Below are positions 1 through 64,000 of a stretch of 64,000 nucleotides of DNA, one piece after another (the stretch's first letter is position 1; every line of letters begins with the position of its first letter). The stretch is from Eledone cirrhosa (Eukaryota): NCBI GenBank assembly GCA_964016885.1, contig OZ024743.1:281480001-281544000 (forward strand), written 5' to 3'. The notes under the pieces were generated by a model that was not told the DNA's origin, did no database searches, and worked only from the letters and a program-made list of their open reading frames with translations. The position numbers were made by a program, and so were the translations under genes.

Positions 1-244
1 CCCACACACACACACAAAAGGTATGTATGTAAGGTTACCAGCTGGCTTCATACTGGTTGCAGATTATTTGATTATTTTGTTTAAGAAAATAACATATCTG
101 TGCATCTGCTCAATTTCCTCCTATTTTAATGAACGAAACTAGTACACTACTGGAGGCATTGATATATCCCAGGAAATGATCTAACCATTGGTAAGAGTAG
201 GCACAAATACTGAATTGAAGATAGAGAGTTTGGCTTTTACACCT

Positions 245-520
245 ACAAGGAAAAAATTAGAAATAAGAGGGATCAGATGTTGTTTACTCGAGAGAAGGCT
301 ACGTTGGTATGGACACGTGATGCGCATGAAAAACGATAGCTGTATAACAAAGTGCAGGGCAATAAAGATAGACGGTAGCCACGGAATAGGCAGACCTAGA
401 AAAACCTGGGACGAGCTGATAAACTCCGACCTCACACACTTACACCTCTCCAAGACAATGTCACTGGACCGAGACCTTTGGCGGTACTCAATAATAGAGA
501 AGACCCGCCTTACCTAAATA
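245..520 (+). mobile_element. RTE LINE 3' fragment, preceded by a short minus-strand Expander-type RTE piece (181-245)
   Basis: RRLRWYGHVMRM...GRPRKTW...DRDLWR, the RTE C-terminal motifs. Confidence 0.85.
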
Positions 521-619
521 CATAGTAAAACCTACTACAGTCAGTAGGCATCTCTAACAAAATACACCCCCGTCCCACCACCCCCACCCCATCCACACCA
601 CCCCGTTCTATGTAAAGTT

Positions 620-912
620 ATGTTGGTGCCGCGCCATCCAGGCCGAAACAAATGAGATCGTGTAGGTGTCACGACAAAAAAACACACAGTCCACGCTGTA
701 ATGTGGCCGTGTAGGCAACACGGTAAAAACCTCCCAGACCCACACTGTAAATGTGGTTGGTGTTAGGAAGGGCATCCAACTGTAGAAAACCCGCCAGACA
801 GTCCTATACGAGCAAGACAATCACTCTTGCCTCAAGTGGGAAAACCCCCGTCCAAACCCATGCAAGCGCGGAACACGGACGTTAAACGTTGATGATGATG
901 ATGATGATGATG
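620..912 (+). mobile_element. RTE-tailed SINE, 3' part
   Basis: ggtgttaggaagggcatccaactgtagaaa core and ggacgttaaac(gat)n tail, recurring many times in the window. Confidence 0.75.
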
Positions 913-1199
913 ATCCCTTCTTCTGATGACCAACTGCAATTCTGACATTTAATGAGTAAGTCTATTCTAAAATACTCTACAAAACAAATCAATATGAATT
1001 AATGAGAGAAAAAGTGGTTGTTGTAGAGGAGAAAAGCATAGCTCAACAACCTCTTGAGTCATCTCCCTGGTTGATCTTGTCCAGATGGAGTATATCCGTG
1101 AGTGCTTTACCCGCCTAACCTCTGGTCAGAACCTATCTACATATATCCTGAGTTCACACGGTAAAAACATGTCCGCTGGGCATGACAATCTGAAAGTGA

Positions 1200-2600
1200 G
1201 AGGCAAACTAATCTGGTCCTACTTCCACTAACATGACATCACATGCCCTTATGCTTCTAGCTAGGCACTCAAGCCACATGACATCACTGAACTTTATACT
1301 TTCAAAGATCACCTCATCTTCTCATTCCATCTCAAAATTTGCCATCCATTGTCATTCCCACTGTGACCTCCACAGAGCTGGGGTACTGCTCACATCCTCT
1401 TCTTCGTTGTTGTTCGACAAATCGATGATATTGCAGACAACCAAGACATGACACAGCATTCCATCCACAAACTCGTAGTTTTGTAAATTTACATCCATTA
1501 CTATTCCTTTCTCCCATTGAGATGTACATTTGGATACTTGACCCAGACTTTGTCCCTGACCTGTACAAATGACGTTGTGGTACTATACATGGATGTCACC
1601 ATTCATATTTGACCAGTCCAGGACCACATAGTATACCAAAACATTTTGATATATGTCCACTCTCCGCCATGGTCTTGATTATGTGATGGTGTCTTTCCAC
1701 AATCCCCACTTGGCCTATAAGCTACTCTGATGAAGTGCTTCATGTTCCACTTATCAAGTATTTCCTTCAGCACCTAGGAGTGGAATGCAATACCATTATC
1801 CATCAACAGCTCGTCCACAGGGCCCTGCTCCAGGAATATTTTGGTCAGCATTCATGCAATTTCATCAGCAGTCCCCATCTTTATTTCCCTCTGCAGTTGA
1901 CCATCGAGGGATATGTGCGCTGTCGGTAGTACATCACATCAACTGACAATCGTTTCCAGTTGTTTCTCGTCTTGTGCACACTCGAGCAGGATAGATGGAC
2001 TGACAATTGTCAACCTCTTTCTGAATGCTCTGTCTGGTAACGTCGGAGTCAACTTTCCTGGATAGGAACTAGGTCCTATCCACTCCCATGTGATGCATGG
2101 TATGCAGTCTATTTAACTCCGAGCCACTCAGCCGACACACTGCCACTCTAAATCCTTTGGCACTTCCAACCAGGCTTTCTTAACTCTGGTTAGAACGTCC
2201 GCCTTATTCCTTTCCAAGGGTACAAAGACCACGCTCAGCTTCAGGTCGAACTCAGCAGCTAACTCTCCCAGAATCCCCAGGTAGCACATTAAAAATCTCT
2301 GCCGCCCCTTTCGTTCGTACCCTCCTCTCATCGGTTATTACTGATCTCACCCATTCGAGTAATGCCATGAGACTTGCCATATCTTCGATGCCTTGCAACC
2401 TGACCACCACCTTCATCATTCGAATAGAGGCGATTACATTTCCCTCGCCACAGAAGGGTCTGAGATGGCATCGTTACCAATCCTTAACTTTATCGATATA
2501 CTGTCTGTGGGCAAGAAATGAGAGAAGAGAGCAAAAAAACTCCTTCCTGCCCCATGAAGTCACTGACCCTTATGCTTCCGATAAGGTCCCCGCCCCACAA
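1200..2600 (-). mobile_element. Degenerate Ty3/Gypsy LTR retrotransposon (RNase H end and integrase)
   Basis: Minus strand: ERNKADVLTR, HHMGVDRT, WKRLSVDV, GPVDELLMDNGIAF, with stops and frameshifts; possible PBS TGGTAACG at 2472-2479. Confidence 0.75.
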
Positions 2601-3789
2601 TGTTTAAGATTGGTTTGAAACTAGTAATGCCAAAAATGCCGATGTTTATAACGTAACCAAAATGAAAATGTTTTCTAATTACGCAAGAAAAAGCACATTT
2701 TCATCTGTTTATAGGTTTTACAAGGAAAATGTGAACGAAATCATAATCCTAAATAGGAAAGGAATTATAATAGAAGATAATTCAAAGACAACCACCAATT
2801 CAAGAATAAATATTAAAATGTTTTGTTTAAAAAAAAGGGGGGGGGGGGTCCATTTCAACACACAATTTCACATCACGAATCTTTCAAAACAAATATAAAA
2901 ACGAAGTATTAAAATATTAACAGGTTATATGCATACGAATGAATATACTGCCAAATTATTGATACTTAATTTATAGTTCCTTAAGAGATGGAAAATTAGA
3001 TAAATATTAAACGAACTATTAACTTGAAGCACAATTATAATAAACTGATAAAAGAACGTTACTAACAAATCCTTATAGTATGACTCAGTGTTCAAATACT
3101 TAACACATCAAACAGTGTTTTTCTTTCATTTAATCGTTCAAATGAATATAAATATACTTTTAGTAAATCGGTATAAGAGATTGTATTAAATTGACGAAAA
3201 GTATGGTTTTACTTAATATGTTAAGAAGATAATTTGCAATTAATCCTAATTATATCTTTACTTCTTCAACGAAAGTCAACAAGAGAATGACAACAAAATA
3301 TACTTTTTACATCCGAACATTTGTATAATGAAAACAGATATGTGGTTTTTTTGTTCCTTTTTTTATTTTCGGTGGCAAGACCTAAATTATTGAATTTACC
3401 GAATATTTGCACTGATAAATATAACCATAAAATACTTACTAAATCGATTGTTTTAAATATCCGACACTCAAAAAGTTGAATTAAGCGCTTCTCACAAAAT
3501 GCGACCAACGAAAATAATTGAATATTAACCAATGAAAATTACGGAGAACGGTGTCAGTTGCTAAAAGAAATTCCGGCTGGTCCTTTTTTTAAACACGTGA
3601 AATAAACCAATTTTAAAGCAATAACTCTTAAATGATGGTTTTTACTAAAATACATTCTAAATTTCAGTTTTATAAAAAGTTTTGTTTATAAACAGCAGAT
3701 TATAGAAATTTATAATTTAGAAAGCTAGTCGTAAAACCATGGTATAATTCCTCAGCTAGTCACCGATTAGCACATGGATATATTTTACA

Positions 3790-3890
3790 ATGTCGTCTCG
3801 TCAGAAAACCCAGCCTAGAAGACAAACAACCAAGAAGCATAAAAAGATTAAAGCAATAGACCCTTTTTATACAGGAGATAGGAAAAACGT
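3790..3890 (+). CDS. CCDC137: CCDC137 exon 1
   Basis: ATG 3790; MSSRQKTQPRRQTTKKHKKIKAIDPFYTGDRKN, with the KKHKKxKAxDPFY motif of invertebrate CCDC137; donor GTAAGT at 3891, phase 2. Confidence 0.85.
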
Positions 3891-4281
3891 GTAAGTGTTA
3901 ACTTTTTTGTTCTGTTGCTTTTCCTATTTAGTAATATACGTGGACAATATTTCAATCAATTAGTTCTGTTTTAAGAAAGCATGGCTGTGGTTTTAGCAGC
4001 TCTAAGAATATTATTAAGAGCTTTTAATTACTTGATTTCCATATTGAACAGATAAATACGACGCCAGACAATCATGTCCAACATTCCTTGGTACTGTAAT
4101 ATTACATGCGATACATAGTTTTAGTTGATAGTTGAGAAAGGTCTATTAATCGGAGAGACTGGTGCTTATTTATGTCGTAAAAACAAAATGTAAGTATGTA
4201 TGTCGTGAAGGGAAGTAATAAATATATAATAATTTCATGCGATCAGTAAATAAACCACTAACCATCATTGCGACATAGCAG

Positions 4282-4910
4282 CTTCTTCTTCGCCCACTTA
4301 TTCCTGAGAGGGTCATGCGGGCAGTCCTCAAACACTCCTCCAGCGGATCCAATTAAGAGCAGCCGTCTCCAACTGATCCGTCTGGATCCCCAAGCTAGAC
4401 CAGCCAAGTTCATGGATGTTATCCAACCATCTTGCTATGGGTCTACACCTGGTCTCCTGCCGATTGGTTTTGATCGTAACATCTGTCCACCGATTCTTTC
4501 CCAAAGACATTCTAATCACATGCTTATAGTATCGGAGCTGTGATCTCTCAATTCGGAGAAGTAGCGTCTCTACCTGGGCAGACTCTCTGATCTCGGATAT
4601 ACACACTCTATTGAGTAACGTTACTCCAAAGACCCTTCAGAGGAACCCCATTTTGGTCGTTTGTATTCGCGATCGTATTCTTTCGGCCATTACTCAAGAT
4701 TCACGACCATAGGTAATGGTTGGCATGCATACCGAATTGGAGATAGTGCATTTGGCTTTTACACTTACCGTCCTTCTGGTTACCGAATGCTGGCGCATTA
4801 CTGCACCAGCTCCTGCAATTGTTGCACTTAATTTAGCCTCCTGCGTTCCATCACTTGTAAACTCTGCCCCAAGATACTTGAACTGCACTGCGCAGGCTTC
4901 CTTGAGAGGA
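4282..4910 (-). mobile_element. RTE (Expander/Rex3-like) 3' fragment
   Basis: FKYLGAEFTSDG, PTITYGRES, LLRIERSQLRY; (AAG)n tail at about 4282. Confidence 0.85.
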
Positions 4911-5086
4911 AGCATTATGGAAATATCCAAAGTAGTAGAGAGAGCTATAAGGTGTGATGACCTGTATCATGATTTGGCATGGGTGAGTGTAGAATATGTA
5001 GGAGAAAATGCAGGATTAGTAGCAAGAACTTTTAAAAAAAACGGGCACTACAACGGAATTGGCTGTCAGAAGTGAAAGTAGAAGAA

Positions 5087-5230
5087 TGTGACGTCATTCG
5101 TCAACCTTAATCGTCAAACCTTCGTTTATTTGCGTATCACCACCATGTGTAAATAAATAAACTTTGAAATCACCACGCTGGTTTTTCACTTTGGGATAAT
5201 ACACGAGGTTTGTCATCTTACTAAACTACA
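5087..5230. mobile_element. Possible solo LTR
   Basis: 144-bp CpG-rich segment bounded by TGT...ACA with internal AATAAA; no clean TSD. Confidence 0.3.
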
Positions 5231-5598
5231 AGTAGAAATTATTTTATTTGGAAGAATGATATACATAACTAGGAGCTGGAGTGCACATAAAGCTAGCCTA
5301 AGGGATGCTAAATACCCAGATGCTAACCTTGAACACAAGAACAAGGCAGTTCTGATCTACCATATTTCAATCACAACGCTTGTGTCAACATGTGGCTTTG
5401 CTAAAACCCAAGATTAGTAGCTTTATTATCAAACAACCTAATTGAGACATCACTTCAAGGCATATAGCTATAGAGTTGAGATATGTAATCCCTATGGAGG
5501 AGGAGTGGTGCAAAGACTTTAATTCTGTTGCCACCAAATCTTTTTCTCTTTCTCTCACTTTCATTACACCTTTAATGTGAATGAATTTGTAATTTCAG

Positions 5599-5735
5599 CC
5601 ATGAAAGGAAAAACATAAACTTGGCGCCAAACAATGATATTGATCATGTTCCAAGGATGTGGAAAGAATTGATGCAACTTAAAGAAAAGTATGAGAAAAA
5701 GAAAACTAGCAATCCAAAGGATGTTGGTGCCGAAG
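5599..5735 (+). CDS. CCDC137: CCDC137 exon 2
   Basis: tttcag acceptor; HERKNINLAPNNDIDHVPRMWKELMQLKEK; phase 2 in, phase 1 out; donor GTAAAA. Confidence 0.85.
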
Positions 5736-6259
5736 GTAAAAATAACGATTATACTCAAGGTATCCTAGAACAAATTTGTTATTCCATATATAGACTAGTG
5801 ATTCCAGATGTGAGACACGTGTCATAGTGAGGTAATTTGAATAAGGGAAGGTTAAATACTTTGGGGAGTAATTTCAATAATTGTTGAAATAATATGAATC
5901 TTTGGAGGGCATCATCATCATCATTTAATGTCCATTTTCCACGCTAGCATGAGTAGGACTTAGAGCAATTTCAATATTTGTAAAGGTAATATGAATATTT
6001 TGAAGGGGCAATTTTTCTAAATTTTACATATCTTTTTAATAACAGACATATTTTCATATTGAGGACAAGCATCAGATCTTTTGAGATGTCATGGTGCACC
6101 AGGGGTTGGGCGGGTCTTCACAAATGGCGTTAATACTCAAATAGATCTGCTGGCCCCTCAGATGGGCCAGGAGCCTGCATCTTACTTACATATGATCCCA
6201 TGTTCTACTGAGTGCATTTTATCATGACACCAGCATGAAATAGGTTATGTCTTTGACAA

Positions 6260-6620
6260 TGAGAGCTACACCAATCCTAGAACAGGACATCACTGCATAG
6301 TGCCAAAGGTCCTACCATCCCCATCTAGAGTAAGGATCATATACTACAAATAGCTTAGGGTTCAAAGACAGCAGCTCTTTAGTAGCCTGCCAAACATATT
6401 AAGAGATCCAAATAGAATGGAAGAAAATGACTTCAAGAAACCATGGGGCATTTTATTTAAATTTTAGATGAGCCTACATCATGGCAACAATCACAAAGGA
6501 GGGCAGTCATATCAAAATCCATCATTCATGGAAACAAAATCAACTAGAGGAGGAAAATCATAGACTGCTTGGCAACAGTCATGGAAGTGTGCCACCATGG
6601 CTATGGTCCATGCACTGTAA
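6260..6620 (+). mobile_element. CR1/L2-type LINE 3' remnant
   Basis: Degenerate RTGHHCIVPKV...NSLGFK..LF..LP..LRD and DEPT C-terminal motifs. Confidence 0.55.
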
Positions 6621-7429
6621 CACGTAAACATTTTTCCATGCTTGCATATGTAAGACGGATTGTCACGTTATGAAACATGTCAGTTCAGATGACCCCATCT
6701 TGTTCATACAAATCTGTATTGTAGTTTGGTTTCTACAGCTGGATGCCCTTCCTAACACCAATCACATTACAGTGTGGAATGAGTGCTTCTTATTGTGGCA
6801 CCAAAACAATGACCTTATAGGGTGGACTGGTGCTTTTTGGTGTATCACCAGCACAACCACCTTACAGGGTGAACTGGGTAATTTTTTTTTTATATATATG
6901 TGTCAACATCATCATCATTTAACGTCTATTTTTTCACAACTGAATGGGTTAAGCGGATTGTCACGTTGTGAGACAAGTCGGGTCTGGAGACTACATCATG
7001 CTCATACAGATCTGTATTTTGGCTTGGTTTCTACAGCTAGATGCCCTTAATGCCAACCATGTTACAGTGCTTCTTATCTTATCACCATCTAACAGGGTGG
7101 ACTGGGTGCTTTTTGTCATGTCACCAACACAACTGGGTGCTTTTGTTGTTGTAACACCAGATCAGCATACAGGATAGACTTAGTGCTTTTTGTTGTGGCA
7201 ACAGCATTGTGGGAGATCAGATGTGGAACATGTCCAGCGTTTTTGCTTGGATGTATGGGTTGCGTAGTCAAGGTGTATCAGAGGTGAGGGCTTGTAGTGA
7301 GGGACAAATAAGCAAATTCAACATCGACTAGGGGAATGGGATATTTAACTGGTGAGGGCGGTGTATTAAGACTGAGGAGAGGTGAAGAGAAAATTGGTGC
7401 AGACTAGTGTGTTTGTTTCATTTCATTTT

Positions 7430-7725
7430 GTGCACATGGGAAAGCAGGTCTTCTTCAGTGGAGCATGACGCCAGAAATCTCAATCATGGGATATCTCCTT
7501 TGTGAGGTTTAATTTTATTACTTCATCCCAGGCTTTCTTAAGTCTTCCTCTTCCATAGTTTCCATTGACTTTGAGTGCCCTACACCTTTTTATACAGCTG
7601 TCATCCTCCATAAGTATCACGTGTCCAAATCATTGCAATATGCTCTCTTGTACACAGCATCTGACCTCTCTTATACCTAGTTTCTCTCTCAGTTCATTGA
7701 TGCTTTGTTGTTCATGCACACAACT
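7430..7725 (-). mobile_element. RTE 3' fragment
   Basis: LREKLGIREVRCCVQESILQ*FGHV on the minus strand. Confidence 0.75.
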
Positions 7726-8279
7726 ATTACACGTGTGTATATATATATATATCATCATCATCACCGTTTAACATCCATTTCCCATCCTAGCATGGGTTAG
7801 ACAAGTTGTCTTATTTGAGACAAATCGGGTCAGATGATCATGTCTTGCTCATACAGAACTGATTATGGCTTGGTTTTTACAGCTGGCTGCCCTTTCTAAT
7901 ACCAACCATATTTACAGTGAATACTGGGTGCTTTTTGTCATACCTACACGACCACTTTACGGCGTGGTCTGGGTGCTTTTTGTTATGACACCTATACGAC
8001 CACTTGACGGTATGGATTGGATGCTTTTTGTCAAGACACATGACCACAGTGTGGACTGGACCCTTTTGTAGTGTCACCATCACGACCACTTTACAGTGTG
8101 GGCGGGGGGCTTTGATGGAAGGATGTATGTGGATTAGGGAGGTGGGTATATGGGCATGTGTGAGGGGCAGAGTGTTAGGACACGGGAGGTATATGGAGGG
8201 GAGGGGGTGAAGGTGGTGCGTACCAGATGTATACTTCAGCCTGTGCTCATTGGAGGGGAGTGAGTACTATATGTATACT

Positions 8280-9810
8280 TCAACCTGTGCTCATGGGAAG
8301 GCGGGTCTTCTGCATAACGCCAGAGATCCCTGTCCTGTGTCATCGCCTTTGAGTGGTGCAATTGTGCAAGGTCAGCTTTTATCACCTCATCCCAAGTTTT
8401 CCTACTCCATAGCTTCTATTAACTTTGAGCGCTCTGCATCTTTTTATACAGCTGTCATCCTTCATGTGCATCACATGTCCATACCAACACAATCTCCTCT
8501 CCTGCACACTGCATCTGATTCCTCTTATGCCTAGTTTCTCTCTCAGTTCGTTTATGCTTTGCTGTTCACATGTATTACTATTACACATCCATTGAAGCAT
8601 GCGAGCTTCATTTCTTTTCAATCTTCATAAGTTCTCTACACACAGTGCCCAGTTCTCTCTACCATGCAACATTGCTGCTTACACGTCATACAATCTGCCT
8701 TTCATTTTGAAGGAAAAGCTAGCAGTGGTAGTAGCTCCCTGAACTTTTTCCATCCCATCCTCACTCAGGCTACTGTACTTTCAGAACATAAACCTCCACT
8801 TCTAATTTGATCACTTAGGTAGCAGAAGCTATCTACTGCTTCTACCAAACCTTCCCAGAATTTGATAGCGCTTGTTTCTTGTGGTTGTTTGCTACTTACT
8901 GCTCCGGTGCAATGGCTACGTGTAAAACCTACATTCTTAAGTTAATTACCTGAGATCCCACTACATCTCTTGTGTACCCATAGTTTGCATTTAGGACAGT
9001 GGATGGAATTTTTACCTACACCTTTCCTACACACTGTGCAAGGCCATTTCTACTTACTAGGACCTTAGTCTTTGTCAGGTTGGCTTTAAGACCTTTTATT
9101 TCTAAGCCATGCTTCCAAGTTTGGAATTTCTTCTCTAATTCTGGTATAGATTCAGCTATGAATGTAAGATCATCTGCATACAGGAGTTCCCATAAGCAGC
9201 CAGTCTACTCTGTTATAGCCTGCAGAACGATTATAAACAGGAGAGGTCTAAAAACAGAGCCCTGGTGGATGCCAACATGCACGCTAAATTCCTCATTATA
9301 GTTGTTGTTAATCATAACTTTGCTGACTGCTTCCCTATACATGGTTTGTACAGCCTTCACAAACCACTCTCTACTCCTAGTTTCCTAAGAGCCCACCAGA
9401 TTATGACATGGAGAACTCTGTCCAGATCAACAAATGCCAGGTAGAGCAGCTTACTTCTAGCTAGGTACTTCTCCTGTTGCTACTTCACAAGGAAGGGAGC
9501 ATCTGTAGTGCTTTTATCTGGCACAAATTCGAACTGCATTTCATCTAAGTTTACCCGGTCCCTAATCAGCTGTGCTATAAGTCTTTCTGTTACTTTCATG
9601 ACCTGGTCCATCTACATGATGCCTCTATAATTTCCTATATCTAGTGCATCTCCTTCACCCTTGTAGCCATTGATAATGATGCTGTTGTGCCAGTCATTTG
9701 GTATGACACCATTTAGTATTACTTGGTTTACAAAACGAGTGGTTAAGGTGTGACCCACTGACTCAGATGCTTTCAGCATCTCAGCAACTATCCCTGATGG
9801 ACCAGCTGCT
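8280..9810 (-). mobile_element. RTE LINE, degenerate RT to 3' end
   Basis: AAGPSGIVAEMLK, VGIHQGSVFRPLLF, LLYADDL, RRLCWYGHV. Confidence 0.9.
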
Positions 9811-9847
9811 TATATATATATGTATATATTAATTAATCATTTTGCAG

Positions 9848-10056
9848 GCAACTTTGATAATGTGAAGAAGAAGAAAATTAAAAAATCACCAGCACAGAAA
9901 CGAAAACAATCAGAAAATGTTGCCAATACGGAAGCAAGGCCATTGTATACTCCAATAGTCCAAAAAAAAGATGAGAGTGATTTGTCATACTTTCAGAGGA
10001 CACAACGAGAAGTAAAGAAAGTCTTTGAGAAAAGTAGATTGTCTAATAAATACAAG
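9848..10056 (+). CDS. CCDC137: CCDC137 exon 3
   Basis: ttttgcag acceptor; Lys-rich GNFDNVKKKKIKK...QKKDESDLSYFQRTQREV...YK; donor GTGAGA, phase 0. Confidence 0.85.
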
Positions 10057-11325
10057 GTGAGATTACTGTTCCTGTCAGAGGGGCATTTATTGTCAATACT
10101 TAATCAGAACTACTGTTTTCTTTGAGGGGACCATGTTTCACTCAACACATTCCTTTTTTGTCATGGTTTTTACAACTGGATGCCCTTCCTAATGTCAACT
10201 GCTTTTCATAGTGCATTGCATTGCATTTTACCATGTCATCAGCACTAGGTAGGTTGTCATGTCCTAGATCTGATGAAAGGACCTTCTCTACTGTTATTGG
10301 CAGGGATTCTATGAATGGATGCCCTTCCTGTGGGGCATATAACCATTATCTCTGTTTAATATATATTTTCCATGCTTGCATGGGTTAGACAGGTTGTTAT
10401 GTTTGTGGCCAACCAGGTCAGATGAACACATGTACATACAGATCTATTTTTAGCTTGGTTTTCTGTAGCTGGATGCCCTTCCTAACACCAACCACATTCC
10501 GGTGTGTATTGGGAACTTTTCTCGTGGCAACATTACTACCACCTTATAGGATTGATTTGGGTGCCTTTTATCCTGACACCAGGTCGACAACTTGACGGAG
10601 AGGATTGAATTGAATTTTTTTTTTTTTGTGTGGCATCAACAATATATTAAATAAAATTAAATAGATCATCCATCAGTTTCAGTGATTAGAAAATCATTTT
10701 TCAATCAACTGAACTACTTACTCATTGAATTACAGTGTAAGTAACTAGTTGATAGACATACCTTTTGTGTAATGCTCAAGCAGAATTTTGGTGATACATT
10801 ATGTAACAGTGCTGAACTTTTGAATTACAGATATAGTCCATCCAACAGGCTGTCACATATTTTATGTCTATCAACTTCACTCACAAGACTTTGATAGAAG
10901 ACACTCTTGCTGACAGAGCCATGCAGCAATATCAAACCTGGAACCTCATATATTTTTATTTATCATTGTCATTTTAACATTCATCTTTGTTTCCATGCTT
11001 GCATATATATCATCATCATATTACGGATATTAACCTTTTAACATTTACATTACTCTGTATATACTATTGTAGTTTCACATAATTATCTCACATAATATCA
11101 AATCTATGAGATTTTGATATTATTTATTTTGAGAACAATACCTTAACGTTGATATGAGTAGATGGTTATGGCCGGTTTGAACAGAAGAAAATTCTGGCTA
11201 GATATGGAAACATAGATGAAAAATGACAATGATGATTATATATAAATATAATGTATATGGGATCCCAGGTTTAATCCTGCAGTGGATATTACATGTGTGT
11301 GCACATAGATGCATTATATATATAT

Positions 11326-11358
<33 letters not shown>

Positions 11359-11360
<2 letters not shown>

Positions 11361-11423
11361 CCAATATGCAGAAGTTGAATCTGGAGAAATGAAAAAACCT
11401 GGAATTAAAGCAAAGAAAAAGCA
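11359..11423 (+). CDS. CCDC137: CCDC137 exon 4
   Basis: poly-T plus AAG acceptor; IQYAEVESGEMKKPGIKAKKK; donor GTCAGT gives the phase 2 needed by exon 5. Confidence 0.75.
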
Positions 11424-12160
11424 GTCAGTATAACATGAATGTGACAATTTGATTGATTCCTAAAAATAACCCCTTTTTCTTCATGATGATTTTATTTTCA
11501 TTATATACCAATCAATATACTGTATGTATCATCCAGTTTAAAATAGTTACTCTATATCTTTACATGTTATAAGAGGTGACAAAAATGAGTTGCTGTCAGA
11601 AAGAGCATCAGGTCATAAAACATTGCCTCAAGAAGGATGCTGTGATAAGTATAATTGTAAAATGGGCAGGGTACAGTACAAAGCGCATCATGGAGGTCCC
11701 CTACACACTCCCGTCAAAATTCAAGGTGAGAAACTTGATCGGGGCAAGGGAGGAGTTCAATCCATTTATGATTTAAACCAATGCTCTAATGACTTTGTCA
11801 AATCACCGTTGTTGTAAGATCGTTTATAGATTATTTATTTATTTAAAAAGAAAAGAAAAATGTATAATTCTTTAACATTTGCATGTATAAAAAAAGAAAA
11901 GAAAGAAAGCAATTAAACAGGGAAAGGGGGAAGATATCTGTAAACTCTGCACCTCTGTCCACACTAAGTGGTATATATCAGTTGCTCTCTGTGGACAAAA
12001 TGGTGAAGGCATTGTCATGGAAATAGCCAGTAACACCCACTGCATCAGCCACTCTACTACATAGAGCTCCTTCCTCAGTTGGGATGCACTCCTGATTTTA
12101 TGGAGGGAAACAGTAATTTATAAATTGTTACTATTTCATCATGTTTCTATCTTTTAAAAG

Positions 12161-12246
12161 GCGGCTGAAAGAAATAGCAAAACTGAAGAAAGAAAAGAAA
12201 GAAGAACATAAAAACAGAAACAGCACTGGTTTTGAACATTTTAAAG
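12161..12246 (+). CDS. CCDC137: CCDC137 exon 5
   Basis: RLKEIAKLKKEKKEEHKNRNSTGFEHFK; donor GTAGGA, phase 1. Confidence 0.85.
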
Positions 12247-12304
12247 GTAGGAAAATGAGCAGCAGCTACAACTGTCCTAACTACACTGTTATTATATTAT
12301 TTAA

Positions 12305-12502
12305 CCCTTTAGCATTTATATTACTCTATATATACTATTGTATTTTCACGGTAAAGGCATTATCTCACATAATATCGAAACGATGAGATTTTGATGTTAT
12401 TTATTTTGAGAACAATACCTTAACATCAGAATGCGTGATTAGTTTGAACAGTAAGATCTGAGAGAATTGTAGCCAGATACAGCTTGTTTAAATGCTAAAG
12501 GG
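12305..12502. mobile_element. piggyBac-type MITE
   Basis: TTAA-CCCTTTAGCATT...AATGCTAAAGGG-TTAT; same family near 11030, 17030, 19560, 20275, 22318, 46253 and 55650. Confidence 0.8.
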
Positions 12503-12510
12503 TTATCTGT

Positions 12511-12923
12511 TAACATCCTGCAATGATGTAGCAGAAAATATTTTAAAATGCGTTTGTTAATTCATATATTTATAGTATCTTTACTAGTGGACAGATTGTT
12601 GTGAAAATTTGTAGTAATAGAGTTAAGACTTTAATATTTAATGTGATGCAGTCATAGTGCTGTTTGGTACTTTTCAAAAATGTCTTATACTAATATGGTT
12701 TCATGTGGTACATGATGTCAACACTTAATATTTTTTACCACATTAGCAAGACATTCTTGAAAAGCACAAAACAATACTACAACTGCATTACATAAGAAAC
12801 TTAAATCTTTGCTCTAATCCTCCAGATTTTCTCAATGATTTGTTCACCAGCAAAGAGATTATAAATATTTAAATTAACAAACCTGTTTTGAGATATTCTC
12901 TGCTAGATCATTACAGAATGTTA
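12511..12923. mobile_element. Fold-back MITE with long (~190 bp) diverged TIRs
   Basis: taacatcctgcaatgatgtagcagaaaatat matches the reverse complement of atattctctgctagatcattacagaatgtta; related fragment at 42720-42870. Confidence 0.7.
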
Positions 12924-13639
12924 AGAGTTAATGAGTTTAAAAAGTATACTTATTTTTACTCTTTTACTAACCTTAGTTTCAGTCATCGGACTGCAGGCAT
13001 GCTGGGGCACTGCTATCAAGGTTTTATTCAATCATATGAACCCCAATATGTTTTTGTTTAATTGAAAGTGTGATACTTATTTTATCAATTTCAACTTGTC
13101 ATGGTGTTATGTTTCAGAACATAAACAATTCACTGGTTTTTAAGCAGTGTAGGTATAAACACAGACTACAGAATTTATTCTCAGAATTATGAGACATCTA
13201 ACTAGATATTCTGAAGCACCTAAAGTCAGGGGTCTGTGAGTACTTTCTTATAAACATAATATACACATACTGTTGGGTTTTCTTTCTTCTCTAGTATAAA
13301 TACTTCTCTTTTTGTATTGTTATTATCACTGTATAACAATCTGGAAGGAGGTTAATTTTAGTATATGGACCCTTAGCAGAGAAAACATTGAGAACCACTG
13401 ATCTAGTGTAACACTGATGGTTGTTCACTTGTATCTCATTGATGAAGTTAACAGTTATGGTTGTTGTTTAGCCCAAGGTCAACCTTGATTAAGCATGTTC
13501 ACTAATCATTAGTTCACAGCATTTTTTCACAATGAGTGTCAATGTCAGTAACTCAGTTTAGAAAAAAGTACCTCAAAGCACTGCTTTTTGGTTTTCTCAA
13601 TGATACTTATATCCTTTGCCTTAATTCATTGGCAAAAGA

Positions 13640-14295
13640 TATGCACCTTCTGCGTGTCTTTCATCATCATTTTTGCACACTCGCACGGGTCCATTTCAAC
13701 ATAGCATCTCACTGTTCATTGCATTCCTTCACCGTCTCTGTAAGTCTCAGCAATTTGAAATCAGCTCTCACCACCTCTACCCAAGTCTTCCCTTGTCTAC
13801 CTCTACTGTGGCTTCCTCCACGGGATTTCCTGGCACTTCTTCACCCAGCGCCCAGTATCAATGCACATCACATGTCTGTACCAATACAGTCTACTCTCTT
13901 GCAAACCTCTTCTGATTCCTCTTTCAGTTTTTCCCTCAGTTCTTCTGTCTTTCTCTCTTGTGTACATCGTATAAAATTTAAGCCTACTCCTTTTCTACAT
14001 ATGGAGCAGGGCCACTTCCCTGAAGGAATCGGAATCCTATCTTCTTTCCTACTGACTAGCACTTTAGTTTTGGCTAAGTTTACTCGCAACCCTTTTGATT
14101 CCAAATTCTGTTTCCATGTTTGGAACTTTGATGGATTCAGCTATAAGGACCAGATTATCTGCGCAGAACAGTTCTCATGGACAGCCAGATTAAAACTCCT
14201 CTGTTATGACCTGCAGAGCTATGATGAATAGCAATGGGCTAAGAACCGAACCTTGATGAACTCCTACCTGTACCTTGAATTCCTCACTAAACTAA
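13640..14295 (-). mobile_element. RTE LINE fragment, internally deleted
   Basis: VGVHQGSVLSPLLF, ESKGLRVNLAKTKVL, SGKWPCSICRKGVG. Confidence 0.88.
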
Positions 14296-14299
14296 TTCC

Positions 14300-14333
<34 letters not shown>

Positions 14334-14334
14334 G

Positions 14335-14630
14335 TCCACTTTTCCCTGCTTGCAAGGGTGGGACGGGAACTGATTCTGGCTTGATTTCTACAGCTGGATG
14401 CCCTTCCTAACACCAACCTCATTTACAGTGAGTGCACCTCCACGACCACTTTGCAGTGGAATGATAGGGACCCCAGTCTTTATCATCTCATTTCTACAGC
14501 TGAATAAACTGGAGCAATGTGAAATAAAGTGTCTTGCTCAAGGAAACAACACATCACCCAGTCTGAGAATTGAACTCACAACCTTTCGATTGCAAGGCCA
14601 ATGCTCTAACCACTAAGCTATGTGCCTCCA
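14335..14630 (-). mobile_element. Young SINE (tRNA-like head, RTE tail)
   Basis: Near-identical to 18517-18800; minus-strand head tagcttagtggttagagca...gagttcaattctc has A/B-box-like motifs. Confidence 0.75.
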
Positions 14631-14948
14631 TATATATATACTCTCCAGACCCATGCTAGCGTGGAAGATGGACGTTAAACGATGATGATGACTCTCGAGT
14701 CCCAAATAATAGGGGTATTGGAAATCGGTAATTTTTCTAGTTTGTCTACACAGTAGCTTCAATTAAGTACTGACATTGTCTGTAGTAGCCTGTCCATCCC
14801 ATGATAAATGAACATAAAATGATGGTTATTGTTATGGTCACAAATCTTACTATCTTCTAATTTTTTACTTTTATTTTGCTCTGATTATTTGTGTTTTTTT
14901 TTGGGTTTTTTCCTGATTTTTAACATCTTCACAATTATGATATTTTAG

Positions 14949-15034
14949 ATGATGTGGTATTTGGGGAAGTTGTCATGGCACCCCCTGTAATCAAAGCCAA
15001 ACCTCGGAAAGCTGATACCTCCAATATTTCAAAG
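14949..15034 (+). CDS. CCDC137: CCDC137 exon 6
   Basis: ttttag acceptor; DDVVFGEVVMAPPVIKAKPRK is the hallmark DxVxFGEVVxxPP motif of CCDC137; donor GTTTGT. Confidence 0.92.
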
Positions 15035-16089
15035 GTTTGTTATTTCACTAGTGTTTCTTTTTATGATTGAAGTGGTGGAAAAAACTTTTGTATTGTTCAT
15101 AACAAGGGAGATAATTTTTTTATTTAGGTTTTTTTGCGTTTTTTTTTATCAGAATGGCTTATGATAGGTAAACAAGAAATTGACTGCATATATGTATCAT
15201 TGGATTTATAATGTAAACGTGAAATACTGAGTTCAAGTTAGTTGTTCATGTTAGGCCAGATAGATTTACCTGACAAATAACCATATATCTAGCAAATATG
15301 TACTGCCTTTGTATTTTAATTATCAAAATAATCAGCAATTATAAGAGTTTTTGTGACTTAACAAATTTTCAATTTAATAAAATAAAAAAGCAAATATTTA
15401 ACTACTCAAATCTAATATTATTTAGTATGTAATAATGGGATGTCGATCTTAAATTTAAACACATTAATAGAGGTGGTTTGGAGCAGGGTTAAACATTATT
15501 CAATTACTACATTTGTATACTTTACTCTGTTTTGATTGTAATTCTTAGTGCTTAGTTATTATGACATGGTGAAGACATGACAATTTTTTTTATTAATCCT
15601 TATTAGATTGACCTTAAACACCAGTTTGATATATGTCTCAGCATGGAAAGCAAATGTAAAATGATGATGATGATAACATGTGTATTATATATATATATAT
15701 ACACACACACACTCCAAACCACGGACCATGCTCGACCACTGCCTTTCATTACTCACTCTAGATAGGAAGAGCTGGAACAAATGCCACAAGGCCTCCAGTA
15801 TGACAATCTAACTAGTTTGATAGTTCATTGCCCTAGACTAGTATTTGAAATCAGAATGCAAGGAGCAAAAATAAATACTGAAAAATATTTTGCCTGATAC
15901 TCTGACACTTCTGTTTATTTGCCACCTAGACATGGAGGCGGAACAGAAAGAAATTATTCTTGATAACAGCTATTAAATGATTCCTTTTAACATTGGCACA
16001 AGGTCAGCAATTTGTGTGAAGGGGAAATCAATCAGAACGACTCCAATATTTAACTGGTACTTTATTTTATCAATCATGGAAGTCCTAGT

Positions 16090-16420
16090 TTCCACCAAAA
16101 GGCAGCAAATTGGCAAGGTCATTAGAATGTCAGATAGAATGCTTTGCAGTGTTTGTTCCAGCTCTGCACTTCAAGTTCAAATCCTGCTGAGGTCAACTTT
16201 GCCTCTTGTCCTTTCAATGTCAATAAAAGTACCAGTCCAATATTGAGGTCTATTCTTTCTCTATATCATTTTCCCTCTTTTCTTCTCTAGAAAAAATAAT
16301 TTGTGTTCAGACCTGAAGACAGATGAGCTCTGTCAGGTTTAAAATGCCTAAGATTCACTTTATATCACAATGGCCCCTCTACAACTGTATCAGGAGTTAT
16401 GGGTTCATACATACATACAG
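16090..16420 (+). mobile_element. SINE with (CATA)n tail
   Basis: gttcaaatcctgctgaggtcaactttgcc...aaagtaccag core plus a tail shared with 59250-59515 and 21310-21570 (minus). Confidence 0.65.
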
Positions 16421-16535
16421 TTTCCGCCAAACTCTTGTTTTGTCATTTTGGGTGGTCGGGGTTTTTTTTCCCATGAGCTATGATTGGTTTGTGTGTGTTT
16501 CATCAAATTGAACATTTCTGTTCTAATATTTGCAG

Positions 16536-16754
16536 CCTGGTAGAAAGCAGCTTCTCTTGAAGAATATTCTGGAACAGAATTCTGAAACCAAAGTACAAAA
16601 GAACTCTGAAACGAAACCAAAAGATAAAAAGGCTACAAAGTTGAAATATTTATCATTAGCAAAACAAAGTATGTTATCAGAAGAGAGGGAACGAGTTGTA
16701 AAACTTTACAGAGAAATGAAGAAGAAAAATCATGCTATAAAAAATAAAAAATAA
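16536..16754 (+). CDS. CCDC137: CCDC137 exon 7 (terminal)
   Basis: ttgcag acceptor; PGRKQLLLKNIL...EERERVVKLYREMKKK-stop; the seven exons sum to 903 nt (300 aa plus stop) with consistent phases; AATAAA around the stop. Confidence 0.9.
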   Translation, partial: PGRKQLLLKNILEQNSETKVQKNSETKPKDKKATKLKYLSLAKQSMLSEERERVVKLYREMKKKNHAIKNKK

Positions 16755-17124
16755 ATTTTTTCTGCTGTTTTCTTCTTTTTTTTTCCTGTCTTCATTTATA
16801 TTATCTATAATTGTGTTTTTCTTGAAGTTTTAAAACAGCTGATGATGAGTGGCAGAATAGACAACATACATCACTCTGCCGTGAACTGACAACAAAGCTT
16901 CTATGTGGTTACCCAACCTGTTAGAAATAGCTGTCAAATCACACCTTACTCTCTTAAATAAAGCTTATTGGATAATCTAGTTCTAGATACCTCTACAAGA
17001 ACAAAATAGTTACTGACGGAATTACTTTATCCCTTTAACATTTAAACTAGCCAGAATTCTCTCACCTCTTTCTGTTCAAACCGGCTGTAACTGCCCGCTC
17101 ATACTTATATTAAGGTATTGTTGG

Positions 17125-18516
17125 TTGCAGCAGTATTCTCATAAATTGCTACAAAGGTAAAGGGGATGCTCTGGAGAGGAGTAATTATAGGGGCATAAAA
17201 CTGATGGATCAGGTTATGAAAGTGGCAGAAAGGATATTAGTGCAACAAATTAGAGAAAGGGTCAAACTAGATGATATGCAGTTTGGTTTTGTACAACAGA
17301 TGCCCTCTTCTTAGTGAGACAACTACAAGAGAGGTTCTTAGAGAAGAATAAGCCACTATACTTAGCTTTTGTTGACCTAGAGAAGGCCTTTGATAGGGTA
17401 ACCCGATCTGTCATCTGGTAGTCCCTAAGGAAACTAGGTGTTGAGGAATGGCTTGTGAGGACAGTGCAAGCTTTGTACAGAGGTGCTGTCAGTAAAGTGA
17501 GGGTAGGAATGGAGTTTAGTGAGGAATTCCAGATACAAGTAGGTGTACATCAGGGTTCGGTCCTCGGCCACTCTTGTTCATTATAGTCCTCCAAGCCATA
17601 GCAGAGGAGTTTAAGACTGGCTATCCATGGGAACTTCTCTATACTGACGATCTGGTTCTTATAGCAGAATCAGTAGAGGAGCTAGAGAATAAATTTTGGC
17701 TATGGAAACAGCAGTTGGAATTAAGAGGACTGAAAGTGAACCTAGCTAAGACAAAAGTGTTGATGAGTAGAAAAGAGGACAAAACTCTGATTCCGTCAGG
17801 GAAATGGCCATGTTCAATAGGAAGAAAAGGAACTGGCATAAATTCTATAAAATGTACACGATGCAGATCTTGGGTGCACAAGAGATGTAGTGGGATAGCA
17901 GGCCAACTAACAGGTAGGGAGAAATATGTATGCAGTAGATGTACAGGGAAATTTGACAGTAGAAGTCACATTGATAAGACATTTTTCCAATGCAGGTGGA
18001 TTCTATAGAAGTGGTTGATAGCTTCTGGTACCTAGGTGATCAGATTAGCATGGGAGGGGGGTGTTCCGAGGCCATAGTATCTAGAATAAGGACGGGTTGG
18101 AAGAAGTTTAGGGAGCTGCTGACGAAGAAGGGTTTCTCTCTGCGTACGAAAGGCCGGTTATATGATGCCTGTGTGAGGTGCATGGTAGTGAGACGGGCAG
18201 AGGCTATGCAACGGCTAGAGAGAAATGAGGCAAGCATGTTCCGCTGGATGTGCGTGAAAGACCGAGCATGGATGTGTTGAGAGGGATAAATTGTAGTGTG
18301 CGGGAGAGGAGACTGATGCGCATGGTGGATGACTAATGGGTGAAGAAATGCCAGTTGAAGGAAGAGGTGGTAGAGGTAGACCACGAAAAACATGGGCGGA
18401 GGTGGTGAGAGCAGACCTCAGATTGCTGAAGCTCCCGGTGGAGATGACGAAGGACCGTGACAAGTGAGAGATGCTGTGCTGAATAGGACCTGTCCCACGC
18501 TTGCAAGCAGGGAAAA
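17125..18516 (+). mobile_element. RTE LINE, 5'-truncated and degenerate, inserted in a piggyBac MITE
   Basis: AFVDLEKAFDRV, GVHQGSVL, LLYTDDLVL, GRGRPRKTW; 3' end gcttgcaagcagggaaaa. Confidence 0.92.
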
Positions 18517-18800
18517 TCATCATTTTACGTCTGCTTTTCCCTGCTTGCAAGGGTGGTACGGGAACTGATTCTGGCTTGATTTCTACAGCTGGATGCCCTT
18601 CCTAACACCAACCTCATTTACAGTGAGTGCTGGGTGCTCTTTTGCCGTGGCACCTACACGACCACTTTGCAGTGGAATGATAAGGACCCCAGTCCTATCA
18701 TCTCATTTCTGGAGCAATGTGAAATAAAGTGTCTTGCTCAAGGAAACAACACATCACCTGGTCTGAGAATTGAACTCACAACCTTTCGATTGCAAGGCCA
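18517..18800 (-). mobile_element. SINE, tail-to-tail with the RTE
   Basis: Tail matches the RTE 3' end; body matches 14335-14630. Confidence 0.75.
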
Positions 18801-19789
18801 AAGCGGATGTAAAATTATGATGATGTTCTCAGTATAAATAGAGTATATAATTGTTTCTACTTTTGGCACAAGGCCAGCAATTACTGGTACTTTATTTTAT
18901 CGACCTCGTAAGGATGAAAGGCAAAGTTAACCTCGCCAGGAATAATGAAAGGAAATTATAAATCATAACCAGGAGATAACATACACAAATCTCTTTTCTT
19001 ATATAAATACTGTGTGGGTAGTTGATAAGAATAATCATTTCAAACATAAGCTTATGTAAATACTCCTTTCAAGAGAGTTGAAATCAAATTAATCAAACCA
19101 AGTAATTTATCGTACTAATTTTTAATCCCTGTTTCTCAGAAGAGTGAAAGGTAAAGCTTATTTGAATTCAAAATACATCTAAACACTGCAAGGCGATTTA
19201 TCTAATGTTCTAATATTTCTGCCATAAATCAAGATCAACATGATTTCAATTCAAAATGTATTTTGTCTATCATATTTAGGATTCCTGCCACTTGAACAAC
19301 AGCATGATATGTTGTTTCAAATTACTTGTGTAAGGGAACATGCAGTTTGATTTCTTTTTGTGCAACAGGAAAATCAATTAGTTTGCAATTCCATTGTAAT
19401 CTAGTTTGTTTATTAATTGGCAGAATTAGTAGTGTTGAATAAAACACAATTGTGGTGTTTTATCTGGTTCTTTACATTCTGAATTCAAATCCTGCTATGA
19501 TCAGCTTAGACTTTCTCTTTTCCGAGTCAATAGAATAAAGTACCAATCAAGTATCGGGATCGATTTAAACCGGCTGTATCCGTCCAGAACTCTCTCACCT
19601 CTTTCTGTTCAAACTACACTAAGGTATTGTTATCAAAATCTCATAGATTCGATATTATGTAAAATAAAGCCTTTACTGTGAAAAGATAACAAATATAGAA
19701 TAATGTAAATGCTAAAGGGTTGATTAACTTTGCCCTTCTCAGAAATTTACTGGCCTTGTGTCTAAATTAGAAATCAATATATATAAAAT

Positions 19790-20930
19790 GTTTGGCGATG
19801 TTAGGGTTAACAGTAATGTAACAAATCTACTGGCAAAGGAAATGTGGTCACATGGCAAAAGAAGAGGAAGCTGGTTACAAAACTGTCAGGAATAGCCAAT
19901 ATAAGGAACCTCGTGTAATTGTATGCGAAGGGGGAAGTATTAGCATTGTATTTTGAGGATGACTAAGCAATGGACGCTTGAATGATTCTGGAAAGGAGAG
20001 CTTCCAATGTTGAAGAATAAGGTGAGCTGTTATGAAAATTGTTTGAAAGTCAAGTTCAAGAGAGATGTGGAAAGAAGGTTTTCTAATGTCTTGGAAGAAG
20101 GAGATGGAAATTTGAGGACTGCTGCTGATGGTAGCAGTTCAGTTAATGAAAAATAAAGTCTAATGAGTTTAGACCTTTATGAGTTAAATGTCCACATCCT
20201 GTTACCCAGGTATTTCTACGGAGACTTTGTGAAAGTGGAGACAAATGATGGGGCTTTTTACAATTATTTTTTATTTAAACCGGCCAGAATTCTCTCACTT
20301 CTTTGTTTAAACCAGCTGTAACTGGCCACTCATACTGATGTACTAGTAAATATAGAGCAATGTAAATGCTAATGGGTTAAAATATGCTTACCTACTGCTT
20401 TATGTGTCTGATAAATTGTGGAAATATCAGCTGGTAACATATAAGGACAGGATATACAGTTTAACTAAGCAGTGTTTCAGACTGAAATCTGTATAAAAAA
20501 ATCATGGCATTAGTCCTCAAGAAAATCCCAGGTAAAGTGAAAGATGCCACTGATTTCTAAATAGACAATATTTTGGTGGATGAAACTGATGTCAAAGGTC
20601 ATCTGGAAAGTTTTTAGTTGATAGAGAAACCACCAGAATTAATGAAACGAAGAGCAGCATTATGGCACAAGCTGAAGAAAGACAAGGTGGGCAAGCTATT
20701 TTAGAGAGGAAATAAGATACCAGAACTAAAATATAATATGAGAAGACAGGAACTATTTTCGATGTGTAGAAGACTTGTAGGCTACTACCCTATCACAGTG
20801 TCTTCAAACTGCATATAGCCAGGTTGAGAGGAGAGCTGCAGAGCTAATGCTGGGGAGAGGACAGTTGTTATGATGTGAGATATTTTGGAAAGGACCCAGA
20901 AAGAGGGAACCATAGAAGCTAAACCAAAAA
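19790..20930 (-). mobile_element. Highly degenerate LINE-like remnant
   Basis: Purine-skewed, coding-like composition; no intact motif seen. Confidence 0.3.
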
Positions 20931-22004
20931 TGAGACAAAAAAAAACATGCCATCTAGAAGGAAAGAAACTCTGAATAAAAGTATCCCAGTCAATGAGGAT
21001 CTATCCAACATGGAAAATAAATATACAAGGGTGATGACTTGATTAAAAAGAGGAAAGGCCATACCCATGGCTTTTTTGGAGGGGGATCTGTAAAATAAAA
21101 TACTAATAAAGAGTAGTGGATTGGCAGAATTGTTAAAGCATTTGATGAGACACCTTTCAGTATTTATTCCAGTTCTTTGTGTACTGACATACTTAAGTTG
21201 TTGGCTTAATCCATCACTTAGTTTAACACTACCACCTAGTTTTAGTTACTTTTAGTAGAGACCACTCAGCATAATTGGAAGATAGCTCTATCCTTTTCAG
21301 TAGTCTTTTAGGTATGAACCCATAACTCCTGATGGGGTCATTAGGGCACCATAGTAACATGCAGCTTTTCTTGGGCATTTTAAACCTGGTGAAGCTCAAC
21401 CCTCTCCATATTTGAACACAGCTGATTTCTTCCAGAGAAGAAGAGTGATAGAGAAGAAGTAAGAAAGAGATATAGAAGAAAAATCGATCCCAGTACTGAA
21501 CTGGTGCTTTTTTCATCAACCTCAAAAGGATGAAAGACAAAATTGACCTCGGTGGGATTTGAACTCAGGGTGCAGAGAGAAAATCCTAAAGTGAAATGGA
21601 TAACACAATGAAGTAAGACCAGTTTAGTTCTACTCTGCTTTGATTCTAGCATCAATATTGATTCTGTTTAGGAAACAGACCAATTTTTGTTGAGAGGAAA
21701 TAGTAACTACTGGATGAACAGTGTTGGCAGTTATATTATTTACAAAGTCAACTGTGGTAGGATTTGAACTAGAAACTGAGGGAAAGAAAACTAAATATGC
21801 CAACCCCTTCAGTCTACTATTCAGCCATCCCAAACTTAAAGAACCAGGTACAAGCTTCCACTTATAAGGAAAATAATTTTTTTACATATGGCTGATCCTC
21901 AGATTTTTAGAATATATAATCTACTTATCTATTTAGAGTCCCAATGAAAGAAAGGGAAGAATCTCTATTGGTCATTACTGACCATTTAGTCTGCACTCAT
22001 GATT

Positions 22005-22220
22005 GATTGACCATAGGTTTACCTTTCCCAGACACAAGCCTAGGCAAGATGGTTTGTGAAAGACCAGCAGTTGTCCAGGCATGCATGTCTTCCTCTTCCA
22101 CAACACTGATGCTGTCCAAGGGAATGGCCAAGGCTGATACAGCTTTGCACCAAAGTTATTGTATCTCATTTTTTTCCAGCAGAGTAGATTGGAGCAACAT
22201 GAAATAAAATAACTTGCTCA
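22005..22220 (-). mobile_element. SINE fragment with RTE-5'UTR-derived (Ceph-like) central domain
   Basis: gaaagaccagcagttgtcc...gatgctgtccaagggaa...ggagcaacatgaaataaa. Confidence 0.55.
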
Positions 22221-22569
22221 AAAACATGACAGACCCTCCCCCACCATAAAATGATTTAATTCTTTTTAACCCTTCTCTGACGATTAATATCACATACAAA
22301 CACTATAACTATATTAACCCTTTAGTATTTAAACCGAATTCTCTCACCTCTTTCTGTTCAAACCAGCTGCTCATTCATACTTATTCTCAAAATAAATAAT
22401 ATCAAAATCTTGTAAATTTTATATTATGTGAAATAAAGTGTTTACCATGAAAATACAATAATAAATATAGAGTAATGTAAATGGTAATGGGTTAAAGTAA
22501 TAAATTAACTTTATATTTATTATATTGAGTGCTTTTTACTTTGACAAGAAAATTGCTTGGGTGCATATA

Positions 22570-22600
<31 letters not shown>

Positions 22601-22860
22601 CGCTGTTATGTTACTGTTTACTCTTTTCTTTCCCTTTGCTTTCCTTCCCTCCTTCTTCCGTTTTCCCAATAACTTACCCAGTTATTGAACACCCTGGGCA
22701 GTAGATATCTTGTCTTTAAAGTGTAGAAATATCCGAGATCTCCAGTAGACAACTGATAAGGAACCCCCCCACCACCACCCATTCTTGCTTTCTTCGTATT
22801 CCCACTGCATTTTAAGTTACCTTAAATAGCAACTACACAGCCATTTCTATTCTCCATATA
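22601..22860. mobile_element. Possible Penelope-like terminal fragment in (TA)n
   Basis: Pyrimidine-rich short element bounded by (TA)n tracts, with caactgataagg resembling pLTR sequence. Confidence 0.3.
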
Positions 22861-24089
22861 TTTCATTATATATATATAAAGTGGTAGTGCTGGTGTTGCA
22901 ATAGAATACACCCAATGTATTCATAAAGCGACTGGCATTAGGAAGTTCATTCAGCTGTAGAAATCATGCCAAAATTAGTCAAGATGTGGTACTCCAGCCT
23001 GTCTTGTCTTGGGCTGTGACAACCTATCAAACTAATGCCAGCATGGAAAACATACTTGCTAATGCAGTGATGAGAGAAGCATAAAGTGATGTATAATATT
23101 TTACACAAATGTGTGTCAAAAGTAGTACAAAGTGGAACAATGTATAATTGAGGTAGTTCTTTAGCACAAATAAACCTTGACAGAGCAGATTTTGTGAACA
23201 AAGATACTCCAGTCGTTGATATCTTTTTGTATGTAACTAAATGAAAATTTGGCTGACTTAGTTCATATGATAGACGTGTTTTGTTGAGTTCAAAGGAAGG
23301 TATTATAACAACAGTAACAATGACGATAATAATAGGCCCAGCGATATACAGCAGATTAAAAAGGATCAATATTAAGATTAAGACAGATAGCTGAGGTTTG
23401 GTTGAAAGAACAAAGAACGATATATTAATGAAATTAAATAGATAGAAAAACTGCAAATTATGAATCTAAAGAACCCGAAATAGGACAGTATATGTTTTCT
23501 AGAGGGCCAAAACAGTATGGTTTATGAATAAATAAATATATAGTATGTATATTTGTATGTATTTCGCCTCACAGTGAAATTAAACTACATGAGAAATTTT
23601 GTGACAGCTTGGGATGAGGATTGAATTGGCCAGTTTCTTTTTGATTTACCAATACACCGACATAGAAACCAACAAGGAAGTCCCTCTGTAGTTGCTGAAT
23701 CTGTTAGAAATAGTCATCAAATGCATTTCAAAATCACATCCTACCATCTTTTTAAAAAAAAAATGGAAGATCAGATTGTTTCTTCATAACTTTCTTAATA
23801 ATGGATATTTTTTAATGAAATTCTCCTTGGTGTACATGACAATTATGATGATGAAATGTTAAAGTTCAATTATTAATGCTTTCAATTGTCTTTGTAGTAG
23901 GCTAAACAGAAACTTAGAAAGGCATGATGAACACCTTTACCTTTTCTTATTCTACCCTTTCTGAATTCAAATGCTGATCCTTCCAGGCCAGTTGCCACTA
24001 ATTCACAACCAAATTGCATTCTCTGTGTTTTCACAAGTCACTATTTGAAGTCCATCAGAATCTTGCTCCAATAACCAGCTTCCTGTTGA

Positions 24090-26265
24090 GGATCTTGCTA
24101 CCGCCCTCTGGGGCCTATCGAAGTTGAAGCCCATCAACTGATTCCAAAGGAAGCTAGGAATTGTTTCACCCATGCTCTCTCCAAACTGTTGAAGAACATT
24201 TTCCTATCCAGCAACACATTGGATTGGCAGAAACAGTTCTTATTACCTCTCATTCTTCTTAATGCGCCTAATGTGAAAACCAGTTACCTTGCATTTTTCC
24301 TAAAATGACACTTTGAGTTGTTTGAGTCCACCCCAACCACTGTTCATCTCGGGTCAGTGATCAGCACAGCTCCTAACACTGAACGATTGCTAAACTTAAA
24401 GGAAGCTTTCAATACCAAATTCAGCAAATTGATATTAAAGGGGCTGTTTGCCTCCTCTCTTTTCTGTCCTTCCTTGCCCAGTGTAATAAAGACTCTTTCA
24501 AACGATTGCGAGACAAACATCCTCTGGCCTGCCTCTCTGGAAAACTGTTTACATGGATCCAACCCACCAGGTTATTTACAACCAGTTTTTACCTCGGATA
24601 AAACCAGGAAGGCAATTGCATCCTTTGCTGCAGGCTCTAGTGCAGAGATTGATGACCTTCAACTCCCAACATCTTAAGGATGCCGGACTTGAGCTCTTGG
24701 AGAGTCTGACTCAGTTTGTCAACATGTCCAAGAGTGTCCTCCCCTATATTTGGCCTTTCTTTTGGGCTAAGTTATTTGGTCTCACAAAACCCAATGGTGA
24801 CCTCCACCCCATTGTTGTTGGGTGTACTCTGAAACAGCTCACAGCAAAAGTGTGTCTGTCATCGGTCTCAGACTGCCTTTCTGCAGAATTTTCCTATTCA
24901 GCAAGGGGTGGATACTAAGCTAGGTTGTGAAGCAGTTGTCCATGCCACAAGAGCTTTTGCCAAATTGCCTTCTGAGATCCCCAAGCTTATTCTCAAACTT
25001 AATCTCAAGAATGCCTTCAACTTCATCAGTTGTGATGTCATCTTCTGCTCAGTAAAGAAGAGGACCCCACAGCTCTACCACTTTACTTGGCAGGCTTATT
25101 GGGATCCCTCCTACCTCTCCTTTGGTGAACATTTCTTCATCTGCTTCAGGGGTCCAACAAAGTGACCCACTTGGACTTACTTTATTTTCTCTAGGCATAA
25201 ATGACATTGCTAAGATAGGGGCTGACCTACATTTGAATGTCTGGTATCTTGATGCTTGTTTGGTGGGTTTTCCAGATAAGATTCTTGCAGAGGAACTTGG
25301 TCATAGGAGCCTCCATTTCAACAGCTCCAAATGCAAGCTCTGGCTCCACATCAGAAGACTGTAGACCTGTTTACAGAATTCTTCCCCTCTATTGCAATAC
25401 CTCCCTCATTGACATGGTGCTCTTTATGAGCCCCAATTACTGACCTAGCTTTCGAGCCCATTTTTCTATCCAAGATAGCTAATCTCGAGCAACTACAAAA
25501 AATATTGAAGCTATTGAGCCCCATCTAGGTTTTTATACTTAAGAATTACCTGTCAATTCATAAGACTGAAGCAGAGAGTTTGGGACAATCTGCATTCGAG
25601 AGACACCTTTAACTCACTGTTTGATCAATTCTCAAAGTGTTGTCTTCTTTCCACGAGCACAAAATTCTTGGGGGACTGGGTTGATGCCCTGCCCATAGCC
25701 AACATCAGTGGCCTACTCCGCCTGGATGAGTTCCAAATCTCCATTGCACTCAGGATGGGAGCCAATGTCTGTGGAAGACTGAGATTTCACTGTGGTGGGC
25801 ACCTGAACTCCACAGATCTTGGTTTGTCATGCTGCCTGAATGCTAGTCTTTCGTTCACCATACCAAGCTAAACCTAGTTATTAAGCGGGCCTTGGCTTGA
25901 GTAAATATCCCCTCAATTCTGGCTGGATTTTCCAGAGTTAATGAAAAGAAACCAGATGGTCTTACCCTTTGTCCCTGGGTAAGAGATAGATGTCTCATTT
26001 GGGACACCACAGTCAGTGACTCTTTCGCTCCTAATCACATCCTTTATGCTGTGGTATATGTGAGGTTCACTGCTTCTGTAGTCGAACAGAATAACATTCT
26101 TAAATACTGGGAATATTGACGCTGTGGTATTTGAAACGTTTGCAGGAGCTGGGCAGCCTACAACAAACTTCTTGTCATCGTTGGTAGGTGTGTAGATGTT
26201 CCACTGCCTTAGCTATCATCTGTGGAAATGCTGCCTGAGTATTGGCTTGCATCAAAAAGTATTAG
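24090..26265 (+). mobile_element. Degenerate CRE-clade non-LTR retrotransposon (RT plus restriction-like endonuclease)
   Basis: KPNGDLHPIVVG, GCEAVVHATR, LNLKNAFN, GVQQSDPLG, WYLD, KKPDGLTLCPW...IWDTT, GNAA; many frameshifts. Confidence 0.85.
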
Positions 26266-26470
26266 AGAGAGACTCCTGTATCCATTGTGACACACTTAAT
26301 GTCCACTTAATATTTTCTTTTGTTTTGAGTCTTTATTTTCAAGTGAAACATTTATGTAAATAAGTAATAGAGATATTGTGTGTATGTGTTAGTTTTTGAC
26401 AACTATGGCATTTGTGTTTGTCATTTCAAGCTATCTATATGGTTAGGTGAATACTTTGATTAACTTTGGG

Positions 26471-26476
<6 letters not shown>

Positions 26477-26526
<50 letters not shown>
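26477..26526. repeat. (TG)n microsatellite
   Basis: Direct reading. Confidence 0.95.
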
Positions 26527-26530
<4 letters not shown>

Positions 26531-27726
26531 CACACTGAAACAAAAAAAAAACCCTAACAAGGACTGAACACGATAGAATCAAATTCCTATTGTCACTACC
26601 TTCGTCTTCCTCGCTTTCCCCATTTCTCACTAATATAAACAAATGGGGGCCCAAGTGCTGGCCGCTCTGCAGACCCCCGACGGACATATATGATGTCAGT
26701 ATATATAAAATGTGAACTTTGCTATTATATCATTTTCTGTTCATCGTTTATTTCGAGATAAAATACAATACTTATAATATTTCATGTTGATAATGAATAA
26801 TACCAATCAAGATGTCATAGATTTTCTACACTATTTTAATGTAATTTCTCCAACTATGAACTGTGAAAGGAAAATAAAAATAAAAACATTTTTCTTTTAA
26901 ATTCCTCAATATAATCGTTATCTACACCTTCGAAAATGCATCTCTGCAAAATTTCATTAAAAAAAAATGAATTATTACGAAAATTATGAGAAAACAAAAC
27001 TGTAGCTATGCCGCAAAATGTGCTTTTATTGATATACTTGAAAATAATATTAATAAAATAAAATAAGACGAATGGTCATATCCGCATGAAGGTGTGCTTG
27101 AGGGCTCAGCTCTCCTAGGAATAAATAGGAAAAGAAGAAATGTTTATGCCGGGAACATCTCTATTAATAGTTCTGTAGTCTTTGTATTTAAAAAAAAACA
27201 TTTAATATTGATTTCTTATAAATCGCAACTCGTTTCATTATGAATTCGTTGAATACTTAAGATATTTTATGTGTAGAGAAAAAGAAAAGAAGATAAACAA
27301 CAGCAACATATTTCTATAAAGAAATAAAAATGGTTTTGTTTTCCTGGAAATCGCTATTCATTACTTATTAATCTTCAAATACTTATGTGCAAAAAATAGA
27401 TTTAAAAAAAACAATTTAATTTTGAAGTTTATATTTAAAGGTTTGTAAATGAAAATTGAAGATTATAACATTGCTTTTCATTAAGAATTTCCTCATGATA
27501 AGATTAAACATCGGCTATATCACGTTTACGGCTAAAATTTCGATATTTAATAATGTGTTCCTGTCTTACAGCGCAACATAAACTATTACAATCAAATAGC
27601 CTAGTCAACTATCAAGTTAATCTAGACAGGTGTTCGTGACCATATAAGTAACCACTTCTTAGTAACTATAATCGAACACCAGATGTCACGTTTTTACAAT
27701 GGTCTCATTTTGCTATAAAGCCTCGC

Positions 27727-27774
<48 letters not shown>

Positions 27775-27777
<3 letters not shown>

Positions 27778-29143
27778 AGGTCACCAGTTGGTGCTACTGG
27801 TAACATGTATCCCAGTACAACCTGTCTCATGGTCGGGTCGTTGGCGACTAAACTGACAACCCCACCAAGGTTTCTTGGTGAGGAGGGTGACTTTGGACAT
27901 CCTGCAGGACTAAAAACAAAACCTGTCAAAGGGCAAAGGAGCTCTTAAGAGTCAATGGCCATCCAAAATCACCGGGAGAGATGACCCCTTAGCCTTTGTC
28001 AAGGCAGAATTCTAGGAGAAGGAAAACTCTGATATAACACCTGCAACCCTGATGGTATCCAATGATGTTGACTTGTTCTTCTTTTTGGTAAATATCATCT
28101 TGGTTAAGGGAGTGGGACTGGCTTTGTGCAGTGCCTTTGCTCACTATAAAAGCTTCACGGCACAGGCATTGCTTTATATCTGGAGATCTTTCTGCACTTG
28201 TCGTTACATGGTACCATGGGCCCAGCACTATGTGTCAATAATTGTCACAGGTGTAGTGTTTGTACCAGAGTTTTCAAGTCGCTGGCTGGACTAAAAAGTC
28301 ATATTCGTTCAGCGCATCGGTAGGGGTTCTCCTAGATGGATATAAAGTATTGGCCGTACTCGAAAACGAGTTGGCAGCCACCATGTATGTATGTATGTAT
28401 GTATGTATGTATGTCAGGTCACCAGTTGGTGCTACTGGTAACATGTATCCCAGTACAACCTGTCCCATGGTCGGGTCGTTGGCGACTAAACTGGCAACCC
28501 CACCAAGGTTTCTTGGTGTGGAGGGTGACTTTGGACATCCTGCAGGACTAAAAACAAAACCTGTCAAAGGGCAAAGGAGCTCTTAAGAGTCAATGGCCAT
28601 CCAAAATCACCGGGAGAGATGACCCCTTAGCTTTTGTCAAGGCAGAATTCTAGGAGAAGGAAAACTCTGATATAACACCTGCAACCCTGATGGTTTCCAA
28701 TGATGTTGACTTGTTCTTCTTTTTGGTAAATATCATCTTGGTTAAGAGAGTGGGACTGGCTTTGTGCAGTGCCTTTGCTCACTATAAAAGCTTCACAGCA
28801 CAGGCATTGCTTTATATCTGGAGATCTCTCTGCACTTGTCGTCACATGGTACCATGGGCCCAGCACTATGTGTCAATAATTGTCACAAGTGTAGTGTTTG
28901 TACCAGAGTTTTCAAGTTGCTGGCTGGACTAAAAAGTCACACTCGTTCAGCGCATCGGTAGGGGTTCTCCTACATGGATATAAAGTAGTGGCCGTACTCG
29001 AAAACGAGTTGGCAGCCACCATATATATATAGATGTATATGTATGTATGTATATATGTATGTATGTATATGTATGTATGTATATGTATGTATGTGTGTAT
29101 GTATATGTGTATATATATATATGTATATGTGTATGTATATATG

Positions 29144-29176
<33 letters not shown>

Positions 29177-31795
29177 GTGTATGTATATATGTATATATAT
29201 ATGTATATATGTATGTATATGTGTATGTATATATGTATATATATATATATATATGTATGTATATGTATATATGTATATATATATATATGTGTATGTATAT
29301 GTGTATATATATATATATGTATGTATATGTGTATGTATATATGTATATATGTATATATGTCAGGTCACCAGTTGGTGCTACTGGTAACATGTATTCCAGT
29401 ACAACCTGTCCCATGGTCGGGTCGTTGGCGACTAAACTGGCAACCCCACTAAGGTTTCTTGGTGAGGAGGGTGACTTTGGACATCCTGCAGGACTAAAAA
29501 CAAAACCTGTCAAAGGGCAAAGGAGCTCTTAAGAGTCAATGGCCATCCAAAATCACCGGGAGAGATGACCCCTTAGCCTTTGTCAAGGCAGAATTCTAGG
29601 AGAAGGAAAACTCTGATATAACACCTGCAACTCTGATGGTATCCAATGATGTTGACTTGTTCTTCTTTTTGGTAAATATCATCTTGGTTAAGAGAGTGGG
29701 ACTGGCTTTGTGCAGTGCCTTTGCTCACTATAAAAGCTTCACGGCACAGGCATTGCTTTATATCTGGAGATCTCTCTGCACTTGTCGTCACATGGTACCA
29801 TGGGCCCAGCACTGTGTGTCAATAATTGTCACAAGTGTAGTGTTTGTACCAGAGTTTTCAAGTCGCTGGCTGGACTAAAAAGTCACACTCGTTCAGCGCA
29901 TCGGTAGGGGTTCTCCTACATGGATATAAAGTAGTGGCCGTACTCGAAAACGAGTTGGCAGCCACCATGTATATATGTATGTATATGTGTATGTATATAT
30001 GTATATGTATATATATATATATGTATGTATATATATATATGTCAGGTCACCACTTGGTGCTACTGGTAACATGTATTCCAGTACAACCTGTCCCATGGTC
30101 GGGTCGTTGGCGACTAAACTGGCAACCCCACCAAGGTTTCTTGGTGAGGAGGGTGACTTTGGACATCCTGCAGGACTAAAAACAAAATCTGTCAAAAGGG
30201 CAAAGGAGCTCTTAAGAGTCAATGGCCATCCAAAATCACCGGGAGAGATGACCCCTTAGCCTTTGTCAAGGCAGAATTCTAGGAGAAGGAAAACTCTGAT
30301 TAAACACCTGCAACCCTGATGGTTTCCAATGATGTTGACTTGTTCTTCTTTTTGGTAAATATCATCTTGGTTAAGAAAGTGGGACTGGCTTTGTGTAGTG
30401 CCTTTGCTCACTATAAAAGCTTCACAGCACAGGCATTGCTTTATATCTGGAGATCTCTCTGCACTTGTCGTCACATGGTACCATGGGCCCAGCACTATGT
30501 GTCAATAATTGTCACAAGTGTAGTGTTTGTACCAGAGTTTTCAAGTTGCTGGCTGGACTAAAAAGTCACACTCGTTCAGCGCATCGGTAGGGGTTCTCCT
30601 ACATGGATATAAAGTAGTGGCCGTACTCGAAAACGAGTTGGCAGCCACCATATATATATATATGTATATGTATGTCTGTATATATGTATGTATGTATATG
30701 TATGTATGTGTGTATGTATATGTGTATATATATATGTATGTATATGTGTATGTATATATGTATATATATGTATGTATATATATATATGTATGTATATGTG
30801 TATGTATATATGTATATATATATGTATATATGTATGTATATGTGTATGTATATATGTATATATATATATATATATGTATGTATATGTATATATGTATATA
30901 TATATATATGTGTATGTATATGTGTATATATATATATATGTATGTATATGTGTATGTATATATGTATATATGTATATATGTCAGGTCACCACTTGGTGCT
31001 ACTGGTAACATGTATTCCAGTACAACCTGTCCCATGGTCGGGTCGTTGGCGACTAAACTGGCAACCCCACCAAGGTTTCTTGGTGAGGAGGGTGACTTTG
31101 GACATCCTGCAGGACTAAAAACAAAACCTGTCAAAAGGGCAAAGGAGCTCTTAAGAGTCAATGGCCATCCAAAATCACCGGGAGAGATGACCCCTTAGCC
31201 TTTGTCAAGGCAGAATTCTAGGAGAAGGAAAACTCTGATTTAACACCTGCAACCCTGATGGTTTCCAATGATGTTGACTTGTTCTTCTTTTTGGTAAATA
31301 TCATCTTGGTTAAGAGAGTGGGACTGGCTTTGTGTAGTGCCTTTGCTCACTATAAAAGCTTCACAGCACAGGCATTGCTTTATATCTGGAGATCTCTCTG
31401 CACTTGTCGTCACATGGTACCATGGGCCCAGCACTATGTGTCAATAATTGTCACAAGTGTAGTGTTTGTACCAGAGTTTTCAAGTTGCTGGCTGGACTAA
31501 AAAGTCACACTCGTTCAGCGCATCGGTAGGGGTTCTCCTACATGGATATAAAGTAGTGGCCGTACTCGAAAACGAGTTGGCAGCCACCATATATATATAT
31601 ATGTATATGTATGTATGTATATATGTATGTATGTATATGTATGTATGTGTGTATGTATATGTGTATATATATATGTATGTATATGTGTATGTATATATGT
31701 ATATATATGTATGTATATATATATATGTATGTATATGTGTATGTATATATGTATATATATATGTATATATGTATGTATATGTGTATGTATATATG

Positions 31796-31826
<31 letters not shown>

Positions 31827-33921
31827 ATGTATATATGTATATATATATATGTGTATGTATATGTGTATATATATATATATGTATGTATATGTGTATGTAT
31901 ATATGTATATATGTATATATGTCAGGTCACCAGTTGGTGCTACTGGTAACATGTATTCCAGTACAACCTGTCCCATGGTCGGGTCGTTGGCGACTAAACT
32001 GGCAACCCCACCAAGGTTTCTTGGTGAGGAGGGTGACTTTGGACATCCTGCAGGACTAAAAACAAAACCTGTCAAAGGGCAAAGGAGCTCTTAAGAGTCA
32101 ATGGCCATCCAAAATCACCGGGAGAGATGACCCCTTAGCCTTTGTCAAGGCAGAATTCTAGGAGAAGGAAAACTCTGATATAACACCTGCAACCCTGATG
32201 GTTTCCAATGATGTTGACTTGTTCTTCTTTTTGGTAAATATCATCTTGGTTAAGAGAGTGGGACTGGCTTTGTGCAGTGCCTTTGCTCACTATAAAAGCT
32301 TCACGGCACAGGCATTGCTTTATATCTGGAGATCTCTCTGCACTTGTCGTCACATGGTACCATGGGCCCAGCACTGTGTGTGAATAATTGTCACAAGTGT
32401 AGTGTTTGTACCAGACTTTTCAAGTCGCTGGCTGGACTAAAAAGTCACACTCGTTCAGCGCATCGGTAGGGGTTCTCCTACATGGATATAAAGTAGTGGC
32501 CGTACTCGAAAACGAGTTGGCAGCCACCATCTATATATGTATGTATATGTGTATGTATATATGTATATGTATATATATATATGTATGTATATATATATAT
32601 GTCAGGTCACCACTTGGTGCTACTGGTAACATGTATTCCAGTACAACCTGTCCCATGGTCGGGTCGTTGGCGACTAAACTGGCAACCCCACCAAGGTTTC
32701 TTGGTGAGGAGGGTGACTTTGGACATCCTGCAGGACTAAAAACAAAACCTGTCAAAAGGGCAAAGGAGCTCTTAAGAGTCAATGGCCATCCAAAATCACC
32801 GGGAGAGATGACCCCTTAGCCTTTGTCAAGGCAGAATTCTAGGAGAAGGAAAACTCTGATTTAACACCTGCAACCCTGATGGTTTCCAATGATGTTGACT
32901 TGTTCTTCTTTTTGGTAAATATCATCTTGGTTAAGAGAGTGGGACTGGCTTTGTGTAGTGCCTTTTCTCACTATAAAAGCTTCACAGCACAGGCATTGCT
33001 TTATATCTGGAGATCTCTCTGCACTTGTCGTCACATGGTACCATGGGCCCAGCACTATGTGTCAATAATTGTCACAAGTGTAGTGTTTGTACCAGAGTTT
33101 TCAAGTTGCTGGCTGGACTAAAAAGTCACACTCGTTCAGCGCATCGGTAGGGGTTCTCCTACATGGATATAAAGTAGTGGCCGTACTCGAAAACGAGTTG
33201 GCAGCCACCATATATGTATATATGTATGTATATGTGTATGTATATATGTATATGTATATATACATATGTATGTATATATATATATGTCAGGTCACCACTT
33301 GGTGCTACTGGTAACATGTATTCCAGTACAACCTGTCCCATGGTCGGGTCGTTGGCGACTAAACTGGCAGCCCCACCAAGGTTTCTTGGTGAGGAGGGTG
33401 ACTTTGGACATCCTGCAGGACTAAAAACAAAACCTGTCAAAAGGGCAAAGGAGCTCTTAAGAGTCAATGGCCATCCAAAATCACCGGGAGAGATGACCCC
33501 TTAGCCTTTGTCAAGGCAGAATTCTAGGAGAAGGAAAACTCTGATATAACACTTGCAACCCTGATGGTATCCAATGATGTTGACTTGTTCTTCTTTTTGG
33601 TAAATATCATCTTGGTTAAGAGAGTGGGACTGGCTTTGTGCAGTGCCTTTGCTCACCATAAAAGCTTCATGGCACAGGCATTGCTTTAAATCTGGAGATC
33701 TCTCTGCACTTGTCGTCACATGGTACCATGGGCCTAGCACTATGTGTCAATAATTGTCACAGGTGTAGTGTTTATACCAGAGTTTTCAAGTTGCTGGCTG
33801 GACTAAAGTCACATTCGTTCAGCGTATCGGTAGGAGTTCTCCTACATGGATATAAAGTAGTGGCCGTACTCGAAAACGAGTTGGCAGCCACCATGTATGT
33901 ATGTATGTATGTATGTATGTA
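27775..33921 (+). repeat. Tandem array of eight ~608-bp bipartite non-autonomous RTE-derived units with microsatellite spacers
   Basis: Units 27775-28382, 28413-29020, 29359-29966, 30041-30649, 30980-31588, 31921-32528, 32601-33209, 33286-33892. RTE 5'UTR motif ctaggagaaggaaaactctga, C2H2 like the RTE ORF C-terminus, 3' hairpin, (TATG)n-type tails. Confidence 0.9.
28216..28323 (+). CDS. 35-aa single C2H2 zinc-finger micro-ORF in array unit 1 (copies start at 28854, 29800, 30483, 31422, 32362, 33043; broken copy at 33728)
   Basis: accATGG context; [35 protein letters not shown] fits C-x2-C-x3-F-x5-L-x2-H-x4-H; translation unproven. Confidence 0.35.
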   Translation: MGPALCVNNCHRCSVCTRVFKSLAGLKSHIRSAHR

Positions 33922-34041
33922 ACCAAAGCTTAATATGATTCATTGATTACTCAATGAATATAGTTTTACAATAGATTAAAAGCACTCCGCAAAGAAGTTT
34001 TCTGGAGCTAGTAATATTATTCAATTATTATTATTCATTTG

Positions 34042-34045
<4 letters not shown>

Positions 34046-34110
<65 letters not shown>
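34046..34110. repeat. (TA)n microsatellite
   Basis: Direct reading. Confidence 0.95.
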
Positions 34111-34113
<3 letters not shown>

Positions 34114-34349
34114 CCTGCAACCTCATTGAGTGATAAGTTTTTTCGTTGTTTCTGGTATTGTGTGGCTAGGTCTACCTGCCGCAATTTTCAATTTGTCAAG
34201 CTGTCTAAACGTAGGTTATTACTCTAAGGCCTGCAACATTATCGAGTGCTTTGCTGCTCATTCCTAATGGTAGGTCGTTAGCTTGGCCACAGCCAAAGCT
34301 TCGATTTTACTAAGCTTCCACTTGTATATATATATATATATATATATAT

Positions 34350-34885
34350 TTAGGTCACTCTTCCCTACATGTCTCAGTCCTGGGTGGCCTTTTACATCAC
34401 GGATCACAGGCCTGATTTACTGCCTTGGGTTCTGTTTCCCTCATGGACTCAACTCCCATCCCCAATTTATTTAATACCTTGTCCGTTATCACACACACGC
34501 TTGTACATTCACCCCAGATTTCTATGGCTATCTTATGGTCAGAAACATATACTCTTACAGCCAATACAGACCAACAAAATACGCACACTCCACTTTTCCC
34601 TTTTCACCCTTTTCCAATTCCACCCCGCCCGTCCCTTCAATCTATCTAATTTTTCATTCTTTCTTCTGATGAAGAATTAGTGTCCGAAATGTAAGACCCT
34701 CTTCCTGCTATTTCAAGCGTTAGCCTAATATATCCCTTCCATATACTGATATACTGCACCTATTGTGTTGTTATTTCTGTTTACCTTTTAAATATGGTGT
34801 CCAAATCCTGATTTGAAAGACTTCGCCAGGTGGTGCTATTAAGTTAGACATGGCCTGGGACAATACTGGCCGAAACCTATCAAAG
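34350..34885 (+). mobile_element. Penelope-like element 3' end (GIY-YIG C-terminus and pLTR)
   Basis: LIYCLGFCFPHGLNSHPQFI* (PxGLN terminus) ending 34474; flanked by (TA)n on both sides. Confidence 0.75.
34660..34697 (+). ncRNA. Degenerate minimal type I hammerhead ribozyme in the Penelope pLTR
   Basis: tctt-CTGATGA(34666-72)-agaattagtgtcc-GAAA(34686-89)-tgta-aga; stems II and III are mutated. Confidence 0.5.
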
Positions 34886-34934
<49 letters not shown>

Positions 34935-35307
34935 CGTGCGTGTGCGTGCTCGTTTTATACATATTTATGTGTGTATATTTATATACGTTTATTTAATTAT
35001 GTATACACACACACACGTGTATATATATATATGTTTTATTTATTTTTTATGTGTATTTGGTGTATACGTTCGTATGTGTGCGGTACAGGCGTTTCGTGGG
35101 TCCTGTATGTGCGTGTGTGTGGGTTTTTTTTTGGGGGGGGGGGGTTGTGTCTACACGCTTGTATTTGCATACCCGTGGGGAGTGGTTTCGCGTATGCTTG
35201 TGTACGTACGTATATGGATGTGTGTATGTATATATTTAATTTCAATTACCTCTGCATTTTATTTATTTATTCTTAACTCTGAAGCCGAGAATCATTCGGT
35301 TTCCTGA

Positions 35308-35588
35308 ATAGAATTTTAGTCTACAACTTCAGTTATACCATTTACGTGGTTCTGTCTTTGCGTGTAATTGTTCTCGTTGGTCCACATAATGACGTATTAT
35401 CTTCTTTTTTTTTCGTTCATTGCCAGAGAACGTCTCCATGAACCACCTAATAGAATATTAGTCTATGACTTCGTTTATACCATAAACGTGGTTTTGTCTT
35501 CGCGTGTAATTGTTTTCACTGCACCAAATAATGACGTATTATCTTCGTTTTTTTTCGTTCTTTGCCAGGGAACGTTTCCACGAACCAA
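35308..35588. repeat. Two diverged ~140-bp direct repeats
   Basis: tagaattttagtctacaacttc...catgaacca, then tagaatattagtctatgacttc...cacgaacca. Confidence 0.8.
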
Positions 35589-35734
35589 AGTATCGTCTTC
35601 CTTCGGTTGCAACGTTTTTTGAAATATTTACTTCTGCGTTCACAGATTGACTTTTTTAGTTTCAGAAGATCCCGTTAAGGGTCAAAGCAGCGATTCTTTG
35701 CTTAAACTTTAATCTGTTATTTTAATATATATAT

Positions 35735-35877
35735 ATAGTAATATGGACGTAAACAAGAAAAGAAACCCTTCAACCATTCACCAGCTGTTAAAACAATGTT
35801 TTAAGCGCCGAAACATATATGATCGCAGTTAACAGCCGATGAAGGATTTCTTCTCTTGTTTACGTCCATATTACTAT
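35735..35877. mobile_element. Inverted-repeat Penelope-like pLTR remnant with partial hammerhead
   Basis: 24-bp perfect arms atagtaatatggacgtaaacaaga / tcttgtttacgtccatattactat; loop has a ttaaaac-aat-gttttaa hairpin, GAAA and catatatg. Confidence 0.6.
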
Positions 35878-36036
35878 CTTACACTTTCCAGGAGTGTAAC
35901 GCCATTACCACCAAAGAGGTCCCACGAGCCATTGATTACAGAGTCGGGCTAGATCGATACAGATCGAACCTTGAGAGTGAAACGCACGTCATCAACCAAT
36001 AAACGTAATGAAGGAGTAACCACTCGTCCTTGTTTT

Positions 36037-36068
<32 letters not shown>

Positions 36069-36202
36069 CAATATATTAATAAATGGAAACTATATTTATA
36101 AAACCCTATTTATTTTATTATATATATTTCAAGGGCAACCAAGGCAAATTATGGTGCGCTTTCATCAGATAAAATACAGATTTGTTATATAAATATAACC
36201 TC

Positions 36203-36319
<117 letters not shown>

Positions 36320-36460
36320 CCTGACGACGAAATGATTCTCTATATTTTCTTCGGAAAGTATATTTATTCCATTTCAGAAACTAATTAGTTGGGAGTGAAA
36401 TTTTAGTAAGTTAATTTTATAATTTTCTTATTTTACGTCTCTCATATTATTGTTCTGCAA

Positions 36461-36491
<31 letters not shown>

Positions 36492-37906
36492 TGTATTTGT
36501 GCGCGTACACACACATACAAATAGTCTTGTATTTTGAATATGACGAATGAGAGGGGGTGTATTTCGATCAACTGAAACTATCCCCCCAAATTTCAAGATC
36601 AAACCTCCCTTATTCATGTAGAACATTCCTAAAACCTGAGCTAATCGAAGTTTTATATAATCACTTAGATAATAAGAGACCTATAAGTTAACTTGGTGAA
36701 AGCCACGGGCACGTTTCAATCATATTAGATTTCCTCAGTGAAGTATCTTCACTTAGCTTGTTGGGTAAACTATAATGTGGCCAAATATATATTGGAAAGG
36801 AGAAAGAAATTATGCATTGATTACTTTTGTCGATAAAAGTAGATCCTCAACACGTTTTTTCACTCTTCCTTTTACTTTTGTTTTCTCTTTTCTTGTCGCA
36901 CCACCAAACAATTATCTCTTCTCTTTGTGTTTGCAATGAAGGACTAGCTCATGAAATGTTAATACTCTTTTATTACCTCTTTGAAGCGTTAAATGAATAA
37001 ACTATTATTGTAATGTGTTGTCTTCAGATGCTGTTATTTTATCCTATTTTATTTTTTACTGAATAAAGATAATAAAGAAAAGAGCGGATTCTTAAGTCTC
37101 TTAGAGGACAAGACAACTTCACCAGTGTTGGTACAACGATAAAATGCACCCACTACATATGTAAAACGATTGGCAAACAAACGGAGACCACATAGGGTAG
37201 AAAGAACTGCCTAGTTTCATCGATTGGCATAATAAAATGTACAAAGGGAGATAACTCATAAAAAATTGGAAATAAAAATACAACTGTAGATTTAATCTGT
37301 CGCCCGAAAAGACGTAAAGACACTCCCCCTATATATGTCTCCTTCAGTTATGGGTGGAAAGGCTTGGACAAATTTTATTTTTATTTTTACGAAAGATCAG
37401 TCTTGAACTGGTATTTCATTTATCGACCCCGAAAGGATGAAGGGCGAAGGATTGACCTCGGCGAAAGAACCGGAACAAATACCGCGAAGCATTTTAATCA
37501 GCCACTAAAAATTGCGCCAATTCACCGTGCGCGCTCACACACATACATGTGTGTATATGAGCGAAGTAAACACATACATATATATGTGTTTACTGTTTTT
37601 GTCCGTAAGTTAGATTTCGACAAAAAAAGATCGATAAAATAAGTACCAGACTTGAAATAAAATATGTATTGGGATCGATATGATCGACTAAATTCCAAGG
37701 CGGTGCCCTAACATGGCCGTACTCTAATGACAGCAACAAATAAAATAAGAAAATATATATAAATAAAGGGAGGGAGAGAGAAAGATATATATATATCAGG
37801 ATGTGTGTCAGAAAAGCGGATGTGGAAGAGTGCATGTATTTCACTATACGTGTATACGTGAGTTTATAAACAGATTTACAAAGGACGCACTGTTCGAGTA
37901 TTAGAT

Positions 37907-38471
37907 ATGCAGCATCTACACCCTACTGTCGTTAGCAGTGGTCTATTCCGCCTTCCTGTTATCTTAAGGTGTAGCCGTCACTTCTCAGAAATCTCCTCCA
38001 CCCCTGCAACTGTTAATCCTTCTTCGTCTATTAATATTAAGGCTGCGAGATGGTGGATTTCCAAAGCAGTCGAACAACAAAGCGCGGGAGAGATAGTAGG
38101 AGTTCATCAGAGCCTCTCGTCTACAAACAACAATAAGAACAACAAAGGTAGTGGCGGTGGTAGAGGCCTCAATATCATTGACAGCAGTAATATTGACATA
38201 AGTAGACACAGCAGTAGTTGTAGTAACAGTAGCAATCGCCTACCCACATTGCTCCCCCCTGCCAATAGATCGAGTCCTGCTCGTGTGGTAAGCAATCAGC
38301 GACCAACTTCGCTAATTCGACCGTTGCCATTATTACATCAGCGTCATTCACTTTCGCTCTTCTCTTTCGGTGTGCAGCGACGCTTATTTTCTTTACAAAC
38401 AGAAATCATGTCCTCGTATACAATCATCGAGAAAGGGGTTCCCAACACTAAGAACTACAAAATATATTACA
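37907..38471 (+). CDS. PPA: Inorganic pyrophosphatase (family I, PPA1/PPA2-like) exon 1, with long N-terminal extension; second in-frame ATG at 38408
   Basis: ORF ends MSSYTIIEKGVPNTKNYKIYY, the typical PPase N-terminus; donor GTGAGT at 38472, phase 1. Confidence 0.85.
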
Positions 38472-39644
38472 GTGAGTACTTATCTTACTTTTACTTTACT
38501 CTTCTTAGTCGCATTTTTATTAATTTTCATCTCGTTTAGTTATTATCGAGTCCATTCTTTTTATATATCACGTATCCTCTTTTATCCGCACCTGCCTTAT
38601 TAGCAATTTAGTTGCCTTTGTGTTTATGTATCTAATTAGCTATCTGCCTGGCTGCATCTGCTGGTCTATTCGTCTGAAGTGAAATTTCAGCTCTAAATTT
38701 AATTTCAGTTGATTAATAGCCCCCTTCTCTTTCCCCAAACATCTGACGTATGATCAACATTGTATAATTCTTCGCAAATAAAGTAAGTCACATATTTTAA
38801 TTTAGAAAGTAGAGGATGTTAAAACTGAATAGTAGCCGGTAAAAGTGCTGATTTTGAACCGGGTTTGCACGTGGCTGCTTCATATTTCCATCTCAGTAGT
38901 TGTATCTAACATTTTGTCATCAGCATTCTTTCCTATTGTTGTCAGAATGTGAATTCGGTATTCTGCCTGCTGTTATTCTTGCATTTCTTTAAAACGACAA
39001 AGTACTTCTGAAAGTGTGTCAATAAATTATAATTCCACTTCTACCTTAATCACTGGAATAAAAAAAACATTCTGCTGTTGACGTAATGGATTTTAACGCA
39101 GTTTTGTTTTGGCAACTAATAATAGGGATGTAATCATAAGTTTAACTACTTTGAATTAGGATGATTTTGTTTGTTATTTAAATGTCCTATTGTGACAAGA
39201 CTCGTGTTTAAAAGGGAGAGGAAGGGGATAGGGGATATGCACTGTATTTTCTATGCCCGACGTAAATTATGTGAAATAATTATAACCATAGTCTCTTTTG
39301 TCTTGCCGGCATCGCTTCTTCTATTGTGCAATCCGTATCTAAGAGGGAACCCTTTATATATTCGGTCAACCTAGGAAATAGCAGCCAAATTTCCAGCAAT
39401 CGACACCAGCCATCCTTTATGAGGACATGATTATTTGCATATCCATAGAAAGAGGGGATCGGTCATTGCTAGAATGCCTAAGACCCTAAGATTGCTGGAT
39501 CAGAGTTTAACTGGGGTTACACAACTTACTAAAAGAATTGGCATTGATTTATATTTAACATTGCAGCTGTAACATTAGAACTGAATACATCACTCATCAA
39601 TGGTTTATACCATTGTTATTCATTACCATTATCAACATGCTTTG

Positions 39645-39785
39645 CAGCATAGTTACGTCCCTTTACGATCTGAGTTCAAATCCCGCCGAGGTTGACTTTG
39701 CCTTTCATCCTTACGGGGTCGATAAAATAAAGTACCAGTAATGCACTGGATAATTGCTGGTCTTGTGCCTAAAGTAGAAACAATT
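39645..39785 (+). mobile_element. tRNA-derived SINE fragment
   Basis: gagttcaaatcccgccgaggttgactttgcctttcatcc...gtcgataaaataaagtaccag; also 41780-41950 and 49620-49800. Confidence 0.75.
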
Positions 39786-42700
39786 ATCAACATTAACACG
39801 ATAATGTCAAAGACGTGGTATTTACATAATCATTCGACTTGCTAGAAAGAGAAGCAAAATTTCCTCAAATCACATCAAATAAAATGACAAATTGGACAAC
39901 GTAGTCCCAGTAAATGTGAAACAAAATTTGGTATAAGAATATTTCACAGCTACCTTCGTGAAACCATGCTATCGATTTAAACTTCCCAGTTCCATATGGG
40001 TTAAATATTTTAATGCTTACATGTATGTATGTTTGTATCTATCTATATAATATAGTATATTCTTTTACGGTTTTAGTTATTAGACTACGGCCCTGCTGAA
40101 CACCGATAGAACTAGAATGTAAAACAATCGATTTATTAATCACGATCTCATTTAATCTAATCTTATCTAATCTATATATTCCTATTATATAAAACATTTC
40201 CTTGAACCATTTTATCAAACAGTTATGTATGTGTGTTTGCATTCTCAAACTTTAAAGTATAAGTGTACTAACTAATGTAGTTTTAAAGAACCAATTTCTG
40301 GTGTAATTAAAACATTTATGTATTACGTGGCACCAGGTAAAGTCTTTTTGAAGAGCTTTAGCAGCTTTAGTTAAACCATGCCGTAGACACGGTCAACCAA
40401 GTGCCTATCTTTTTACTATAATAAATTAGATTGGAAGTGCTAGATAATGTTTATTTTTGTTTTTGTTATTACATATATTATAACTTAGAGGTTTCGTGTT
40501 CTCATTGTGGCCAGGAATATCGACACCAAGAAACATTCATCACTTGAATCGCATGCTAAATAACGTACATAATAGCTACATTACCTACCAAACATTCACC
40601 ACGTAGTGTTTAAAACAGTTGCAGACTCTTTTACAAATACATTTGTAGTTAAACTAGACAGAAGACGCACTTAAGAGGCTATATTAATCGAAGATACGAA
40701 TGGAATTTATTATAGAAGCCATGCGGGTGCTAACCCTGACACAGTTGCGTCTCGAAGCATGTGCTTTAGGCTGCATTGACAGTGTTTTACACGTTAAAGA
40801 ATTCTCGCTTCTCAAGTCTTATCTTGTCTGCACCGGTTTGATATTGAAATGTTTTATACATTTACCCCCTTTCGTCGCATTTGTTGGTAAATTGATGGTC
40901 GTTTTTGCCCCCCCCCCCCCCTTCTTTCTTTCTTTTTTTCGCTCTGGCCATGTATTTTGGTGGGTTGTATTTGTGAGGTTCCTAGCAATGGTTAATTGTA
41001 TTTGTGCTTTCATTCTGAAGGAATTGTGAGCAATTTGCAATGTTATTTATGTATATATTTAAAACTTAATGATTTCTATTTTGGCAGAAAACCATACAAG
41101 TAAGGTGTGGGCACAGGTTAAGCTTAAGGTAGTTTCTTCAGTGTATGTAAGTATATCAGTGAGGCTACTTCTAGTTGTTATTCTGGTCGAGCAAAGCTAT
41201 GAAGAAAGGCATTCCGTACGTGACTATCCCGTCTCGAGTCTTACGTATCCAACATATTCCTTTTGTTGTTTAGCCACCTGATTAATCCTGATTAAACAGA
41301 CCTATGACCAAAAGCATGCCACTCATGATAATTTGTTTTTTTAATTTCAGGCATATGATAATGCAGATACATGCTTCATTTTTAATGTAGTTCTCTATCT
41401 TTCTTTTTAAAAAGAATATAACTACAATTCATCCTCCCCTGCTAACTTGTTTTTTAATGAAGAATGTTCTTTTCATTTCTAAGAAAATATAATAAATAAA
41501 CGTTCACTTTAAAAACTTTCTTTATTGTATCTAATTCTATGTCCGTTAAAGGATTCATTATTGAATATTATAGATGTGTTTGACTAAACTTAAACCCAGA
41601 ATTTCTTTTATCTTGCCTTCCAAATTCAAGTTGATAATGAATATAATGTCACAAGTTTTCTACAGGGACGTACTGTCAGTTCTACAACCAGGGATTGTGA
41701 ATAAAAATCAATACAATCTTAATCTCACCTTCGAAAATATATTTCTGCAAAATGTCATAAAACAAATATGCATTAGTGGATTGGCAGTATTGGTAGAGGG
41801 TCGGACGCTATGCTTAGCAGCATTGAGTTACGGGTCTGAGTTCAAATCCCACCGAGATTAAGTTTACCTTTCATCCTTACGTGGTCGATAAATGAAGTAC
41901 CAGTAATGCAGTCATAATTGCTGGCCTTATGCCAAAAGTAGAAACAATTATTAAGGCAGTTATGAAGAAACAAAGTCGTTGGGGTACGGCATTAAATTGT
42001 AGTTATGCTTTAAACATATTTTCATTTTCAGGTGTGATTTGAGGGATATTTTGGCCACAATTTTTAGCAGGTAAGCAACCACCTAGAGGCTCATCGTTAG
42101 CTCATCATTGCTTTTGTAACACGTTGGGCATGATTTGAGGTAAGATAAGTGACCACGAAATGCCCAGCTGGAGAAGCCGTAGTTTGTTTCTTTTAACTAG
42201 GTGGACTAGTAAAGGTGCATGGCTTATAGATTATAGTGTTGGGCTCACGATCATAAGGTTGAAAGTTCTATATTCGGACTTGGCGGTACAGTGTGTCTTT
42301 CAGCAAGTTACTTGATTTCATGTTGTCTACTCCATGCAGCTGAAAAAAGACGTGCCAGCGACCAGGGGTTAACTTTGCGATTGACTGGTGTCCTATCCTG
42401 GGGAGACTTGTACCTTCAGTCACTTAACGTCTCATAAAGCCAGGACAAAATCCGGTCTGGTGAGCCTCGAGACAGATTTAAAACATCTAGGTAGTGTAAG
42501 AAGACGAATCATTGGTGAATTTACCCCGCCGTCCGATTTCAGCGGGAAATACTTTATTTTCTCAGTTTTTTTTTTGTGCCCCATCAATTTAACTTAATTT
42601 ATCTCCTAACATGCTACAAAGGGCGGGAGAGACCCCCCCCCCCCCCCCCCGAGATTTCTTTACCATTTTCTTTCCTCCTTTCCTGTGAAAAAAAGTCCTT

Positions 42701-43090
42701 TGCAGCATATTAAGAGGTAAGTTTAATTGATAGCACAATGAAAATGAGTTTCTGAATTCAAATATTTGTATTATCTTATTATCTTCATTGTGAACAAGCT
42801 TTAATTTTTAATGGAGTGCAGTCATAGTGCTGTTTTGTACTTTTCGAGAATGTCTTGCTAATGTCGTACAGGGTCCTCCAATAGTTTTGATGATGAACAT
42901 TCAGTTGTTCGATCAACTGAGTGTCCTTGTTAAATCAATGTGCAAATGGCTGAATATTCCATCGACACGTGTACTTTTAATATAGGTAGAATCATCATGA
43001 CAGTGTGATGAGGCTGGATCTTTGAATAGTACAATCTATTTGGCAGGTTTCCTCACAATGTACATCAAACTAATTTCACTCACAAACTTA

Positions 43091-43265
43091 CCATATATAC
43101 TCGAATATAAGTTGAGAAATATGTGACCAAAAAATCAATGGTAGAAGGGCGGTTGGCTTATGTTCAGGTCAATATTTTGATGATTTTCATCAATTTCAAA
43201 TTCTACATAAATAAGGTTTGGATTTTTGTCTATATCCGCATTGGCATGTATTCAAGTATATACGG
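43091..43265. mobile_element. pogo/Tc1-type MITE
   Basis: TA-ccatatatactcgaata...ttcaagtatatacgg-TA inverted termini. Confidence 0.65.
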
Positions 43266-46252
43266 TAGGTTGACCTGAGGATATGGTAAGATACTTGTCC
43301 AAGATGTCATGCTGGGATCAAACCCAGAACCTCATGATTCTAAAGCAAACTTCTTAACCACTCAGTCATGCCTATATCCAGATTTACATCTGCATTACCA
43401 TGTGTATCTCTGTGTTTAGAACAGATACGCTTTATCCTTGCATGTTGTAAGAGGCAATTAAAAGGGTGGGTTCGTGTCAAGAGGGTCATCCAGCCATAAA
43501 ATACTCCCTCAAAAAGACCCATCCAATCCGTGCCACTGAAGAAAGGCAGATGAGAGAACAATGATGATTGATAACTACATTTCGATGTCAATCGAAAATC
43601 AAACTGGTTGAAACATAATGTAGATGTAAATATTGTCATCATTATCATCATTTAATGTCTATTTTCCATGCTTGCATGGGTTAGACAGGCTGTCATGTTA
43701 TGTGGCTAGATAGGTCAGGTGACACTGTCTTCTTCATACAATCTGTTTTTGGTTTGGTTTTCTATGGTTGGATACCCTTGCTAGTGCCAACCACTTTACA
43801 ATATACACTGGGATATTTTTTGTGGCACCAGAAGTTGAGTTGAAGTTTGGTTGGGTTATTGTTGTTTTATTTTGTTTGTTCATTTGTAATAGTAGTAGTA
43901 GTAGTAATGAAATGTGAAGTTAATGAGTGAGTAACTTGTTGGTTGAATAATGGAAAGTGAATTTGGTCTCAGTGAGTCAAGAGAAAGCTTGCCATATTCA
44001 AAGAAACAAGAAGTACTCGTTTGTTGTGGTGTGAAGTGATATTACCATGGGGAAGAGGATTTTCCCAAATCACATGGATAAGCATAAACAAATGAACAAG
44101 ACACCACTAATTTTAATGTTTTTATTTGTAACAATATTTACTTGGAAATCATGTGCAGCAATGAACAATGGAAAAAGAATACATGTATAGTTGTAGTGTT
44201 CCATGTAGTAATTATTTATATGTGGCAATGTGTGTAAATGTAGTACTATTTAACTTTACCTGTGTTGGAAAGCTACTGTCGACCCCAGCAAGGCTGGTTG
44301 TCAAAAGTGTGTGACTGTGTATGTTGTTTCATTGCAAGGCTAAATGACTAAATTATTTCTCTCAGAGTCAGGAAATCAGACTGTCTTTCTCCAAGTCAAA
44401 AAGCAGACTGTTCTTTCTAAGGGAAATTTGTCTATTGTTCTCCCTGTGTACAATTGGCACCATTAGCCCTTCCACCAGAGAACATTATCTAAATTTGTGG
44501 CTCTGCAGTCATAGGTCAATCTTAAGATGGTGTGTGTGGCTGACTAAAAAAACCATCATGGCTATATTAGTTCCTCGCTCAGATCAATGCGGGAGCAGCA
44601 ATCAATAATAGAAGAGTTAGCAAAATGCTAGAATATGATTTGAAAAATGTGAGATCGAGATTTATGTTGGTTTTAGTTACATGGAGTCGTGAGTCGCTCT
44701 ACATGTTAAAAAAAAAACCAAAGTACATTCCTAAGACAATAGGATGGGATTAATGAAAATTTGGCTTATATTTCTAGCCGGTTTTAGAGACTACGTAGTG
44801 GCTCTCGTTGGTTTGTGTGTCTGTAAGTGGTTTAATATATATAGTAAAGATTGATTTTAAAACTCACTGATAACAATCTGACTTAATTTCATTTTTCAAT
44901 TTATTATGATGATGTCATCAAGAAAGGTATTTATATCACAACATACTCATTTTTAGACATTTGGGAAACATCATGGTTTCATTTCTCATTGATAACTATT
45001 CTCCATTTATTGTCTGAATAAGATATTTTGTATTTTACAGTAGTTTATATTATATTTATAGGCTCAAATATATAAACACCTGCATTCGTGAGTTTATATT
45101 GAATAATAATAATATTAAAATAATACCATCAATATTTGATTCATTTACAAGCAAATGGCCTCATAACACTGTGTTTTTAGACAACTATCTTCATCCTTTT
45201 GTTTTAGCTGTAGAAGAGAGAACCAATCAACAATTGTTTCAGGGTTATTGCCCCTTGTCAAGATTGTGTATCCCTCTTTTTTCTGCTACATACTAGAACA
45301 CTTGGGAATATATAGTATTCTCTAAAGTAGACATTGGCTGATTAGTCTAATTTGCATACAGAGTAATTTTTGTCAAAAGTTAAAAACAAAACTTGTTTTC
45401 GCTCTAACATAGTGGATATGTAAATGCATTTGTGAGTTTTATATCGAATAATAATAATATTATAATAATACTTTGCAAATTTTGTTATATAAACACCATT
45501 TTAAAAATATATATTTTTTTATATTTGTAGAGTGTGCCAAAATATTTATATTTTCTTTAATGTATGCTGTGAGTAAAAATAATTGTTTGTGAACCACTGG
45601 ATATGAGTAAACAAAACCTGACTTGTTGCTATTCATGCGTGAAGTGAAAACATTTGAGTGGTACTTGTAATTTATTTGATTGAAGACTTTCATACTGACA
45701 TCATATCTGTATATTTACACTTTATCTGAATGAGGTTGATTGTTTGATGTGTAAACACATCTTGCTTATATTTGTTAGTTTCAACTATTTATCTCTAGAG
45801 TTAGTTGAGGCAGTTGTCACCTTTCACTTGAAATGTCTTCATTATATTCAGGTATTATTGAAGACAAAGTGTCCAATACAAGGCTGCATAGAAAAATTAT
45901 GACGGAAAAAACAAAAGGTATAACAGCAAGGTTTTAACTCTTTTGATACCAACCCAGTAAAACTGGCTCTGGTTCTATGAAACAGAGCAACCCATTTTAA
46001 AGGGTTCCTATTCAAATTAATATCTTCTAACATAAATTTATATATGAACCATACATCATCATTATCATCTCTTCATGCCTGCTTTTCTATGCTTGCATAG
46101 TTTGGACATGATGAATACTGTACGTAATGCTAGTCATGATTTTTTAGCAGATTTCTAGCTGTGTGCCCTTCCTATCACCAACCACTTTATAGCATGAACT
46201 GGGTACATTCTTCATGCCACCAGCTCTAGAGAGGTTGTTTATCATGTCTTAA

Positions 46253-46477
46253 CCCTTTAGCATTTAAACCGGCCATGTCCGGCCAGATTTCTCTCCCCTC
46301 TTTCTGTTCAAACCAACTATAACTGGCCACTCAAACTGACATTAAGGTATTGTTCTCAAAATAAATAGCATCAAAATCTCGTAGATTTGATATTATGTGA
46401 GATAATTATGTAAGAAAAAGCCTTTACCACAAAAATACAATAGTATATATATAGAGAGTAATGTAAATGCTAAAGGG
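46253..46477. mobile_element. Intact piggyBac-type MITE
   Basis: TTAA TSD on both sides; TIR CCCTTTAGCATT / AATGCTAAAGGG; nested in an older TTAA element (45934-46884). Confidence 0.88.
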
Positions 46478-48225
46478 TTAAAGAGTCCTCTCCACCAGGC
46501 ATCGGTTTTTATTCAGACTATATAGTAATAAAATCATCATTATCATGTTGACTTTTCCATACTGACATGGATTGGACAGGACTTTTTGAAGCAAGTTTTA
46601 CAGCCAGATGACCTTGATACTAACACTTTTAGTTGCTTCTTCCGACACACAGGGATACTGTGTATCTATTCTAAAAGGGATACACACAGTTTATGACATG
46701 TAGGGGTACGGTGTACCTATTCTAAAAGGGATACACATGGTTTACAACATGCAGGGTTATGGTGTACCTATTCTAAACCAGATATATACAACTCGTTAAT
46801 AATTTTAGTAAATCCCTCAAAATTCTTAATTAATTAATTAAAATTAAGTGTATCTCAATAGAAATATGGCCACAAAAGGGTTAAAATATTTTTTTTATAT
46901 AAGTTAATGAGTAATGAAGAAGCAGAGTCATGACCTTTGAAATTTATGTGATTGATGGTCACCTTGAACATCTGCAGAATAAACCTGGAAAAGCAGGGGA
47001 TGCAGTGTGGTGGTGATGGTAGCAATGGTGCTAGTAATAGTAGTAGCTGTAGTAAGCAGTGAACTCTTTTGGCCCTTTGGATCCCTTGTTCCTTGATAGA
47101 AAACTATATTTTAAAGTGTTTATATTTATCTAAAAACCTTCCATTATATGTAAGAACGTTTGTTACGTTATAAACACCAGCTTAATTATGAGAAAATTAG
47201 TTTTATTACTAAATCCCTCCTAATTCATGATTATTTTCAAAATTATTTGAAAGTCGTTGGCAGTCTCTTTCATTAGAAATATGGTAACAAAAGGGTTAAT
47301 ACAATATTAGCACAAGGTCACAGATTTGGAAGGAGGTAGCAATTCATTATATTGACTCCAGTAACTGAGAGGTTCTATATTTTATTGATCCCAGAAAGAT
47401 GAAAGGCAAATTGAGCCTTGGTGTGATTTGCATTTATCATGATAATGATTTCTAATTCAGGCCTAAGGCCAGTAATTTGTGGGGAAGGGAAAGTTGATTA
47501 TATCCACTCCAGTACTTTACTGGTAGCTTATTTTATCACAGAACCTGGCTGATACTTTATTTTATCAACCTTGAAAGTATTAAAGGCCAAAAGGACATAG
47601 GTGGGATTTCTAATCAGACTGAAAAGAGCCAGAACAAATACTGCAAGGCAATCCACAGCTAATGCAAATAATAATAATATTAATAATGGCTTCAAGTATA
47701 AACACGGGGCCAGTAATTTGGAGAGAGGCGAAAGTTGATTATATTGACCCCCAGAGTACTTGACTGGGACTATATTGTATTGATCCCAGGAGGATGAAAG
47801 GTAAAGTTGACTTCAGTAGGATTTGAACTCAGAATGCTGTAAGTAAATGTTGCAAAGTATTTTGTTTGAAGCTCTAATGATTCTCTCAATCCTCCAATAA
47901 AACAGTGATCAGGTCCAGCATTGTGAAAAATCAGTTAATAAAGTTCACAAAACTAAATAAGTATTTGTAGCAAATTGGAGGGTTGCTGGTTCACTGCACT
48001 TGCCGTGGACAATGCCAAGCCTTTGTGTATGTATGTGTGTGTGGGTGTGTTTCTGCTGGTGGGTCATCAAAACCCTCCTGTGCCATTGTGTGTGTGTGTG
48101 TGTGTTTGTGTGGAGTTCAAATCCTTTCAGGGTTAATAAATAAAATACCAGTTCAGGTGGTGGATTGGCAGAATTGTTCCTTTCGGTTTTATTTAACAAT
48201 AGGCTCCTGTTGTATGCTTTGTGTG

Positions 48226-48560
48226 CAACAAACTGTTTTCCAAGAAATACATTGTGTATACAACAAACTGTTTTCCAAGAAATACATTGTGTATACAACA
48301 AACTGTTTTCCAAGAAATACATTGTGTATACAACAAACTATTTTTCAAGAAATACATTGTGTATACAACAAACTGTTTTCCAAGAAATACATTGTGTATA
48401 CAACAAACTGTTTTCCAAGAAATACATTGTGTATACAACAAACTATTTTCCAAGAAATACATTGTGTATACAACAAACTATTTTCCAAGAAATACATTGT
48501 GTATACAACAAACTATTTTCCAAGAAATACATTGTGTATACAACAAACTATTTTCCAAGA
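48226..48560. repeat. 35-bp minisatellite, 9 full units plus a partial
   Basis: caacaaact(g/a)ttttccaagaaatacattgtgtata. Confidence 0.95.
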
Positions 48561-49520
48561 TGCCATAGATGCCAACTTAAGGAATGCAACAGTACTAAAG
48601 TACGCAGACGACATCAAGCTGTACCTTGAGATAAAAAGGACAGATCCTGAACACTATAGATCTTGCTTGCAGTCTGACCTGGACACAATGCAACAATGGA
48701 TCTCAGACTGGCAACTCAAGCTAGCTGTGGACAAGTACACCACCATGCATTTTGGGAGTAAAAACCCAGCGTCCACATACTCCCTCCACAGCACTAATAT
48801 CAAGAAGTCTTCTTGTGAACGTGACCTGGGCATTACGGTCAGTAGCGATTTGCGTTGGACGAGGCACGTCTCTAAAATTGTCAAGAGGGCCGAGGGTGTC
48901 TTAGCATCACTCAGCAAGACCTTTGTCAGCCGCTCTCCAGCTATCTATTTAAGGCTGTATACAGCTATGGTGCGACCACACTTAAAATTTGCATCACCAG
49001 TCTGGAACCCCTATCTTGCTCAGAACATTGACCGCCTGGAAACTGTTCAGAGACGTGCAACCAAACGAATACCCTCCATCAGGCATCTACCATACTCTGA
49101 GCGCCTTGCTTCCCTGGGCATGGATTCATTGAAGCTCTGACGCCTGGCAACTGACTTGGTAAACACCCACAAAATTGTTAACCATGTTGCCAACAATAAC
49201 CCTGAGTACCTTTTTGATTTCCATGTGTCTAACACACGTGGACATGCCCACAAAGTAAGAAAACAGCACAGTTCCCATGACTTTCGGAAACATTTTTTCA
49301 CGCTCAGAGTTGCTGAAGCATGGAACAAACTACCTGCATTAGTTGTTAGCTGTCGAGACACTGCATCCTTTAAGGCCTCCATGCTTCCCGAGATCCGCCA
49401 ACACTACAGCTAACACATACACACATGTACTTCCCTGACATTTGTGTATTATTCTATGTACTATATTGACGAGTTGTAGTGCACCTGAGCACTTTACACA
49501 ATAATTTCATTATTATTATT
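48561..49520 (+). mobile_element. 5'-truncated CR1-type LINE (same family as 50890-54423)
   Basis: KYADDIKLY, ERDLG, MVRPHLKFASPVWNPY, TRGH, WNKLP; premature TGA at 49138; (ATT)n tail. Confidence 0.92.
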
Positions 49521-50889
49521 AAATACATATCAAGTGTAGGCGTGTCTGTTTCTCTGTTTCCTTCTTTTCTCTTTTCTTTCTCCTTCCTCTCTGCGTTTAT
49601 TATCTCAGTAATCTGTAGAGTGTTGAGCATGCTGTGTGGCATAATTACATCTCTTTATGTTCTGAGTTCAAATCCCTAGCTTTGCCTTTCATCCTTACGG
49701 GGTTGATGAAATAAAAGTACCAGTAATGCATTGGGTTGATTTAATCAACTTTCCCCTCCTTCAAAAACTTGTTGGCCTTGTGCCTAAATCAGAAACCATT
49801 ATTTAAGAGGAAGTACACTGTCAGCAATAAATTTGCTTGGCCTTCCCATACTTGGTGGTTGTGGTAGTGGTGGTGAACTCGGTGACATTAGTAATAGTTA
49901 ATCTTTAAACCTTTAATTGGAATTGTTTACAGGTTAGTGGTTGAAAGAGAAAGGCTTCCTGAGCAAGGTGACATACACCTACACACCCCAAACATACAAT
50001 AAAGAGGTCAGGGTGTCTGTATTGCTGTTGATAAACACATGTAAACCAGTGCAACTTTGTTAACGATTAGGTGACCAGTTGTTAGCATGGCTGCATTCTT
50101 TCATGCAGCCAGCTGAGGTGGATAGTTGGAGCTTGCAATAACAGCATTCTCAGGCCATTTTTCCTGCTTAAGCAGGGGTTACAGAGATGAACATATTCTG
50201 ATTCTAATCTCCATTACATCTGATGAGCAATTTGATCCTTGAGTCAAGCTGATTGTAACCGATTAAAGCTTTGTGCTGATCACGAAATATGTTTAATTGA
50301 AACTTTGATTTCTTTCTTAATATCTATCATCATCATCATCGTTTAATGTCTATTTTCCCACACTAGCATGGTTTAAATGAGTTGTCCCATTGTGAGACAA
50401 GTCAGGTCAGATGATTGTGTCTTGCTTATACAGAACTGTTTCTGGCTTGGTTTAAAATATATTTTCAATGTGAACTGGGTGCTTTTTATTGTGGTACCAA
50501 AACGACCATTTTACAACATGAACTGGGCACTTTTTGTCATGACACCAAAACAACCACTTTATAATGTGAACTGAGCGCTTTTTCTCGTAGCATCAAAACG
50601 ACCACTTTACAGTGAGGACTGGGCACTTTTTGTTGTGTCATCAACACAACCACTTTACAGTGTGGACTTGGCGCATTGTGTCATGGCACTGATATATATA
50701 TATATAATATATATATATGCATTTTATGGAATAAACTGTTTTCAAAGAAGTACATTGTGTGTGTGTCTCTCTGTTTTCATCTTCTCCTTTACAATTTTTT
50801 GCCATGTCTTTCTCAATTTTCTCTTTCGTCTACTTATTTTCATTTCCATTGTTTCTCTGACCCAGTTACTTAAATCATTTTGCAACACA

Positions 50890-53800
50890 TGACTAAATTG
50901 TGATTGCCATTGGGGTACCAGAGGACAAGGCTGATCTTCAGGCATTTGCTGCCAGCTCAGCCAAAGACCTAGGCTGTGTTCCCCCAAAGGGTGCCCTCCG
51001 CCTTGGTCGACCTGGTCCAAAACCCAGACTCATCAGGCTGTCTTTCTCGGACCCCGCAGAGGCAACCTCATATCATCTGGCCTCTGCTAAAGCTGGGCGT
51101 GAAAATCGCATTACCTTCCGAACATGCCCAGGCCTACCACCCCATGTACGTCCAAAACTACGTGCTGCAGCTTCCTTGAATCGGAACTCAGCACAAGATG
51201 AAAGTTTCAGTCTGCGTGATGATGGGCAGATCTGGAGGTTTGTCAAGGCTGGTCTGAGTGTGATCTACCCACAATAACTGGCAATGTAAAAACTGCTACA
51301 ACTCTGGGAAACTAAACCAGAACAACCGGCCACCCTCTACACACCATCATAAACTGCGAGCAGGGTACAAATTGTTGTCCTTAAATGCTCGCAGTTTATG
51401 CAACAAGATACATCTGTTCGAATCCTACGTCAGAAGCATCGACCCTGACTTCATCACAGTCACGGAAACATGGGCGCATTCCTTACTCTGTGATGGGGTT
51501 TTCACCATTACTGGGTACAACCTTTTCCGCAAGGACCGCATTAACTGCCGTGGTGGTGGTGTGATGGTCTACGTTCGTTCAAACTTTTCGGTAATTCCTT
51601 GCGTTGATTTGAACGAATCACAGGAAGAAGTTTTTTCTGTGACATACGTATGACCATGTCAACACTTCTGCTTGGTGTTGTTTATCGCCCCCCAAACTAC
51701 CATCAGGACACACAGCTTTGCGATATCCTCAGAGTTGCTGCCAAGAAAACAGCCACTTATGTGTTTATTGCAGGTGACTTCAATCATCTTGAGATCGATT
51801 GGGAAACCTTTCATTGGCCACAGGGTGCAAACGATTTCCTTGAACTAGTGCTGGACTCAAACTGGTCACAAGTAGTCACCTCTCCAACAAGAGGTGACAA
51901 CACTTTGGACCTGATCTTCACCACTACTCCTGAAGTGGTTATCAGTTGTACTACTGAGGAACCTCTAGGCGACTCTGATCATGCTATGATCATTGCCAAT
52001 CTGGCACTTGAGGGCAGCAACAAAAACCAGAGCCATCTCCAATCTGCTTGCTTTGATTGGAAGAGGGCGGATTGGAACTTGTACTGCACTGAGCTACAGC
52101 GCCCAAACTGGCATGAGATGTATAACTCTGGAGATGTGAACTCTATACTCCAGAGCATCCTGGACTCAATATGGATAGCGTGTGCAGCATCAGTGCCACG
52201 GAAGCGGAAAAATAACCACCCCAAAAGTGCAATCTGGGAAACTTCAGCGGTCCGACTTGCCAGGAAAGAACGTCGGAACGCTGAACGGGAATATAAACTG
52301 CATAGATCAGATGGCAACAGAAAAAAGCGGAATAAATCTTCTAACCATCTCATGCAAGTGACAAAGAAGGCAGTGCTTGAATTTGAACAGTGCATCGCAA
52401 CCAATCCTGACAGTAAGGTGTTCTGGAAATATGTTCATTCAAAGCAGAGACCTCACTCTCCAGTTGGTCCTCTTCACAATCCCCACACAAGCCAGATCAC
52501 TGACGATCCCAAGGAATGTGCAGAACTCATTGCTGAGTGCTATGCAAGTATTTTTACTGTTGAAAACCAGAATGTACCATCTCCACCATCTCTAACATCA
52601 AATTCCATAACAACTATGGAATTTACACCTGCAATGTTGCGACGTCACCTCAAGAATAAGCGCAACTATGCCTCCCCTGGTCTTGATGGTGTGACATACC
52701 TGCTTCTCAAACGTGGCGGGGATTTCCTTTTGCGCCAGCTTTCTTTTTTCTTTCAATACTGTCTCAGCAATGGTGCTACTCCGGAGCAGTGGAAAACTGC
52801 CAGTGTCATTCCCCTGTTCAAAAAGGGCAACCGCATGTCACCTGTCAACTATCGTCCAGTCAGTCTTACTAGCTGTATGACCAAACTGATGGAATCCTGT
52901 GTCAGAGAAACACTTTGGAACTTCTGGAGCTCTCACAGCCTCATCCGGCCCTCACAGTTTGGATTTATCCCTAACTCCAGCTGCTGTGATCAGCTTATCG
53001 AGTTCCTTGAGGACATCACCCGGATCACTGACAGCGGCTCATGGGTGGATGTTGTTTACCTTGACTTTGCTAAGGCTTTTAATTCTGTGCCACACAAAAG
53101 ACTTATGGCAAAACTCTCTGCAATGGGTGTGAGGGATGATCTTTTCGACTGGCTGAAATCCTTCATTCTCAGCCGAAAGGAAGTAGTCATGGTTCTAGGA
53201 CAGCATTCTTCACCATATGAGATGTCATCTGGTGTACCACAGGGATCTGTTCTTGGTCCTCTTTTGTTTGTGGCATATATTAATGACATAGATGCCAACT
53301 TACAGAATGCCACGGTACTAAAATATGCAGATGACATCAAGCTGTACCTTGAAATCAAAAGGACTGATCCTGAAATTTACAACTCTTTCCTACAATCAGA
53401 CCTGGACACAATGCAGCAATGGATCACAGACTGGCAACTGAAGCTGGCTGTGGACAAGTGTACCACCATGCATTTTGGAAGGAAAAATCCAGCGTCCACA
53501 TACTCCCTCCACAACACTGACATCAAAAAGTCCTCTTGTGAACGTGACCTGGGCATTACTGTCAGCAACGATTTGCGTTGGACAAAGCATGTCTCTAAGA
53601 TTGTCAAGAAGGCCGAGGGTGTCTTGGCATCACTCAGCAAGACCTTTGTTAGCCGCTCTCCAGCCATCTATTTAAAACTATACAGCTATGGTGCGACCAC
53701 ACTTGGAATTCGCATCATCAGTCTGGAACCCCTATCTTGCTCGGAACATTGACCTCCTGGAAACTGTTCAGAGACGTGCAACCAAGCGCATACCCTCCAT

Positions 53801-54423
53801 CAGACACCTACCATACTCTGAACGCCTTGCTTCCCTGGGCATGGATTCATTGAAGCTCCGACGTCTGGCAATGGACTTGGTGAATACCCACAAAGTTTTT
53901 AACCATCTCGCCAACTGCAACCCTGAGCGCCTCTTTGATCTCCATGTGTCTAACACACGTGGACATGCCTACAAGATAAGAAAACAGCACAGCTCCCATG
54001 ACTTTCGCAGACATTTTTTCACGCTCAGAGTTGCTGAAGCATGGAACAAACTGCCTGCGTCAATTGTTAGCTGCCGAGACACTGCATCCTTTAAGACACT
54101 CATGCTTCCCGAAATACGCCAAAACTACACCTGATGTACCCCTTCCATACACATGCACACATGTGTGTATCATGACTCGTGCACTGTTCATTTTACTGAT
54201 GTTTGTGCATTGCCCTATGTACTGTACATGCACTTTTTTGTTGAGTTGTGGTGCACCTGGGCACTGTACACAATATTTCATTATTGTTATTGTTATTATA
54301 TCATGACTCATACACTGTTCATTTTCCTGACATTTGTACATTATTCTATGTACTATACATGCACCTTTGATGAGTTGTAGTGCACCTGAGCACTGTACAC
54401 AATAATTTCATTATTATTATTAT
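50890..54423 (+). mobile_element. Near-complete CR1-clade LINE (ORF1 remnant plus APE-RT ORF2 with two frameshifts)
   Basis: ORF1 RLGRPGPKPRLIRLSF; APE LNARSL, VTETW, YRPP, GDFN, SDH; RT GVPQGSVLGPLLF, YADD; frameshifts near 51640 and 53685; stop 54134; (ATT)n tail. Confidence 0.95.
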
Positions 54424-55185
54424 AAATAAGCTTGAAATTCTAAAGTATAAAAATCTAATATGACAATAGTGGTTGCTAGACCTGCTAGAAATAGGTTGAA
54501 CATATATTTAGTAGTATGAGTGTTTGTTTTTTTTAACTCCTTTGATACCAAACCACCACTGGTCCTATGGTTCTAAACTATTTGTTTTAAAGTGTTTATA
54601 TCTATCTAAAAACCTTCCATCATAGTTTTATGTAAGAACCTTTGTTAGATTATGTTCAAAACACTAACTTCATCATCATCATCGTTTAATGTCTATCTTC
54701 CACGCTAGCATGGGTTTAGATTTGACAAAACTTTCCAAATTCTTTATTTCCAAAATAATTTGAAAATCATAGGCAAATGTCTTTTAGAAATATGTTAATG
54801 AAAGAGTTAATTTGGGAGAAAGAAAAAAATTCAACAATATATCAAAACAAAACCAGAAGCTTATTTCAAAGTCTGGAATTTGACAAACTTTTGAACTTTA
54901 CAAACTGCATAAATAATTAAATAAGATGTTTATTTCCTCCACCTCACATCACCTGTTTCATATCAAAACACTGTCTGTTAGTGTCGTATGTAAACATTTA
55001 AGTTGTTTTTAGCTCAAGGTTACCCTGAATTGAGCAGATCTAGACTTATCATCAAAGCTATTCCAGCCATGACCATTCCATCATTTTGTATACCAGGAAC
55101 TACAAAATTCAATGTATCTTTATTTGTTTAGGATGGTAGGGAGTGATTTGAGAGGTTGTTTCAAGCAAGCCAGTGAGAGCTTAGA

Positions 55186-55575
55186 GCAGGTGTTGGCAAC
55201 CCCCAGCCCGCAGGTCATATCTGGCCTGCCAACAGGTTTCAATCTTAGGCTAAGCAATCCCTGAAAAAGTGCTCTGAATTACTTTGGATTAGAATACTGA
55301 CTAGAGAACACGTCTAACCACAAGACTCATGTAGCTGAATGTAATTTTTTGCGTGACAGTAACAAACAATCAAACTCAGACAGACAGAATAGTCAGACAT
55401 CAAGGTCAAGGGGACTATGTGTGCATGTATTTGTGTATATATGCCTGTACACACATCGCTTTAAATTACTTGGGTCTCCGTACGAAACAGATGTGGAGAC
55501 AGTGGAAGAAAAATATCAGTTGGAGTTGATTAACTTACAATACAATGAATTTCTAAAATAAAAATTTCATTCTGG
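55186..55575 (+). mobile_element. hAT (Charlie/SPIN-like) remnant
   Basis: caggtgttggcaacccccagcccgcagg terminus; FKLLGSPYETDVETVEEKYQLELINLQ transposase fragment. Confidence 0.6.
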
Positions 55576-56915
55576 CCACACACTAATGTGCTAGGTTGAT
55601 ATCGTTATAAATCATTTTTCGTTACAACAAATTTTTTTATACCCCGTGAATTTCACTGTATTGTATTTTCATGGTAAAGGCTTTACCTCACATAATATCG
55701 AATTGATGAGATTTTGATACTATTTATTTTGAGAACAATACCTTAACATCAGTATGAGTGGCCAGTTACAGCCAGTTTGAACAGGAAGAGGTTTGAGAAT
55801 TCTGGCTGGATACAGCCGGTTTAAATGCTAAAGGGTTAAGTTAGGCTTCAACCACCAGTTTAGTAATGAGAAATTTAGTTATATTACTAAATCTCTTCAA
55901 ATTTGAAAATCATAGACAGTGTCTTTCATTAGAAATATGTTAACAGAAGAGTTAATGTAGTTCTCAGGGAGATTCAGCATGACATATTTTTTTAGCTGGG
56001 TGGGATTGAGCAAGGCGCTTGCTTGATCAGGACTGACCCAAGGCTAAACAACAACAATTGTTCATTGTTTGGTAGCTAATGAATGAATATGCACATATAT
56101 TGCATAAGGCAGTGTGACTGGATCTGGGGGCCCTATGGTTGCAATAGGAGAGAAAGAGGGAAAGGAAGAGGAGGAGAAAGAGAGAGGAAGATAAAGGAGG
56201 AAAGGAAGAGAAAGAGAGAGTAATTGATCTATAGACTACACCTAGTTGTTCAAGCAAGTACCTAAGTGACAAGCCTGCTTGATCAGCACGTTATCTTTAG
56301 GTTTAACTTGAATTGTGATAACAACTTGTTGATTCTAAACTCAATACATCCGTATTACCTCTTTATTTCCTATATATATATATATGATTAGTTACAACAG
56401 TGACATATATAGGTATTTAAGTCTCATTGGGTTATGTACCACAACTCATTCAGCCTGTTATATATATATTATCATCACCATTTAGCATTTATTTTCTATA
56501 CTTGCATGTGTTAAATGAGTTGTCATGTTCTGAGGCTAGACAGATCAGGAGACCACACCTTGTTCATACATTCTATTTTTTTGCCACAATTTTTATGTAC
56601 TACTCAACAATACTTCTATTCTATTAACTATAGAGTGATACTCTACAAATACAGAATTAACTATAGAGAAAGGTAGTGCTGGTGCCATGATAAAAAATAC
56701 TCAGTTCACCTTGTAAGGTAGTAGTGCTCCCAGTACATGCTGAAAATTGGTTGGATGCTTTTCCTAACTTTTCAGCTTGTACTGGGAGCATTTTATCACA
56801 ACTCCGATACTGTCACCCTACAGAGTGAACTAAGTGCTTTTTATCATGACACTAGCACTACCACCTTACAGGGTGAACTGGATTTTCTTTATCGTGGCGC
56901 CAGCACTACTATTCT

Positions 56916-57067
56916 CTATAGTAATTCTTTTTGTAGAGTATCACTATAGTTAATTCTACATTTGTAGAGTAGCACTATAGTTAATTCTACATTTGTAGAG
57001 TAGCACTATAGTTAATTCTACATTTGTAGAGTAGCACTATAGTTAATTCTATATTTGTAGAATATCA
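56916..57067. repeat. 31-bp minisatellite (~5 units) growing out of one arm of an inverted repeat
   Basis: ctatagttaattctacatttgtagagtagca; inverted copy at 56623-56728. Confidence 0.9.
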
Positions 57068-57559
57068 GTTTATTCTGTCCATGGTTAGTATTTTGAGAAA
57101 TTTCCTTTTATCATTCCTTTTAATGCCTTCTCTTTTTCTTAGCATAATTGTTATTTTATTCCTTTACTGGTTTCAGTAATTGGACTGTGGCTATACAAAG
57201 GCAGTGCCTTCAACTGTTTTAGTCAATTATAATGATCCCAGTATTTATTTCAGCCTAGTACTTATTTTTTCGATCTTTATTTATGTAATGGCTCAGTTAC
57301 CTTTTTGAAACTCCATTTTCTTTGTATACCAAGTAAGTTTTAATCTTGTAAAATTAAAAGTTGTTAAATGGTTAGCAAGTCAAACTTTTAATTATGGATA
57401 ATGGTTAACTGTCTTCATAGAATATCGAATGAATAGAAGTAAACATATACACCCACGTACACCAGGTCTGAACACAGAGGAGCTGAACACCCATTGTCAT
57501 CGCCTCCGTCTCTCGCTCTCTCTCTTTCTCCATCTCTCACTACTGTGAGCAAATGGGGT

Positions 57560-57735
57560 CCCATGGCCCCGGTGGACAGAATAGAGAAGGCATTTCCTCG
57601 GAGGATGGTGAGGGAGATGCGCTGGAAGAGCCATTCCATCTTGCGAAGCTCACACCTGCGGTTGGCCAGCTCAGCCTCTATGGTGGTGGGTAGGGAGGTA
57701 GCTCTAGGGCCAAGGACACTAGAAGTCTCCACTGT
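57560..57735 (-). mobile_element. CRE-clade retrotransposon C-terminal fragment
   Basis: ETSSVLGP...WLFQRISLTILRGNAFSIL. Confidence 0.8.
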
Positions 57736-58647
57736 TTAAATTATTCTATTAAATAGAAAAATAATTTTTTAAAATGAAAAACAATATTGCCTTCAATAAT
57801 ACATATAATTGTGTGTATCCGGTTTAGCAGTTTAGAATAGGTACACCCTATCCATGTGTGTCGTAAGAAGCGACCAAAAGGGTTAGTGTCAGGAAGGGCA
57901 TCCAACTGTAAAACATTGCCTCGAAACAGCCTGTCCAGTCCATGCCAGGATGGAAAAGTCACCATAAAAACAATGATGATGATATATTTATATTTATCCA
58001 TATAAATATCTATATATTTAGAATTGGTACATCATATTCTTGTGTGTTGTAGAGGCATCTCGTTATAAAATATTGTCTCAAAACATCTTGTTCACTGCTA
58101 ACATGGAAAAGTGGCCTTAAAAACGATGATGACGATGAAAATACATAGACACACATACACACAACAGGCTTCTGTACAGTTTCTGTCTACTAATTTCCAT
58201 TCCCAAGATATTGGTTAACCTGAGGCTATAGTAGAAAATACTTCCTAAGATACTGCTCAGAGGCAACAACCATGAAACTATATGGTTGTGAAACAAAATA
58301 TACTCTGTTTATGTATGTACTTGACTCGGTTGGTGAATTGCTTAGCTTTTGAATAGTTTTCTCTTTGCTTTTATTTTTTTTATTTTCAATAAGATTCGTT
58401 TAAGCAAATCATTTTCATTAATCTTTTTGATACAAACCTGTTTCAAAATGCTTCTGGTTTGATGATACAAAACCTGAATAATTCATGTAGTATTCATATT
58501 CAAATTAATCCATCTGCCCTCATAATTTAATACAAGAATCTTTTATGTTCCAAACATAATTAGTTCTGTAATAAAGTTAGTTATTTTACTAAATATCATC
58601 AAATTCTTGATTGTTTTCAAAATTAAATGAAACACATAGACAGTGTG

Positions 58648-59130
58648 CAGTGAAACTTTGGTTCATGAACAATTTTTCCAAACATAAAACGTCTTAGGTG
58701 ATGAACAGTGTCTTGAATTATGAGCACACAAGCCGGCAACAACGGTTGGGGATAAGCTGGGAGTGTTAGCAGGAAAGCATTGTAAGATCTCACTTACACT
58801 TAACAGGGGACAGGATGACTTGGAATATCTTTGTTCACATATAATGTGGTTTGATGGTTAATCAGAATATTTCTTCATGACATGTGTTTGCTTCCATTTA
58901 CAAGTGTAGGAATGGCAACAAAAGGGAGTAGTAAAAGCTATCCAACTTGGAACTAAAAAGGTTTTAACAAGACGAAATGAGGTTGCTACAGCGTCACTTG
59001 CTGTGTAGTTAGTTATGGTGATATCTATCTGTTTTTCACATACCTTCTCTCTCACTGTATTTCTCCTCAACATTTCGGATGACAAACGACCTTCAGGAAT
59101 GAACTAAGTTTGTGAACCAGGGTTCCACTG
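58648..59130 (-). mobile_element. Tigger/pogo-like deletion derivative nested in a TTAA MITE
   Basis: TIRs cagtgaaactttggttcatgaac / gtttgtgaaccagggttccactg; degenerate transposase-like interior. Confidence 0.65.
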
Positions 59131-60786
59131 TATTTCAATAGAAATATAGTCATTTTACAACCACTATAGTTTAGATTTGATAATTGTTGCTAATTTAGAC
59201 ATTTATATACTGTCGGATAGATAGAATATTTTGCAGTATTCACTTCGTCTTCAAAATCTGCCAAGGTCATCTTTGCCTTTCCTCCTTTGGAAGTCAATAA
59301 AAAAAAAGTACCAGCCCAGTAGTGAGGTCTATTCTTCCTCTATATTGCTTTCTTCCTTCCTTTCTCTCTCTTAGTCTCTCCTTCACTGGAATAAATTGAC
59401 TGTGTTCAGACTTGGAGAGGAGATCGGCTCCACCAGGTTTAAAGTGCCCAAGACATACTGTTGTCAGTACAGTGTACCTAAGTGTCTCTCAGGAATTATG
59501 GATGCATACATACATGTTGTTAGATGCAGGTATGATTAAATAGTTTAGAAGTTTGCATCATAATCATGAGGTTTTAGGTTCAATCCTGCTGTGTGACAGT
59601 TTGAACAAACGAATGAAATTTGGTAGACAGAAGCTGTTTCGGAACCTTTTGAATGGGCTGTACCTGTAATTCAAAGAGCCTCGTTACACTGTCATGCTGA
59701 ATTTCCTGAGAATTACATTATGGGTACATGTTTTTGTGGAATACTCAGCCACATACATGTTAACTTCGCGAGCAGGCTGTTGTAAGGATCAAACTATTGT
59801 AACACTCATTTTTTTTAATACTGATGGTGGTACAGTTACTTTATAGTATTGGAAAAAGTAATTTAGTTTTACATGAGCAAGACATGGTCACCTGACCTGG
59901 TATTGCCCACAACTGGACAACTCGTCTAACCCATGCTAACATGGAAGAATGGACATTAAACAGTGACGATGATGATGATACCTGTCCAATACTTGCTAGC
60001 AGGGAAAACAGGCATTAGATGATGATGATACCCCTCCTATTTCTGACTATTCAAATATGAGGTACGAATATCACCGTTTATCAGCCACACAAACTGATGT
60101 AAGCTAATATACATGCTTTGTCTGAAATAATTATGGTACTATAGTTACTCAGGATATTGTACTGATAACATAATATGTCAAGACGCCTGTCTATATATTG
60201 GACTTTAAGCATGATGTAAAGCTGTTTATCTCAAACATTTGGATCTTTCTAAACTGATTACATATCAGTAGCTTTTGTAGTTATGCTTTGCTTGTATTTT
60301 AAATGTAAATCAGTTTGATAACTAAAAATTACTTCCTTATAAATGTTATGTGCACAGTTATCTATACTGTTATTTGAGGGCTTCTACATGATTGGTTTGT
60401 CAGTCAAAATATTATTTCAAACATTCGTTATTTGTTAGAAAATTTTGTAACACTATTATTGCTATTATATTATATTATTTTAATATGACGTCTAACATGC
60501 AGTACTAATTATATTCTAACAGTAAGAAGAAAGATGCTATTACAATGCTCTAATGATTCTGTCAACATTTTTCAGGGCAGTAGGTTGGCAGAATTGTTAG
60601 AGCATCAGATAAAAATCTGTGTAGTATTTAGTTACACCACTTGATGTTCTGAGTTCAAATCCTGACAAAGTCTTCTTTGCCATTCATCCTTCCAGGTTTG
60701 ATAAAATAAAGTACTAATCAAGTGTTTGGGTCAATTTAACCGACTTTTCTCTTGCCTCAAATTACTGGCCTTGTGCCTAAATTATA

Positions 60787-60976
60787 ATTGTTTCTACTTT
60801 TGGCACAAGGCCAGCAATTACCCCAGTATATTACTGGTACTTTATTTTATCGACTCTGTAAGGATGAAAGGCAAAGTTAACCTCAGCGAGATTTGAACTC
60901 AGATCATAAAGGGGTGTAACTTTATGCTACAAAGCATGGCGTCCAACGCTTTACCGATACTGCCAATCCACTGCCC
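60787..60976 (-). mobile_element. SINE with 15-bp TSD, inserted antisense into another SINE (60577-60786)
   Basis: TSD tgtgcctaaattata at 60772-60786 and 60977-60991. Confidence 0.85.
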
Positions 60977-61059
60977 TGTGCCTAAATTATATAAACTATT
61001 ATATTATCTTAATATAAAATCCTACTTGCAGTTCTAATTTTATTCTGAGGCAATTTTCT

Positions 61060-61800
61060 GGGAAAAGTGTGTCCGAAATGAAAGTTGAAACCAGCATACA
61101 CTTAAACTTGACTGACACTGAGAATAAAGAGGCAGTAAAATGTTACTATAAGATGCATGGGAGAGGAGGAGAAATAGAGAGACTGTCACAAGTTGACTCA
61201 ACAGAAGTTACCAGCTATTGAAATTGATAGCTATATGGTTCTAAGGATGATTAAGGATATGGAGGCAGAAAAAGCTACTAGACCATCAGGGATAGTCTTT
61301 GAGATGCTGAAAATATCTGGTTAGGTAGAATACGCTTTAGTCACATAGTCAGTCAAGTAGTACTGTGTGGTGCCACACCCAGTAACTTGTGTAGCAGTAT
61401 CATTGGCAACTGCTTCAAAGGAGAGGGAGATGTTTTACAAAGAATCAACTCAGTGGCATAAATAGACCAAGATATGACGGTAACAGAAAGAGTTATAGCA
61501 CAAATGATTAGAAAGAAAATTAGCTGAGATAAGATGTAGTTCAAATTTGTACCAGGATGGGTTACCACTGATGTCTGCTTCCTTGTAAGACAACTATGGA
61601 AGTTCTTAGATAAGACTAAGCTACCATACATTTCATTTTTTGACTTGGAGTAGTCTTGTGGTCATTAAGAAAACTAGATATAGTTGAAGTTATGTAAAAT
61701 CTGTGCAAATTATGTACAAAGATGCCATCAGCAGGGTGAAAGTTAGCAAAGAATTTAGTGTGCAGGTAGGTGTTCACCAGTGTTTGCTTCTCAGTTCCCC
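61060..61800 (+). mobile_element. Degenerate RTE RT fragment
   Basis: KATRPSGIVFEMLK, KFVPG..TTD, VQVGVHQ. Confidence 0.75.
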
Positions 61801-61819
61801 CATTTCGGCTGCTTGTATT

Positions 61820-62136
61820 CGCATCATATTCTTTCAATCATTACCCAAGATTCATGACCATAGGTAAGAGTTGTCACGAATATTGAAGACAGCGAGTTTG
61901 GCTTTTACACTTACCTACCTTCTGATTACCAAGTGCTGAAGCTGGCGCATTACTGCAGCAGCTCCTACAATTCCTGCTCTTAATTCAGCTTCCTGCCTTC
62001 CATCACTCTGGAACACGGCCCTAAGATACTTGAATTTATCCACTGGCTTAAGTGGAACTCCATTCACATGTAAAGTGCACTGCGCAGGCTTCCTTGAGAG
62101 GAAGAGTGTCTCAGTTTTCTCAGCACTTGAATACAA
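61820..62136 (-). mobile_element. Expander-type RTE fragment
   Basis: VDKFKYLRAVFQSDGRQEAEL. Confidence 0.8.
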
Positions 62137-62606
62137 TTCAAGCCTGTACTATGTGTCCTTGTGTTATGTTCTTGAAAGGATCATGAGCATTGCCCTTCCT
62201 TTTGACTAAATAAAGTGTGCTTTGAGGGAGATTCATCTGCTATTATTTCTAGCAGGTCTAGTAACCACATAGGCAATATGTTACTTGTATTAGATATTTG
62301 TCTTTTAGTATTGCAAACTGATTGGGTCATGTGTTGAGAAAGGATGAAAGTAACTGGGTGAGTGAAGTGATGGAAATTAATGTGGAAGGAGAAGACTGAG
62401 AAAGGCATGACAAAAGATGATGGAGGAGGAAATGAAAGGCAGAAGGTTATTAAGGGGCATGCAGCTGATAGGGCAAAATAGAGAAGCTTATCCTGGAGTC
62501 TGCAAGGCTAAACCCTTGCTTTCTCAGGGTAAATTGTCAAAAATGATTGCTGTTTGTTATGTTCTTCATTTAATAATCGAAAGTCTTGTTTCTGACTATT
62601 CTTCAG

Positions 62607-62722
62607 GTAGTTATAGTGGTGTCATCTCACCATTCCATGATATTCCTTTATATACAAATACAGCCAAGACGGTTCTTAATATGGTTGTTGAGATTCCTCG
62701 ATGGACTAATCACAAGATGGAG
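62607..62722 (+). CDS. PPA: Inorganic pyrophosphatase exon 2
   Basis: ttcag acceptor; [10 protein letters not shown]...[15 protein letters not shown]; donor GTAAGT, phase 0. Confidence 0.95.
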
Positions 62723-62775
62723 GTAAGTTGTTTTTATCAGATTTTCTCCCACTGACTCATCTTTTTAGCTGTATA

Positions 62776-62972
62776 CAAGGGTGGGCTGTAAAGTTCATAA
62801 GCTGACTATGAAGGAGTGATGCTAGAGTTGTGAAATCTTGCATGCATTAATTTCAACTCTTATTAATAACTGCATTGTTTCTTTCTATGGACTCTGTTGA
62901 AAAATAAACCTCATTTGGTCATTCCATGAGAGTATCTTGGTCAGCTTATGAACTTTTCAACCAACCCATATG
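62776..62972. mobile_element. mariner-type MITE
   Basis: gggtgggctgtaaagttcataagctgac / gtcagcttatgaacttttcaaccaaccc, preceded by TA. Confidence 0.75.
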
Positions 62973-63886
62973 TGTTTGTGAATCAGTATCTGTTCTGGCT
63001 CTGTGTGATCTCAGTTCAAATTCTGCTGAGGTCAACTTTGCCTTTCATTCTTTGAAGTCATTAAAATAAAGTACCAGGGTGAGGCAGAATTTTTAAAGCA
63101 TTGGACGAAATGCCCTGTGGTATTTGTTATGGCTATTTGCATGGTAGACTTAATCCATCACCTGGTTAACATCCCCACCTTGTCCTAGAGTGCCTTTAAA
63201 TGGAGTTTACTCTGTTGCAAGTATGCTGGTCAGGTCTCCTGTTTAAGAATAACTTCTTTCCTTCTTCCTGTCATTCTTTGAAGCCCCACAAAAAGAAAAG
63301 TTGTCATGGGCACTGCCCTTCTTTCCCTGATTCAGTATTAAGAAAAAAGAGCTTTGTAATTTTAAGTTATATTTTCCAGTTTGTTGTATGTATGAATAGC
63401 AAAGGTTCACACAGCTTGAACTGGATTAAATTAAAAGAAATTTTTTTATTCAAACTGTCAAATGAAATTACCTCTCCAGATACATTTGTAATGTGTGTCA
63501 GTGTTAATATCTCTAGCATTTGATTGTAAATGTGTCTGGCATTAGGAAGGGCATCCAGCTGTAGAAACCTAGCCAGAAACAGTCCTATATGAGTAAGACA
63601 CAGTCACCTGGCCCAACTTACCTCAAATGGGACGACCTGTCTAACCCATGCTAGTGTGGAAAATGGACGTTAAATGATGATGATGATGTTGATGATGGTG
63701 GCGGGGGCTGTCATTGAAACAGTTGAGAGACATCCTATGAGATATCTCATGGAAGGTTGATTAAAGCTATGTAGGTGCGAACTGTAGCAAATTTGATATT
63801 GTTTATGTTTCATATTTATTTTTCATATTTATTTGTGTATCTAACAACAAAGTATAATAATACCTTCCAACTTTGGTGTCTTTCAG

Positions 63887-64000
63887 ATCAGCAAAGAGGA
63901 AATGATGAATCCCATTAAACAGGATATTAAGAAAGGCAAAGTGAGATTTGTGAAAAACCTTTTCCCTCACCATGGTTACATCTGGAACTATGGAGCATTT
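63887..64000 (+). CDS. PPA: Inorganic pyrophosphatase exon 3 (runs off window)
   Basis: tttcag acceptor; [38 protein letters not shown]. Confidence 0.95.

Follow-up and report, generated by a model that had tools for sequence, protein, structure and literature searches.

An eight-unit array of a bipartite RTE-type retroposon in Eledone cirrhosa, with a predicted xrRNA-like module at the start of each unit

Why do eight near-identical units stand head to tail between two genes in Eledone cirrhosa, how did they come together, and what could fix the start of the RNA of such an element? We address these questions for a window of 64,000 nucleotides, the whole stretch of DNA analysed here. Our best explanation of the whole, which we hold with a probability of roughly 0.55, combines about four insertions, local duplication and recombination, use of the array as template for a dimer now found on another chromosome (contig C19), and a predicted knot that sets the 5' end of the element RNA. 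The main new point is this predicted knot, an xrRNA-like module at the start of each unit.

The array and its units

The eight-unit, head-to-tail array on the + strand is real as first described. The lengths of the units (607-609 bp) in the preliminary description were confirmed, as were spacers 1 to 7 (30, 338, 74, 330, 332, 72 and 76 bp), a last tail of ~28 bp (given earlier as ~29 bp), the (GT)n run before the first unit and the lack of a TSD distinguishable from the flanking microsatellites. The position of the array between two genes likewise held: it is intergenic, flanked by a CCDC137-like gene and a pyrophosphatase gene.

16537..16754, + strand: last coding exon of the CCDC137-like gene, 11 kb upstream of the array, on the same strand
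27729..27775, + strand: (GT)24 run, insertion site of U1; its last bases give the U1 leader and invariant G
27776..28383, + strand: U1, 608 bp, putative founder copy
28384..28413, + strand: spacer 1, 30 bp, simple (TATG)n tail
28414..29021, + strand: U2, 608 bp, putative founder, of the dispersed 282T/384A lineage
29022..29359, + strand: spacer 2, 338 bp, long complex TA/TG tract
29360..29967, + strand: U3, 608 bp, probable founder, with 36T/273T/455G
29968..30041, + strand: spacer 3, 74 bp, short complex tract
30042..30650, + strand: U4, 609 bp, recombinant type with U8-like 5' half and U2-like 3' half
30981..32529, + strand: U5 (start 30981, 609 bp), spacer 5 (31590-31921) and U6 (start 31922, 608 bp), the segment recurring on C19 of G000 (L002/L082)
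32602..33210, + strand: U7, 609 bp, 1 difference from U5
33287..33893, + strand: U8, 607 bp, putative founder and most diverged unit (17 differences from the column majority)
33894..33921, + strand: terminal (TATG)7 tail, ~28 bp, after U8
38408..38471, + strand: probable first coding exon of the inorganic pyrophosphatase gene, 4.5 kb downstream of the array

An AATAAA lies near 16957, past the CCDC137-like exon, and the next pyrophosphatase exon, near 62607, matches PPases. Units differ pairwise at 1-23 columns, and the spacers form two near-identical classes, 2/4/5 and 3/6/7, the first of which is also present on C19. The flank past the terminal tail is itself a genomic repeat; no further unit copies were found within the 64-kb window. 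The invariant first base of the element is a G one position before the start first assigned (67/68 copies), and a short leader stands upstream of it.

Alignment to relatives indicates that each unit joins the 5'UTR of an RTE-type LINE to the last zinc finger and 3' hairpin of such a LINE, as in U6:

31921..32331, + strand: 5'UTR-derived part, 316/425 aligned bases identical to the L212 5'UTR
32332..32469, + strand: LINE ORF-end remnant (end of one zinc finger, a whole C2H2 finger, stop)
32496..32529, + strand: 3' stem-loop and terminus, from the hairpin fold and the match to the relatives' hairpin

L212 is a full-length EN-RT-zinc-finger element; identity of the unit's 5' part to two other relatives, L167 and L214, is 78% and 71%. 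The junction lies at roughly unit nt 410; beyond it, the 3' part codes for a C2H2 finger (PF00096, E 1.9e-5) that is 40-46% identical to the C terminus of L051. The 3' hairpin matches the L051 family at 27/32 positions, and the L214 3' end aligns to the unit. Folding of this hairpin beats 200/200 shuffles (z -3.45), and it is likely the RT recognition site. The alignments to L212, L051 and L214, the PF00096 match and the hairpin fold thus bear out the earlier reading of an RTE-like 5'UTR fused to an RTE-like ORF end with a 3' stem-loop, that is, a non-autonomous derivative that keeps both cis-ends. The label "RTE-type" for the relatives is a provisional one, drawn from domain order (APE-RT-C2H2), a short 3'UTR and sequence motifs. 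We rejected a Pol III SINE, given that RTE 5'UTR occupies the unit from base one; no tRNA-, 5S- or 7SL-derived head was seen by eye or among the Rfam matches of the unit.

The unit belongs to a dispersed, very-high-copy family with at least 24,457 3' ends in the genome. None of the 66 sampled copies lacks the 3' end; 22 are full-length, and truncation in the other 44 occurs at scattered points. Fixed 3' ends with varying 5' truncation are as expected of TPRT dispersal. Dispersed copies had been anticipated and were found, but an autonomous partner carrying both ends at high identity was not: relatives reach ~69-84% only, among 30/43 and 30/103 loci inspected with search patterns that could miss a parent.

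Bipartite RTE derivatives are known, namely Bov-A/Bov-A2, RTESINE1/2, WALLSI3 and the RTE-N families (PMC5786205, PMC4324840, available sections). The unit resembles them in its 5'UTR plus extreme RTE 3' end, microsatellite tail and lack of a tRNA-like head, and its stacks have a counterpart in the Bov-A multimers described there (Bov-A2 dimer, adjacent insertions, Bov-A4). It differs in its 608 bp, with the whole 5'UTR from base one and a zinc-finger coding remnant, and in stacks of up to eight; an xrRNA-like module is not part of the descriptions in those sections. Repbase/Dfam may already include this family.

A predicted xrRNA-like module

Each unit appears to carry, in its first 57 nt, every sequence-testable feature of a subclass 1a flavivirus xrRNA, the type represented by Rfam RF01415 (PMC8374639, PMC7527734, PMC5760640, PMC13161572, available sections). 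The ranges used for subclass 1a were P1 of 5 bp, P2 of 1-9 bp, P3 of 4-8 bp, Pk1 of up to 2 bp and Pk2 of 3-8 bp. The predicted elements, with U6 as example, are:

31918..31977, + strand: xrRNA-like module, predicted fold (it starts all eight units)
31918-31920, + strand: leader
31921, + strand: invariant G
31923-27/31966-70, + strand: P1, 5 bp
31928-31/31936-39, + strand: P2, 4 bp
31940, + strand: junction C between P2 and P3
31941-46/31958-63, + strand: P3, 6 bp
31920-21/31964-65, + strand: Pk1
31950-53/31974-77, + strand: Pk2, 4 bp
U31922 with A31942-U31962, + strand: putative base triple
31978..32026, + strand: two more conserved hairpins, P4 (31978-32003) and P5 (32009-32026), directly 3' of Pk2

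Like the viral subclass 1a RNAs, the module has a 5-bp P1, a variable P2, a 6-bp P3, a single C between P2 and P3, the positions of a U·A-U triple, a 2-bp Pk1, a 4-bp Pk2 followed directly by P4, a 5' end 5-6 nt above P1 and tandem copies. It differs in its place at the start of a cellular retroposon, whereas viral xrRNAs lie in the 3'UTR, and in having U-A both as junction-side P1 pair and as first P3 pair, whereas the viral junction is described, in the sections available, as all C-G.

In 13 sequences (alignment A1), 87-96% of cells in the three-way junction P1/P2/P3 are paired as judged from sequence, and 95.4% of cells overall, with two-sided change at 4 pairs. The single junction C is present in the unit and in 12/13 rows of A1; in a set of 27 related sequences it was fixed by the search pattern, so that set is no test of it. 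Among the triple positions, A22-U42 is kept in 13/13 rows and U2 in 9/10 rows with letters. In Pk1, G1-C44 is kept in 10/10 and U0-A45 in 26/27, without covariation. Pk2 is 100% paired in A1 and keeps the commonest pair at each position in 22-27/27; it is a palindromic 4-mer, and its last pair is broken in 9/92 copies. Only P2 and P4 covary: these very close sequences have no two-sided changes in P1, P3, Pk1 or Pk2. Across four relatives 33-35/38 core positions are conserved, versus only 5-7/12 in P2, and at least three autonomous RTE-type families carry the same module.

RF01415 tops the Rfam matches at the 5' end of the unit and also at that of a relative, with scores of 24.4, 26.2 and 29-29.6 bits; the gathering cut-off is 54.5 bits, and we therefore do not count the module among the RF01415 members. 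Genome-wide, RF01415 gave three matches, all at 5' ends of the unit or its relatives, at E 6.6-9, a level at which 7/14 control genomes also match. A structure-only descriptor, written after the sequence was known, matched the unit 5' end only, with 0 non-family matches in 701,538 bases and 2/20,000 in shuffles.

Genomic 5' junctions peak at -6/-5 of P1 (21/71, versus a background of 23/781), with 12/71 at -7/-6; in related families 12/30 fall at -6/-5. Xrn1 is reported to halt 5-6 nt upstream of P1 (PMC5760640), and the junction peak, an indirect guide to the RNA 5' end, appears to coincide with this distance. The same peak would result from an internal promoter with a start at -5 or from cleavage by an unknown ribozyme.

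We consider it a tentative possibility, at slightly less than even odds, that in this RTE group and its 24,000-copy mini-element the first 57 nt are a functional subclass 1a xrRNA, with host decay replacing a promoter or ribozyme and stacks serving as multimeric sources. The element would need no promoter: Xrn1/Xrn2 would trim host read-through RNA 5' to 3' and stall 5-6 nt short of P1; the RNA that remains would be protected, with a fixed start that the knot fold would explain. Internal knots would not cut, so that multimers would survive.

The module might instead be an internal Pol II promoter or a binding site for the RT protein, with a start ~5 nt upstream and an xrRNA likeness that is due to chance or is a non-resistant look-alike. 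A near-invariant core without covariation, sub-threshold Rfam scores and LINE 5' ends said to drive transcription (PMC5786205, available sections) suit this reading, but P2 varies in sequence while its pairs stay, common variants within nt 1-106 concentrate at unpaired sites (33 such sites hold 88 changes, the 71 paired ones 90), and all 1a tertiary positions as well as the halt distance agree with an xrRNA; we regard this reading as rather unlikely. In our view it is improbable that the module is a self-cleaving ribozyme of an unrecognised kind, cutting unit RNA out of read-through transcripts. HDV-like and twister ribozymes are described at the 5' ends of R2, L1Tc, RTE, Baggins and schistosome elements, and in R2 SIDEs; RTEs are reported without promoters and with HDV-like ribozymes (PMC6765202), and twister variants in schistosome non-LTR elements (PMC8501958, available sections of both). 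The 5' end of the unit is fixed, as a ribozyme would make it. But the 5' ends of five elements gave no match to an HDV-like descriptor (nested double pseudoknot with P1.1 GG and catalytic C) and no hammerhead core (CUGANGA), no ribozyme family appeared among Rfam matches to E 10, and the C19 dimer has the U6 module uncut in its middle, though cleavage can be incomplete. The proposed xrRNA resembles such ribozymes in taking a fixed 5' end from a host co-transcript and in being passed to internally deleted derivatives; it differs in that it would act by stalling an exonuclease, so that internal units would stay joined, and in that no ribozyme motif was found in these elements.

Stacking, the array and the C19 dimer

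Head-to-tail runs account for 21/100 of the 3' ends listed, among which adjacent pairs are same-strand in 13 cases versus 1 opposite-strand (0.32 expected); at loci not picked for clustering, same-strand neighbours number 10/52 versus 0/52 opposite-strand. Divergence within stacks is 4.2% (37 pairs) versus 4.0% between loci, and 5' truncations differ. Same-strand stacks are thus usually independent insertions into (TATG)n tails. Since copies both end in and sit in (TATG)n/(TA)n tracts, we infer from this pattern that fresh insertions target existing tails and take the orientation of the copy already there. RTE-generated microsatellite families have a short 3'UTR ending in simple repeats and slippage-expanded tails (PMC2887409, available sections); the unit shares the simple-repeat tail, but its tails would also be landing sites, giving oriented stacks.

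In the array, U1, U2, U3 and U8 would be founders that inserted separately into the element's own microsatellite tails, and U4, U5, U7 and U6 would have arisen by unequal crossover and conversion, as common variants and spacers suggest. U1 has 7/9 variants in common with the dispersed copy L198, the U3 variants 36T/273T/455G also occur together in the dispersed copies L018 and L021, and U1 and U8 are as distant from the remaining units as separate copies. By contrast, U5 and U7 differ at one column, units carry mosaic variants, and U4-U7 with spacers 2-7 have private variants in common, as in a concerted tandem array. The term "local macrosatellite" used earlier therefore fits the duplication of U4-U7 and spacers 2-7, but not the stack as a whole: runs are family-wide, founders separate and only the inner units duplicates.

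On C19, the U5-spacer-U6 dimer is 1532/1536 identical to the array. It is 5'-truncated at unit nt 14, ends exactly at the element terminus and continues in a (TATG)n tract unlike spacer 6, with no unique flank in common with the array. Each of three array-private markers is present only in the array and C19. This dimer makes it likely, from sequence comparison, that the array or a close allele was a source once; read-through RNA over U5-U6 would have been reverse-transcribed into a C19 (TATG)n tract, starting from the U6 3' hairpin. The second C19 unit differs from U6 at two sites, so the donor was presumably an earlier state or another allele. The C19 dimer is the single known daughter of the array. 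The suggested "source locus" stands for that dimer, but not as a prolific master, since array-private variants occur in no monomer elsewhere.

It is not very likely that the C19 dimer was copied at the DNA level, by ectopic repair or conversion, or that both loci stem from a third source outside the assembly, the array then being inert. There is one case only, with two differences from present U6, and the microsatellite flanks mask any TSD and provide microhomology; the 3' end exact at the element terminus, the unlike (TATG)n tract after it and the truncated 5' end without co-copied unique flank argue against it. All eight array units are full-length, versus 22/66 sampled copies, which counts against our preferred explanation and in favour of one-step insertion of the whole array from a multimeric or circular RNA (a rolling-circle or template-jumping concatemer), and C19 indicates that multimers can be copied. 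We nevertheless judge this quite improbable: the variants in U1, U2 and U3 belong to different dispersed lineages, no unit has diverged further than U8, the spacers fall into three kinds, and the complex spacer is found only in the array and C19. Least probable, despite the single-column difference between U5 and U7, is partial assembly duplication of the inner units (U5/U7, U4), as no two spacers are identical and the U5-spacer-U6 junction recurs independently on C19 with differences of its own.

Implications

The array illustrates well how copies stack, recombine locally and are retrotransposed as multimers, all of which are known processes. The predicted module would reach further. A 2021 review describes xrRNAs as characterised in viruses only and poses the question of cellular examples (PMC8374639, section 7), and our search of titles and abstract openings, with subscription journals and Repbase/Dfam outside its scope, found no report of a retrotransposon xrRNA. 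If the prediction is true, this would be a cellular xrRNA of viral fold, either taken over from viruses or the ancestor of their version, and one would have to ask whether there has been exchange between RNA viruses and retroposons. Xrn1 resistance of the module would add a third way to define a non-LTR 5' end, after promoters and ribozymes. One animal genome would then contain thousands of exonuclease roadblocks, possibly affecting termination and intron decay.

A dispersed bipartite family and its relatives

The 608-bp mini-element that forms the eight units of the array (U1 to U8) is dispersed throughout the 3.0-Gb assembly. A DNA search with the unit returned 1177 candidates, of which 40 were scored to give 42 matches of 98-100% identity on many contigs, and the 28-nt 3' end of the unit has 24,457 exact matches in the genome. 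Copies diverge from one another by about 4%, and TA/TATG tracts flank most of them. Among 66 copies reaching the 3' end, sampled from the list of 3' ends, 22 are full-length and 44 have scattered 5' truncations, a pattern that is the signature of target-primed reverse transcription.

The 5' ~410 nt of the unit match the 5'UTR of full-length elements coding for an endonuclease, a reverse transcriptase (RT) and a C2H2 finger: 316 of 425 aligned bases are identical to the 5'UTR at locus L212, identity is 78% and 71% to the pair L214/L167, and nt 191-397 are 69% identical to L051/L062. The remainder consists of the ORF end of such a LINE (C2H2 finger) and a 3' hairpin, which matches that of family L051 at 27 of 32 positions and folds with z -3.45 relative to shuffles. 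Folding was no better than that of shuffles for the whole unit (z -0.86) or for its first 109 nt folded without pseudoknots (z -1.3). The relatives appear to be of the RTE type, based on the bipartite architecture and on motifs that we take to be characteristic of this type. PMC5786205 describes bipartite non-autonomous RTE derivatives with the architecture of the mini-element.

The preliminary description had looked to a genome search for dispersed copies and an autonomous partner; the former are present in the numbers given here, and five approaches yielded no parent with high identity at both ends. A search with the zinc-finger remnant against longer proteins, which is a weak test, found nothing, and one pattern search gave two matches, both mini-element variants. 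A further pattern gave 43 matches (30 loci inspected, 13 viewed as strings) and the last gave 103 (30 inspected), with only variants, truncations and nested copies among those inspected. The direct parent may have died out, may be rare or may have escaped these searches, and the RT may come from a relative. A loose contig end resembling a LINE was rejected, as its 94 genomic matches (30 inspected) belong to an unrelated dispersed repeat (L087-L116), the left edge of which is sharply defined and lies about 260 bp before the matched motif.

Several variant forms were observed. A second bipartite non-autonomous family of about 530-630 bp (L221, L222, L229-L232, L235, L237, L242 and L243) combines the mini-element's 5' module with a relative's 3' hairpin. 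Copies at L039 (9182-9203), L130 (1484-1506), L041 and L076 have their first 22-23 nt fused to a downstream part, or internal deletions, reflecting either template jumping by the RT around the end of helix P2 of the module or deletions arising later. Twin-priming-like 5' inversions or internal rearrangements are found at L048 (4917-5333), L059 (1205-1751) and L046 (1312-1762). The unit is also near-identical in runs X2, X5, X6 and X7, which bear four organism codes, three of them at very low depth; these are probably traces of one host's DNA. A further run, X1, which is possibly RNA, contained two contigs of low depth, and contigs failed to span the right-hand junction of the array; neither observation speaks for or against transcription.

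Stacking and local duplication

Head-to-tail stacking is a habit of the whole family. The first 100 entries in the list of 3' ends include 21 that belong to same-strand clusters, namely six pairs, a group of four and a group of five, and adjacent pairs within 1.4 kb number 13 on the same strand versus one on opposite strands, with 0.32 expected. At loci chosen on other grounds, a neighbouring copy within 700 bp lies on the same strand for 10 of 52 copies and on the opposite strand for none. Median divergence is 4.2% between stack neighbours (37 pairs, including a dimer on contig C19) versus 4.0% between unlinked copies, and truncation points differ between neighbours; this indicates separate insertions into earlier tails. 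Extrapolation to genome-wide stacks of at least eight units gave 0.01 to 6, a range too wide for use.

Re-measurement of the window gave the same eight units and spacer lengths as first described. The array is intergenic, with a gene on its own strand on either side:

16754, + strand: end of the last coding exon of a CCDC137-like gene (ESM Atlas score 0.95)
38408, + strand: probable ATG of a pyrophosphatase gene

A Pfam search of these flanking genes returned no names. Intron 1 of the pyrophosphatase gene apparently spans about 24 kb (38471-62607) and contains a near-intact young APE-RT LINE (50897-54134, + strand, 714-aa frame); a truncated relative of this LINE (~48560-49413) follows a 35-bp tandem repeat at 48226-48560. 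A different LINE family, also abundant and encoding an RT and a PHD-like finger, is represented by fragments on both strands (185-517, 7483-9809, 13536-14231 and 17114-18280), and a decayed RT-like element of a different type, with broken frames and no Pfam match, occupies 24309-25871 (+ strand).

By comparison with other stacks, the inner part of this array is duplicated. Spacers 2, 4 and 5 (338, 330 and 332 bp) form one class of near-identical complex TA/TG tracts, spacers 3, 6 and 7 (74, 72 and 76 bp) form a second near-identical class, and plain (TATG)n constitutes spacer 1 and the terminal tail; Rfam miRNA matches in the spacers were low-complexity noise. Units differ pairwise at 1-23 columns. 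Seven of the nine variants of U1 recur in L198, a dispersed copy, U2 is of a 282T/384A lineage, the U3 variants 36T, 273T and 455G are present in two dispersed copies from a sample enriched for 455G, and U8 is the most diverged unit. U4, U5 and U7 have U8-type marks in the 5' part (12C and an additional A at 155), U2-type marks in the 3' part and the extra marks 259T and 354T, and U6 resembles U3 except for 282T and two changes private to it. This mosaic would be explained by about four founder units and later unequal crossover and conversion, in an order that we leave general, and we are highly confident that the array arose by stacking plus local duplication. Signs of local duplication at L141/L142 and L077 (A-B-A order; a recurrent truncation point with an identical spacer) suggest that duplication after stacking occurs beyond this window.

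In a genome search, the long-spacer-to-unit junction was found three times in the array, once on C19 and nowhere else. The marker combination 259T and 282T is present in U5, U7 and C19, and the private pair of U6 only in U6 and C19. The C19 locus corresponds to U5 from nt 14, spacer 5 and U6 with 1532 of 1536 positions identical, differs by a TA slip and two substitutions that are each of U3 type, and ends at the exact element 3' end within a (TATG)n tract; no unique flank is common to this locus and the window. The simplest reading, which we consider probable, is that a read-through transcript of the array, in an earlier state or from another allele, was retrotransposed to give the dimer. Alternatively, it may be a DNA-level copy, or both loci may derive from a third source. 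No monomers elsewhere carry the array markers, so that a role of the array as a master locus is unsupported.

The xrRNA-like 5' module

The unusual part of the mini-element is its predicted xrRNA-like 5' module, the first 57 nt. RF01415 (flavivirus 3'UTR stem-loop IV) was the top Rfam match at the 5' ends of both the unit (24.4 bits, E 0.026) and a diverged relative (26.2 bits, E 0.01), far below the cut-off of 54.5 bits; with this gathering score not reached and resistance only predicted, we do not file the module under RF01415. Genome-wide, three RF01415 matches were reported, at 29-29.6 bits and E 6.6-9, from the 64 candidates scored among 216,717, all at 5' ends of the mini-element or a relative; matches at this E also occur in 7 of 14 control genomes, and high copy number favours the mini-element family. 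The module was mapped by hand.

Predicted features of the 5' module (invariant G as nt 1)
P1: 3-7/46-50
P2: 8-11/16-19
Single junction C: C20
P3: 21-26/38-43
Pk1: U0-A45 and G1-C44
Base triple: U2 with A22-U42
Pk2: 30-33/54-57
P4: directly after Pk2

These features are those given for subclass 1a in PMC8374639, PMC7527734 and PMC13161572. In 13 aligned 5' ends, 95.4% of cells are paired versus 28-48% when slid; two-sided changes occur at four pairs, all in P2 or P4, changes in P1 are one-sided only, and P3, Pk1 and Pk2 are almost invariant. Compared with four relatives, nt 1-7 agree at 7/7 and nt 20-57 at 33-35 of 38 positions, and P2 at just 5-7 of 12; a variable P2 is likewise reported for the viral class. 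A descriptor leaving the P1 sequence free, composed after the sequence was seen, matched a single site in the unit, the 5' ends of 18 family members and no others in 701,538 bases, and matched 2 of 20,000 mononucleotide shuffles. The module is carried by at least three autonomous families with endonucleases ~49-57% identical to that of L051, and 1,734 more non-mini 5' ends fit its pattern. Across 92 mini-element copies, substitution density is twice as high at unpaired as at paired sites, and the last Pk2 pair is broken in nine. Covariance model R1, run against 72 sources (412 kb), revealed no relatives of the module more remote than these.

Two loci show the module in other settings. At L213 (783-956; genome G000, contig C4 from 191558782), the same module (~190 nt) stands before a GC-rich 5'UTR of another kind and an EN-RT ORF that is less closely related (49% to L051), which suggests 5'-module swapping between RTE families. 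L215 carries, at 8216-8429, an 88% match to nt 1-196 of the mini-element, situated upstream of an EN-RT region that is distantly related (26-28% to L051), through either chance nesting or capture of the module by a different LINE.

If trimming sets the start of the template, the join to the target is expected at the exonuclease halt site, a test that could fail. In mosquito-borne flavivirus xrRNAs, the halt of Xrn1 is placed 5-6 nt before P1 by PMC5760640; PMC7749634 gives about 5 nt, and PMC13161572 two positions upstream of PK1. In 71 full-length copies within alternating microsatellites, where the junction can be read as a phase break, the break lies at -6/-5 in 21 copies and at -7/-6 in another 12, compared with 23/781 for positions further upstream (p 5e-13). 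Of the 16 copies with mixed flanks, left out of this set, 13 have T at -5 with mixed bases at -6. Thirty related elements, including two duplicate-looking pairs, peak again at -6/-5 (12), with 3-7 per position from -8/-7 outward. The five-base leader varies (15 TATG, 3 TGTG, 3 others), as expected if its bases derive from the flank of the source copy.

A promoter start at -5 would produce the same junction peak, and so would a ribozyme cut at this position. Against a ribozyme, an HDV-like descriptor had no match at the 5' ends of five elements, a hammerhead core is absent, and the C19 dimer retains its internal module uncut. Rfam gave no match to twister, pistol or hatchet in the unit, and to our knowledge these motifs do not fit the module. 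Overall, we put the probability that the module is a functional xrRNA at roughly 0.45-0.5.

Known kinds and a proposed route

Both the array and the bipartite element are further instances of kinds described before, in PMC5786205, PMC4324840 and PMC2887409, and a table in PMC13282606 lists recent activity of RTEs and SINEs in an octopus. According to PMC8374639, a 2021 review, viruses were at that time the only known source of xrRNAs. Our literature search by title and abstract found no xrRNA reported in retrotransposons.

RNA made beyond a poly(A) site is a substrate of Xrn2, an exonuclease that xrRNAs can block. The module is predicted to act like the RF01415 xrRNA: decapped host read-through or intronic RNA would be degraded 5' to 3' up to the first knot, and the stall there would give the remaining element RNA a fixed start. 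Acting in trans, the RT of an RTE would bind the 3' hairpin and prime in a TA/TATG tract, often that of an older tail, so that stacks would grow by insertion into older tails. Such stacks would recombine and may be copied as multimers.
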